Assembly (NCBI GenBank): GCA_963575745.1 | Contig: CAUYUJ010000033.1 | Coordinates: 62,001 to 119,381, forward strand | Length of the DNA stretch: 57,381 bases | From: Prorocentrum cordatum | Lineage: Eukaryota | Direction: 5' to 3' | In this document: positions 1 to 57,381 of the stretch, one piece after another | Layout of the letters: the number at the start of each line of letters is the position of its first letter | Numbering within the stretch: position 1 is the first letter of the stretch | Translations under genes and position numbers: made by a program | Notes under the pieces: generated by a model | The model's input: the letters and a program-made list of their open reading frames with translations, nothing else | Told to the model about the DNA's origin: nothing | Database searches by the model: none

Positions 1-214
1 AGCGTTGCCCTCGCGCGGCCACGCGGGCGAAGGTCGGTGGCGAGCTGGGGGGGAAGGTGAGTGGGGGCGGATCTGCTGAGAGGGCGGCGGGGCTTCTCTG
101 AAGCCCTTGCGCCCTCCCGGGAAGTCGTCTGCGCCGTCTCCGAAGCCGCAGACGGCTCGTCTGGCCCCTCTGGCCAGCCCCGCTCCCTCGTCTGGTCGTC
201 TGGTCGGTCGTCTG

Positions 215-245
<31 letters not shown>

Positions 246-769
246 GCCTTTCCTGCTCCGGCTCCTGCTGGTCACCGCCGCCGGGGCCATAGGTGGAGCC
301 TCATTCGGCGGCGGGAGACGTGTGAGGGGTGCGCAAAAGTGGTCGGGGGGGACGCTATGTGGTCACCTCCGCTGGGGTCATAAGTGGAGCCTCCGATAAG
401 GGCAGGAGGAAGGAGGAGGATGGGGCAGGGGGAGGGGGAGGAGAAAGGAGACGCGCGGCGCTGCAGATTCAACACGAGGATCCAACACACAGGAAGGCGG
501 GCGAAAAAATGCAAAGCATGTTCGAAGACCTTGTTCCCAGACTTCCTCGCGCCGCCCAGGAAAACAAGGTGGACGGTTTTTGGCCCCCCGGCGTGGCGAT
601 GCGGCTGGCCCCGCAAAGGTGCAAGAGCGAGGAGCGAGGCTGGGCACGAGGAGGCGCGGGGTCTGCGTAGAGCCGCGCCGAGCCGTGGCGACGAGGGACC
701 CCTCCCAAAAGGCCTGAGAGTGACCAGGGAGGCGGCGCAAACATCTTTGGCACGAGAACATGGCCGCAG

Positions 770-815
770 GTTGGAAGACGGGCCCCTACTGCGGCAAGAG
801 CGACCTGCTCCCAGC
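770..815 (+). CDS. Candidate short exon of an unidentified spliced host gene (GWKTGPYCGKSDLLP)
   Basis: ccgcAG|G acceptor at 768-770 and canonical GTAAGT donor at 816-821, in non-repetitive sequence; no product recognised. Confidence 0.4.
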
Positions 816-1589
816 GTAAGTTGCATGCATCGCGTGCGCAGTTTGTTCGTTCGCCGCTACAATCGCAATGAGATGCGTAACGCGAGGGAAACCGACCTAA
901 TGGACGACACGGACAAAACGTGAAGACCAATGCCAATGACCAGGGCGGGCTGCCTACAATGCACCCGCGCGTGCTGCTTAATCCCACCAGCCCCTTCGGG
1001 CGTAAGTGGTCTGGTGTGTTGTCTTCCATCTGCCCCTCATCTCCTTATTAATATACACCCCCTCCCCACCCGGCAGGCGGCCAACCCAGAACCATGCCAA
1101 CCCCATGCGGGCCACCCCCCACCATCCCTGTCAACAACAACCATGCAAAACGCACTCTGCGTCCACATTTGGAATTTGCGCGGCCAACCCGATGCGCCCC
1201 CCCAACATCCCTGTCAGAAAACTATACAATGTACACTTTGGGGCAAAATCTCGAGTCCTGTTCGTAAGGCCCGCGAGCATTTTGTTTTGATTTTGACAAA
1301 GACGGCGGGGGGGCAGCATACCCCCTGCTGCGAGCAGGGCTACCATCCCTGACAACAAACAATACAACATGCACTTCGAGGCTAAATCTGGATCATGCGC
1401 GGCCACCCCCCCGATCACTGCCAAGTGGTTTTTGACAGGAACGACAGGGGTGGTGGCGCGTGGCCTGCTGTGCGCAAGCCCACCAAACACAATGATGGGC
1501 ACTGGCTTTAAACAAGGATGGTGGGGGCCGACATGTTTCCCGATGTGTGCTGTCGCGTGCGCAGGCGCGCCTGACGCATTCTCCACGTG

Positions 1590-1770
1590 CCCCGAACGTG
1601 GCGCACCTGGCGCGGCTGGAGTGCGCGGCGCACCTAGCGCACTCGGAGCACGTGGCGCATCTGGCGCACCAGGCGTGCCTGGCACGCTCGGGCCCCAGGG
1701 GTGCCTGGCGCGCGTGGCGCCCCTGGCACGAGTGGCGCACCTCGCCCAAGCGTCGCGCACCTGGGGCCTG
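1590..1770. repeat. Degenerate short tandem repeat (ggcgcacct / ggcacg units)
   Basis: Recurrent gtggcgcacct-like units seen directly. Confidence 0.6.
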
Positions 1771-3099
1771 CTTTGGTTCCCAGTAGCTGTCCATCCAAAG
1801 ACCACCGCTGAACATGCTCAGGCTCGGGTGCTACGTATGTGTTTGGAGGGCGGGTGGGGGTGAGCTAGACGGTTTGCGGGCGGGTTGGTAGCTTGATCCC
1901 GCCATCCTAATTGACAACAAACAATGCGAACTCAACTTTTCCCTCGCCAGCATGTCGTCGAATTACGAAAAATGCAGCAGGAATATGACGGAATGGGCAT
2001 CGTTTGGGAGGCCCTAAGCGGGTGGTCGCGTCCGACCTATCAGAAAGCAATACAAAGTCAACGTTTTTCTCATCAGCATGGACTTTCTTGTCGTCGGCGC
2101 TGCAAAACAGTGTAGTAGGAATGGGGCGCGGCGCACATCGCGCGCGGACGCCTGGCCAACCCTACGCTGGACCCCCCGTCTTACCTGACAAAAAAACACT
2201 GCAACATCGACGTTTTTCTTGCCAACGTGTCTTTTCTCCTCGTCGGCGCTGCGAATCGCGTAGCGGGAATGGGACGCGGCGCACATCGCGCAGGGACGCC
2301 TGCTTGTCAACGTGGACTTTCTTGTCGTCGACGCTGCGGCCCGTCGGGTTGAGGAGCTGGGCGGGCGGCAAATCATAATGCCTCAAGCAAGCGCGGTTCA
2401 AGCAAGTGCCACAGGAGACCCCTAAGAGGTCGAAAAAAGGCGTCCAGGAGGTCCTGGGGGGGGCAACACAAATCTTGACTTTCATCTGGTGTTTGAAGGA
2501 TTGTGGGATTGGCACCTACTTGTGTTGACAATGTTCCAACCCGGAAGATATATCCAAGAGGCCCTCAGGCGTATGCCAGAAAGCTCCCAGGACGCCCCGC
2601 GAACTCCCAAGAAGCACTCCCCGCTTCCTCCTCAGTTTCTCCCTCCCTCCCTCTCTCCCTCGCCTCCTCCTCCTCCTCCTCCTCCTCCTCATCCTCCTCC
2701 TCCCCCTCCTCCATGCGCGGCAGGAGCGAAACGATTGGCGGTACAACGCGCGTGGCTGGAATGAGACGCGGCGCACTTCGCGCGCTGGACATGTTGTCGC
2801 CGACGATGCATCATGAGAGGCCAGAGCGGGGCGCGGCGTACATCGCGCGCGGTCTTGTTCCTCGTCGACGTTGCTCAACACGGCAGGAATAGGACGCAGT
2901 TCATGTCGCGCGCTGAGCGCATAGCCGCCCACGATATAAGATGAGCGACAGGCGTCGGACGCGACGCACTTCCTTCTTATGTTGTGGGAGGGCGGGTGGG
3001 AGTGGACGGAGCCCTCTGGCTCTTTCGAGCTGGCTAACTTGACCCGTCCCCCTACCCCCTCCTCTGGACCTGGACGGGGGGTCCCCCGAGGGGTTGGAG

Positions 3100-3670
3100 C
3101 GTCCAAGATGGCCCAAGATGGCTCCAAGAGCGCCTCGGAAGAGTACAGGATGAGCTCCAAGATGGCTCAAGATACCCGAAAATGCCTCAAGATGGCTCCC
3201 AAGATGCCCCAAGAGGCCCCAATACCGCTCCAAGATGGCTTTAAGTGGCCAAAGAGTTCCCCAAGGAGGCCCCGGAGATGCCATAGTCCTTCCAAGACCT
3301 AAGGAAAGTCGATGTGTCGTACTGTCTCGTCTTTTCGCTTCCGATGGCCATCCGAAGCCCAAGAGGGCCCCAAGAGAGGCTCAAGAGAGCCCCAAGAGTG
3401 CCCAAGAGTGCTCCAAGAGCGCCCCCAGAGCGCCCCAAGAGGCGACTTTTGGGGCTCCCGAGGGGCGACTCCAATTGGAACTCCCATCTTGTTTGATCGA
3501 TGTCCTCCAAGATGGTCCCAAGAGCGCCCCTGAAGCTCCCAAGAGCGCCCCAAGAGGGCCCCAAGAGGCGCCTAGACGGCTCCAAGAGGCTTCCAAAAGA
3601 CCCCTAGGAGGCCTCAAGATGATGCTCGAGGCACCCAAGACGCTCAAAGAAAGCCCTGAGCTCGCTAAGA
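3100..3670 (+). repeat. CCAAGA-rich ~10-11 bp periodic interspersed repeat
   Basis: Repeated ggccccaagag/ctccaagatg units; the same motif family occurs at 16790-18060 and 32980-33400. Confidence 0.8.
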
Positions 3671-5319
3671 TGCCCCTTCTCCTCCTCCTCCTCCTCCTCC
3701 TCCTCCTCCTCCTCCTCCTCCTCCTCCTCCTCCTCCTACTTGTCCTCTGTCTATTCCTCCTTCCTCCTCTTCGCCATCCTCCTCCTTCTCCTCCTCCTCC
3801 TTCTCCTCCACCATCCTCCCCCTCTTGGGGTATCGGACGGCTTCCCCCGCATTTTGTTATCCTGCACGCTCCCCCACTTCCCTGATGACCTCAACCCCCT
3901 CTTGGTATCATTTCTGGATGGGTTGGTTGGGGATACTTTTTGTCGCAACCGCAGGCGAAGGCGCCAGCGGCGAGTCGAGTCGGCTCGGGCTACGAGCGGA
4001 ACTAATTGCCAGCGCGCGCGCGGAGCAAAGCAGGACCTACCGCCGGGGGAAGCGGCTGCGCCGAAACTGTGCAGCAGCGCCGGGGGTGGGGACTGCAAGC
4101 TGCTGAGGCTGCCAGGAAGCTGCAAACGTGCAGTACCATGGGAGCTGAATCACCAGGTATGCGAATTAACAAACCAGGGTTGGGGCGCAGCCAAAATGGC
4201 GCGGAGGTCGTACCAGGATGTGGCCAGGGAGGCAACCAGGCGGTACACTGCGTCAGCTGCCATGGGTGGATCAACTGGCCCTAAGCTGGTGCGTAGGGTG
4301 GCGCCACCAAAATCGCACACCGAACCTCCTGAAGGGAATACTGATCCTGCAAACGACCGTCCACGGGGTGGTCCCGGTAGGACGACCGAAGTAGCCAGGA
4401 CAACGATGGATGTAATCGACACCGTAACACGCCTGAACCACGGATCAGGTAAAGCCACTCGCACACTCGGCTGGATGGGGATACTTTTTTGGTCAGCGGC
4501 TGCAGGCGAGCGCGCCAGCGGCGAGTCCAGTCAGAGCGGGGCGCCCAAAAACGAAGCTGGTTGGGGATACGCGAAGCGTCAACAATTCCAACTGAGCCAA
4601 TCACCCGACATCAGTACGACAATTCATGGTGGAGAGACAATTATGAAACAGATAAATTATTGTTGCATGCGGAAGGGAAACCGCGTGGTGTCAGCACACG
4701 GACTGCGCGCGCGAGCGATGAACATGTCCGCCAGGTTCCCAAGTACAAGCAACCGATTAGCCATACATCCTACTACCTTCCGCGTTTATCCGAAGCCAAG
4801 GTTTCCGCATTGCCCCTCGATGTTTTTCCCTTCTAGCAGGCAGAGTCACGCGATGCGAGGAGACTCCAAGAAAGGCAAGGGTGAATGACGCATGGACTGC
4901 ATGGGTCGCAGAGATTACATTTTGCCAGGCGCTATCCGCGAAAGAGCGATAACTTCAACAAGTCAGTCAGGGCGCGTGGCGATTCGGCAAAATCGTCGAA
5001 CCGGTAATCTCAGACAGAAAGGTGTGCGCTCAAGCAGCGGAGGATTGACAGCGGATATGGAGACGAGACAAGGTGGTGGCTGGCTACGATTGGATATGGA
5101 GATGCAGAAAGGGAGCGAGAGGGTGCGCGGATGAGAGAGGAGGAGGTCAACGAGGAGCACGACGAGGAGGAGGAGGAAGAGGAAAGGAGGAACACGTTGA
5201 GGAGGACGAACCAGAACGAGGAGGAACGGAGGAGGAAGGCGGATGAGGATGATGCTGCTGAAGGGGATGGAATTGAAAGAGATACGAGGATGGGGAGGGC
5301 GGCTTGTGATGGAATTCAG

Positions 5320-5547
5320 ATGGTTATGATGATGATGACAATGATGGCAGTGATGACGATGACGATGACGATGACAAGGACGACGACGATGATGCTGCTG
5401 CTTATAATGCTGGTGATGGTGATGGTGATGGCGATAATGATGCTGATGCTGATGCCGATGATGGCAATGTGAATGATGATGGCGCTGAAAGATGATGGTG
5501 ACGATGAAGATTGGTATAAATATTCGTATTCATATGATGCTGATAAT

Positions 5548-5578
<31 letters not shown>

Positions 5579-6205
5579 ATGATGCTGCTGATAATGATGG
5601 TGCTGATACTGATGATGTTGCTGCTGGTGATGCTGATGATGCCGATACTGATGCTGATGATGACGACGACGAGGGGGAGCATCACGATGACGATGACGAG
5701 CGCAGGGCCATGGCATTTCTCGAATGTTAACCGGCTCACATGGATGATGGCGAGAAGGGAATGAGGGGAGGAGGGGGGCGAGGGGCAGTGGAAGAAGAGG
5801 ACGACAAGGGGAAAGCGGAGAAGGATGAGAAAGAGGAAGGCGCGGAGAAGGATGACGAGGAGGAGCAAAACAAGTCGGAGGAAGAGAGGACAAGGGCGGA
5901 GAGGAGGAGGATGTGAAGCAGCCGATGGAGCAGGACACACATGATGATGACGATGGAGACGCGGTGGAGTCGGAGGATAGGCAGAAGGGTGTGTGGACTG
6001 GAGGAGGGACAGGATGCTAATGATGATGCGAATGATGACGACAATTATGACAACGACGACGACGCCGATGGTGATGATGGTGATGATGATGCTGCTGCTG
6101 CTGCTGATGATGATGCTGATGATGGTATGATGAGAATGCTGCTGCTGCTGATGATGGCGGTGATGGTGGTGGATGATGGTGATGATGGTGATGATGGTGA
6201 GGATG
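5320..6205 (+). repeat. Degenerate (GAT)n with GGA-rich low complexity
   Basis: Direct inspection. Confidence 0.9.
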
Positions 6206-8579
6206 AGCGCGCGGAGTTTGATCAGCTGTGCGTGTGGTGCCTCGCGCGTGCAACTTCTGCTGTGGCTACCGGATCATGCAGAGCAGTTGGGTGCACTCCC
6301 TCCCGGCCTGCGATCGCTGCCACCGTGCAGAGTGAGGCGGGAGTCGACATGTGTAGCATCAACGGGCAGCTTCCGCCGATACGACTGCAGAGCTGGCGAA
6401 GACCCACAGCAGGAGCGTCATCAATTTGGGGAGGAGACGGATGGGCGAGGGGAGAACGAGGGCAGAGGAGGGGGAAGGAGATAGCGCAGCGCACCCGAGG
6501 TACCCGCCGCACTGGGGGTCTCGCCCCCGCTTTTGCTGCCCGCCGTGCCTACCAGGGATCGTCGACGGTGTCCAGGCCCCTGTGCCCCCACTCGGCCACG
6601 GTCAGGAACTTTGGCTTGGCGTGTCGCGGCGGCGGTCCCAGCAGCACGCCATGCCTCGCAACCCGATCATGTGTTGCTCCGCTCCGCTGGGAGGGAGGCC
6701 GGAAAGGCTCGGTGCGTTGACGCCTGTGGACTGGGACGTGATTAGCGTGTCACACCGAAACATGATAAACCAAAACTGGTGGCGCGACACGCCCAGCAAA
6801 CGTTCCCGACCGCACGGACTGTCAGCTCTGCCATCCGTGCACGCCTGGCCCGCAGCGCCTGCGCATTTGAGGGCGGGCGAACCCTCGACTTGCTCTTCGG
6901 CTTCGTCTCATGTTGGATCAGAGTGCTGGTCTTGTGACACTCAGAAAGGTGGAGAGCCACAACTGGGAGTGCTTGGACGAGCGCCCAGATCATCTGGAAG
7001 AGAGTGGCACCGGTGGCACTGTACCTAAAAGAGTAATCAACGGCATAAGCGAAAACTTTCGACGGCCTGCGCGGATTCCTTGGATCTGCGCTGGACCCCC
7101 CTCCTTGTCGCGCCATCTGGGATGCCTGGGACCTCCCGGCCGCTCCACAAGCCGACCCCGCCGCCGTGAAGGAGCCGCCTGGACCGCCCGCCTCGTGCAT
7201 CGCATGGCCGAGCACGCGGGGCGAGGCCGCGGGCATGGTGTGCTGGTCTCTGGGTGGGGACGCGCGGGCTCGGCGATGGACGCGGCGCCCTGCACACGCA
7301 GACATCCGACGTCGTTCTTCTTTAGTACGAACCTCGAACCTCAGAGGTCTCGACCCATGCCCCGGGACTGGTTTTTCATTCCGAGTGGTCTTCTGACGGC
7401 CCGGGGGCCCCGCTGAGGGCCCCCAGAGGCGGCAAAACTCGAAAAGCCTCTCGTCGTGTGTTTTTTTCCATGACTCGCTTGCACTGGGCCCCGCCGTCGC
7501 CGGCCCCTTGGTCCAGCAGCCGCCGCGGGCCCGCCGGTGGGGCTGGCCGCGCCACGCTCTCGGGGCGTGACCCGTCCCTCTGAGCAGATCGCTCCCTCCG
7601 CCCCCTCTTTCGGCCGCGCCCTCCTCCTGCTCCCCCTCGTGTACTGGGTGGCACACTTCGCCACAGCGGCACCCCCGCTTAGGCCTTCCCGCTGGGGCAG
7701 ACTTCCCCTGCCTCGCCGCCGACGCAAACAAATGTTTCCCGTAACTCTCGGGGATCTTCTGACCCGGGTCTATCCAGACCCGGGTCAGTCAGGCCTTGCA
7801 GAAGCCTGCAAACTCCTGCAAGACCCTGCACCCAAACCCGGGTCAATGCGAGGGATCCTGCAGAATCCTGCACCCAAGCCCCTGTCAGTGCGACCCTGTC
7901 CCTGCAGGATCCTGCAAGATCCGGCGCTCTGGCTGACCCCCGTTTGCACTGACCCACGTCTCTTGAGCCTCCGCGCCCGCCGCTTCCCGGCGAAGGGGGG
8001 CGTCCACCTCGCCGGTCCAGGCGGCTCCACCTCGCCAGTCCACGCGGGCCCGAGGAGCCGTTGGCGCGGTCCACCCGCCGCCTCCGGGCGGGAACGTGGA
8101 GCATGACGATGCTGCTGATAATGCTCATGATGATGCTAATGCTGATGCCGAGGAAGGGGGGAGAAGAACAGGAGAGGAGCATGAGGATTATCTGGAGGAC
8201 GATCCGGAGAATTACGGGGTGGAGGAGCACGATACGGACCACGAGGAGGGGCGGGAGGGGAGGGGCAGGATCACGAGGAGGCGGAGGACGAGGAGAAGAG
8301 AAGGAGGAGGAGGAGGAGGAGGAGGAGGAGGAGGAGCAGGAGAAGTGGGGGCACGAGGAAATGTTGGCCGAGAGCTCGAGGAGGAGGACGAGAAGGCGAA
8401 GGATCGGAAGGGGTCGGCATGAGGAGGCACTCGCGCTGGTCAGCTACAATCGGCTCTTGGACGTGTGGCCCGTGTTCCAACAAAAGGGCGGGAACGCTGG
8501 AGAACAGAGGCGGCTTTGGCCGAAACGCGTCCGCACGAGTCGAGCCGCACGTGGGAGTGCGGATGACGGAGCAGGTCGC

Positions 8580-9390
8580 CCCTCCTCCCTGCTTCCTCCT
8601 CTGAGCCCTTCTCCCTGCTCATCGACGCCCCTCCTGAGCCTCCTCCTCCTCCGCCGCCTCCTCCTTCTCGTTCTCCTCCTCCTCCTCCTCCTCCTCGTTC
8701 TCCTCCCTCCTCCCCCCTTCTCCTCCTGCCCTCCTCCTCCTCCTCCTCCTCCTCCTCCTCCTCCTCCTCCTCTTCCTCCTGCTCCTCCTCCCCCACTTCT
8801 CCCCCCCCGTCCTTGAACTTCCAACACCCACTCATCCTCTTCCCTTCCTTCCCCCCTCCTCCTCCACCACATCCTTCATCCTCTCAACCCTACATGCTTT
8901 TCCTCCTCCTTCTCCTCCTCCTCCTCCTCTTCCTCCTCCTCCTCCTCTTCGCCCCTCCTCCTCCTCATCCTCCTCCTCCTCCTTCTCCTCCTCCTCCTTT
9001 TCCTCCTCCTCCTCCTCCTCCACCTCGGTCCTCCCTGGTCCTTCGCTTCGTCCCTCCCGTCCTCCTCCTTCTGCTCCGGCTCCTCCTCCTCCGGCGATGC
9101 CCGCCGTTGCGTGCGTCTGGTTTCACTGGCGTCTGTCAGAGACCATAGGGAGCTCCCGACGGCACTGCGACCATGACGTCGTCACTCTCACTGCTGCGTC
9201 GCCATCCTCCTCCTGACCATCCTCCTCTTCGCTTCCCTCTCCACAACTCCTCCTGCCTCCTCCTGCCTCCGGTTCCTCTCTCCCTTGCCCCTTCCCCGTC
9301 TCCTCCCTCCTCCCTCTCCCTCTCCTGCTCCTTCCCTGATACCTCGCCGCGCACAACTCTCGCTCTCCGCATCCGCCTCCGCCTCCCCCT
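8580..9390 (+). repeat. (CCT)n polypyrimidine low-complexity tract
   Basis: Direct inspection. Confidence 0.9.
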
Positions 9391-9502
9391 CCACTCCTCC
9401 CGCTGCCATGCTTGCTCGCGCCCGCGTTCCTGCTCCGCCGAGAGAGCGCCCGATTGCTCAGAGGTGCAAGCTCAGGGCGACCTCAAGGAGACACGCTCCC
9501 AG

Positions 9503-9560
9503 GTTTCAAGAAAGCGATGCGTGCGGCCAATCTTCGCGGCCTACTCTCCGATGCAGCCGG
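9503..9560 (+). CDS. Candidate short exon (FKKAMRAANLRGLLSDAA)
   Basis: cccAG|G acceptor, GCAAG donor at 9561; protein-like peptide; phase-compatible with candidate exon 11003-11041. Confidence 0.35.
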
Positions 9561-9729
9561 GCAAGAGGAGGAGGAAGAGGAGGAGGAGGAGGAGAAGAAG
9601 AAGGAGAAGGAGGAGAAGGATGAGGAGGACGGGGGAGCAGGAGGTAGGCCAGGATAAGGACGAGGAGGAGGAGGAGGAGGAGGAAGAGGAGGAGCTACCC
9701 CAAAGCCGCCCCGCCCAACCGTGACGGAG

Positions 9730-9801
9730 AAGGATGACAACGACGACGACGCCGATGATGATGATGATGATGATGATGCTGATGATGATGATGATGATGA
9801 C

Positions 9802-9856
<55 letters not shown>

Positions 9857-9960
9857 TTGATGTTGATGAGGATGAGGGTGATGATGCCGATGATGATGTT
9901 GATGCTGATGCTGATGCTGATGCTGATGATGATGCTGATGCTGATGATGATGATGATCTT
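9730..9960 (+). repeat. (GAT)n microsatellite
   Basis: Direct inspection. Confidence 0.95.
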
Positions 9961-10224
9961 CTTCTTCTCAACCCGATGAGACTCCCCGTTAGCCACATCT
10001 GACAACAAGCAGCACTGCCAGGCCAACTGGAGTCACGGTCGCGAGGCCTGGAAATGCAAAGGCCCCCCGTTTTTTCAGCGGGGGGACCCTCCGCGCACTC
10101 CTAAGTGACAATGTGAGAAGAGGGACCTCTGGTCACGAAGCACTGGCCCCCAAACTGGCGCGGGAGCGGCAATAGAGGCAAGACAGCCTCCGCCGCCCAC
10201 AGTCCAGCAGGGCACACCCAGACT

Positions 10225-10280
<56 letters not shown>

Positions 10281-11002
10281 GGTGATGGTGGTGGTGAGAA
10301 TGATGCTGATGACGGGACAGAGCAGACGAACTTCCTGGCCGCATTAAGTGATGCGGCAATCCATCCTCGTACGTGCGTGTAGGCACTCACTTACAGGATG
10401 GGGGCCGCGCCCTGGAACGATGAGCGCCCCGTGCGCCTGCCATGCAGGCGGGACCTCCGATCTGAAAAAGAAACGTCCCTACCGTGATGTGAGTCTATTC
10501 GCGCATCTGCCTGGGTTGCATTCCATACAGCTCGAAGAAACTTTCAGCAATCGCACACGGTGGTACCAGAGCACCTCATCAGGGCATTTTCGATTGATCT
10601 CAAGTGCATCAGGCCATGAACCCATGCTGACAATGAACCGCTTCCATCCGTGCACAGGTCGCGCTCTTGAAAAACGCATGCTCACTGCGCTTCAGCCAGA
10701 AACACAATTTGAAAACTATCTGTGCTCTATCAGTGCAGCTGCTGCAAGCTCGAAGACTAGCAAACACGGCGCGAAGACAAGAACCACCATTTGAACACGG
10801 CTTGTGCTCCGTCCGTGTATCTGCTAGGAGCTTATACGAAGAAAGTGCGCGGCACTGAAGCAAGAATGCCCATTGAGAACGACTTGACCTCCGTCCGTGT
10901 TACTGTCGCATGCTGGTACGGCGAATGCGCGCCGCGCCTCGGAGGAAGACACATAATACACTGTCCGCCCTCCATATGGATAACTGTGGAATATCACACC
11001 AG

Positions 11003-11041
11003 GGAGGACCCCAGTCAGATGTTCGTGCAGGAACTGCGAGG
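11003..11041 (+). CDS. Candidate short exon (EDPSQMFVQELR)
   Basis: accAG|G acceptor, GC donor at 11042; joins in frame to 9503-9560 through a gg|g Gly codon. Confidence 0.3.
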
Positions 11042-11904
11042 GCAGCGCGCTTAACAGGGTGAGGGACAGGATGACGAATGTTGTGTGCGATGCTCTCTGC
11101 TCTGGTTATCTATGCTCTCTTCTGTCTACTCTCCGATTTCCTCTCTCTGTTCTGTGCCGGGCACCTGCCTCCTCTACATCGGCTCTCTCCGGTCCACCGG
11201 CTGCTCTCTACTCTCTACTCTACACCGCCACTACACATTCTCGCTTCTCCTCTCGAGACTCTCAACTCTGTGCTCTCTGCATGCTCCACACCGCGCTTTT
11301 TGCACTCCGCGAACTGTCCCAGGCTCTGCATTCTCTACTCCCTGTCCCCTCCCTCTCTCTCTCTATAAACATTGCTGTTGTTGTTTGTGTTCCTCTCTCT
11401 CTGTGTAATGTTACTACTCTTTAGTATCGACTCTATGCTGCCTCTGCTCTACTCAACATGTACAAGCTCCTCCACCATGGCCCCCGCAACTGCGGATATA
11501 ATCAAAGGACAGTGGGGTCGTCGGCAGTCTGCGAGGCTCTGACAATTACCCTGGCGACGTACCCAACCCTTGCGCAATGCGGGGCAGAAGTACATCAGGA
11601 TTGCTACAACGGGGGCGATGACGTAACATGGACGCATGCGATTTTGCGAGCAGCAATCGGAAGGCTCGCAGGCCCCCGATCAAGATATAAGGGCTACGTA
11701 ATAACAAATCACCCCCGTTGGCTGTGCCATGCGCCCGTTGCACCCAACGTATCCCACAGCAACTCTTTAGAGCCCCCACGGGAAACGTGTAGGCGCAACG
11801 TTATGGCCATCGCCCGGCAAATTGTCTGTTCTACAACTCACCCCCGTTGGCTGTGTCATGCGCCCGTTGCGCCCAACGTATCCCGCAGCAGCTCTCCAGA
11901 GCCC

Positions 11905-13330
11905 CCCAGGGACGGCGAGGTCTCGCTCAGGTCCCCGCGGTGCCTCACTCCGCTGGACCCACCAGCAGCCCTCGAAAGTGGCGACAGCGTCGCAGATCGC
12001 AGCCCCCACAGGGACGGCGAAGTCTCGCTCAGGTCTCCGCGATGCCTCACTCCGCTGGACCCACCAGCAGCTCTCGAAAATGGCAACAGTGTCGCAGATC
12101 ACAGCCCCAACAGGGACGGCGAGGTCTCGCTCAGGTCCCCGCGGTGCCTCCGCTGGACCCACCAGCAGCCCTCGAAAGTGGCGACCGTGTCGCAGATTGC
12201 AGACCCCCCCCCCCAGGGACGGCGAGGTCTCGCTCAGGTCCCCGCGGTGCCTCACCCCGCTGGACCCACCAGCAGCTCTCGAAAGTGGAGACATTGTCGC
12301 AGATCGCAGCCCCCCAAGGACGGCGAGGTCTCGCTCAGGTCCCCGCGGTGCCTCACCCCGCTGGACACACCAGCAGCCCTCGAAAATGGCGACAATGTGG
12401 CAGATCGCAGCCCCCCAAGGACGGCGAGGTCTCGCTCAAGTCCCCGCTGTGCCTCACTCCGCAGGACACACCAGCAGCCCTCGAAAGTGGCGACCGTGTC
12501 GCAGATCGCACCCCCCCCCAGGGATGGCGAGGTCTCGCTCAGGTCCTCGCGGTGCCGCACTCCGCTGGACCCACCGGCGACAGTGTCGCAGATCGCAGCC
12601 CCCCAGGGACGGCGATGACTCGCTCAGATCCCCGCGGAGCCTCACTCCGCAGAACCCACCAGCAGCTCTCGAAAGTGGCGACCGTGTCGCAGATCGCAGC
12701 CCCCCAGGGACGGCGAGGTCTCGCTCAGGTCCCCGCGGTGCCTCACTCCGCTTGACCCACAAGCAGCCCTCGAACGTGGAAACAACGTCGCAGATCGCAG
12801 CCCCCAACGGACAGCGAGGTCTCGCCCAGGTCCCCGCGGTGCCTGACTCCGCTGGACCCACCAGCAGCCCTCGAACGTGGCGACAGCGTCGAAGATCGCA
12901 GCCCCCCAGGGACGGCGACGTTTCGCTCAGGTCCACGCGGTGCCTCACTCCGCTGGACCCACCAGCAGCTCTCGAAAGTGGAGACAACGTCGCAGATCGC
13001 AGCCCCCCCAGGGACGGCGAGGACTCGCTCAGGTCCCCGCGGTGCCTCACTCCGCAGGACCCACCAGCAGCCCTCGAAAGTGGCGACAGTGTGGCAGATC
13101 GCAGCCCCCAACGGACGGCGAGGTCTCGCCCAGGTCCCCGCGGTGCCTCACTCCGCTGGACCCACCAGCAGCCCTCGAAAGTGGCGACCGTGTCGCAGAT
13201 TGCAGACCCCACAGGGACGGCGACGTTTCGCTCAGGTCCACGCGGTGCCTCACTCCGCAGGACCCACCAGCAGCCCTCGAAAGTGGCGACAGTGTCGCAG
13301 ATCGCAGCCCCCCCAAGGATGGCGAGGTCC
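11905..13330 (+). repeat. Tandem satellite, ~101-102 bp unit, ~14 copies
   Basis: gacggcga anchor at 11911, 12013, 12115, 12218, 12319, 12420 ... 13216, 13318; internal mini-palindrome gcgac-agt-gtcgc. Confidence 0.95.
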
Positions 13331-13596
13331 GCACAGGAGACGGGAGGCGGGAGAAGGAGAGGGACGCGACCAAACTGCTGCATTCAAAACGATTATCCCG
13401 GCAAAGCAACCTAACAGCGATGTGTAGAAGCATAGCTGGAAACATTGCCTGTGGTATTCATGTAAGAGTGCTGTTGTAGAATCCTGGTGTTCTCGCAGTC
13501 GCATTCGGATTCGCAGTGGCAGTCGCAGTGGCAACATCAGCGGCAGTCGCAGTGGCACTGCCAGTAGTTGCAGTAGCAATAGCTACACTAGCAGCA

Positions 13597-13636
<40 letters not shown>

Positions 13637-13954
13637 TAGTAACAGTAGTAGTAGCAGTAGAAGTAGTAGTGATGGTAGTAGTGGTAACAATGAAGTAGTA
13701 GTTGTAGTGTGTGGAGTGAACGAGTAGGAGTGATGGGAGCAGTGGTAGTAGCAATAGAAACACTGCTTTCGATAACGGTATATCCACATGAGATCTCTGT
13801 ATACATGCATTGAGGTCTAAACAAGACATTGCTATCAACGGATGTGATTCCAAACGAAACACTGCTATCAACGGGTTGAGCCTCAAACGACACACTTGCA
13901 TCAATGAGTGTAGCTCCAAAACAGGCACTCCCATGAATGGTTTTAGTGTGATGT

Positions 13955-14382
<428 letters not shown>

Positions 14383-14435
14383 TGGGCACGAACCCGTAAG
14401 ACCTGAGTCTCCACCGGGGTGCTCGGCGAAGCCAT

Positions 14436-14473
<38 letters not shown>

Positions 14474-14794
14474 TGACGATTGAGGAGGATGATGGGATGA
14501 TGACCGCGCTACTTGGATTTGTTCTGTCCGTCTTTCTCAAGACATCTCGCAAACGGAAAAGGAGCGCACTGCGGAGCGGCGTGTGAAGCGGACAGTCGGC
14601 AAAACTTGCAGGCTGAGAAGCACCGCAGAAACTCGGAGGCTGAGAAGCACCGCGGCCGCGCAGTCCTACTACTGCTGGAAATGAAGAGCAGACGACCTCT
14701 CCTGTGGGGGAGGCAAGGGAGGCCCGGGAGCCCGAGCACGCTGCTCCGGGGCAGGCAGAGGGAGGGGAGCATCCCCCGCGGTGCGACTCTGCGG

Positions 14795-15050
14795 TCCTAC
14801 AGTTGGCTCCGGGCATTCAAAATGTGGCACGGGAATGGTGTTCTGGGAAGTCCAAGAGCACGAAGTGGCCTACGGTTGGCTCCGGGCATCCAAAATGTGG
14901 CCCGGGAATGGAGTTCTGGGAAATCGAAGAGCACGAAGTGGCCTATAGTTGGCTCCGGGCATCCAAAATGTGGCCCGGGAGTGGAGTTCTGGGAAGTCGA
15001 AGAGCACGAAGTGGCCTACAGTTGGCTCCGGGCATTCAAAGCACGAAGTG
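14795..15050 (+). repeat. ~73-bp tandem repeat, internal to the A/B element family
   Basis: ttggctccggg at 14803, 14876, 14949, 15022; the same unit occurs at 16516-16615 and 19293-19590. Confidence 0.9.
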
Positions 15051-15339
15051 TGTGACTGTTTGCTTAAAACGAGCCCGGCCCTCGCCTGTCCGGCTCCCGC
15101 CCAGACCCCCATGGGGAGTCATCAGATGCTCTCTTTTGACCCCATTAGAAACCTATCAGTCTTCGCTGTTAGGTAATTATCCCGGCAAAGCAACCTAACA
15201 GCGATGTGTATAAGCATATCTGGAAGCATTCCCCTTAAGATTCATTTGATAATCCAGTTGTCGAATTCTGCTGTTCTCGCAGTCGCAGTCGCATTCGCAA
15301 CGACAGTCGCAGTGGCAACGGCCTTAGGACACAATGGAA

Positions 15340-15565
15340 TGCTAAGGATTCCTATGGATTCCTAAGGCATCCTTAGGCATACATAGGAATCCTTAGGAAA
15401 CCTGATTCCTATGGATTCCTAGGGATTCCTAGGGATTCCTAAGGCATCCTTACGCATCCTTAGGAATCCATAGGAATCCTTAAGGAACCTTAGGAATCCT
15501 GATTCCGAGGGATTCCTAGGGCATCTTTAGGATTCATAGGGAATCCTAAAGATTCCGAAGGATTC
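15340..15565. repeat. 10-bp quasi-palindromic repeat (ggattcctaa/ggaatcctta)
   Basis: Decamer register visible; also at 19590-19620. Confidence 0.8.
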
Positions 15566-15566
15566 G

Positions 15567-16515
15567 CCTGCCTCAGCCTCAGCCTGCCTCAGCCTCAGCC
15601 TCAGCCTGTCTCAGCCTCAGCCTGCCTCAGCATCGGCCTCAGCCTCAGCCTCAGCCTGCCTCGGCTTGCCTCGGCCTCAGCCTCAGCCTGCCTCGGCCTC
15701 AGCCTCAGCCTCAGCCTGCCTCAGCCTCAGCCTCAGCCTGCCTCAGCCCCAGCCTGCATCAGCCTCAGCCTCAGCCTGCCTTAGCCGCAGCTTGCCTCAG
15801 CCTCAGCCACAGGCTCAGCCTCAGCCTGCCTCAGCTTCAGCCTCAGCCTCAGCCTGCCTCGGCTCGCCTCAGCCTCAGCCTCAGCCTGCCTCAGCTTCAG
15901 CCTCAGCCTCAGCCTGCCTCAGCCTCAGCGTCAGCCTATCAGCCTCAGCCTGCATCAGCCTCAGCCTCAGCCTCAGCCTGCCTCAGCCTCAGTCTCAGCC
16001 TGCCTCAGCCTCAGCCTCAGCCTGCCTCGGCCTCAGCCTGCGTCAGCCTCAGCCTCAGCCTGCCTCAGCCTCAGCCTCAGCCTGCCTCAGCCGCAGCCTG
16101 CCTCAGCCTCAGCCACAGGCTCAGCCTCAGCCTCAGCCTGCCTCAGCTTCAGCCTCAGCCTCAGCCTGCCTCGGCTCGCCTCAGCCTCAGCCTCAGCCTC
16201 AGCCTGCCTCGGCCTCAGCCTCAGCCTCAGCCTGCCTCAGCCTCAGCGTCAGCCTCTCAGCCTCAGCCTGCATCAGCCTCAGCCTCAGCCTCAGCCTGCC
16301 TCAGCCTCAGCCTGCCTCAGCCTCAGCCCTCAGCCTGCCTCAGGCTGCTCAGCCTCAGCCTGCCTCAGCCTCAGCAGCCCTCAGCCTCAAGCCTGCCTCA
16401 GCCTGCCTCAGGCCTCAGCCTCAGCCTCAGCCTCAGCCTCCTCGGCCTCGGCGTGCCTCAGCCTCAGCCTCAGCCTGCCTCGGCCTCAGCCTGCCTCGGC
16501 CTCAGCCTGCCTCAG
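15567..16515 (+). repeat. (GCCTCA)n hexamer microsatellite with gcct inserts
   Basis: Direct inspection. Confidence 0.97.
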
Positions 16516-16615
16516 CTCGGGCATTCAAAATATGGCACAGGACTGGTGTTCTGGGAACACAAAGATCACGAAGTGGCCCATAGTTGGCTCCAGGCAATCA
16601 AAATATGGTACAGGA

Positions 16616-18253
16616 ATTCGCCGGCCCAACGGGCCAGAGGCGTGCTAAGACTAAGATCTCCGGTGACTGGTAAACAGTATTTCTGGTTCGCGCGCGCGGG
16701 GCGGCCACTGGGGGTCCCTGGATCAAAAGTACCCCGAGAGGAGCCCGGGACACGCCCGGGACACGCCCGGGACACTCCCCCAGATCCTCCAGGATCGCCC
16801 CAAGAGGGCCCCAAGAGGCCCCCAACACAATCCAAGAGAGGTCCGAGACGCCCGAAGATCGCTCCACGGCGCCCACGATGGCCTCCAGACGGCCCAAGAG
16901 GTCTCCAAGATGACCCAAGAAGCCTCCAAGATGCCCCAAGAGGCCTCCAGGAGCACTCCCAAGAGGGCCCCTAGAGGCAAAAATCAATGCTTCTTTTTTA
17001 GGTTTTGGACAGATTTGGGCGTTTCAACCTTTTCGGTTCCCCGACGCCCCTAAACGGCTCAAGAGGCCTCCAAGATCGCACCAAGAGGGCCCAAGAGGCC
17101 CTCAAAAGGGCCCCAAGACGGCCCAAGACGGCTCCAAGACGGCCCCAGAGGCCTCCAAGACGGCCCAAGAGGGCCCCAAGAACGCCCCCAACACGGTCCA
17201 AGAGAGGTCCGAGTCGCCCGAAGATCGCTCTACGACGCCCAAGATGGCCTCCGGACGGCCCAATACGTCTCCAAGATGGCCCAAGAAGCCTCCAAGATGC
17301 CCCAAGAGGCCTCCAAGAGAACTCCCAAGAGGGCCCCAAGAGGCATAAAACTGTGCTTTCCCTTGGTTTTGGACAGATTTGGGCGTTTTAACCTTTTCGG
17401 TTCCCCGACGCCCCTAAACGGCTCAAGAGGCCTCCAAGATCGCCCCAAGAGGGCCCAAGAGGCCTCCAGGACGGCCCAAGAGGGCCCCAAGAACGCCCCC
17501 AACACGGTCCAAGAGAGGTCCGAGTCGCCCGAAGATCGCTCCACGACGCCCAAGATGGCCTCCAGACGGCCCAAGACGTCTCCAAGATGACCCAAGAAGC
17601 CTCCAAGATCCCCAGGAGGTCTCCAAGTGCATTCCCAAGAGGGCCCCAAGAGGCAAACAAACAATGCTTTTCCATAGGTTTTGGACAGATTTGGGCGTTT
17701 CAACCTTTTCGGTTCCCCGACGCCCCTAAACGGCTCAAGAGGCCTCCAAGATCGCCCCAAAAGGGCCCAAGAGGCCCCCAAGAGGGCTCCAAGATGGCCC
17801 AAGACGGCTCCAAGACGGCCCAAGAGGCCTCCAAGACGGCCCAAGAGGGCCCCAAGAACGCTTCAAGAACGCCCCAAGAGGGGGTTCACGAAACAGAATT
17901 TCGAGCTCTCGGCCCTGCGAGGCCCCCGGGAGGCCCCAAGACGCCCCCAAAGGCCCCAAGAGGCCCCCAAGAGGCCCTCAAGAGGCCTCAAGAGGCATCC
18001 AAAAGGCCCTGTGTAGGCCTCCAAAAAACCCTCAGGAGGCCCCCAGGACGCCTCCAAGACTCCAGCCAGACGCGACTTGGGAAACGCGGGTCGGGGTGGT
18101 CCTCCTCCCCCGCGTTCGGCCTCCAGCCTCGAGCCTCGACCCTCCACGACGACGACGACGACCGGCGGGCGGCGGCGGCGGGCGGCGGCGGCGGCGGCGA
18201 CGACGACGACAAAGGCGCTCCTCATCGCTCCTCATCCCCCTCCTCCTTCCTCC

Positions 18254-18285
<32 letters not shown>

Positions 18286-19290
18286 CTCCTCGTCGTCCTC
18301 CTCCTCCTCCTCCTCCTCCTCCTCCTCCTCTTCCTCCTCCCCCCATTCAGAATGGACGACATCCGACGACAAAGGCGCCCCTCATCGCTCCTAAATTTCC
18401 AGCTCCTCTTATCTCGTGCACCTTCCTCTTCCTCCTCCTCCGTCCTCCTCCTGTCCTCCAGTCCTCCTTCCTCCTCCTCCTCCTCCTCCTCCTCCTCCTC
18501 CACCTCCTCCACCTCCACCCCCTCCTCCTCCTCCTCCTCCTCCTCCACCTCCTCCTCCTCCCCCGTAATGCAAAAAAGACGGCATCCCGACGGCAAAAAA
18601 AGGCTCTCCTCCATCGCTTCTCATCGCTTCTCATCGCCCTCCCCCACCACATCCTCCTCCTCCTCCTCCTCCACCTCCCTCCTCCTCCCCCTCCTTATCG
18701 AACCTCCTCCTCCTCCTCCTCCCTCCTCCTCCTCTCCTCCTCTTCATCCCGTCCTCCTCCCGTCCTCCTCCCGTCCTCTCTCCTCCTCCACCTCCTCCTC
18801 CTCCTCCTCCTCCCCTCCTCCCTCCTCCTCCTCCTCCTCCTCCTCCTCCTCCTCCTCCTCCTCCTCCTCCTCCTCCTCCCCCCCTCCCTCCTCCTCCTCC
18901 TCCTCCTCCTCCTCCTCCTCCTCCTCCGCCCCTCCCCCTCCTCCTCCACCTCCTCCTCCTCCACCTCCTCCTCTCCTCCTCCTCCTCCCGTCTCCACCTC
19001 CTCCTCCTCCTCCTCATCCTTCTCTCCTCCACCTCCACCTCTTCCTCGTACTCCTCCTCCTCCTCCTCCTCCTCCTCCTCCTCCTCATCCTCCTCCTCCT
19101 CCTCCTCCTCCTCCTCCTCCTCCTCCTCCTCCTCCGCCCATTCAAAATCGACGACAGCCGCTCGGAAGTGTCCCTGGATTCCTCCGGGGTACACAGATTT
19201 CTTCGCACATCGATTTCCGGCGCTAAAGAGGGCTCCCAAGAGGCCCTAAAGAAGGCTCCAGGGCCGGCGGAATGAGCGAAGCGATGAAAT
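16616..19290 (+). mobile_element. Element C: CCAAGA-rich non-autonomous asymmetric-IR element inserted into a 73-bp unit of B
   Basis: attcgccggccc (16616-16627) / gggccggcggaat (19261-19273) near-perfect IR; 5' hairpin ggccc-aac-gggcc; 3' gcgaagc mini-hairpin (19276-19282); host 73-bp unit resumes at ~19291; internal ~310-360 bp tandem duplications (anchors 17005, 17369, 17681) and (CCT)n at 18235-19135. Confidence 0.75.
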
Positions 19291-19292
19291 AA

Positions 19293-19590
19293 TGTTCTGG
19301 GAACACGAAGAACACGAAGTGGCCTACAGTTGGCTCCGGGCATTCAAAATGTGGCCTGGGTGTTCTGGGAACACGAAGAACACGAAGTGGCCTACAGTTG
19401 GCTCCGGGCATTCGAAATGTGGCCTGGGAGTGGTGTTCTGGGAACACGAAGAACACGAAGTGGCCTACAGTTGGCTCAGGGCATTCAAAAAAGTGGCCTG
19501 GGAATGGTGTTCTGGGAACACGAAGAACACGAAGTGGCCTACAATTGGCTCCGGGCATTCAAAATGTGGCCTGGGAATGGTGTTCTGGGG
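19293..19590 (+). repeat. ~73-bp tandem repeat, 4 copies
   Basis: ttggctc anchors at 19329, 19398, 19471, 19545. Confidence 0.9.
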
Positions 19591-19844
19591 ATGGATTCTT
19601 AAGGATTCCTAAGGATTCCTGGGGCTGCCGGTTTTTGCCGGTCTTGTCCGGATCCCGCCCAGACCCCCCTGGGGAGTCATGAGGCCTTTTTTAACCCCAC
19701 TAGAAACCTATCAGTCTTCGCTGTTAGGTAAATACCCAACCAAGGAGGGTTGGGGAAAAACACAAAACAAAAACCGCCGTAGGCATTGATTCCACACGAT
19801 GCACAGCGAGCCCGCCGTAGGTGCCGAAGTTTCGTCAAAGCAAT

Positions 19845-20510
19845 GAGGGTGGGTCGCGGATGGGTCGCGGGGTGGGTCGTTGGGTGGGTCGCGGGGTGGG
19901 TCGCGCGTGGGTCTCTCATGTATTGCGGGGTGGGTGGCTGGGTGGGTCGCGGGTGGGTCGCGTAGTGGGGTCGGTCGCGAGGTGGGTCGCATGTGGGTCG
20001 CGGATGGGACGACATCAAGAGCAGCAGAAAGCAAAGTCCGCGCGGCGGAGCCCCACTTCAGCCACGCACCCAGGAACGGTGTAAGACCGCTCGCCCCCCT
20101 CACTCTTCCATGTATAATATCTGTCTGTATGCATGCATGTATGTATGTATGGATGTATGCATGCATGTATGTATGTATGTGTATGTTTATATGCATGTAT
20201 AGGTGTGTGTGTGTATGTATGTATGTATGTATGGATGCATGTACGTACGTACGTATGCATGCAGGTATGTGTGCGTGTATGTTTGTATGCATGCATGTAT
20301 GTATGCATATATAAGTATGCATGCCCGTATTCATGAACGCACGTGTATACATATATATATGTATATATGTATAGGGTATGCGTACTTGTATGCATGCATG
20401 CATGCATGCATGTATGTATGTATGTATGCATGCATACAGGCATATGTATGTATACATACATACACGCATATCTATGTTTCAAGAGAGGTACGGACTGCGT
20501 ATGCATGTAT
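19845..20510 (+). repeat. (GGGT/CGCG)-type repeat followed by (ATGT/ATGC)n microsatellite
   Basis: gggtcgc units at 19845-20010; gtat/gcat tetramers at 20120-20510. Confidence 0.9.
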
Positions 20511-22703
20511 GTCCCAATATCTAGACTATTATACTCTCTTGATTCTCTCTGCTCTCTACTGGGGGGCCCTGGAGCCAACTACCCAGAGGGGTCCGCCGGA
20601 ACTTTTCACCAAAACTTGGAACGGAGAACTTGGGAACCCAACCGCCTGCCGACATCGGCAGAACACTTCCGCCGCAATCCACTGAAAAATCTGTCGAATA
20701 CGGGGACCCCTGGACCCGGAACCAGGGAAACCAGGAATCGGCCTGGCAGCTTCGACAAATCCTAAGCAAATCGGCGAGGACCCTCTCAGCACACTGCTGA
20801 AAAGAAAACCAGCATTGTAAAATCATGATTTGTGCGCAAGGCTCCGGCTGAGCGCCCGGCCCACCCCACTGACACGTTTCATGGCGCGACGAGGGGGGGG
20901 TGGGGGTGTTCATAAGGACGAGGGAAGTTAAGAGGAGGAGGATAAGGAGGAGGAGGAGAAGCAGGGAAGGAGAAGGATGAGAAGGAGCGCATTCCACGCC
21001 ACCTCTGTGATAGAAGGAAAAAGGAACCAGGATGTTGATGATGATGGTGGCGCGCCCCCAAATGCGGTCCTTCAAAATATGACGGAAAACGTATCACCAA
21101 AGAGATCAGCTGGAGAGTCGGTCTCTCCCGCCCATGAATTCGAGATTCGATGATTTAATCTGCAAGCTTCCATACAACTTGTTTGTCGCGAGATCCTCTC
21201 GGATGAAATCGATTCGACCACCCTGACTGGTCCCACCAGTCCACCTTGCCTCTGGCAGACCTCGTGAAAATTGTGCTCGAGACAGTGCTTGAATTTACCC
21301 AGGCTCGCCTTTGCAATGCAATGCAGTCGTGGCCCTGCTCGCGCATGGCCCGCACAGCCATCAACACCCCGTGGCGCTGAAGGTGGGAGAGCCACAGCAA
21401 AGCATGAAGATCTTCTTTCCCATGTTTACGCAGGCGTGGGCCACGGATAATCTGTCAAAAGTGGCGCGTGCTGTCGAGATCTCTGGGCACATTGCTGGGA
21501 TAATTAAGCGTGCTTAGTTCACGCTCCACACGCTGAGGCGGAGGAGTGAGGAGGAGGATGACGAGGCCGAGGACGAGGATGAGAGGAAGGAGCTGGAGGA
21601 ATCCCCAGACCCCTGTCTGCATTGGAGCGGCCAGTCACCGTGGCGCCGTGCAGGAAAATGGCGCCGAGTTCCGCTGTGACGCACGCTGGCGGGGCCAAGG
21701 CGCAGCCATGCAAAGGCGCAGTCACTCAAATTCCGCTCGTTCGGCGGCGCGCCAACGGTGCGTGCCGAGGGAGAGCGACCTCCTCCCCTATCCTCGTTTT
21801 GGCTCACCCCAACCTGGTTCACCACGGACTCCTCCCCTATCATCATTCGTCTGCGCCTCCCTCCTCCTCCCCCCTCCCCCTCCATGACCTCCATACCCCT
21901 CCCTCCCCAGACATGCGATGTCTTGAATACTTCAGCATGGCGTCCATGGAAATCCCGACCCCTTCCCTAGGGCCACGTTTTCGTCCCGGGTCGTTTTTTG
22001 AAGGTTCCGGGGCTGGCGAGGGCCCCGGGAGGCCGGAAACTGCCAAAAACCTTCCGTCGTCTTTATCTCCCTCCGCCCTCCACCACGCACCCGCCCCCCC
22101 CTCGAAGAAATGCGCGGAGTGGCGCCGGACCAAAGGAATCGGCGGCTGGCGCCGCCAAGCCAGGGCAGTCTCAAAGTGGGGGGGGCACCCGTTCTTGCTT
22201 CCTGCTGCTGCTGCTGCTCGTCCTTCTCCTGCTCCTCCCCCTCCTCCTCCTCCTCCTCCTCCTCCTCCTCCTCCTCCTCCTCCTCCTCCTCCTCCCGATC
22301 CTCCTCCTCCTCCTCCTCCTCCTTCTCCTCCCCCCTCCTCCCTCGTCTTATTTTTTCTTCCAAATACATGTCGCCGCCGGTTCACCCGACGCGGGCTTCT
22401 CCCGGCAGATTGGGAGAAGCGATTCAACTAGTGCTTGATGTGTATACACATGTGTATATATATATATATATATACGTATACATATGTATTCACGTATATA
22501 TGGTTCCCCTCCTCCCAGCATCCCTCCAAACCACCACAACAACAAACTACTCACTAATCGTGTTCTCCTCCTCTCCCTTCTCCCTCCTTCTCCTCCTCGT
22601 CTCCCTCCTCCTCTACCTCCTCCTCCTCCTCCTCCTCCTCTTCCTCCTCTTCCTCCTCCTCCTCCTCCTCCTCACCGCTCGCGCCACAAGCGCGACAGGA
22701 AGG

Positions 22704-23096
22704 CTGAAAACCATTGTGTTTCCAGGTTCCCCAAGCCCTGCAATTGGAAAACGCAATATGTTTTTGATTATCCCGATTTGTTTTTGTTTTGTCCCAGAAC
22801 TCCTGGAAAGACTGCTCAATTTGCGCAGTCTCCCCAGGAAAACTGAGCATCAAAAAGACATGATAACATATATAACGAGACACCTGTCCTTAATTGCAAG
22901 ACTTTCGGAAACGCTCAACGCTGTATCGTTTTGATGCTTACGATTTGTCATGTGCCTTCACGTTTCCTGGGGAGACTGTCCAGCTTGCGCAATCTCTCCA
23001 GGAACTCTGAACATTGAAAACAACTTTTGATGTACACACACAGCTGGCGTGACAAATCGCAGGAATTGGGGAACCTGATAACACAATGGATTTCAG
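22704..23096. mobile_element. Foldback/MITE-like palindromic element (~390 bp)
   Basis: ctgaaaaccattgtgtttccaggttcccca vs tggggaacctgataacacaatggatttcag, and cagtctccccaggaa vs ttcctggggagactg: long imperfect inverted arms; no clear TSD. Confidence 0.7.
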
Positions 23097-23681
23097 AGAC
23101 CGCTCCTCTCTCTCTATCTCTCTGTCCCTCTCTTGCTCTTTCTTTCTCTTTCGCTATCCTGCTCTCCCTCACTCTATTAACCAAACCTCCCTCTCTTCCC
23201 ATGACGCTGTGCCCTGTCCCCCGTATTCCTCACGCAACTCGCCTAATTGTTCATACTGTTGAAATTGGCCTTACGTCCGCCCTCACTCTCCTCATGTCTT
23301 CCGCTCTGATCCTCGTTGCTCCCTTCCGCTCCCGTCCCTGTTCCTCGTGTGTTTCGTAGTTTTCTCTAGCTCCTACTACGGGTCCAACTACAAGCAGTAG
23401 CAACATTTCCAGTGCAACTCACAGTCAAGCTCTGACTACTGCCCGTTAAAAAGCCAACAGTGCAGCTGCCGCTCCAATTCCCAATTTTCCGCAAACCAGA
23501 ACTATCGATATAGATAAGGCTGCTGCCTCTATTGCATCACCCGCCACACTTCCCAACCCATATCCCACAACAGCCAGCAACGCAATTCTCACTACAACTC
23601 CTGCGCCAATTCCTTCTAGATGTCAGTACAACTTCCACAACTTATCGCAACATAACTCTTATTATAACCCGTGCCAAAACC

Positions 23682-23740
23682 AATTACGCTACCGAGGAAC
23701 CCCACATACTTAATTTAAATCTTCTGTGTTTGCTTATGTG

Positions 23741-23777
<37 letters not shown>

Positions 23778-25373
23778 ATCCTGCGTTCTGGGCCCTCGTC
23801 GCGAATGCTCCCTGCTAGGCTTTGCGCCAATGTCGTGGATAGCGGCAGAGCTGAGAGACCACCCCCTGAGCACCCCCTGTGGTGTCGAGCAAGTGCCACG
23901 CCTGCTAGGCTTTGCGCCAGTGTCGTGGATAGCGGCCGAGCTGAGAGACCACCCCCTGCGCACCCCCTGTCTTGTCGAGAAAGTGCCACGCCTGCTAGGC
24001 TTTGGCGCCAGTGTCGTGGATAGCGGCCGAGCTGAAAGACCACCCCCTGCGCACCCCGTGTGGTGTCGAGAAAGTGCCACGCCTGCTAGGCTTTGCGCCA
24101 GTGTCGTGGATAACGGCCGAGCTGAGAGACCACACCCTGCGCACCCCGTGTGGTGTCGCGAAAGTGCCACGCCTGCTAGGCTTTGCGACAGTGTCGTGAA
24201 TAGCGACCGTGAGAGACCACCCCCTGCGCACCCCCTGTGGTGTCGAGAAAGTGCCACGCTTGCTAGGTTTGCGCCAATGCCGTGGATAGCGGCCGAGCTG
24301 AGAGACCACCCCCTGCGCACCCCGTGTGGTGTCGAGAAAGTGCCACGCCTGCTAGGCTTTGCGCCAGTGTCGCGGATAGCGGCCGAGCTGAGAGACCACC
24401 CCATGCGCACCCCCTGTGGTGTCGCGAAAATGCCACGCCTGCTAGCCTTTGCGCCAGTGTCGTGGATAGCGGCCGAGCTGAGAGACCACCCCCTGCGCAC
24501 CCCCTGTGGTGTCGAGAAAGTGCCACGCCTGCTAGCCTTGCGCCAGTGTCGTGGATAGGCCGAGGTGAGAGACCACCCCCTGCGCACCCCCTGTGGTGTC
24601 GAGAAAGTGCCACGCCTGCTGCTTTGCGCCAGTGTCGTGGATAGCGGCCGAGCTGAGAGACCACCCCCTGCACCCCCGCGAGAAAGTGCCACGCCTGCTA
24701 GGTGCGCCAGTGTCGTGGATAGCGACCGAGCTGAGAGACCACCCCCTGCCCACCCCCTTTGGTGTCGAGAAAGTGCCACGCCTGCTAGGCTTTGCGCCAG
24801 TGTCGCGGATAGGGACCGCGGTGAGAGACCAACCGCTGCGCACCCCCTGTGGTGTCGAGAAAGTGCCACGCCTGCTAGGCTTTGCGCCAGTGTCGTGGAT
24901 AGCGGCCGAGCTGAGAGACCACCCCCTGCGCACCCCCTGCGGTGTCGAGAAAGTGCCACGCCCGCTAGGCTTTGCGCCAATGTCGTGGATAGCGGCCGAG
25001 CTGAGAGACCACCCCCTGCCCACCCCCTTTGGTGCCGAGAGAGTGCCACGCCTGCTAGGCTTTGCGCCAGTGTCGTGGATAGCGGCCGAGCTGAGAGACC
25101 ACCCCCTGCGCACCCCCTTTGGTGCCGAGAAAGTGCCACGAGCTGTGCTGTGCTGTGCTGAACTGAGCCGTGCTGGGCTGTGCTGAGCTGTGCTGAGCTG
25201 TGCTGTGTGCTGAGCTGAGCTGAGCTGTGTGCTGTGCTGAGCTGAGCTGTGCTGTGCTGTGCTGTGCTGTGATGCGCTGTGCTGTGCTGAGCTGTGCTGT
25301 GCGAAGAGTGAGGTGTGTCGCGGGTGCGGCGCGGCAGGGAAGAAAACCCGAACCCCACGAAGCATGTCGGGAA
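23682..25373 (-). mobile_element. Element F (D/E-like termini) carrying a 90-bp satellite and a (GCTGT/GCTGA)n tract
   Basis: Left end aattacgctaccgaggaaccccacat resembles the D/E left ends; right end aaaacccgaaccccacgaagcatgtcgggaa; IR ccccacat / atgtcggg (7/8). Confidence 0.55.
23811..25140 (+). repeat. Tandem satellite, 90-bp unit, ~15 copies
   Basis: cctgctaggc anchor at 23811, 23901, 23991 ... Confidence 0.95.
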
Positions 25374-28300
25374 TAGTAATGCTCTCGCAACTCTCACTAC
25401 ACGTCCTGCCAGAACCATTGGTACCGTTCCTGCTACAAGCTCTGCTGGCTCTTTACTAGATCCCAAACTACAGCGTCCAGTGCAACTCTGCAACCCCTAC
25501 GTCAAGATCGCTCAACTCCTGTTGCTGAAGCCCTGGCCCCATCTTCTGTTGCTGCCACCTGTACCGTTCCTATTCCAATCCGTACTCAACTCCCTAGTGC
25601 AATTCGCATAACAAGTTTCACTACAGCTCTTCCTACAATTCCTACAACAGCTCCTCCTACACGTTCTGGTACAGTCCCTATCGCAAATCCACTAACAGGA
25701 ACAAGTATAGGTTCCAACGCAATTCAGACCACAGCTCCTGCGACAATTACGCTTACACCTCCCAGTAGATCTCAGAATGCAACCCGTACTGCGACTGCTT
25801 CCACATCAACTAAAACAGCTCCCACTACAATTCCTATGGCCAAACCAACATCACACATTATTACAACTCTTACTACAGTTCCCTTACGCAACCTATCGTC
25901 AAGCTCCCTTTGCAGTCCGCACCAGGAGCAAACGATACGTTTCTCGTTGCGGCTCATACTGTGACGTCTTCACTTCAGGTCTTGCAGAAATCGATTCAAA
26001 TCCCAATTGCAGCCAGTTGCGCGGCGCCCCACACAGCTCTCACTACATGTCCTACAGCTGCTTTTGCGACAGCTCCGGCGACGAATCAATTTACGTATGG
26101 TAGAGCAGTGTTCAGTCCAGTACAGCTCAAATTACAACTCCTACTACAATTCATGTTCCAATCAATTTTACAACTGCCGCAACTTGCGCTACAACTCATA
26201 CCAGCGACCGTTCTACGATTCCTGGTGCAACTTCTTAAAAGAAATGTCAACGTACTTCCTGCTGCTACCAGGAAAGCATCTGCCGCCACAACTCCTTCGA
26301 CAACTCCTGCAACAACTTACTCCAACATCTACTACGGCGCCAACCACAACTTGCCACTAAAAGCGCGGACCCGCTTTTCACCACAATTGCTGCTACAACT
26401 CCGACTGCAGCTCATGCTCCACATCCGACTGCATCAACTGCAACCCCTGTTGCAAACCCACAACCCGCCCGTATTGATCCTACGGAAGCCTGGAGCACCG
26501 ACCCTCCGACATCACCGGCAAAATATGAAACCGCGACAGATAGGACAGATTTCTAGACAGGTACCAACACATCTCACACTCCAACTTCACATGCGGTTTC
26601 TAGCAAAGCCACTACTACACCTCTCATTCGAATTCCTGCTAGAGCGTATATACATAATATGAATACAATTCGAACTTCAACTCCCCGACACAGTTAGCGA
26701 TTCAACTCCCGGTGCAACATCTAATGCGACACAACATACAGATCCCACAACAGCTGCTGCTGTTGCCTCCCACAACATCTCTTGCAAACAACAATTCAAC
26801 AACTCAGAATACAGCTGGTAACAACTGCTCGCTCCACAGCCATTACTACAAGTCCTGTTGCAGTCCATATGCGACCAATCGTAAAATTTCTTACTACAGC
26901 TCAAACTGCAGGCCCCTCACACAACCACCAGTACAACTCTCGCTACAACTCGTACAACACTTCCTACTACAGGTTAACACGCAACATCTATCAAATCCGG
27001 TTGAAACCCTCATCGCAATTTACACTACACAATAGCGCGTGGTACATGCGCCAATGCTGATTCTACGAGATCGCACATCAAACTTCGAATAACACATACT
27101 CGTAAAATCCACCATGCGCTGCTAATGCATCTCCCGCTGTAGCTCCTGATTCTTCCCTTTGTGCAACCACTGCAGGCTGAAGTGCAGCTTTCACTGCAAT
27201 TCCTACTACATGTGGACGGCAAGCCTGATGAACATTCTAACTGCAGCTCTGACACAGCCACTGGTACAGCCTTCAGTACAACTCTTGCTACAACACATAC
27301 TGCAACACGTTTCATAACTCTTACTTCAGGCCCTAGCTCAACCACCACTGCAATCTACACGGCTGGCAGCCAGACGTACAGATGCCAGTGTTGCTTCTAC
27401 GAAGGCGTACCCCACACTTCAAATTGCAACTAGTCGTGCACACCCCAATGCAGCTGCCAACGAGCCCCCAAATGCAGCTCCTTATGGTGTCGTAATATAG
27501 TTTTAGCTGCGGTTCCTATGTCATATATACAGTATATCCTGGGACGGATCCTTCTACGATACCCTGGCGCAGTATCCAGGACAGCTCCCATTACACCTCC
27601 TATGTTAAGCGGTGGCACAGCTGTCAGTCCGAATCTTGCCACGTCATCCAACATCAGCTCGTGGACCGGATCGGACAACATTTCGTGCCGCACGCAGTAC
27701 AGCATCCCCCAGCAAAGCTCACTGCAAGTCGTAACTAGCGCTGCTGTTGCGACAACGACTGCGACAACTATTACTCCGAATTTGCAACAGACTTTATTCC
27801 AACTCCCTCTACGTCTGGTGCTACAAAACCCGCGCAGAAGGGGGACTACGAAGATCGCCAGGATGATGACAGGTAGCAGGGTAGGGGGGGAGACGAGGAG
27901 GAGGAGAGGATGAGGAGAAGGAAGGGCCGGGCTGACCATCTACAGTTCAATCTAGAATAAACAACTGCCAAAAGGCCGGGTAAGCATGGCCAGCTGGGGA
28001 ACCTGCGTGGCGTTCGGTGCCGCCAATATGTATGGTCACGTGGCGCGTCGTAGGCAAAACTCTACACTCTACATTCTGCAGGTGGCATAGGCCGTCCCTT
28101 GACTGCGTTCGAAGCAATGTTATAAGTTATAACACAACGTTGACGTCAAGTTATAAAGAATACGAGGCAAGTCAGTCGCACTGCGGCGGGGAGGAGAAGA
28201 GGCCGCCGAGGGAGGAGGAATGGGGTGCGGGGGCGGGCAGACGGAGGAAACAGATGTGCAAGGAACAACAAATATGCCCTATGACCCCAAACTGCTCGAA

Positions 28301-28603
28301 CCCACGGTATCCACGGCAAACGGGGGACATGCAAACGTGCAGAAGTGCATTGAACACCGTGTGTTGGCAACCGTGGTGTGGGGGGCGGGGGGGGTGATGA
28401 AGAGAAGGAGGGGTAGGAGGAGGGCAGAGGAGCAGAGGATGATGAGACGGAAGAGGAGAGACAGATAAGGAGAGGTGGGGATGAAGAGATGGATGAAGGA
28501 TGAGGCGAGGTGAAGTGGGAGTGGGCAGGACGACGGGCGAGGATCGGGCGGGAATGGGCGGATCGACGGGCAGGCATCACAGATGCAGGTGGGGTCGCTT
28601 GGA

Positions 28604-28684
28604 TAGTAGTGGTAGTAGAAGCAGTAGTAGTTGTCGTAGTAGTGATAGTAGTAGAAGTAGTCGTCGTAGTACGAGTAGTAGGTC

Positions 28685-28718
<34 letters not shown>

Positions 28719-28741
28719 GTCGTAGTAGGTCGTAGTAGGTC

Positions 28742-28776
<35 letters not shown>

Positions 28777-28885
28777 CATGATAGTAGTAGTAATAAAAAT
28801 AGCAATAGTACGGGTAATAGTTGTAAGAGTCGAGTCGTAGTCGTAGTCGTAATCGTAGTCGTCGTGGTAACAATAGTAATAGTAT

Positions 28886-28931
<46 letters not shown>

Positions 28932-28932
28932 C

Positions 28933-28986
<54 letters not shown>

Positions 28987-29131
28987 AGTGGTAGTAGTAG
29001 TAGCAGTAGTAGTCGTAGTACTTGTAGTAGTCGTAGTAGTCGTACAAATAATACATTTAGTCGTGGTGGTGGTGGTCGTCGTCGTCTTAGGAATAACGGT
29101 CATAGAAGTGGTAGTCTGAGTAGAAGAAGGA

Positions 29132-29174
<43 letters not shown>

Positions 29175-29209
29175 TAGTAGTAAAAGTAGTAGTAACAGTG
29201 GTAGTAGTG

Positions 29210-29263
<54 letters not shown>

Positions 29264-29344
29264 CCAGTAGTAGTAGTAGTAGTAGGAATCGCAGAAGCAG
29301 TAGCCGTAGTATTAGTAGCAGTAGCAGTAGCAGTAGTTGTAGTA

Positions 29345-29391
<47 letters not shown>

Positions 29392-29594
29392 CGTAGTAGT
29401 AGTAGTAGTAGTAATATTAATAGTAGTAGCAGTAATGGTACTGACAGTCGTAGTCGTAGAAGTAGTTGCTGCCGTCGTAGTAGTAGCAGTAGTAGCAGTA
29501 GCAATCATCAAAGTCGTCGTAGTAACAATAAGAACAGTAGTAGTAGTAGTAGTCGTAGTCGTAGCCGTGGTAGTAGTAGTAGTAGTAGTATTAT

Positions 29595-29632
<38 letters not shown>

Positions 29633-29641
29633 AGAGTAAGG

Positions 29642-29695
<54 letters not shown>

Positions 29696-29870
29696 AGAGT
29701 GTCAGTAAGAAAAAACAGCAACAATAACTGTACAAAAAGTCGTAGCTATAGTCGTAATACGACTTGCAATGGTAGTCGTAGTGGTCGTAACAAATGAATG
29801 AGTAGTAGCAGATGTCGTGATAGTCGTAATGCTAGTAGTAGTGCTAGTTGTAGTCGTGGAAGTCGTCGTC

Positions 29871-29902
<32 letters not shown>

Positions 29903-29966
29903 CGTACTGATGGTAGTAGTTATGTTAGTAGTAGTAGTAGTAATCGTAATCATACTAGTAGTTGTC

Positions 29967-30011
<45 letters not shown>

Positions 30012-30140
30012 ATAGTAGTAGTAGTAGTCGTAATAATAATACTAGTAGTAACCATCATGGTTGCAGCTACGAGCTACTAGCACATAGGCAATGTAGAAAT
30101 TCGTAGTGCTAGTAGTAGGTGGGTGACGTAGTAGCTAGTA
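28604..30140 (+). repeat. Degenerate (GTA)n field
   Basis: Direct inspection. Confidence 0.97.
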
Positions 30141-30482
30141 ATTCATAAATTGATGGTACTTCGCAGCCGTGAAGTCGTGGTCGCGGGTATAGTAACCGCT
30201 AGAGTTTCAGAAGTACTACTAGGTGTGAAGCAGCAACCGTCATTCTCATGGTGCGGTGTTGGTTGTGATTTTGTTCGTGAGTATGCAATGCCAGTCGCAG
30301 TGAAGTAGAACTGTTCGCATAAATCGTGGTCGTATTAATAAATCGGCGCTACGAAAGTTTTGACCTGTTTTTTTAGATAAACAACGCCTGAGCATCACAT
30401 TGGTTATGAACACCACGACGGCCGTGAGCATCACTCCGAAGCCTGAGAGCACCACAGAACCTATGAGCAGCCGAGCGCCGAT

Positions 30483-30718
30483 AATCACCTTGACGCTAGC
30501 ACCCCCGTGCCTAAGATGACTGACCAAAAGAGGAGAGGAGAGGAGCCGAGAATGTGACCACAAGCGGAACTAGTCAAAATGAGTCGTGCCTTATCTCTTG
30601 GATTCGGTCTCCGGGCTGGGGTCGCAACAAAAAGAACACGATTTTGCAGAAAAGGCCTGAAAGCGGAAAACTAATGGAAAACATATTGGTTTTCCCATAT
30701 GAAATGGGGTAGATCAGG

Positions 30719-30751
<33 letters not shown>

Positions 30752-31437
30752 TCGTCGTCGTCGTCGTAGTCGTCGTCGTCGTAGTGGTCGCGGTCGTGGT
30801 CGTGCTTCTGATCGTAGTCTTGATTGAGGAAGTCCTGGGCGGAAGCGCCATTTCGAAATCGAACCCGAAGGTTTTGAATTCTGTTTTGGAGGAAGTCCTG
30901 GGCGGGAGCGCCATTTCGAGTTCGAACGGAACAAATGCCGAACCTCATTTTGCAGGACGTCCTGTGCGGGAGCGCCATTTCGAAATCGAGGCAGAAAGGT
31001 TTCGATTTCTATGTTTGAGGAAGTCCTGCGCGGAAGCGCCATTTCGAAATCGAAGCAGAAAGGTTTCGAATTCTATGTTTGCGGAAATCCTCGGCGGGAG
31101 CGCCATTTCGAAATCGAACCCGAAAGTTTCGAAATCGTTCGAAATCGCTTTTTCGAGGAAGTATCCAACGAAACCGCCGTTTCGAAATGGCCACACCGTT
31201 TGGCATTTAAAATTTTTAAAGCCCTGACCCGGAAACTCGAAAATGCAGCTTTCGCTTAGGACTTCCTCCCCAACACGAGCTCGACTGGATTTCGAAACCC
31301 TCGGGCTCGATTTCGAAATGTGGTTTTCGCCTCGGCCTTCCTCCCAAAAACGAGCTCGACTCAGAGTCTCGCAGACTGCCGACGCCCCCCCCCCCCACCC
31401 CATCACTCTAATCCGCATGTGCAGGGTGCTATGGTAA
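30483..31437 (-). mobile_element. Putative element J with ~63-bp TTCGAA-rich tandem repeat (30825-31330)
   Basis: Left end aatcaccttgacgctagcaccc resembles D/E/F; 8-bp IR tagcaccc (30497-30504) / gggtgcta (31424-31431); repeat gaggaagtcctg...gcgccatttcgaaatcga at ~63 bp spacing. Confidence 0.45.
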
Positions 31438-32634
31438 GATTTTCTTTTCTGGAAAATGGTGCGCGGGTGCGCCTCGACATTCCAAGGGCGATCGCGTCGC
31501 CCCTGGAGGGGTCTAGCGGATCCCCACTGGAACCCCACATATTCCCGAGGGGGGCCCGATGATTCCCGATGGCGCCCTGCGGATTTCCGAAAGACCTCGC
31601 AAGGCCCCTGGGAGAACCAACAGGATTCCCTAGGGAATCCAGCGGGTTTTGCATGGACACCAGGGTTCTAAAAGGAATCTGGTGATTCCGATACCCCCCC
31701 AACTTTCCAAAGGGATCATGCGGGCGCCAGGAGCCTCTGGTGGTTCCCGAAGGAGTCCTGCGGATATGGATTTCTAATGAGTGCCGATTGCTCCTCCAGG
31801 AGTACGAAGGATCTTCTTGGAACCCATCAGGATTCTGCGGGCTCCTCAAGACTTTTGAAAGCCACTCGAAATACCAGAGGAACCCTTCAAGAATCCTTCG
31901 GTATCCTGGGGGACCCGAAGGGGTTCTGCGGAGTCCTGGAAGATGCGGCGGGACCCCCCCTCCGGAACCCGAAGGGAAGTTAAATAATGATCGGGGCACC
32001 GGAGGAATCATGAAACATCCTCATGTAATTGTGGGACATCAGCAGAGACGCTTGAAAATCGAGCGGGATATCGAACGAGGAATCTGAAACATCCCGAAGG
32101 AATCTAAGGGATCTTGCGGGATCCTTTTGAGAATCTGGGCAGACCTGAATAATTCCGAAGAGTCCTCAGGCATCCAAAGAAATCCTGAAAGGAACCTGCT
32201 GGACACTAGGGAACCTGTGAAGATTCTGGAAGAAAACAGCTGCGAGTATCAAAACCTCGGGGATTCCCGAGGGAGCCTTGGTTTCACCGTGACCTGTGTG
32301 CAGTAGTTCGAGTAGGGTTTGTATTTTGGTCACGCCACCGAGTGCAGCGGTTCAATCTTAGGAACGAGTCAGCTCTAAACGTCATCTGCGCGCGGGAAGG
32401 AACACTCGGCTATTCGTATAGCGTTCGTGTTTTACTCTGTGTACCGTATGTGTCTATGTGCAACGCAGTTGATGTGTGTATCGCAGTGTCTGCTATGTGC
32501 ATTGTGCGGCATTCGCTTTGCATTCGTATTGTGATGTACTTGCTCTGTATGTGTATTTGCTGGACCTGATCCCGAACCCAAGCCCGAACCCTGTACCCTT
32601 GACACTTACTTTTGCACTGCACTAAAGTCGCGTT

Positions 32635-33492
32635 CAATCCGCTGGCCCCCGCTTGCTGGCCCCCGCGTGCCGGGGGTGAAAATGCGGCCCCAGCTTGCCG
32701 GGGGTGGAAAGGCGTGTGATGCATTCGGTTGTGCCCCGTCCCCTGTCCTTCTCCCATGGGTTTCAAAATGCAGTTTGAGGGGGGGAAGGGGGGGCGAGCT
32801 CCTAAACGCATCCAAAGGGACGCCATCGCCTCTCCAGGACCCCGAAACGGCCCATGAAAGCCAAAAAAAAAGCCAGAGCAGTCCAACAAAGCGTCAAGAT
32901 GGTTCACGGTCGCCCCACGTCGGTCTAACATGTCAGAACATGTCTCGAGACGGCCCACGGGGTGCCCAACACGGCCCAAGAGTGCTCCCGCAGGACTGCC
33001 AAGAGGGCCCCACGAGGCAAACATCGTGACATTCCTTAAAACAAACTTGCGTTTTCAGCATTCTCGCGTTTTTCGTATTCACACCGTCGAAGACGGCCCA
33101 AAGGGGTTGTCAACGTCGTCCCAAGACAGCCAATGAGGCCCCCAACGCGGCCAAATAATGCCCCAACACGGCCTCAGAGGCCTCCACAACGGCCCAAGAC
33201 AGCCCTGCAAGGGCCTTGAAATGGATCAAACATCAGGCACTTTCCCCTCCAAGATGGCCCCAATAGCCCCTCAGAGGCCCTCGATGCACCCCCAAGGAGC
33301 CCCAAGAAGCGCCCAAGACGGCCCCAAGAAGCCCCCAAGAAACTCCCCAAAGGCCCAAACGGCCTCCCAGATGCACCCACGAGACCTTCAGAAGGCCCCT
33401 GAAAGGCAACCCGAGATACCCTCATATTCATCCACGAGGCTCCTTCCCTACAGCCCAATCGCCGTGGCGGATTGGGCCGAAGGCCGCTAAAG
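32635..33492 (+). mobile_element. Element H, related to C (CCAAGA-rich, asymmetric IR plus 3' hairpin)
   Basis: caatccgc (32635-32642) / gcggattg (33467-33474), followed by ggcc-gaa-ggcc hairpin (33475-33485); termini resemble those of C. Confidence 0.55.
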
Positions 33493-33709
33493 AACTTCCA
33501 CGATCGCCGCAAGCTCTGACTCCTTCTGGGGATCGGTAGAATGGCGTAAGCCAGTTGCATTATAATCGTCATCGTCGTTGTCCCAGTAGTTGGAATAAAA
33601 CGTGCGACGCAGTCGCAGTCTGCGGAATAGTGATGATGGCTCCAGCAAACATGAAAGCACCGGTAACTGTAATAATACTAGTCGCAGCTATCGTAGCAGA
33701 AAAACAAGA

Positions 33710-35475
<1,766 letters not shown>

Positions 35476-35505
35476 CAATACAATACGAAAAGAAATGCTT
35501 GGAAA

Positions 35506-36689
35506 TTGATTTCGCGCTCGCCTGGGGGCCACGTGTTTCGAGGCATCGCCATTGAGGTTGCAGGGGTACTGAATGCCTTGCGCGGATGCGCGATGTCCAC
35601 ATTTACTCCAATGCGTGCGGGCGTTTCGGTCCTGCACCGGCACGACCAAGAGATCCACCTTGTTTCGGCTTGCGACAAGGTCTTCAACATGGCAGGCCTC
35701 CGTCCATCTGTAAAGGCCATCTGGAATGCCATCAAGATGGTGGACCGCGCCAGGGAGACCGGCGGCTCGCCGCAGACCAAATGCGCGAATCAGGGGCGGC
35801 GGTCCGCTTTGTCATCAGAGCAAGAAAACGCCGTGGTGGCCTTCGGGGAACAGAATCGCAACAAGCGGGTCTGCTGCTGCAGGTACATCCGCACCGTGTT
35901 GAAGTTGAAGTGCACGAAGAGAGCGGTCGCCAACGTTCTCAACCGCCACAGTTACCACTGGCGCGCCGTGCCAAAGGTTCGCGGCTTCAACGACGCCGAG
36001 CTACAGAAGCAGAGGGATTGGGTCGACAAGTGCGTGGTCAAGACGCCCGAGTGGTGGCAGGCTAACATGAACTTAGTCCTGAACGGCGCAACCCTGACAA
36101 TGGCTCCTAAGCCGTTGGACAAGCGGCAGCGCCACATGGCGCGGGCGATCCGTCATATGTGGGCGCGGACGGGCGAGGGCTCCGACCCCGACTGCCACTT
36201 GTACAACTGGTGCGGCATCCAGCTCGGGACGAAGGTGCCGTTGCGGGGCGGCTTCGCGGGAAGGTGGGCGTTTCACGTTGAGGTCGTAGAAAGTCCCTGC
36301 GCTGAAGCGCACCGTCGATGCAGGTGGTGGCAGTGGGCGCAGGACGCGCGCCACGGGCTGGCACGACGGCGAATCGTTCTTACAGCAACGCGACCTGCGC
36401 GCGAAGCACGGGCTCACATTCGTGCGTGTTCCTCCGAATTCGGGCGACCTGAATCCGATCGAGACGACGTGGGCGTGGCTGCGCAAAGACCTAGCGAGAA
36501 CAGGGGGATTTCGACGCCAAGAAGGTGATCACGAAGGCGCAGTTCCGGCAGCGGGCCGCGCAGATCCTGAAGAGCTACGAGGCGAAGGCACCTGGCCAGA
36601 AGTGGAGTCGCCTTGGGAAGCTCGCAAGGGGGGTGCCCGCGCGCCTGGCGCGGTGCAGAGCCCGCCGCTACGGGAGGTGCGGGAAGTAG
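35506..36689 (+). pseudogene. Decayed IS630/Tc1/mariner-superfamily transposase
   Basis: GRRSALS linker, HTH-like IRTVLKLKCTKRAVANVLNRHSYHW, WHDGE (D at 36365-67), PPNSGDLNPIETTW (Tc1 SPDLNPIE motif), C-terminal LARGVPARLARCRARRYGRCGK* (stop 36687-89). Frameshifts near 36260 and 36500 and an in-frame TAG at 36287. Confidence 0.85.
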
Positions 36690-36949
36690 TCCATGCATGC
36701 GAGAGAATTCGTGGGCGTCCGCAGAAGCTCGCGAGGCGATGCAGGTTCCCCTGGCGCGGCGCAAAACTCGCCGTTACGGGGTGCGCGGTAATTAGACAAT
36801 GCGCAGAAGACAATGCAGGTATGAGGGGGATTCACGGCATTCTGCCTCGCCCGACGAAAGATAGCCGTCGTGACGTGATGCGCGGTAGCCGCGGATGCGT
36901 CCGGCGCCGAGTGTGTCCTGGCATTGTAAAACCTTTTGGAACGCACGCG

Positions 36950-37475
36950 CGAGTGCGTTCGGCGCCGAGGGTTTCGTGGCACCGTGAGACCATGTGAGAC
37001 TTGCGGATGGGCTCGGCGCCGAAAGTTTCTGGGAATTGTGAGACCCTGTGAATTGCGCGAATGCGTTCGGTGCTGAGGGTGTCGCGGCTCTGCAAGGGCA
37101 CGTGAGTCGCGCGGACGTGCTCGGCGCCAGGAGTTTCGGGCCATCGTGAGACCCATTGAAACGCGCGAATGTGTTCGGCGCCGAGGGCTTCGTGGCACTG
37201 CGAGACCATGTGAGTCTTGCGGAAGGGCTCGGCGCCGAGGGTTTCGGAACGATTTGAAGGCCTTGAAGACGAGCGGTTGCGTTTGGCGCAGAGGGTTTTG
37301 TGACACTGTGAGACCACGTGAGGCTCGCGGATGTACTCGGCGCCGAGGGTTTCGGGGCGACTTGGAACCCTTCGCGACGCGCCACTGCGTTCGGCGCCGA
37401 GGGTTTCGTAGCACTTTGGGACATTGTGAGACTCGCGGCTGTGCTCGGCGCCGAAGGTTTCGAGCACTTTGAGAC
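36950..37475 (+). repeat. 54-bp tandem repeat, ~10 copies
   Basis: tcggcgccgag anchors every 54 bp from ~36959 to ~37445. Confidence 0.9.
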
Positions 37476-37712
37476 CCTTTGAGACTGTTTGAGACCGCTT
37501 TGGAACCGCCATCGGACGCGTCTGGTGTGTGAACTTATACAATGTCGTGCATATGTTGAGACTCATCCAGCACTCGTTCAACCTTCTGGCCCACGTCGGC
37601 TCGACGTGCGTGCAGCGCTGCCTGTGGCTGATGGAAGTTGCCGTTGATATGCTGCGTGCTCAGGTGCTTCCATGCGGAAAGTGAAGAATTTAGTTTCCCA
37701 CTTGTTTCTTGT

Positions 37713-37785
37713 CTGTAGTACTAATAGTAATAGTGGTGGTCGTAGGAGTAATAGTACTAGCTAGTAGTAGTCGTGGTAGTAGTAC

Positions 37786-37826
<41 letters not shown>

Positions 37827-37862
37827 AAAGTAGTAGTCGTAGTAGTAGTCGTAGTAGTAGTC

Positions 37863-37909
<47 letters not shown>

Positions 37910-37912
37910 CGC

Positions 37913-37950
<38 letters not shown>

Positions 37951-38053
37951 CAGTAATGGTAGTAGTAGTAGTACTAGTAGTAGTAGGAGTAGTAGTAGTG
38001 GTAGTAGTAGTAGTGCAAGTAGTAGTAGTAGTCGTAGTAGTAGTAGTAGTAGC

Positions 38054-38088
<35 letters not shown>

Positions 38089-38216
38089 AAGTCGTAGTAC
38101 GGGTCGTAGAAGTAGTCGCTTCGTTCGTCGTAGCAAAAGAGTCGTAGTCGATTTTGTCGTCGTAGTACTGGTCGTAGTAGTACTAGTAGTAGAAGTAGTA
38201 GTAGTGGTAGTAGTAC

Positions 38217-38253
<37 letters not shown>

Positions 38254-38387
38254 TCCAGTAGTAGTAGTGGTAGTAGTAGTAGTAGTAGTAGACGTAGTAG
38301 TAGTAGTAGAAGTAGTAGTAGTAGTAGTAGAACTAGTAGTAGTAGTAGTAGGAGTAGTAGTAGTGGTAGTAGTAGTAGTAGTAGTGT

Positions 38388-38430
<43 letters not shown>

Positions 38431-38443
38431 CGTAGTCGTAGTC

Positions 38444-38485
<42 letters not shown>

Positions 38486-39014
38486 ATAATAGTAGTAGAA
38501 GTCGAAGTAGAGAGAGAAATTGTAGTCGTAGTCGTAGTCGTAGTCGTGGTAGTAGTAGAAGTAGTAGTAGTAGCAGTAATAGTAGTAGTAGTAGAAGTAG
38601 AAGTATAAATAGAAGTCGTAGTCGTAGTAATCGTAGTAGTTCAAGCAGTAGTAATACTATGACTCGTAGAGGTGGTAGTAATCGTACTTCCCCAATCATG
38701 GCTTGCATTGAATGGGTCCTAGCAGAAATTGAAAAATTGTCAAACATGTCCCGCCGATTTTGGTAGCAATCCGGGATCCCGGGTTCCAGGTTCCAGGTTC
38801 CCGGGTTCCCGGTTATTGGTTCCGGGCCGATTTCGGTGCGTTCTGACTTCCCAGGGTCTCAGGTCCCCGGTCAATCTCCTCAGCGAAACAATCCACTGAT
38901 TGGGGTTTTTCTCCGGTAAAGGAAATCGTATGAAAAGAAATAGCTTTCGTCATCGTCGTTATACTAATTGTAGTAGTTGTGCTAGTCGTGGTAGTAGTAG
39001 AAGTAGTGGTAGTG

Positions 39015-39060
<46 letters not shown>

Positions 39061-39201
39061 AAGTAGTAGTAGTAGTACTACTACTACTACTACTAGTACT
39101 AGTACTAATAGTAGTAGTAATAGTCGTAGTAGTAGTAGTAGTAGTACTAGTAGTAGTAGTAGTCGTGATCGGAGTCGTCGTAGTAGTAGATGTAGTGGAA
39201 A

Positions 39202-39232
<31 letters not shown>

Positions 39233-39290
39233 CGTAGTAGTAGTAGTAGTAGTAGTAGTAGGAGTAGTAGTAGTAGTAGTAGCAGTAGTA

Positions 39291-39323
<33 letters not shown>

Positions 39324-39472
39324 ATAGTGGTAGTAGTAGTAGTAGTCGTAGTAGTAGTAGTAGTAGTAATAATATCAGTAGTAGTAGTAGCAATCGTAGT
39401 AGCAGTCGTAGTGCTCATAGTTGTTGACGCAGTGGTAATAATAATAGGTGGTAGTAGTAGCAGTAGTAGTAA

Positions 39473-39520
<48 letters not shown>

Positions 39521-40036
39521 CACTTGTAGTAGTAGTGGTAGTAGTAATGGAAGTAGTAATCGCAGTAGTAGTAAATGTAGTAGTAGTAGTAGTGGTAATA
39601 GTAGTAGTAGTAGTAGAAAAAAAAGAACTAACAGTGGTAGTCCTGGTAGTAGCAGTAGTAGTAGAAGTAGTAGTCGTAACGATAGTAGCTGTCATATCAG
39701 TATCCGTAATGGAAGTAACAATAATCACAATTGTAGTCCTACTAGCAACAACAGTGGCAATAATAGAAGAAGTGATCGTAATAGTCGTGTGGTTGTAATA
39801 GTAGTAGTAGTAGTCGTGGTAGTAGCCGTAGTAGCAGTAGTAGTAGTAGTAGTAGTAGTAGTAGGTAATTGTAGTAGCAGTGGTAGTAGTAGTCGTGGAA
39901 ATAGTGGTGGTGATAATAACAATACTGGTAGTCGAAATGATTATTCGTACTTCTAGTGGTGGTGGTGGTAGCAATATTCGTCGTCGTAGTAGTAGTGGTG
40001 GTAGTAGTAGTAGTAGTAGTGACTAGTAGTTGTAGC

Positions 40037-40070
<34 letters not shown>

Positions 40071-40101
40071 ACAGTAGTAGTAGTAGTAGTAGTAGTAGTA
40101 G

Positions 40102-40133
<32 letters not shown>

Positions 40134-40193
40134 TAGTAGTAGTAGTAGTAGTAGTCGTAGTAGTAGTAGTAGTAGTAGTAGTAGTACTAGTAC

Positions 40194-40225
<32 letters not shown>

Positions 40226-40259
40226 AGTAGTAGTAGTGGTAACAGTAGCACCGGGAGTT

Positions 40260-40290
<31 letters not shown>

Positions 40291-40321
40291 AAGTAGTAGT
40301 AGTAGTAGTCGTAAAAGTAGC

Positions 40322-40366
<45 letters not shown>

Positions 40367-40400
40367 CGTAGTGATAGTAGTAGCAGCTTCAGATCTGTGA

Positions 40401-40452
<52 letters not shown>

Positions 40453-40570
40453 TGTAGTAGTAGTAGTAGTAGTAGTAGTAGTCGAAGTAGTAGTAGTCGT
40501 CGTAGTAGTAGTAGTCGTAGTAGCAGTAGTAGTAGTAGTACTCGTGGTAGCAGTAGTAGTCGTCGTCGTG
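37713..40570 (+). repeat. Degenerate (GTA)n fields with a unique island at ~38685-38960
   Basis: Direct inspection. Confidence 0.95.
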
Positions 40571-40571
40571 A

Positions 40572-42710
40572 AATTAGCCTGACGAGGGACCCAACCATAT
40601 GCAGGTGCGAGTACCGCAATAGTGATTCATTTTTTCGGTGGCGATCCCTATGAGGCAACGAACCGTGCTAGGGGCGTGCCGACATGAGTGGCGTGGTACA
40701 CAAAGTGAACGAAAACGATTGATCTGAGTACGTAGGGAGACTGAGCGCGGGTGAATCTGCGCGCGTGCGTCTGACTGTGAATGATCTGCGTGCGAGCGAG
40801 TCTACGTGCATGAATGCGAATATGACAAAGCGTGGTGCAAATGTGTATGAATGCCAATAGTTTGACAACGACTGCCTCTGAATACTCGTGACGCTGGGCG
40901 TGGCCGCCGCAAGGAGCTTCCCCGGGACTCCCCGACGGCATCGCCCGCGCGCCGCGACGCCAATGTCGGCGCGCCCCCCCGCGAGGATCGCGCCCGCTTC
41001 CTCCCCTTCCTTTACTCCCTCTTTGCCCGCGCACTCAAAAGTCCAAGGCTGCGGGAGCAGCGCAGCGCGGAGCCCCCGCGACGCGCGCAGGTCACCCCGG
41101 AGGGGTCCCAGCGACGCGCGCGGGTCGTCCACTGCGCGGAGCGAAGAGAGCTAGCTGGCTGGCTGATAGCGGGCAAGGCTCTTGCCGCTGGGCAGAGCGA
41201 CGACGGGCGAGCGAGGCGCTGGGCGGAACGCAGCACGGAGCCCCCGCGACGCGCGCAGGTCGCCCCGGAGGAGTCCCAGCGACGCGCGCGGGTCGCCCGC
41301 TGCGCGGAGCAAAGAGAGCTAGCTGGCTGGCTGGGACCTGCGGTGGGGCTCCATATGGGGCCACGTAACGCTGTACTGGGCAAAGGAGACGCATGTGGAC
41401 TGCGCCACGGGGACCTTCGGTGGAGCTCCCTATGGGGCCACGAAACGTGTGAGGGATGTGCCGGAATGGGTGTGCGGGACGCATGCGGGCACACCCACTG
41501 AGACCTTCGGTGGAGCTCCCTATGGGGCCACGAAACGTGTGAGGGGTGGGACGACATGTGTGTGCGGGACGCATGCGGGCACACCCACTGGGACCTTCGG
41601 TGGAGCCCCCTATGGGGCCACGAAACGTGTGAGGGTGTGCCGAAATGGGTGTGCGGGACGCATGCGGGCACACCCACTGGGACCTTCGGTGGAGCTCCCT
41701 ATGGGGCCACGAAACGTGTGAGGGGTGTGCCGAAATGGGTGTGCGGGACGCATGCGGGCACACCCACTGGGACCTTCGGTGGAGCTCCCTATGGGGCCAC
41801 GAAACGTGTGAGGGGTGTGCCGAAATGGGTGTGCGGGACGCATGCGGGCACACCCACTGAGACCTTCGGTGGAGCTCCCTATGGGGCCACGAAACGTGTG
41901 AGGGGTGTGCCGAAATGGGTGTGCGGGACGCATGCGGGCACACCCACTGGGACCTTCGGTGGAGTTCCCTATGGGGCCACGAAGCGTGTGAGGGGTGTGC
42001 CGAAATGTGTGTGCGGGACGCATGCGGGCACACCACTGGGACCTTCGGTGGAGCTCCCTATGGGGCCACGAAACGTGTGAGGGGTGTGCCGAAATGGGTG
42101 TGCGGGACGCATGCGGGCACACCCACTGGGACCTTCGGTGGAGCTCCCTATGGGGCCACGAAACGTGTGAGGGGTGTGCCGAAATGGGTGTGCGGGACGC
42201 ATGCGGGCACACCCACTGGGACCTTCGGTGGAGCTCCCTATGGGGCCACGAAACGTGTGAGGGGTGTGCCGAAATGGGTGTGCGGGACGCATGCGGGCAC
42301 ACCCACTGGGACCTTCGGTGGAGCTCCCTATGGGGCCACGAAACGTATGAGGGGTGTGCCGAATGGGTGTGCGGGACGCATGCGGGCACACCCACTGGGA
42401 CCTTCGGTGGAGCTCCCTATGGGGCCACGAAACGTGTGAGGGGTGTGCCGAAATGAGTGTGCGGGACGCATGCGGGCACACGCACTGGGACCTTCGGTGG
42501 AGCTCCCTATGGGGTCACGAAACGTGTGAGGGGTGTGCCGACATGGGTGGTGATAATGATGATGACGACAGATGATGATGACGATGACGATGATGGGGAT
42601 GATGACGATGATGATGAAGATGGGAGGAGGGAGGGGGCAGCGGGAAGGAAGGAACGCGGGGCGACGTCTCTTCAAAACGAGGACCCAACACCACAGGATG
42701 GTTGGGAAAA
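40572..42710 (-). mobile_element. Element E: intact D-family non-autonomous element carrying a homogeneous 90-bp satellite
   Basis: Left end aattagcctgacgagggacccaacca; right end ttcaaaacgaggacccaacaccacaggatggttgggaa; IR cccaacca (40590-40597) / tggttggg (42699-42706); terminal hairpin; (GTA)n on both sides. Confidence 0.75.
41350..42545 (+). repeat. Tandem satellite, 90-bp unit, ~13 near-identical copies
   Basis: gaccttcggtggag anchors at 41412, 41502, 41592, 41681 ... 42489. Confidence 0.97.
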
Positions 42711-42721
42711 AAACTAATATT

Positions 42722-42822
42722 CCTAGTCATTGTAGCAGCAATAGTAATAGTAATAGTCGCAGTCGTAGCCGTAGTAATAGTACTACGACCAGTAGTAGTG
42801 GTAGTAGTAGTAGAGGTAGGCC

Positions 42823-42859
<37 letters not shown>

Positions 42860-42869
42860 CGTCGTAGTC

Positions 42870-42923
<54 letters not shown>

Positions 42924-42925
42924 CC

Positions 42926-42977
<52 letters not shown>

Positions 42978-43086
42978 ATAGTCGTAGTAGTAGTAGACGA
43001 AATAGTACTAATAATGATAGTGGTTGTAGTGGTAGTCTTAGTAGTAGTGCTAGTAGTAGCAGTAGTAGTAGTAGTAGTAGTAGTAG

Positions 43087-43117
<31 letters not shown>

Positions 43118-43337
43118 GAGTAGTAGTAATAGTAATCGTAGTAGTCGAAGTCGTAGTAGTAGTAGTCGTAGTAGTAGTAGTAGTTGTAGTAGTAGTAGTA
43201 GTAGTAGTAATAGTAGTAGTAGTAGTAGTAGTGGTAGTAGTAGTAGTATTGGTAGGCAGCGGAGTAGTAATAGTAGTGATAGTACTAGTAGTAGTAGTAG
43301 CAGTAGTAGTAGTAGTAACAATAAAAGTAGTAGGAGC

Positions 43338-43371
<34 letters not shown>

Positions 43372-43409
43372 CGTAGTAGTAGTAGTCGTAGTCGTAGCGT
43401 AGGTATAGT

Positions 43410-43446
<37 letters not shown>

Positions 43447-43449
43447 CTA

Positions 43450-43505
<56 letters not shown>

Positions 43506-43527
43506 TAGTAGTAGTAGTAGTAGTCGT

Positions 43528-43565
<38 letters not shown>

Positions 43566-43857
43566 CTAGTAGTAGTATTAGTAGTAGTCGAAGTAGTAGT
43601 AGTCGTCGTAGTAGTAGTAGTAGTAGTAGTAGTAGTTAGTAGGAGTAGTAGTAGTAGCAGTAGTAGTAGTACAACAGTAGTAGTAGTAGTAGCAGTAGTA
43701 GTAAGTAGCAGCAGTAGTAGTAGTAGTAGTATAGTAAGTAGTAGTATAGTAGTAGTAGTAGCGGTAGTCGAATTATTATTATTGTTAGTAGTAGTAGTAA
43801 GCAGTAGTAGTAGTATTAGTAGCAAGTAGTAGTAGTAGTAGTAAGTAGTAGTATTAT

Positions 43858-43892
<35 letters not shown>

Positions 43893-43922
43893 ATAGTAGT
43901 AGTAGTAGTAGTAGTAGTAGTC

Positions 43923-43976
<54 letters not shown>

Positions 43977-43978
43977 AT
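42722..43978 (+). repeat. Degenerate (GTA)n field
   Basis: Direct inspection. Confidence 0.97.
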
Positions 43979-46028
43979 TGATGTGGAAGGCGTAGTAGCA
44001 GGAAGTGGAGAACAGGTCGCGGAACGGAAGCGTAAGGGAGGAGTGAAAGGGGGGGGAACGGAGAAGGGGAAGGAAAGAGATAATGGCACATAAGGTAACA
44101 GGACAAGAGAAGGAGGAGGGAGGAAGGGGGGCAGGAGGAGGGGGGTGAGGAAAGAGGAGGAGGAGGGATGGAGGGACCGAGGGGGAGGAGGAGGAGGAGG
44201 AGGAGAAGGAGGAGGAGGAGAGGAGGAGGAGGGGGAGGAGGGAGGAGAGGAGGGGAGGAGGAGGAGGGAGGAGGAGGTGGACGAGGGAAGGTGAGGAGGG
44301 AAGAGGGACAGGAAGAGAATACCCTCCTCGGGCGCGCTCGGCGGCCTCGCCCCCTCGCCCCCCGCAGCCGCGCCTGCGCTGACGGCGCCCGGGCTCCACA
44401 GGCGCAGGACGCGAGGACGCAGTTCGAACCTACAGATTCTCGGGTTGGCGCCCCGCGCCTGGGCGTCGGCGGGGGGCGTTCGAGCCAGTGCGTGCGATCT
44501 CGTCGCGGGAGGAGGGGTAGTCAGGACAGCACGATGGTGGGCTTGTTTTCCACCACCACCACCATTAGTAGGAGGGGCAGGGGGTTCTTCTCCTCCTCCT
44601 CCTCCTCCTCCTCCTCCTCCTCTTCTTTCTCCTCCTCATCCTCCACCTGCTCCCCCCGTCCAACGTATGGTGGTGGTGGTGGAAAAAAAAACCCATCAGC
44701 ACAACACAGCGCAACCAATCCCAACCCCGCCAGGACCCCCACTCCCCTGGTGATCCAGAGGGGGTCTGGCTTGGGGTGGGAGTAGCTTCCTGGCCCCCAG
44801 GCCACCCCAAACACGCCCCCGCCCCCGGCCAGGCACCCCGTGGATCGCCAGGCCGAGGGTGGGGCCCTAGAGGGCGTGGGGGTGGGTTGAGCTGCCCTCA
44901 AGTCGGAGGAGGATGAGGACAGAACAGTGTCTAGTCGGCGCGAGCCGTCAGCCCCACCGAAGAGGGCCAACTTCAGCCTGGCTGCCGCCTCCGGCGGGCG
45001 CCGCCGTGGTCCGTCCTGCAGGAGGGCGCCTACCAGTCGGCCTTGGGGTCGATGGGCGTGACCTGGGCGGCGACTGCGACTGCGGCTGCTCTCTTCCTGC
45101 CCGCCTGCCTCGCTCGCTCCCTCCTTCCCCGCTCCTCCCCCTCCTCTACCTCCTCCTCCTCCTCCCTTCTCATCCTCCTTCCCTCCTCCTCCCTTTTCCT
45201 CCTCGTCCTCCTCCCTCCCTCCTCCTCCCTCCTCCTCCCTTTTCCTCCTCGTCCTCCTCCCTCTTCCCTCCCCATCGTCCTCCCTCCTCCTCCCTCCTCC
45301 TGCTCCTCCCTTCTCCTCCTCGTCCTCCTCTCTCCTCTCTCATCCCTCCTCCCCCGCGTCCTCCTCCTCCTCCTCCTCCTCCTCCTCCTAAGAGAACAAC
45401 ATGAGAAACAAACATAGGAGCATACAGAACAGGAGCAGGAGGAGGAAGCGGCAATATCACTGGCACTCCACGCAGGCCGTTGTTTCCAGCTCCTTCGTTA
45501 CTTATTATCATATCCGCCTCCTCCCCCTCTTCTTACCATCATCATCATCATCCCGATCCGTCTCCCCCTCAATTGAGTTTTCTCATCCTACTTCTCCACT
45601 TCGTTTCCCTTTCCCTCCCCCATCGTCCTCCCACCCGTCTCTCTCTCAATCCCCTTCCTTCCACACCCTCCTTTTACTCACCTTTGCCCTGTTCGTTCTC
45701 CACCATGCTGACACTCGTCGTCAACTTATGCATCGACCTCCACCTGCCCTGCGTCCACACCTGCCTATCGCCTATCTGGCCGCCCCCTCACCTCCTCCTC
45801 GGCCCCTTACTCGGCCTCGGCTCCCGCCTCCACCGCCTCCCCCCCCGTCGTCGTTGTCGTCGTCCTCCTCATCCTCCGCGTCCGCCTCATCCCTGTCCTC
45901 CGCCAGCGCCGCCGCATCCTTCTCATCCTCGCACTCGTCTTCCTACATACGCAGGCGGGCACAACATGCCCAGAAGCCTCCTCGCTCACCCGTGCTGTTC
46001 CCCGCAAGCGCGCGAGGGAGGGAAGAGT

Positions 46029-46074
46029 CACACGCACACGCAAACGCACACGCAAACGCACACGCACACGCACA

Positions 46075-46105
<31 letters not shown>

Positions 46106-46521
46106 GCGCACACACGCACACACGCACACACGCACACACGCACACACACGCACACACCCACACACCCACACACCCACCCACCCACACACCCACCCACCCA
46201 CACACCCACACACCCACACACCCACGCACGCACGCACGCACGCACGCACACACACGCACACACACACACACACACACACACGCGCACACACACGCACACA
46301 CACACACGCACACACACGCACACACACACACACCAACACGCACACGCACACGCAAATGCACACGCACACGCACACGCACACGCACGCACGCACGCAAACA
46401 CACACACACACCCACACACATGCACACACAGACACACAGACACACAGACACACAGACACAGCCACAGCCGCACACGCACACACGCGCGCGTGTACACACA
46501 CAAGCGCACCCACGCACCCAC

Positions 46522-46553
<32 letters not shown>

Positions 46554-46632
46554 GCGCACACACACACGCAAACACACACACACACACATACACACACACA
46601 CACACGCGCACACACACACACACACACACGCG
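46029..46632 (+). repeat. (CA)n/(CACG)n alternating purine-pyrimidine tract
   Basis: Direct inspection. Confidence 0.97.
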
Positions 46633-48020
46633 TTGCGCTTGCTCTTCCACTCGCCCATGCTGCTGCTTCTCCTGCTCCTGCTGTTCCTCCCGTTCCTGCT
46701 GCTGCTCCTCATCCGTCTCCTCATCCGCCTCCCCCTCTCCTTCTATCCTCCCCTTCCTTCTCCTTGTCCTTCTCCTCCTCATCCTCCTCCTCCTTCCCAA
46801 TTGTCCTCCTGCGCCTTTTCCCCCCGCCCCTCCCCTGACGTCCTGGGGCCAAGGCCTGTGTCTGAGATCTCCCGGGAGGGGGTGGGGAGGACCAGGACCG
46901 AGGACCGCGAGGATTGAGGAGGATACACACGGCATGCAGTTGGCTTAAAGTTACCAAGAGAAAGAACATTTGGAGATGCGGCGGTCATCGGCGAAGAACG
47001 GGAGACTGTGGGGCAGTGTGCGGAAATCCGTGCTGCCAGAAGCCAGTAGTTGACCGACAACGGGCCACCCCACATCCTTCAAATGAGTGGAATGGCCGGG
47101 ATCAAGCGCCAGTGGCCGTGGTGGGGCTAGTGCGTGGGGGCGATGCCGCGATGCCCGTGGTCTTGGTGGAGCGAGTCCACGGAGAATCCGCTTCTCCGGC
47201 CGCCCCAACATGAGATCTCGGGCACGGGCTTGACACTCACCAGCAGACTTCGACTCGGGCGGGAACTCCTGGAGCCGTGGCTCTGGAACTCCTGGCCTCT
47301 GAAGGCCTCCGCCGCTCCTGCTGGGTCGACCGATCACTCCTGCTTTGCGTCGCACGCGGCGCGACAAACTGTACACTTTCCGACCTTGAGCAGGGACCGA
47401 TCGTCCCGACATTCCTATAGACCAACCACGACATGTTCTTAGAACCCAAACATATTCTAACAACTAAAACAATGTTCTTAGAACGTGAGCCCGATGTGTT
47501 AAAACAAAAAGGTCCCAGCAAGAAATGTTCTAAGAACGTATCGTGGCAACCACACAATGTGATTAGAACATTGTTTGGTAGGCCAAGCACGCCAGGATGC
47601 TTCACCACTGCTTGAAGACCTCTCGCGGCCTCCGGGGGCAGGGTCGCACTCAAGCACTGGCTTCGTGCCGCGGCGCGCGAGCGTCGGGTGGGAGCGTGCC
47701 CTGCACGGGCCCGCCGAATGGAGGAGGAGGAGGACAAGGAGGAGGAGGGAGGGAGGAGGAGGAGAAGTAGGAGGAGGAGGCGGAGGACCAGTGTTAAACC
47801 AAGAGTCATCAACGATGTTGGAACTAACCCTCCCTCCAAGCTCCCTCTTCATAGGCCCCCACAACGGTTCATTTCTATTGAGGAAACTGCCTCGTTGGAA
47901 GACAACCGTTTGAAGATCCTGAAGCATACCAAAACATGGTTCTCGGGATTCCAGCGTCACGAATCAACCTGACTGCTGCGTCTTGACGATCCGGAATCGT
48001 ACCAGAGCGCCATTTTTTTT

Positions 48021-48750
48021 GACTTCCACACCGCGAATCAACATAACTGTGTCACCAGCAAAACCCTGAATCCTTCCAAAGCACCATTTCTGGTACGCTG
48101 ATCATCGGAATCCGTGCAACTCTTGCTCAGTTTTAAAATGAATGTGCGCGGCGCTAAGGCGAAAGCCACAGTTTCAAAACGATCGGCCTTCAATTCGTGA
48201 AATGCTTGCAAATCTTAATAACGTATGTGCGCGGTGCTGAAGCGAGAGCCACATTTTGAATAGGAGCCGCCCTCACTCCGTGAAACTCTTGCAATTTGTT
48301 AGAACGAATGTGCGCGGCGCTAAACCGAAAACCACAGTTTGAAAACGACCCGCCTTCAACCCGTGAAATGCTTGCAAAATTTTAAAAGCGAATGCGCGCG
48401 GCGCTAAAGCGAGAGCCACATTTTGAAAAGGAGCCGCCCTCAAACCGTGAAGCTCTTGCAATTGTTTCAAACGAATGTGCGCGGCGCTAGGGCGAGAACC
48501 ACATTTTGAAAACGACCCGCCTTCAATCCGTGAAACTCTTGCGGCGCTAAGCCGAGAGTCACATATTGAATACCACCCGCCCTCAATCCGTGAAACTCCT
48601 TCATTTGTTTGACGAATGCGCGCGGCGCTAAGGCGAGAGCCACATTTTGAAAACCACCTGCCCTTCATCTGTGAAACTGTTGCCACTTCTTAAGCTTCAG
48701 AATCATAAATGGTGAGGAAGTCTCAGGCCAAACGCCCGGCCAGCTTAAAA
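48021..48750 (+). mobile_element. Element I: asymmetric-IR element with ~83-bp tandem repeat (48140-48680)
   Basis: After a T8 run, gacttccacacc (48021-48032) / ggtgaggaagtc (48711-48722) 11/12 IR, then a ggcc-aaacgccc-ggcc hairpin and an A run; repeat anchors near 48141, 48226, 48307, 48391, 48474. Confidence 0.65.
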
Positions 48751-48799
48751 AACTGGCCATGGGGTGCGACAGGGAGGAGTTATCCATAAGGAGAAGGAA

Positions 48800-49715
48800 T
48801 GGAGGAGGAGGGAGGGAGGAGGAGGAGGAGGGACGGAGGAGGGAGGGAGGAGGAGGAGGAGGAGGAGGAGGAGGACGAGGGAGGAAGGAGGGAGGAGGAG
48901 GAGGGAGGCAGGGAGGGGGGAGGGAGGGGAGGAGGAGGAGGAGGAGGAGGAGGAGGAGGAGGAAAGGAGGAGGAGGAGGAGGAGGGAGGGAGGAGGGAGG
49001 GAGCAGGAAGGGGGTGCGGCGTGCGAGCGTCGGATGGGAGCGTGCCCTCCGCCCGTGGCCCTCGCGCTTCCTGTCTTCGCACGGGCCTGCCCAAGGGAGG
49101 AGGAGGATGGCGATGACGATGGCGATGACGACAACGATGACGATGACGATGATGCTGATGATGACGATGTTGATGATGATGCTGGTCATGATGATCATGC
49201 TGATGACGATGTGGTTGATGATTCGCAGTAGAATGATGCTCATTTAGATGGTGATGATGCCGATGACGACGGTGATGATGACGATGATGATGATGTTGAT
49301 GAGGATGATGATTGTGGTGGTAACGATGATGATGCTGATGATGCTGATGCTGATGATGATGCTTGTGCTGATGATGGGGCTGATGATGAGGATTGCCCGT
49401 ATCATGATGATGATGATGATCATGATGATGACAATGATACTGGTGATGATGATGATGACGATGACGATGGTGGTGGTGGTGGTGGAGATGAGGAGGATGA
49501 GGAGGAGGGAGGATAATGAGGGAAGGAGGAAAGGATGAGGAAGACCAACTCCCGTACCATGATCTGTTTTTGAGAAGCGCCAGCGCCTTGATAATGAAAA
49601 GGGGGAGAAAGAGGAGGAAGAGGAGGAGGAGGAGGAGAAGTAGGAGGAGGAGGAGGAGGAAGAGGAGGAGGAGGAGAAGTAGGAGGAGGAAGAGGAGGCG
49701 GAGAAGGAGGGGATT
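48800..49715 (+). repeat. (GGA)n and (GAT)n low-complexity block
   Basis: Direct inspection. Confidence 0.9.
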
Positions 49716-51369
49716 TTTGGATTGCCTTCTCGTTGAGGCAACTGGCCTGTCGAGTTACGGTGGCGCTGCGGCTAGCGATGCAACTGAAAGAGCGGGATCG
49801 CACGGGCACCTAAGGATTGCAGTATACAGTACCAGTACACCAAACCCACTTCTCCTTACTATCCCACCCACCAATCCGACCCATATCAGACGAGACATGC
49901 CGCGGTCTGAGACACGCGGAATCGAATCATCAGCTGACAGCCGCGGGGCTCAACCCGCGCGGCAGGGCGGTGGGCGCGCAGGCCCGCTCGGGCAGCGACT
50001 GAAAAACGTGGTCTGCGCTAGGACGAGCGGGGCGGCAGGCTGCACAAAGGAGGGCGGTCCTGCAGGCTTTGTGTCGCTGGATCCCTGCCCAAGAGAGGAC
50101 CCTTTCCCAATCTCTAACTGACTGGCAGCAGCGACGACACCATCGCAGCAGGGTGCACTCTCGTCCGATCCACGAATACACAATGCAATGAGCTGCCAAA
50201 GTGGCGCTGTCGTGGGCGCGAGAGAGCACGCACGTCGACGTGAACAATCCCGCCCAGCTTCCCTTCTGAAGTCCCCCAGCCCTTCAATCCCGCAAGCCGC
50301 CCCTTCAAAGAGAGGCAGGCAGCGTGCAAGCAAGAGGGGGGGCGGGCATGCAGGCGAGAGATGCTGGATGCGAGAGAGCGGCGGCAAGTGAGAGAGGCTC
50401 GCTGGCATGCTGGCGAGCCAGCCACCGTGCCTCGCGGGCGGGGGGGGGCGATGCGGCGCTGCCCCCCACCGGCCAGCCTTGGAGAGGCCGCACCAGCAGG
50501 GGGGGGGCGCACTCGGTCAACAGGGGGAGGACTGCAGTCGCCCCGCACACAAGCGTGCGGGGGCCCATGCCCCGCAGGCCCTGGCCGCTTGCTTGCCGGG
50601 GCCACCTGGGCCTGACCCACGCCCGGGCACGTCGGAACGAAACTGACTGATCAATCAGCGCGGCGATCGGAAGGTGGGGAGGGTACAAATGAAGCGCGGG
50701 GCGGCAAAGGGAGGGGCGGCTGGCGGCGAGAGAGCAAGAGAGCGAAAAAGGCAGGTCGCTCCCTCGCTCGTGATCCCTCCAGATCCTCCACCCAACCTGA
50801 TCCTGATCCTCCACCCAACCTTCTACTAGCCAAAGATGCCGCTGCCGAAATTCGGCTGCAACGCCCAAGGAGCTATGCGTGCGGCAAGGCGCGCCTTGCG
50901 TCTATCTCTGGCCTCGGCGCGTTTGCGTTGAATCATGTCACGCTGTGCGTCCGCGAGCTGGACTGGAGTGGGCACAGGAGGGGGGGCAGAGGCAGGGGCG
51001 ACGTGTGACGCAGACGCTGAGTCTTCTAGAAAGGCAAGGGCGTCTGCGTATTCCTGCTCTTCGTCCGCCTCGGCAGGCCCTGTCTGCCGAGGAGTGGCAC
51101 TGGGGTCGTACACGAGGGACGGCTCGGGCAAATCGGCAACTGGCCTTTCACCTGGGAGCTCGGGGGGCAAGAACCTAGAGCTTTCAGGATCGGCGCGGAG
51201 GCGTCGCCTCGTGGCTCCTACGAAATCGGGGGCCCACTCCTCGTTCGTGCCTAGATACGAGTCCCATGCAACATAAAAAGCCTCTGGTGCCCCACGGGGT
51301 GCCCATTCCTCCTCCTCCAGGTCCTCAGGCCATGCCTGAGGGTCGCTCGTCACACGCATATGATTGACC

Positions 51370-52120
51370 GCATCCACGATACCGTGAGCCAAGACCTGAC
51401 AAAGCGCGGGGGGTATGTCTTCTTTTTGGCCGTCCGCCATTCATCCTTCTGACCGTCGAAACCCAAGAGCACTTCGTGGGCGTTCCGACCGTGTGAGCAG
51501 CGTCCGCGGCCAGGCGTTTCCAAAAGGCGATCATGCAGTGTACGCGTCCTCAAGGCCAGAATTCGTGTAGGCGCGCGAGCGCACCGACCGTGTTCGCACT
51601 GATCGAAATCGGTTGTAGAGGCCGCTGGGGACGACATGATCGCACGCAAAGGTGGGCACAATAATGAACTCACAGCCTCTTGTCGCCACGACGCTGGTAC
51701 TGGGTGCTCCATCCAACAACAAGTGCCGACGGCAAGGTGAACGGCGAAGAGTTCTATCATGGCTCCTAGGAGCTCGTTGCCAACACGTACCTGCTCCATC
51801 TGACGCGGTGCAATGGCAAGCATGCCCCAGAAGTCATCGTGGGACCGCAGTGGTGGGGGCCCCATGTCCCGAGCCCATCGGATGGCGGACCAGGTCTCGC
51901 AGGGAGGCCCACCTCCAGAGAGGACCACCCTGCGCGCACGTATGTGTTCCTTCCAAACCTCCAAGGTCTGGGGCCGCATCATATTCCCAAGGACGGGGTC
52001 GATAGCAATGTCTATGGACAGGACCGTGACCGTAACATCAACGTCGTAGTGTGTCTACTCTAAACATGCCTGAATATCCTCTGGGCGTCGACGCCCACAA
52101 AACAAGTTGAGGACATAATA
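51370..52120 (-). pseudogene. C5 cytosine DNA methyltransferase-like domain of the LINE polyprotein
   Basis: Motif I VLNLFCG (~52094-52114), II VLSIDI, III GNM, IV GGPPCETWS (catalytic PC ~51899), VI WMEHP, VIII-like RAPTRIL, X-like YPPALC. In-frame TAG at 52055-57; 1-nt deletion in G6 at 51408-51413. Confidence 0.85.
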
Positions 52121-52544
52121 CTCGGCCCGCTTGATGGCAACAGGTAATGCCTGTGCCACCAGGCCTGTATACTGGTCGGGTAGGAACATGCGGGTGGGGT
52201 AGCGTTCTGTCTGGACAGGTGGGTAGGGCGCGACATCCACGTCATCTAGTCCTGGCAGAGGTGCTGGTGGTGGTAGGAAGGCTGCTCGGGCGTCGTCAGT
52301 GAGATAGGGGTCAGCCTCCAGTAGGGCCATGCGTGCGTCCTGCTGTGAGAGGTGGAGGTGGTTGGTGGCTTCCTCGGTTAGTGGGCCGGACGCCTCGGTA
52401 GTGGGCACGACCACGTGCCGACGGGGTATACGTACTTGGGCAGTAGTGCCCGGTGGCTTGGGGATGGGTTGTGGCTGCAGGTGATGGGCTGGGTTGTTGG
52501 TCTGTAGCAAACACACAAGTAAACACCGTGGTGACCCCAATGCC

Positions 52545-52712
52545 ACATGGTCCACTAGGTGAGCCCGAGCGTAGAACGTAGTGAGGCACGTAGTGCAGGT
52601 GCCGCTGGGGCATGCGTAGCCCTTTGCGAGTGTTGACAGCTGGCGGTGTGCGCGCGCAATATGTGTCCGCATGGCTCGATGGCGTGAGTACTGTGTGCTG
52701 CACCACGGGCAT
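52545..52712 (-). other. Two C2H2-like zinc fingers in the LINE polyprotein
   Basis: CPWC...HIARAH and CTTC...HLVDH. Confidence 0.7.
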
Positions 52713-53439
52713 GTATGCATGGCATGTGCGGTAGGGGGTGGGGGATCCACGATGAGCCCGCGCTCGTTAGTGTAGATACGGTCGGGGACTCCTACGGGCT
52801 TCACAACGGCAAAGAACTGGCGTTCGACATGCTGCGCCAACGTCACACGTGCTGCATACTGTGCGTGTGCATGTAACCCAGCCTGAATAAGGCGCTTCCA
52901 TGCTGGCTGACTGCAACGAATACGAGACTCCCGTGCGGCAAAGTCGTCGGCTGGGCGGGGGAACTCACCCAGGGCGGGGAGCGCCTGTTGTAGCCAACCG
53001 AGATCCTCATACCAAAGTCCCAGGATTGTCCGATTTTGGGTGTTCGTATCGGCGGCGGCGTGCCACTCGGCCGCGACAAGCCCGAACGCGACCGAAGGAC
53101 CTGTGTGGACCAGGGACCCAAGTAGCCGAAGTCTGGCGGCCCGTAGGATCATGACTGGAGAGGGTCGACGCAAACGTGCCAGTACCAACTGATCAGAGAC
53201 CTGCGAAATGTCCTCGCGATAGCTGGCACGGGCGGCTGCACGATACACCTTCATGACCTCAACGTGTATGAGATGGGCTTCGGCACGAGTGAGGGCGGGC
53301 CAAGCCCCAAGACTAAGGCGCTCTCTCACATCCAAGTCATCGGTGGCAAACACCCGTCGTCGTAGCACTTGCAGGGAGGCGACCGATGACGACGACCGAT
53401 AACGGATTTCTGGAGTCATGACACCTCCCGCATCGAACA

Positions 53440-54650
53440 CCGAGCCCAGATGGATATAGTTGTGTACAATGGGCGCCTGAATCCGTCCCAGAAATTCCGA
53501 GACGCCAACCATGTATCCTCCATATTCATGCCACGCGGCATGCCTAGCCTTTTTAAGTCCGGGTCCGCGCCACGAAATCAAAGCCGCCGTTTTGGACGGT
53601 CCCAGGTTGAGTTTGTGTCCTCGGGTGGCGAACGCCTCGGACACACATACAAGAACTCGGCTGAGTCCATCATCCAGCTGACTCGCAGGCATGATTAGGA
53701 TGACGATTCCAGCATCGGCATACGAAATATCGAGTAATGGTAGAGTGGGTTGGGGTCGTTCAGTCGGGTCAGTAGGCAGTAATGCTGCCGGCGACCTGCC
53801 TGTCGGTGGTGGGAGAAGGTGGGCATATCCTTGATCGGTAAGCTGGGTGCGGACATCCTTCATGCAGTCGGCCATTTGGAGTTCAAATAGAACATCAGCT
53901 AGGGGCTGCCCAGGAAAGAAGGATCTCTGTGGGAACGAGACTTGATCGGACCCTTCGCAGACAAACCAGGGGGCCTGGTAGCATTGGCCGACTTGGGCTA
54001 CCACATGTCGGTCGACATCCGAGTTGTTGAGGGCCGCGGGCTGCTCACTGAGTCTCTGGGCAAGCTGAGGCATCACAGAGGGCGGTAGTCCGGCGGCTCG
54101 CACCAACGTCGCAACTGTATCGTCATCGAGCTCGGTCTCGTGGCAGGCACGTGTAACGAGCTCGCGAATGGCCCGATAAAACGCTTGTACCACGTCCAGA
54201 AACAGGGCTCCCAAACTCATGTTCTGCCGTTGGGCTAGAGCCTGTGCAGTACGTAGTATGAGGGATGCGTGGGCGGTGCCGCGGCCTGGGAGGCCCCCGA
54301 ACTGGGTTTCGCCTGCCTCCTGGGCCAGAAAGGGAAGTAGCTGTTTCCGTATACACCTCCGAGACGCCTTTCCTATCTGGGACGAGACGAGAATAGAAGC
54401 ATTGTGTCGGGTCCGCTTGACCAGACTTGATGAGATCCCTGTAAAATCCACCCTTCCACTGTATAGGCTCCACTAGTGTAAGGGAGAACTTGAGTTGGAG
54501 TGGGTAGTAGTATGTAGCGACGGCAGCAGGGCACGCTCGCACACGGCCTCCTGGGATCCCGTCACAACCTGGGGCCGAACGACGAGCCTGTCGGCAAGAC
54601 CACTGAAAGTCGGAAAGAGTCGGGATTGTGGCAAGCGAGACTGGCGTATC
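53440..54650 (-). pseudogene. Non-LTR reverse transcriptase domain (inactive)
   Basis: SAPGCDGIP, EPIQWKGG, QFGGLPGRGT, LFLDVVQAF, PGQPLADVLF, YADA (for YADD; 53711-53722), LNLGPSKT, YIHLGS; frameshift near 54395. Confidence 0.92.
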
Positions 54651-55699
54651 GATCGGCATGCCGTCATACGGTGCACGTCCGAAATGCCCTGCTATGTGGG
54701 GGATATCAGCCATAGTGAAGGTGGCCCCGAGCTCGAGGCTGGCAAAGTGTTGTTGCCAACGCTGGGCAACTGCTCGCTCCGACACAAGAGGCTGTCCCGT
54801 GATGTCGCGTAGGGCCGGGAGGACACGATCGATCTTGCGCCTTTTGGACCCTGCCCCAATACGTCGCAAAGCCGAATAAGCCTCGGCAAACTGCCGTCGG
54901 TCCCAGGCGCTTTTGACTCCCTTGGCAATGGCCGCGCAATGCCAGGCATAATCGAGTCCCGTGGATTGTTGAATTACGTACGTGGCGGCACGCAAAAATA
55001 TGTAGCTGGTGGCCCAGTAAAACCCCATCCACCCCTGGCAAAGCTCCAGTATGGTTCCCAGTTGAAAACAGTGTCCAGACGGTGGGAATACTAGTTCGGC
55101 GGCGGTAGGTAGGCGGGCTAAGTATCTGAGGCCCACTAAATGGTCCTGGTTGAAGGGTGGGTAGGTGTACTTGGTTGTTGGACTGCGAAGTGGCAGGGTA
55201 AACGGGGCAGCGCAGTCCATGACTGTGTCAGTAGCCTTCGCGATGGTGCGGAATGCACACAGTAGTGGGTAGTGGGACGGGCTCTCGCGCCATGAATGGC
55301 GCCAAGTCAAAGTACGATGGCAGAACCAAGTGCCACTCTCAGCACCGTCGGTGGCCCAAGCGGTGAACACGAACGTGAGCAGTAGGCGGGACAGTTGTGA
55401 CCGCAGGGCCCGTAGGGCCGCACGTCCTTGAGTTCTAAGGTCCATGAGGTCCAGGGGTCCCTTGGATATCCAACCGTGTTTGGCCTGTCAGCCACTCTCC
55501 GAAGTACTGGGCGGGAAGGCAACCTGGGCTGCGTGCAAGATGTGCTGGTTCAAGTGATCAGCATGGTCGTCCGGGTGGGTTTGGTAGGTGGGCTGAGGCA
55601 CTGACTCAAGCTCACGAACGAATGCGGCACAACACTCTGGATCATTGTACTTCGCTTCGTCCACTCGTAATCGGGGCCACGTGTGTGCATGCTGGTATG

Positions 55700-56560
55700 G
55701 CAGAGATGGGTACACGCACACATCTGCCGACACCACAAAATGATTATCACTACGCAGAGAGAGATCAATATCCACTTCCACTGACTGTCGTGCAACGCAC
55801 GACAGCTGTCCGCATGGCACAGTGATGTAATCAATGCGATGCCGTGGGTCAGTCCCTTGAGCCCCAGGGGGAAGCCAGGTACCATGGACCCCAGAAGCCG
55901 AAGGCAACATCGTGGATTGGGCAATCTGTCCCGAGGTTTGCAGAAACTGATGAAAACGAGCCCCAGTGCGGCTCTCGTTTTCGGCGGCAACGTCGCCAAC
56001 GTGATCCGAGACCCGAGAACCCAGAGTAGCATTCGCATCCAACAAACAGCACAGAGGCGCGGGATGCGAGCGCTGGCGCAGGATGCGTTCGATACCGACC
56101 CACCACTCTTCAACCTCGACGCTGTCACGCCTGGAGTGCGGAGCATGCCCGACCAAGATATCGACACACAAATGTGGTGCACGCACAGCAACGAGAAGAT
56201 GATGATAAGCAAAGCTGAGAACACGAACATGGCGGCGAGAGAGCGTACACCCGCGCACGTACTGAATACCTGTGTGCACCCACAGAGCTACCCCACCTGC
56301 ACCCTTCTGTTCAGCAGCGGCGGTGAGCACAATATACTGAGCGGCAGGCGTCCATCCGTTGCGTCGCATCCTAGTCTCGAGCGTGCCGATAAAGAGAAAC
56401 TGACGAGCAGCAAACAAGTGCGCCAGAAACAGCATGCGCCCAGGGGTATCGAGTCCAGCAGCGTCCTGGTACCGACATCGTATCCGCATCCTGCCTCCCT
56501 TCCGCGCAGCCTTCCTCCTCGGCCGTAGTGTAAGAACATTGGCCACAGCAAACCTGACAA
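55700..56560 (-). pseudogene. APE-type (EEP fold) endonuclease domain
   Basis: VANVLTL, GTLETR, GGVALWV, GHAPH, LDANA, RIDYI, SDNHFVV. Confidence 0.9.
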
Positions 56561-56834
56561 AGGCATCAATACCTGAACGGGTAGGCGAACGGACCGCGTC
56601 TTCACTTTCCGAGCTGAGTCCTGCATGCGGCGAGAAAGCGCGACGCGGATCGAGGAGAGGCGGACGGATGATGGGCACGTCGCTCATGCCAACTTTCGGA
56701 TACACCCCGTGACCGTCGCTGGCGTTGGAGATAACTGACATCCACAGCCAGGGCGCAGCAGCAGCGGCGGCGGCGCCTAGCGCAGACCACGGTTGAAAGT
56801 CGTCGGGCGCAGTCGGAGCCAAGCCCATGTAGGC

Positions 56835-57290
56835 TAATCGTGACATGGCATCTGCAAGCTCATTCCGAGGGTCGGCAGTGTCCCAGGACGTGTTTCCAAC
56901 GCACCGTGGTAAAACAGCGGAGGAGCTTCAGCGCCCCATCGAACATCCCAGAATAGTCCCCACAAGGTGAGTAGTGCGTTCCTCCTTCGGCCGACCTGAT
57001 TACCAGGATGTTGTCGGTGAAAACTTCCAGAGGCCTGGGCCTGAATCTGCTAGGAGCCTGCAACAGCCACAGCACTAGCCATAGGGCAGCTTGAAATTCA
57101 GCAGAACCTGGAGCACTTGGCAGATCGAGGAGAGAGGGGTCAACACCACATAGATAACCTTCACATGTATACTGTTGTGTGCCAGTCACTGAGTACATAC
57201 ACCAAGCCAATGACGGTGGTCCACCCAGTACTTGCGCCCGAGATCCACCAGATCCGTCCGTATGCACCTCGTACCTGATAACCTCCTCCT
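56835..57290 (-). pseudogene. RNase H domain N-terminal to the endonuclease
   Basis: VHTDGS, SAEFQA, VFTDN, WKHVLGH, then after a frameshift at ~56873 DPRNELADAMSR in frame with the APE ORF. Confidence 0.85.
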
Positions 57291-57381
57291 CGGGGGGGGG
57301 GGGGGGGAAGGGCGCCACCGCGGGGCTCAAAAAAAGGAACGTGTGCTACTATGAAGGTAAGAGGAGAAGAAGCAAGAGTCG

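What the first reader, a model, noticed from the sequence alone, without database searches (positions are those of the whole stretch)
51370..52120. LINE retrotransposon carrying its own cytosine methyltransferase
Seen: reading through one TAG (52055) and one homopolymer frameshift (51408-13) gives a continuous C5-DNMT domain (VLNLFCG / VLSIDI / GGPPC / MEHP / YPPALC) fused after RT and the zinc fingers. Known: DNMT-carrying LINE and other retrotransposons were reported in Symbiodinium (de Mendoza et al. 2018, recalled from memory), so the class is not new, but it is rare. Inference: the element methylates its own new copies or insertion sites.
Basis: partly seen in the sequence, partly recalled or inferred. 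Interest (0 to 1): 0.8.

Follow-up and report, generated by a model that had tools for sequence, protein, structure and literature searches.

The report
Dead algal LINE with cryptic DNMT-like domain
A decayed copy of an algal jumping gene (LINE) ends in a domain that folds like a cytosine DNA methyltransferase but is missed by standard domain databases, and the same domain sits on thousands of related elements in marine algae.

Summary
On the minus strand, 52120-51351 encodes about 270 aa that become continuous when the TAG at 52055-57 is read through and one base is restored in the G6 run at 51408-13. Intact relatives read Trp or Leu at the TAG and stay in frame. In one DNA run, related contigs carry TGG and an extra G.

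The domain ends a single RNase H-APE-RT-C2H2 LINE ORF. This copy is dead: three frameshifts, two in-frame stops, and RT YADD changed to YADA.

Sequence searches do not link it to known methylases. PF00145 gave no significant hit, PDB sequence searches none, and hhalign against Dcm-like methylases failed its reversed control.

Pro-Cys and Glu are conserved in the canonical positions. Differences among copies are 18 of 23 synonymous.

The family has at least 10,344 clusters, in Pyramimonas and Symbiodiniaceae. It is not SymbioLINE-Dnmt. Enzymatic activity is untested.

The parts
56878..57279 (-). RNase H-like N-terminal region of the LINE ORF (EVHTDGSGG at 57270-57244). It reads in frame -1. The element's 5' end is not in the window.
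   Evidence: tblastn of the full-length relative P0292 (residues 111-245) gives 61% identity. P0292 and P0297 hit Pfam RNase_H at E 6e-4, below the cut-off.
55488..56927 (-). Apurinic-type endonuclease (APE) region. It ends at an in-frame TGA (55488-55490), after which the same frame continues.
   Evidence: Pfam Exo_endo_phos E 3.6e-5, 24.1 bits against a cut-off of 24.5. The TGA is shown. The P0292 alignment runs through it.
54381..54466 (-). Frameshift zone (frame -2 to -3), with an indel relative to intact relatives (...ADPTQC / SILVSSQIGK...).
52800..54400 (-). Reverse-transcriptase region. The active-site motif reads YADA (53722-53702) where the intact relative P0012 has YADD.
   Evidence: 67% identity to P0292 and P0012. 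Relatives carry Pfam RVT_1. Motif located.
52646..52717 (-). C2H2 zinc finger (HTCPWCSTQYSRHRAMRTHIARAH).
   Evidence: Weak Pfam zf-C2H2 and Zn_SUZ12 hits. Relatives hit zf-C2H2_4 at the same place. Coordinates.
51351..52120 (-). C5-cytosine-methyltransferase-like domain, about 270 aa. Motif I-like FCGRRR 52120-52076; S.D 52024-52004; GPPCE 51916-51887; EHP 51715-51695; DQC..G..RAPT 51610-51551; K.YPP..L..LA 51439-51351.
   Evidence: Alignments. Models. Fold searches. Coordinates.
52055..52057 (-). In-frame TAG inside the domain. Relatives have Trp or Leu here, and other copies have TGG.
51408..51413 (-). G6 (C6 on the coding strand) run, one base short. It shifts the frame just before the last helix of the domain.
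   Evidence: An extra G is present in 65.6 of 103 depth in run X1.
50829..51350 (-). C-terminal tail of the ORF, with conserved FYV.WD.YLG..E.WAPDF (51278-51222) and terminal IAPW...FG.GIFG (50876-50829). The stop codon is TAG at 50826-50828.
   Evidence: Alignment with P0006, P0009, P0010 and P0012. Coordinates.

Best explanation
The region is the 3' part of a decayed non-LTR retrotransposon (LINE). Intact relatives encode one protein of about 2,200-2,300 aa, ordered RNase H - APE endonuclease - reverse transcriptase - C2H2 finger - C-terminal domain of about 270 aa - tail.

The C-terminal domain is a very divergent member of the C5 cytosine methyltransferase fold. It keeps the following:
- the aromatic-x-Gly start of the cofactor loop after strand 1
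- an acidic residue after strand 2
- the Pro-Cys nucleophile after strand 4 (GPPCE)
- the Glu after strand 5 (EHP instead of ENV)
- a hairpin with Q...G....KPT
- a closing helix (K.YPP.L..LA)

It has almost no target-recognition domain. Two invariant arginines stand where the canonical loop has glycines.

Shown here: the anatomy, the conservation, the best-matching fold, purifying selection among copies, and a wide distribution in LINEs of Pyramimonas-type green algae and Symbiodiniaceae.

Inferred: in intact elements the domain travels with the RT in the integration complex. There it transfers a methyl group (cofactor SAM assumed) to C5 of cytosine in the new cDNA or target DNA, or in the element's RNA, using the conserved Cys and Glu.

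The copy in the window is a pseudogene and does nothing.
For: Anatomy. tblastn of the 2,282-aa relative P0292 covers 57279->50832 in frames -1, -2, -3, -2 at 50-67% identity per segment. Pfam finds APE in the window. It finds RVT_1, RNase_H, Exo_endo_phos and C2H2 in relatives.

The domain is integral to the family. All 20 hits align over it. Of 159 near-full-length domain matches among stored relatives, 129 end within 15 residues of the protein's C-terminus. There are 10,344 clusters at E<=0.001, and 1,388 at E<=1e-30.

Fold.
- Model 2 (272 aa, 55-sequence alignment) has pLDDT 93.4 and pTM 0.90.
- Model 1 gives the same order.
- Every listed Foldseek PDB row is a C5-methyltransferase-family chain.
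- In BFVD the best hits are a 210-aa unnamed viral protein (E 2e-7, TM 0.70 on target) and a putative cytosine DNA methyltransferase of Tetraselmis virus 1 (E 2.8e-6, TM 0.61).

Motifs. G..RR..D, S.D, GPPC, EHP, Q, KPT and K.YP are conserved at 90% or more over 167 sequences. They sit after strands 1, 2, 4 and 5 and in the hairpin of the model.

Pfam. 8 of 42 short relatives give sub-threshold PF00145 hits. All fall on profile positions 42-88. I recall that the Pro-Cys motif lies in that stretch of the profile.

Selection. Of the 23 differences listed between the window and other copies inside the domain, 18 are synonymous. The expected fraction is 0.24-0.28 (binomial p 1e-6).
Against: No sequence method reaches significance.
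- PF00145 gives no hit for the window peptide even at E<=10. It gives none for 18 long relatives at E<=0.01. For 42 short relatives it gives only 10.7-13.4 bits against a cut-off of 22.
- NCBIfam and PHROGs give nothing significant for 12 proteins.
- phmmer and a family profile find no PDB chain at E<=10.
- hhalign against Dcm-type methylases gives probability 1.7-2.5%. The real score (23.7) was beaten by the reversed-column control (27.2) and reached by 1 of 60 shuffles.

The glycines of the SAM loop are replaced by invariant Arg-Arg. The QxRxR motif and motif IX are not recognisable, and the target-recognition domain is minimal. Cofactor and substrate are therefore open.

The element's CpG observed/expected ratio (0.90) is not depleted relative to the window (0.83). 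This gives no sign of heavy CpG methylation of this copy.

Only the 40 best-supported of 110 differences were shown. They come from mixed contigs of many copies.
Confidence: 0.6

Rival explanations
1. The domain has the C5-methyltransferase fold but is not a SAM-dependent DNA methylase. It might use the conserved Cys/Glu chemistry with another cofactor or substrate. Examples: RNA m5C as in Dnmt2, a carboxymethyl-type donor, or covalent capture of a flipped base during integration. Alternatively it might be a non-catalytic nucleic-acid-binding module like DNMT3L.
Against: The Pro-Cys and Glu residues are conserved at 90% or more across 167 divergent sequences. Pseudoenzymes usually lose such residues. 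The acidic residue after strand 2 and the aromatic-x-Gly of motif I, which bind the adenosine part of SAM in known enzymes (recalled knowledge), are kept. The best structural matches are DNA enzymes (DNMT3A/B, M.HhaI).
Confidence: 0.25
2. The domain is an unrelated alpha/beta (Rossmann-like) domain. Its resemblance to DNMT motifs is coincidental.
Against: C5 methyltransferases fill the top 16 of 48,161 chains for two independently built models. They fill all listed Foldseek rows in the PDB. Most named rows among the top 25 in BFVD are cytosine methylases. The family-specific Pro-Cys and Glu fall after the expected strands. The sub-threshold PF00145 hits in 8 of 42 proteins all fall on the same short stretch of the profile.
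Confidence: 0.12
3. The two lesions in the domain are assembly errors, and this copy is an active element.
For: One lesion lies in a homopolymer. Part of the depth in run X1 shows the extra G.
Against: 37 of 103 depth in X1 agrees with the window's G6. The copy also has an in-frame TGA, two further frameshifts that are not in homopolymers, and YADA for YADD in the RT. It is only 50-67% identical, per aligned segment, to the nearest intact protein.
Confidence: 0.03

Closest known systems
SymbioLINE-Dnmt of Symbiodinium (de Mendoza et al. 2018, PMC5890265; abstract, sections 6, 10, 15 and search passages read)
   Same: It is a LINE with APE and RT that carries a cytosine-methyltransferase-type domain. 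The family found here also occurs in Symbiodiniaceae gene models (Skav229822, Skav221730).
   Different: There the DNMT is detected by PF00145 and lies in a separate ORF1 upstream of the RT ORF. Here the domain is the C-terminus of the RT protein, behind a C2H2 finger, and PF00145 does not detect it. The window's nearest relatives are from Pyramimonas, a green alga. Whether SymbioLINE-Dnmt ORF2 also ends in this domain could not be checked.
C5 cytosine methyltransferases (Pfam PF00145: DNMT3A/B, M.HhaI, DNMT1, Dnmt2, DNMT5)
   Different: Identity is 7-14%. There is no significant profile hit. The loop reads GRRR.GD instead of G.GG, EHP replaces ENV, and Q..G....KPT replaces Q.R.R. Motif IX is not recognisable. 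One subfamily, which includes this copy, has a covarying Cys-Cys-His-His set.
Small putative cytosine methyltransferases of algal giant viruses (BFVD A0A2P0VN45, Tetraselmis virus 1, 218 aa; A0A0A0RJX0, 210 aa)
   Same: They are the closest predicted structures (E 2.8e-6 and 2e-7; TM 0.61 and 0.70 on the target). They have a similar compact size without a large target-recognition domain.
   Different: They are stand-alone viral proteins with 12-16% identity. A pattern scan of IMG/VR found no relative.
DNMT- or DAM-bearing LTR/DIRS retrotransposons (SymbioDIRS-Dnmt3, Gypsy-Dnmt3 of Klebsormidium; EpiLTRs of Cymbomonas and Euglena, bioRxiv 10.64898/2026.05.21.726589, abstract and passages read)
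   Same: A methyltransferase is appended to the polymerase protein of a retroelement. One case is in a relative of Pyramimonas.
   Different: Those are LTR or DIRS elements with canonical DNMT3/DNMT4-like or Dam-like domains. This is a LINE with a non-canonical domain.

Membership tests
C5 cytosine methyltransferase (PF00145) | Match to the family profile above the curated cut-off (22 bits) | tested here: not met
   Window peptide: no hit at E<=10. 0 of 18 long relatives hit at E<=0.01. 8 of 42 short relatives hit at 10.7-13.4 bits only. TIGR00675 gave 10.5 bits in 1 of 12 proteins.
C5 cytosine methyltransferase (PF00145) | Class I methyltransferase fold closest to known C5 enzymes | tested here: met
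C5 cytosine methyltransferase (PF00145) | Motif IV Pro-Cys nucleophile after strand 4 | tested here: met
   GPPC is conserved at 90% or more in 167 sequences. It follows strand 74-79 of the model. It is present in the window at 51916-51887. Superposition on the catalytic Cys was not inspected.
C5 cytosine methyltransferase (PF00145) | Motif VI Glu (ENV) after strand 5 | tested here: met
   EHP is invariant. It lies at the end of strand 143-149. The Asn-Val of ENV is replaced by His-Pro.
C5 cytosine methyltransferase (PF00145) | Motif I F-x-G-x-G SAM loop | tested here: inconclusive
   [FY]-x-G is kept, but it is followed by invariant R-R (G.RR.GD). SAM binding was not tested.
C5 cytosine methyltransferase (PF00145) | Motif VIII Q-x-R-x-R, motif IX and a target-recognition domain | tested here: not met
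   Q...G....KPT stands in place of Q.R.R. Only about 40 residues lie between the hairpin and the last helix. No motif IX is seen.
C5 cytosine methyltransferase (PF00145) | SAM-dependent methyl transfer to cytosine C5 | not testable with these tools
   This needs a biochemical or in vivo assay.
SymbioLINE-Dnmt | DNMT encoded in ORF1, upstream of a separate RT ORF | tested here: not met
   Here the domain is C-terminal to RT and C2H2 in the same ORF. The published architecture was read in PMC5890265 section 6.
SymbioLINE-Dnmt | DNMT recognisable by PF00145 (the paper's search method) | tested here: not met
   The method was read.
Non-LTR retrotransposon (LINE) with APE | APE endonuclease upstream of the reverse transcriptase in one ORF | tested here: met
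   Exo_endo_phos E 3.6e-5 in the window, 0.4 bits under the cut-off. It is over the cut-off in relatives P0020 and P0333. RVT_1 is over the cut-off in relatives P0014, P0016, P0024 and P0302, and just below it in several others. The window is collinear with them.
Non-LTR retrotransposon (LINE) with APE | Target-site duplication, 3' tail, absence of LTRs | not tested
   The 5' end lies beyond the window's end. The 3' boundary was not fixed. There is only a hint that other copies diverge about 20 nt after the stop codon (table 7).

The most novel reading that the evidence does not exclude
A very large clade of C5-methyltransferase-derived domains, at least 10,000 clusters, escapes Pfam. It forms an integral C-terminal module of one LINE lineage (RNase H-APE-RT-C2H2-domain) shared by prasinophyte green algae and dinoflagellates. 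It is an active base-modifying enzyme that marks the element's own new DNA or RNA. Its Arg-Arg cofactor loop and near-absent target-recognition domain give it a cofactor or specificity unlike canonical DNMTs. If so, earlier PF00145-based surveys have undercounted retrotransposon-borne DNA modification in marine algae.
Probability: 0.35. Interest if true: 0.8.

Novelty: new variant of a known kind. Interest (0 to 1): 0.62.

Why it matters
Retrotransposons that carry their own DNA methyltransferase are known from a few lineages. Those cases were found by searching with the Pfam DNMT profile (PMC5890265, methods read).

The domain here escapes that profile, yet it has the DNMT fold and keeps the catalytic Cys and Glu. 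It evolves under purifying selection. It sits at the end of the RT protein in a LINE lineage with over ten thousand sequence clusters, in green algae and in coral-symbiont dinoflagellates.

If it is active, published surveys that relied on the Pfam profile will have missed this lineage of self-modifying mobile elements. Its role in the unusual methylomes of these algae would then need to be assessed. The odd cofactor loop could also point to a new specificity.

If it is inactive, it is a case of a retroelement keeping a DNMT-derived module for another purpose. Either outcome can be tested with one expression experiment.

Tried and rejected
- Whole-genome search: no genome is held for the window, so copy number in the source genome was not measured.
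- Pfam, NCBIfam and PHROGs scans gave no significant family for the domain.
- PDB sequence search with the peptide and with a 13-sequence profile gave 0 hits at E<=10.
- hhalign of the family (167 rows) against 14 Dcm orthologues gave probability 2.5%.
- hhalign against 36 Dcm-like sequences (E. coli Dcm plus 35 translated IMG/VR loci chosen from the 80) gave probability 1.7%. Only the GD...G.PC stretch aligned.
- In the control, the real score was 23.7, the reversed columns scored 27.2, and 1 of 60 column shuffles reached the real score. hhalign printed an error for at least one shuffled run, so that null is approximate. I therefore claim no sequence-level homology.
- ESM Atlas: the 30 nearest clusters have no Pfam family. 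The nearest named cluster is PF00145 at 0.87, which is a lead only.
- A pattern scan for relatives in IMG/VR found none.
- In 185,579 prokaryote genomes the scan found one locus. It is a 3.5-kb contig of a metagenome bin that carries the same RT plus domain, so it is probably eukaryotic DNA in the bin. Both scans only look for a GGPPCE-type peptide.
- No RNA holder was listed among the sequencing runs.
- Earlier notes of this scan: nothing by place, sequence or words.
- Literature searches returned no description of a methyltransferase-like domain at the C-terminus of a LINE RT protein. These searches cover open-access text only, and Repbase reports are not covered.
- The gene ids Skav229822 and Skav221730 do not occur in the three held supplements of PMC5890265.
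- The other ten long ORFs of the window that I scanned have no Pfam family.

Full report
**What is in the sequence.** The finding lies on the minus strand. Stop-to-stop ORFs and a tblastn of full-length relatives show one long coding region running from about 57279 down to 50829. The relative P0292 (2,282 aa) aligns in four segments:

| P0292 residues | Window coordinates | Frame |
|---|---|---|
| 111-245 | 57279-56878 | -1 |
| 246-1073 | 56879-54381 | -2 |
| 1057-2082 | 54466-51407 | -3 |
| 2063-2277 | 51467-50832 | -2 |

Protein identity is 61-67% over the first three segments and 50% over the tail. The copy therefore has three frameshifts. It also has two in-frame stops, TGA at 55488-90 and TAG at 52055-57. 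Its RT active site reads YADA where P0012 has YADD. The 5' end of the element lies beyond the window.

The copy is a pseudogene. Two of the frameshifts are ordinary indels and not homopolymer slips, so assembly error cannot explain the decay.

**The observation.** I read 52300->51350 with TAG as X. This gives ...YYVLNLFCGRRRPEDIQACLE-X-THYDVDVTVTVLSIDIA...GGGPPCETWS...WMEHPVP...DFDQCEHG..RAPTRILAL...WRTAKKKTYPP. The next frame continues PPALCQVLAHGIVDAVNHMRV.

Intact relatives read straight through both places. They have W or L at the TAG, and KKKTYPPALCQVLADGIADA across the shift.

Contigs of a public DNA run (X1, coded organism A) that lie on the stretch show C for T at 52056, which makes TAG into TGG (42.2 of 42.2 depth, 2 contigs). 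They show an added G behind 51407 (65.6 of 103 depth, 5 contigs). Other copies therefore carry the domain in an open frame.

**Architecture and distribution.** Pfam finds an APE endonuclease in the window (E 3.6e-5, 24.1 bits against a cut-off of 24.5) and a weak C2H2 finger. Relatives carry RVT_1, Exo_endo_phos, RNase_H (N-terminal, sub-threshold) and C2H2. The order is RNase H - APE - RT - C2H2 - domain - tail.

The read-through peptide finds 9 proteins of similar length and 11 longer ones. These include:
- fragments from Pyramimonas sp. CCMP1952;
- P0012, which is 80% identical; its 90% cluster holds the full-length proteins P0292 and P0297 and a Pyramimonas transcript fragment;
- the Symbiodiniaceae gene model Skav229822, which carries RVT_1.

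A profile of 13 trimmed domains (A2) was searched against 1.84 billion representatives. It finds 10,344 proteins at E<=0.001, 5,035 at E<=1e-10 and 1,388 at E<=1e-30. One of the best hits, P0023, is the Fugacium kawagutii gene model Skav221730. Among the stored relatives, 129 of 159 near-complete domain matches end within 15 residues of the protein's C-terminus. The domain is thus a regular terminal module of a large LINE lineage.

**Is it a cytosine methyltransferase? Sequence tests.** These tests are negative or marginal.
- PF00145 does not hit the window peptide even at E<=10. It hits none of 18 long relatives at E<=0.01.
- It appears in 8 of 42 short relatives at 10.7-13.4 bits (cut-off 22). 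These hits always fall on profile positions 42-88. I recall that stretch as the Pro-Cys region.
- NCBIfam and PHROGs give nothing significant.
- No PDB chain is found by phmmer or by the family profile.
- hhalign of the family against Dcm orthologues and against 36 Dcm-like sequences gives probabilities of 2.5% and 1.7%.
- The local score of 23.7 was exceeded by a reversed-column control (27.2) and reached by 1 of 60 shuffles.

I therefore make no claim of sequence-detectable homology.

**Fold tests.** A first model of a 453-aa relative, built from 13 sequences, was mediocre overall (pLDDT 65.8), though the domain core scored about 70-95. A second model covered the domain alone: 272 aa of P0012, which is 77% identical to the window peptide, with 55 sequences. 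It reached pLDDT 93.4 and pTM 0.90.

Foldseek against the PDB lists only C5-methyltransferase-family chains for both models: DNMT3A/B, DNMT1, MET1, DNMT2, DIM2, ZMET2 and a prophage methylase. E-values start at about 1e-4, and probabilities are mostly 0.93-1.0.

VIA-align does not depend on Foldseek. It aligned each model to 48,161 chains, and C5-family chains take ranks 1-16 both times.

|---|---|---|

In BFVD the best matches are a 210-aa unnamed viral protein (E 2e-7, TM 0.70 on the target) and a 218-aa putative cytosine methyltransferase of Tetraselmis virus 1 (E 2.8e-6, TM 0.61). Most named rows in the top 25 are cytosine methylases.

The margin over generic Rossmann folds is modest, and I could not inspect residue superposition. 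Even so, two aligners, two models and two libraries all rank the C5 methylases first. I put the odds that this is a C5-methyltransferase-derived fold at about 0.8.

**Motifs in their structural places.** Over 167 aligned family members the columns conserved at 90% or more are H, G.RR..D, S.D, W, GPPC, R, P..R, G, G..L, EHP, S.W, Q, G, KPT, G, T and K.YP. Their places in the model are as follows:
- [FY]-x-G-R-R-R follows strand 1.
- S.D ends strand 2.
- GGPPCE follows the strand at 74-79.
- EHP ends the strand at 143-149.
- DQC..G....(K/R)(A/P)T links the two strands at 176-182 and 193-199. A connection this short suggests a hairpin, which is my inference.
- K.YPP.L..LA starts the last helix.

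From my own knowledge of C5 methylases, these are the places of motifs I, II, IV, VI, VIII and X. What differs:
- Arg-Arg stands where the SAM loop has glycines.
- His-Pro replaces Asn-Val after the Glu.
- There is no Q.R.R.
- Motif IX is not recognisable.
- Only about 40 residues stand where a target-recognition domain would be.

One subfamily, which includes this copy, has a covarying set: C (of QC), C, H, H (GRC.H....H). At least 68 sequences show the pattern C-x-C-H-H, while the QG subfamily lacks all four residues. This looks like a small zinc site, which is an inference.

**Selection.** One search listed the 40 best-supported of 110 base differences between the window and other contigs. 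Within the domain, 18 of 23 are synonymous. The expectation is 0.24-0.28 for transition weights of 1-4 (binomial p about 1e-6). In the tail, 5 of 15 are synonymous (p 0.45). Of the five replacements in the domain, one turns the TAG into TGG (Trp, as in relatives) and one turns Arg into the Gln that close relatives have (HGQS). The contigs mix many copies and only part of the list was shown. Still, the signal says the domain is kept by selection in the element's lineage.

**How it most likely works.** Shown here: a LINE protein whose last folded module has the DNMT fold, conserved Cys and Glu, and selective constraint. Inferred: the module rides with the RT at the integration site and methylates cytosine C5 in the nascent cDNA, the target DNA or the RNA, with SAM as donor.

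Against a strong CpG methylase acting on this copy, CpG observed/expected is 0.90 in the element, 1.01 in the domain and 0.83 in the window. In the 2018 paper, by contrast, SymbioLINE-Dnmts are CpG-depleted (passage read).

The Arg-Arg loop and the missing recognition domain leave room for another cofactor, RNA as substrate, or a non-catalytic role. My odds are:

| Reading | Odds |
|---|---|
| Methyltransferase as stated | about 0.6 |
| DNMT fold with another function | about 0.25 |
| Unrelated fold | about 0.12 |

**Comparison with what is known.** De Mendoza et al. 2018 searched proteomes with PF00145 (methods). They described SymbioLINE-Dnmt with the DNMT in ORF1 upstream of the RT ORF, and noted that no LINE had been known to encode a DNMT in ORF1 (section 6). 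Their yeast assay of the SymbioLINE DNMT was inconclusive (section 10). A 2026 preprint lists TE-borne DNMTs as SymbioDIRS-DNMT3, SymbioLINE-DNMT, Gypsy-DNMT3 and new EpiLTRs of Cymbomonas and Euglena (passages read). None of these is a LINE with the domain behind the RT.

My five literature searches returned no description of this module. They cover open-access text only, and I could not see Repbase reports or bioRxiv supplements. I therefore file the finding as a new variant of a known kind: a retrotransposon-borne DNMT-type domain with a new position, a new host LINE lineage, and a sequence outside the Pfam family.

**Verdict.** The locus itself is a dead copy. The interest lies in the family it reveals.

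Noticed in passing
window 53702-53722 (-): The RT active-site motif reads YADA in this copy, where the intact relative P0012 has YADD. This is another sign that the copy is dead.
   Followed up: partly
window 56878-57279 (-): An RNase H-like region lies in front of the APE endonuclease, at the N-terminus of the LINE protein. The same order is seen in relatives P0292, P0315, P0327 and P0333. From memory, LINE RNase H usually follows the RT, so this order looks unusual.
   Followed up: partly
window 51461-51610 (-); family alignment: Four residues covary across the family: C of DQC, then C, H, H of GRC.H....H. All are present in one subfamily (at least 68 sequences) and all are absent in the QG subfamily. 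This suggests a small zinc site inside the methyltransferase-like domain.
   Followed up: partly
window 50829-51350 (-): The tail behind the domain has motifs conserved among the green-algal relatives (FYV.WDPYLG.DE.WAPDF; a basic stretch; APW...EFG.GLF at the very end). Dinoflagellate relatives end in QPDYHG. Its function is unknown. Differences among copies look neutral here (5 of 15 synonymous).
   Followed up: partly
window 50800-50828: Two contigs of run X1 agree with the window for about 20 nt past the stop codon and then diverge (table 7). A GGTTGGGTGGAGGATC unit occurs twice downstream in the window. This hints at a very short 3' UTR or a repeat tail.
   Followed up: no
window 42000-49000: Large simple and tandem repeats lie beside the element: a 90-bp unit x6 at 42000-42549; (TAG)n of about 410 copies at 42742-43976; CACACGCACACA-type repeats at 46029-46631; an 83-bp unit x5 at 48109-48542; and GGA/CTC runs.
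   Followed up: no
L083 (3.5-kb contig of a metagenome bin labelled actinobacterium): The only match in the prokaryote genome collection carries the same RT plus domain in one frame. It is most likely eukaryotic LINE DNA binned by mistake.
   Followed up: partly
ESM Atlas clusters nearest to P0003 95-400: The nearest cluster of this domain bears the automatic name 'Alpha-galactosidase family protein' and is labelled Haptophyta. The name is probably wrong, and the family may also occur in haptophytes.
   Followed up: no
window 1-42000: None of the ten long stop-to-stop ORFs that I scanned has a Pfam family. The rest of the window was not studied further.
   Followed up: no
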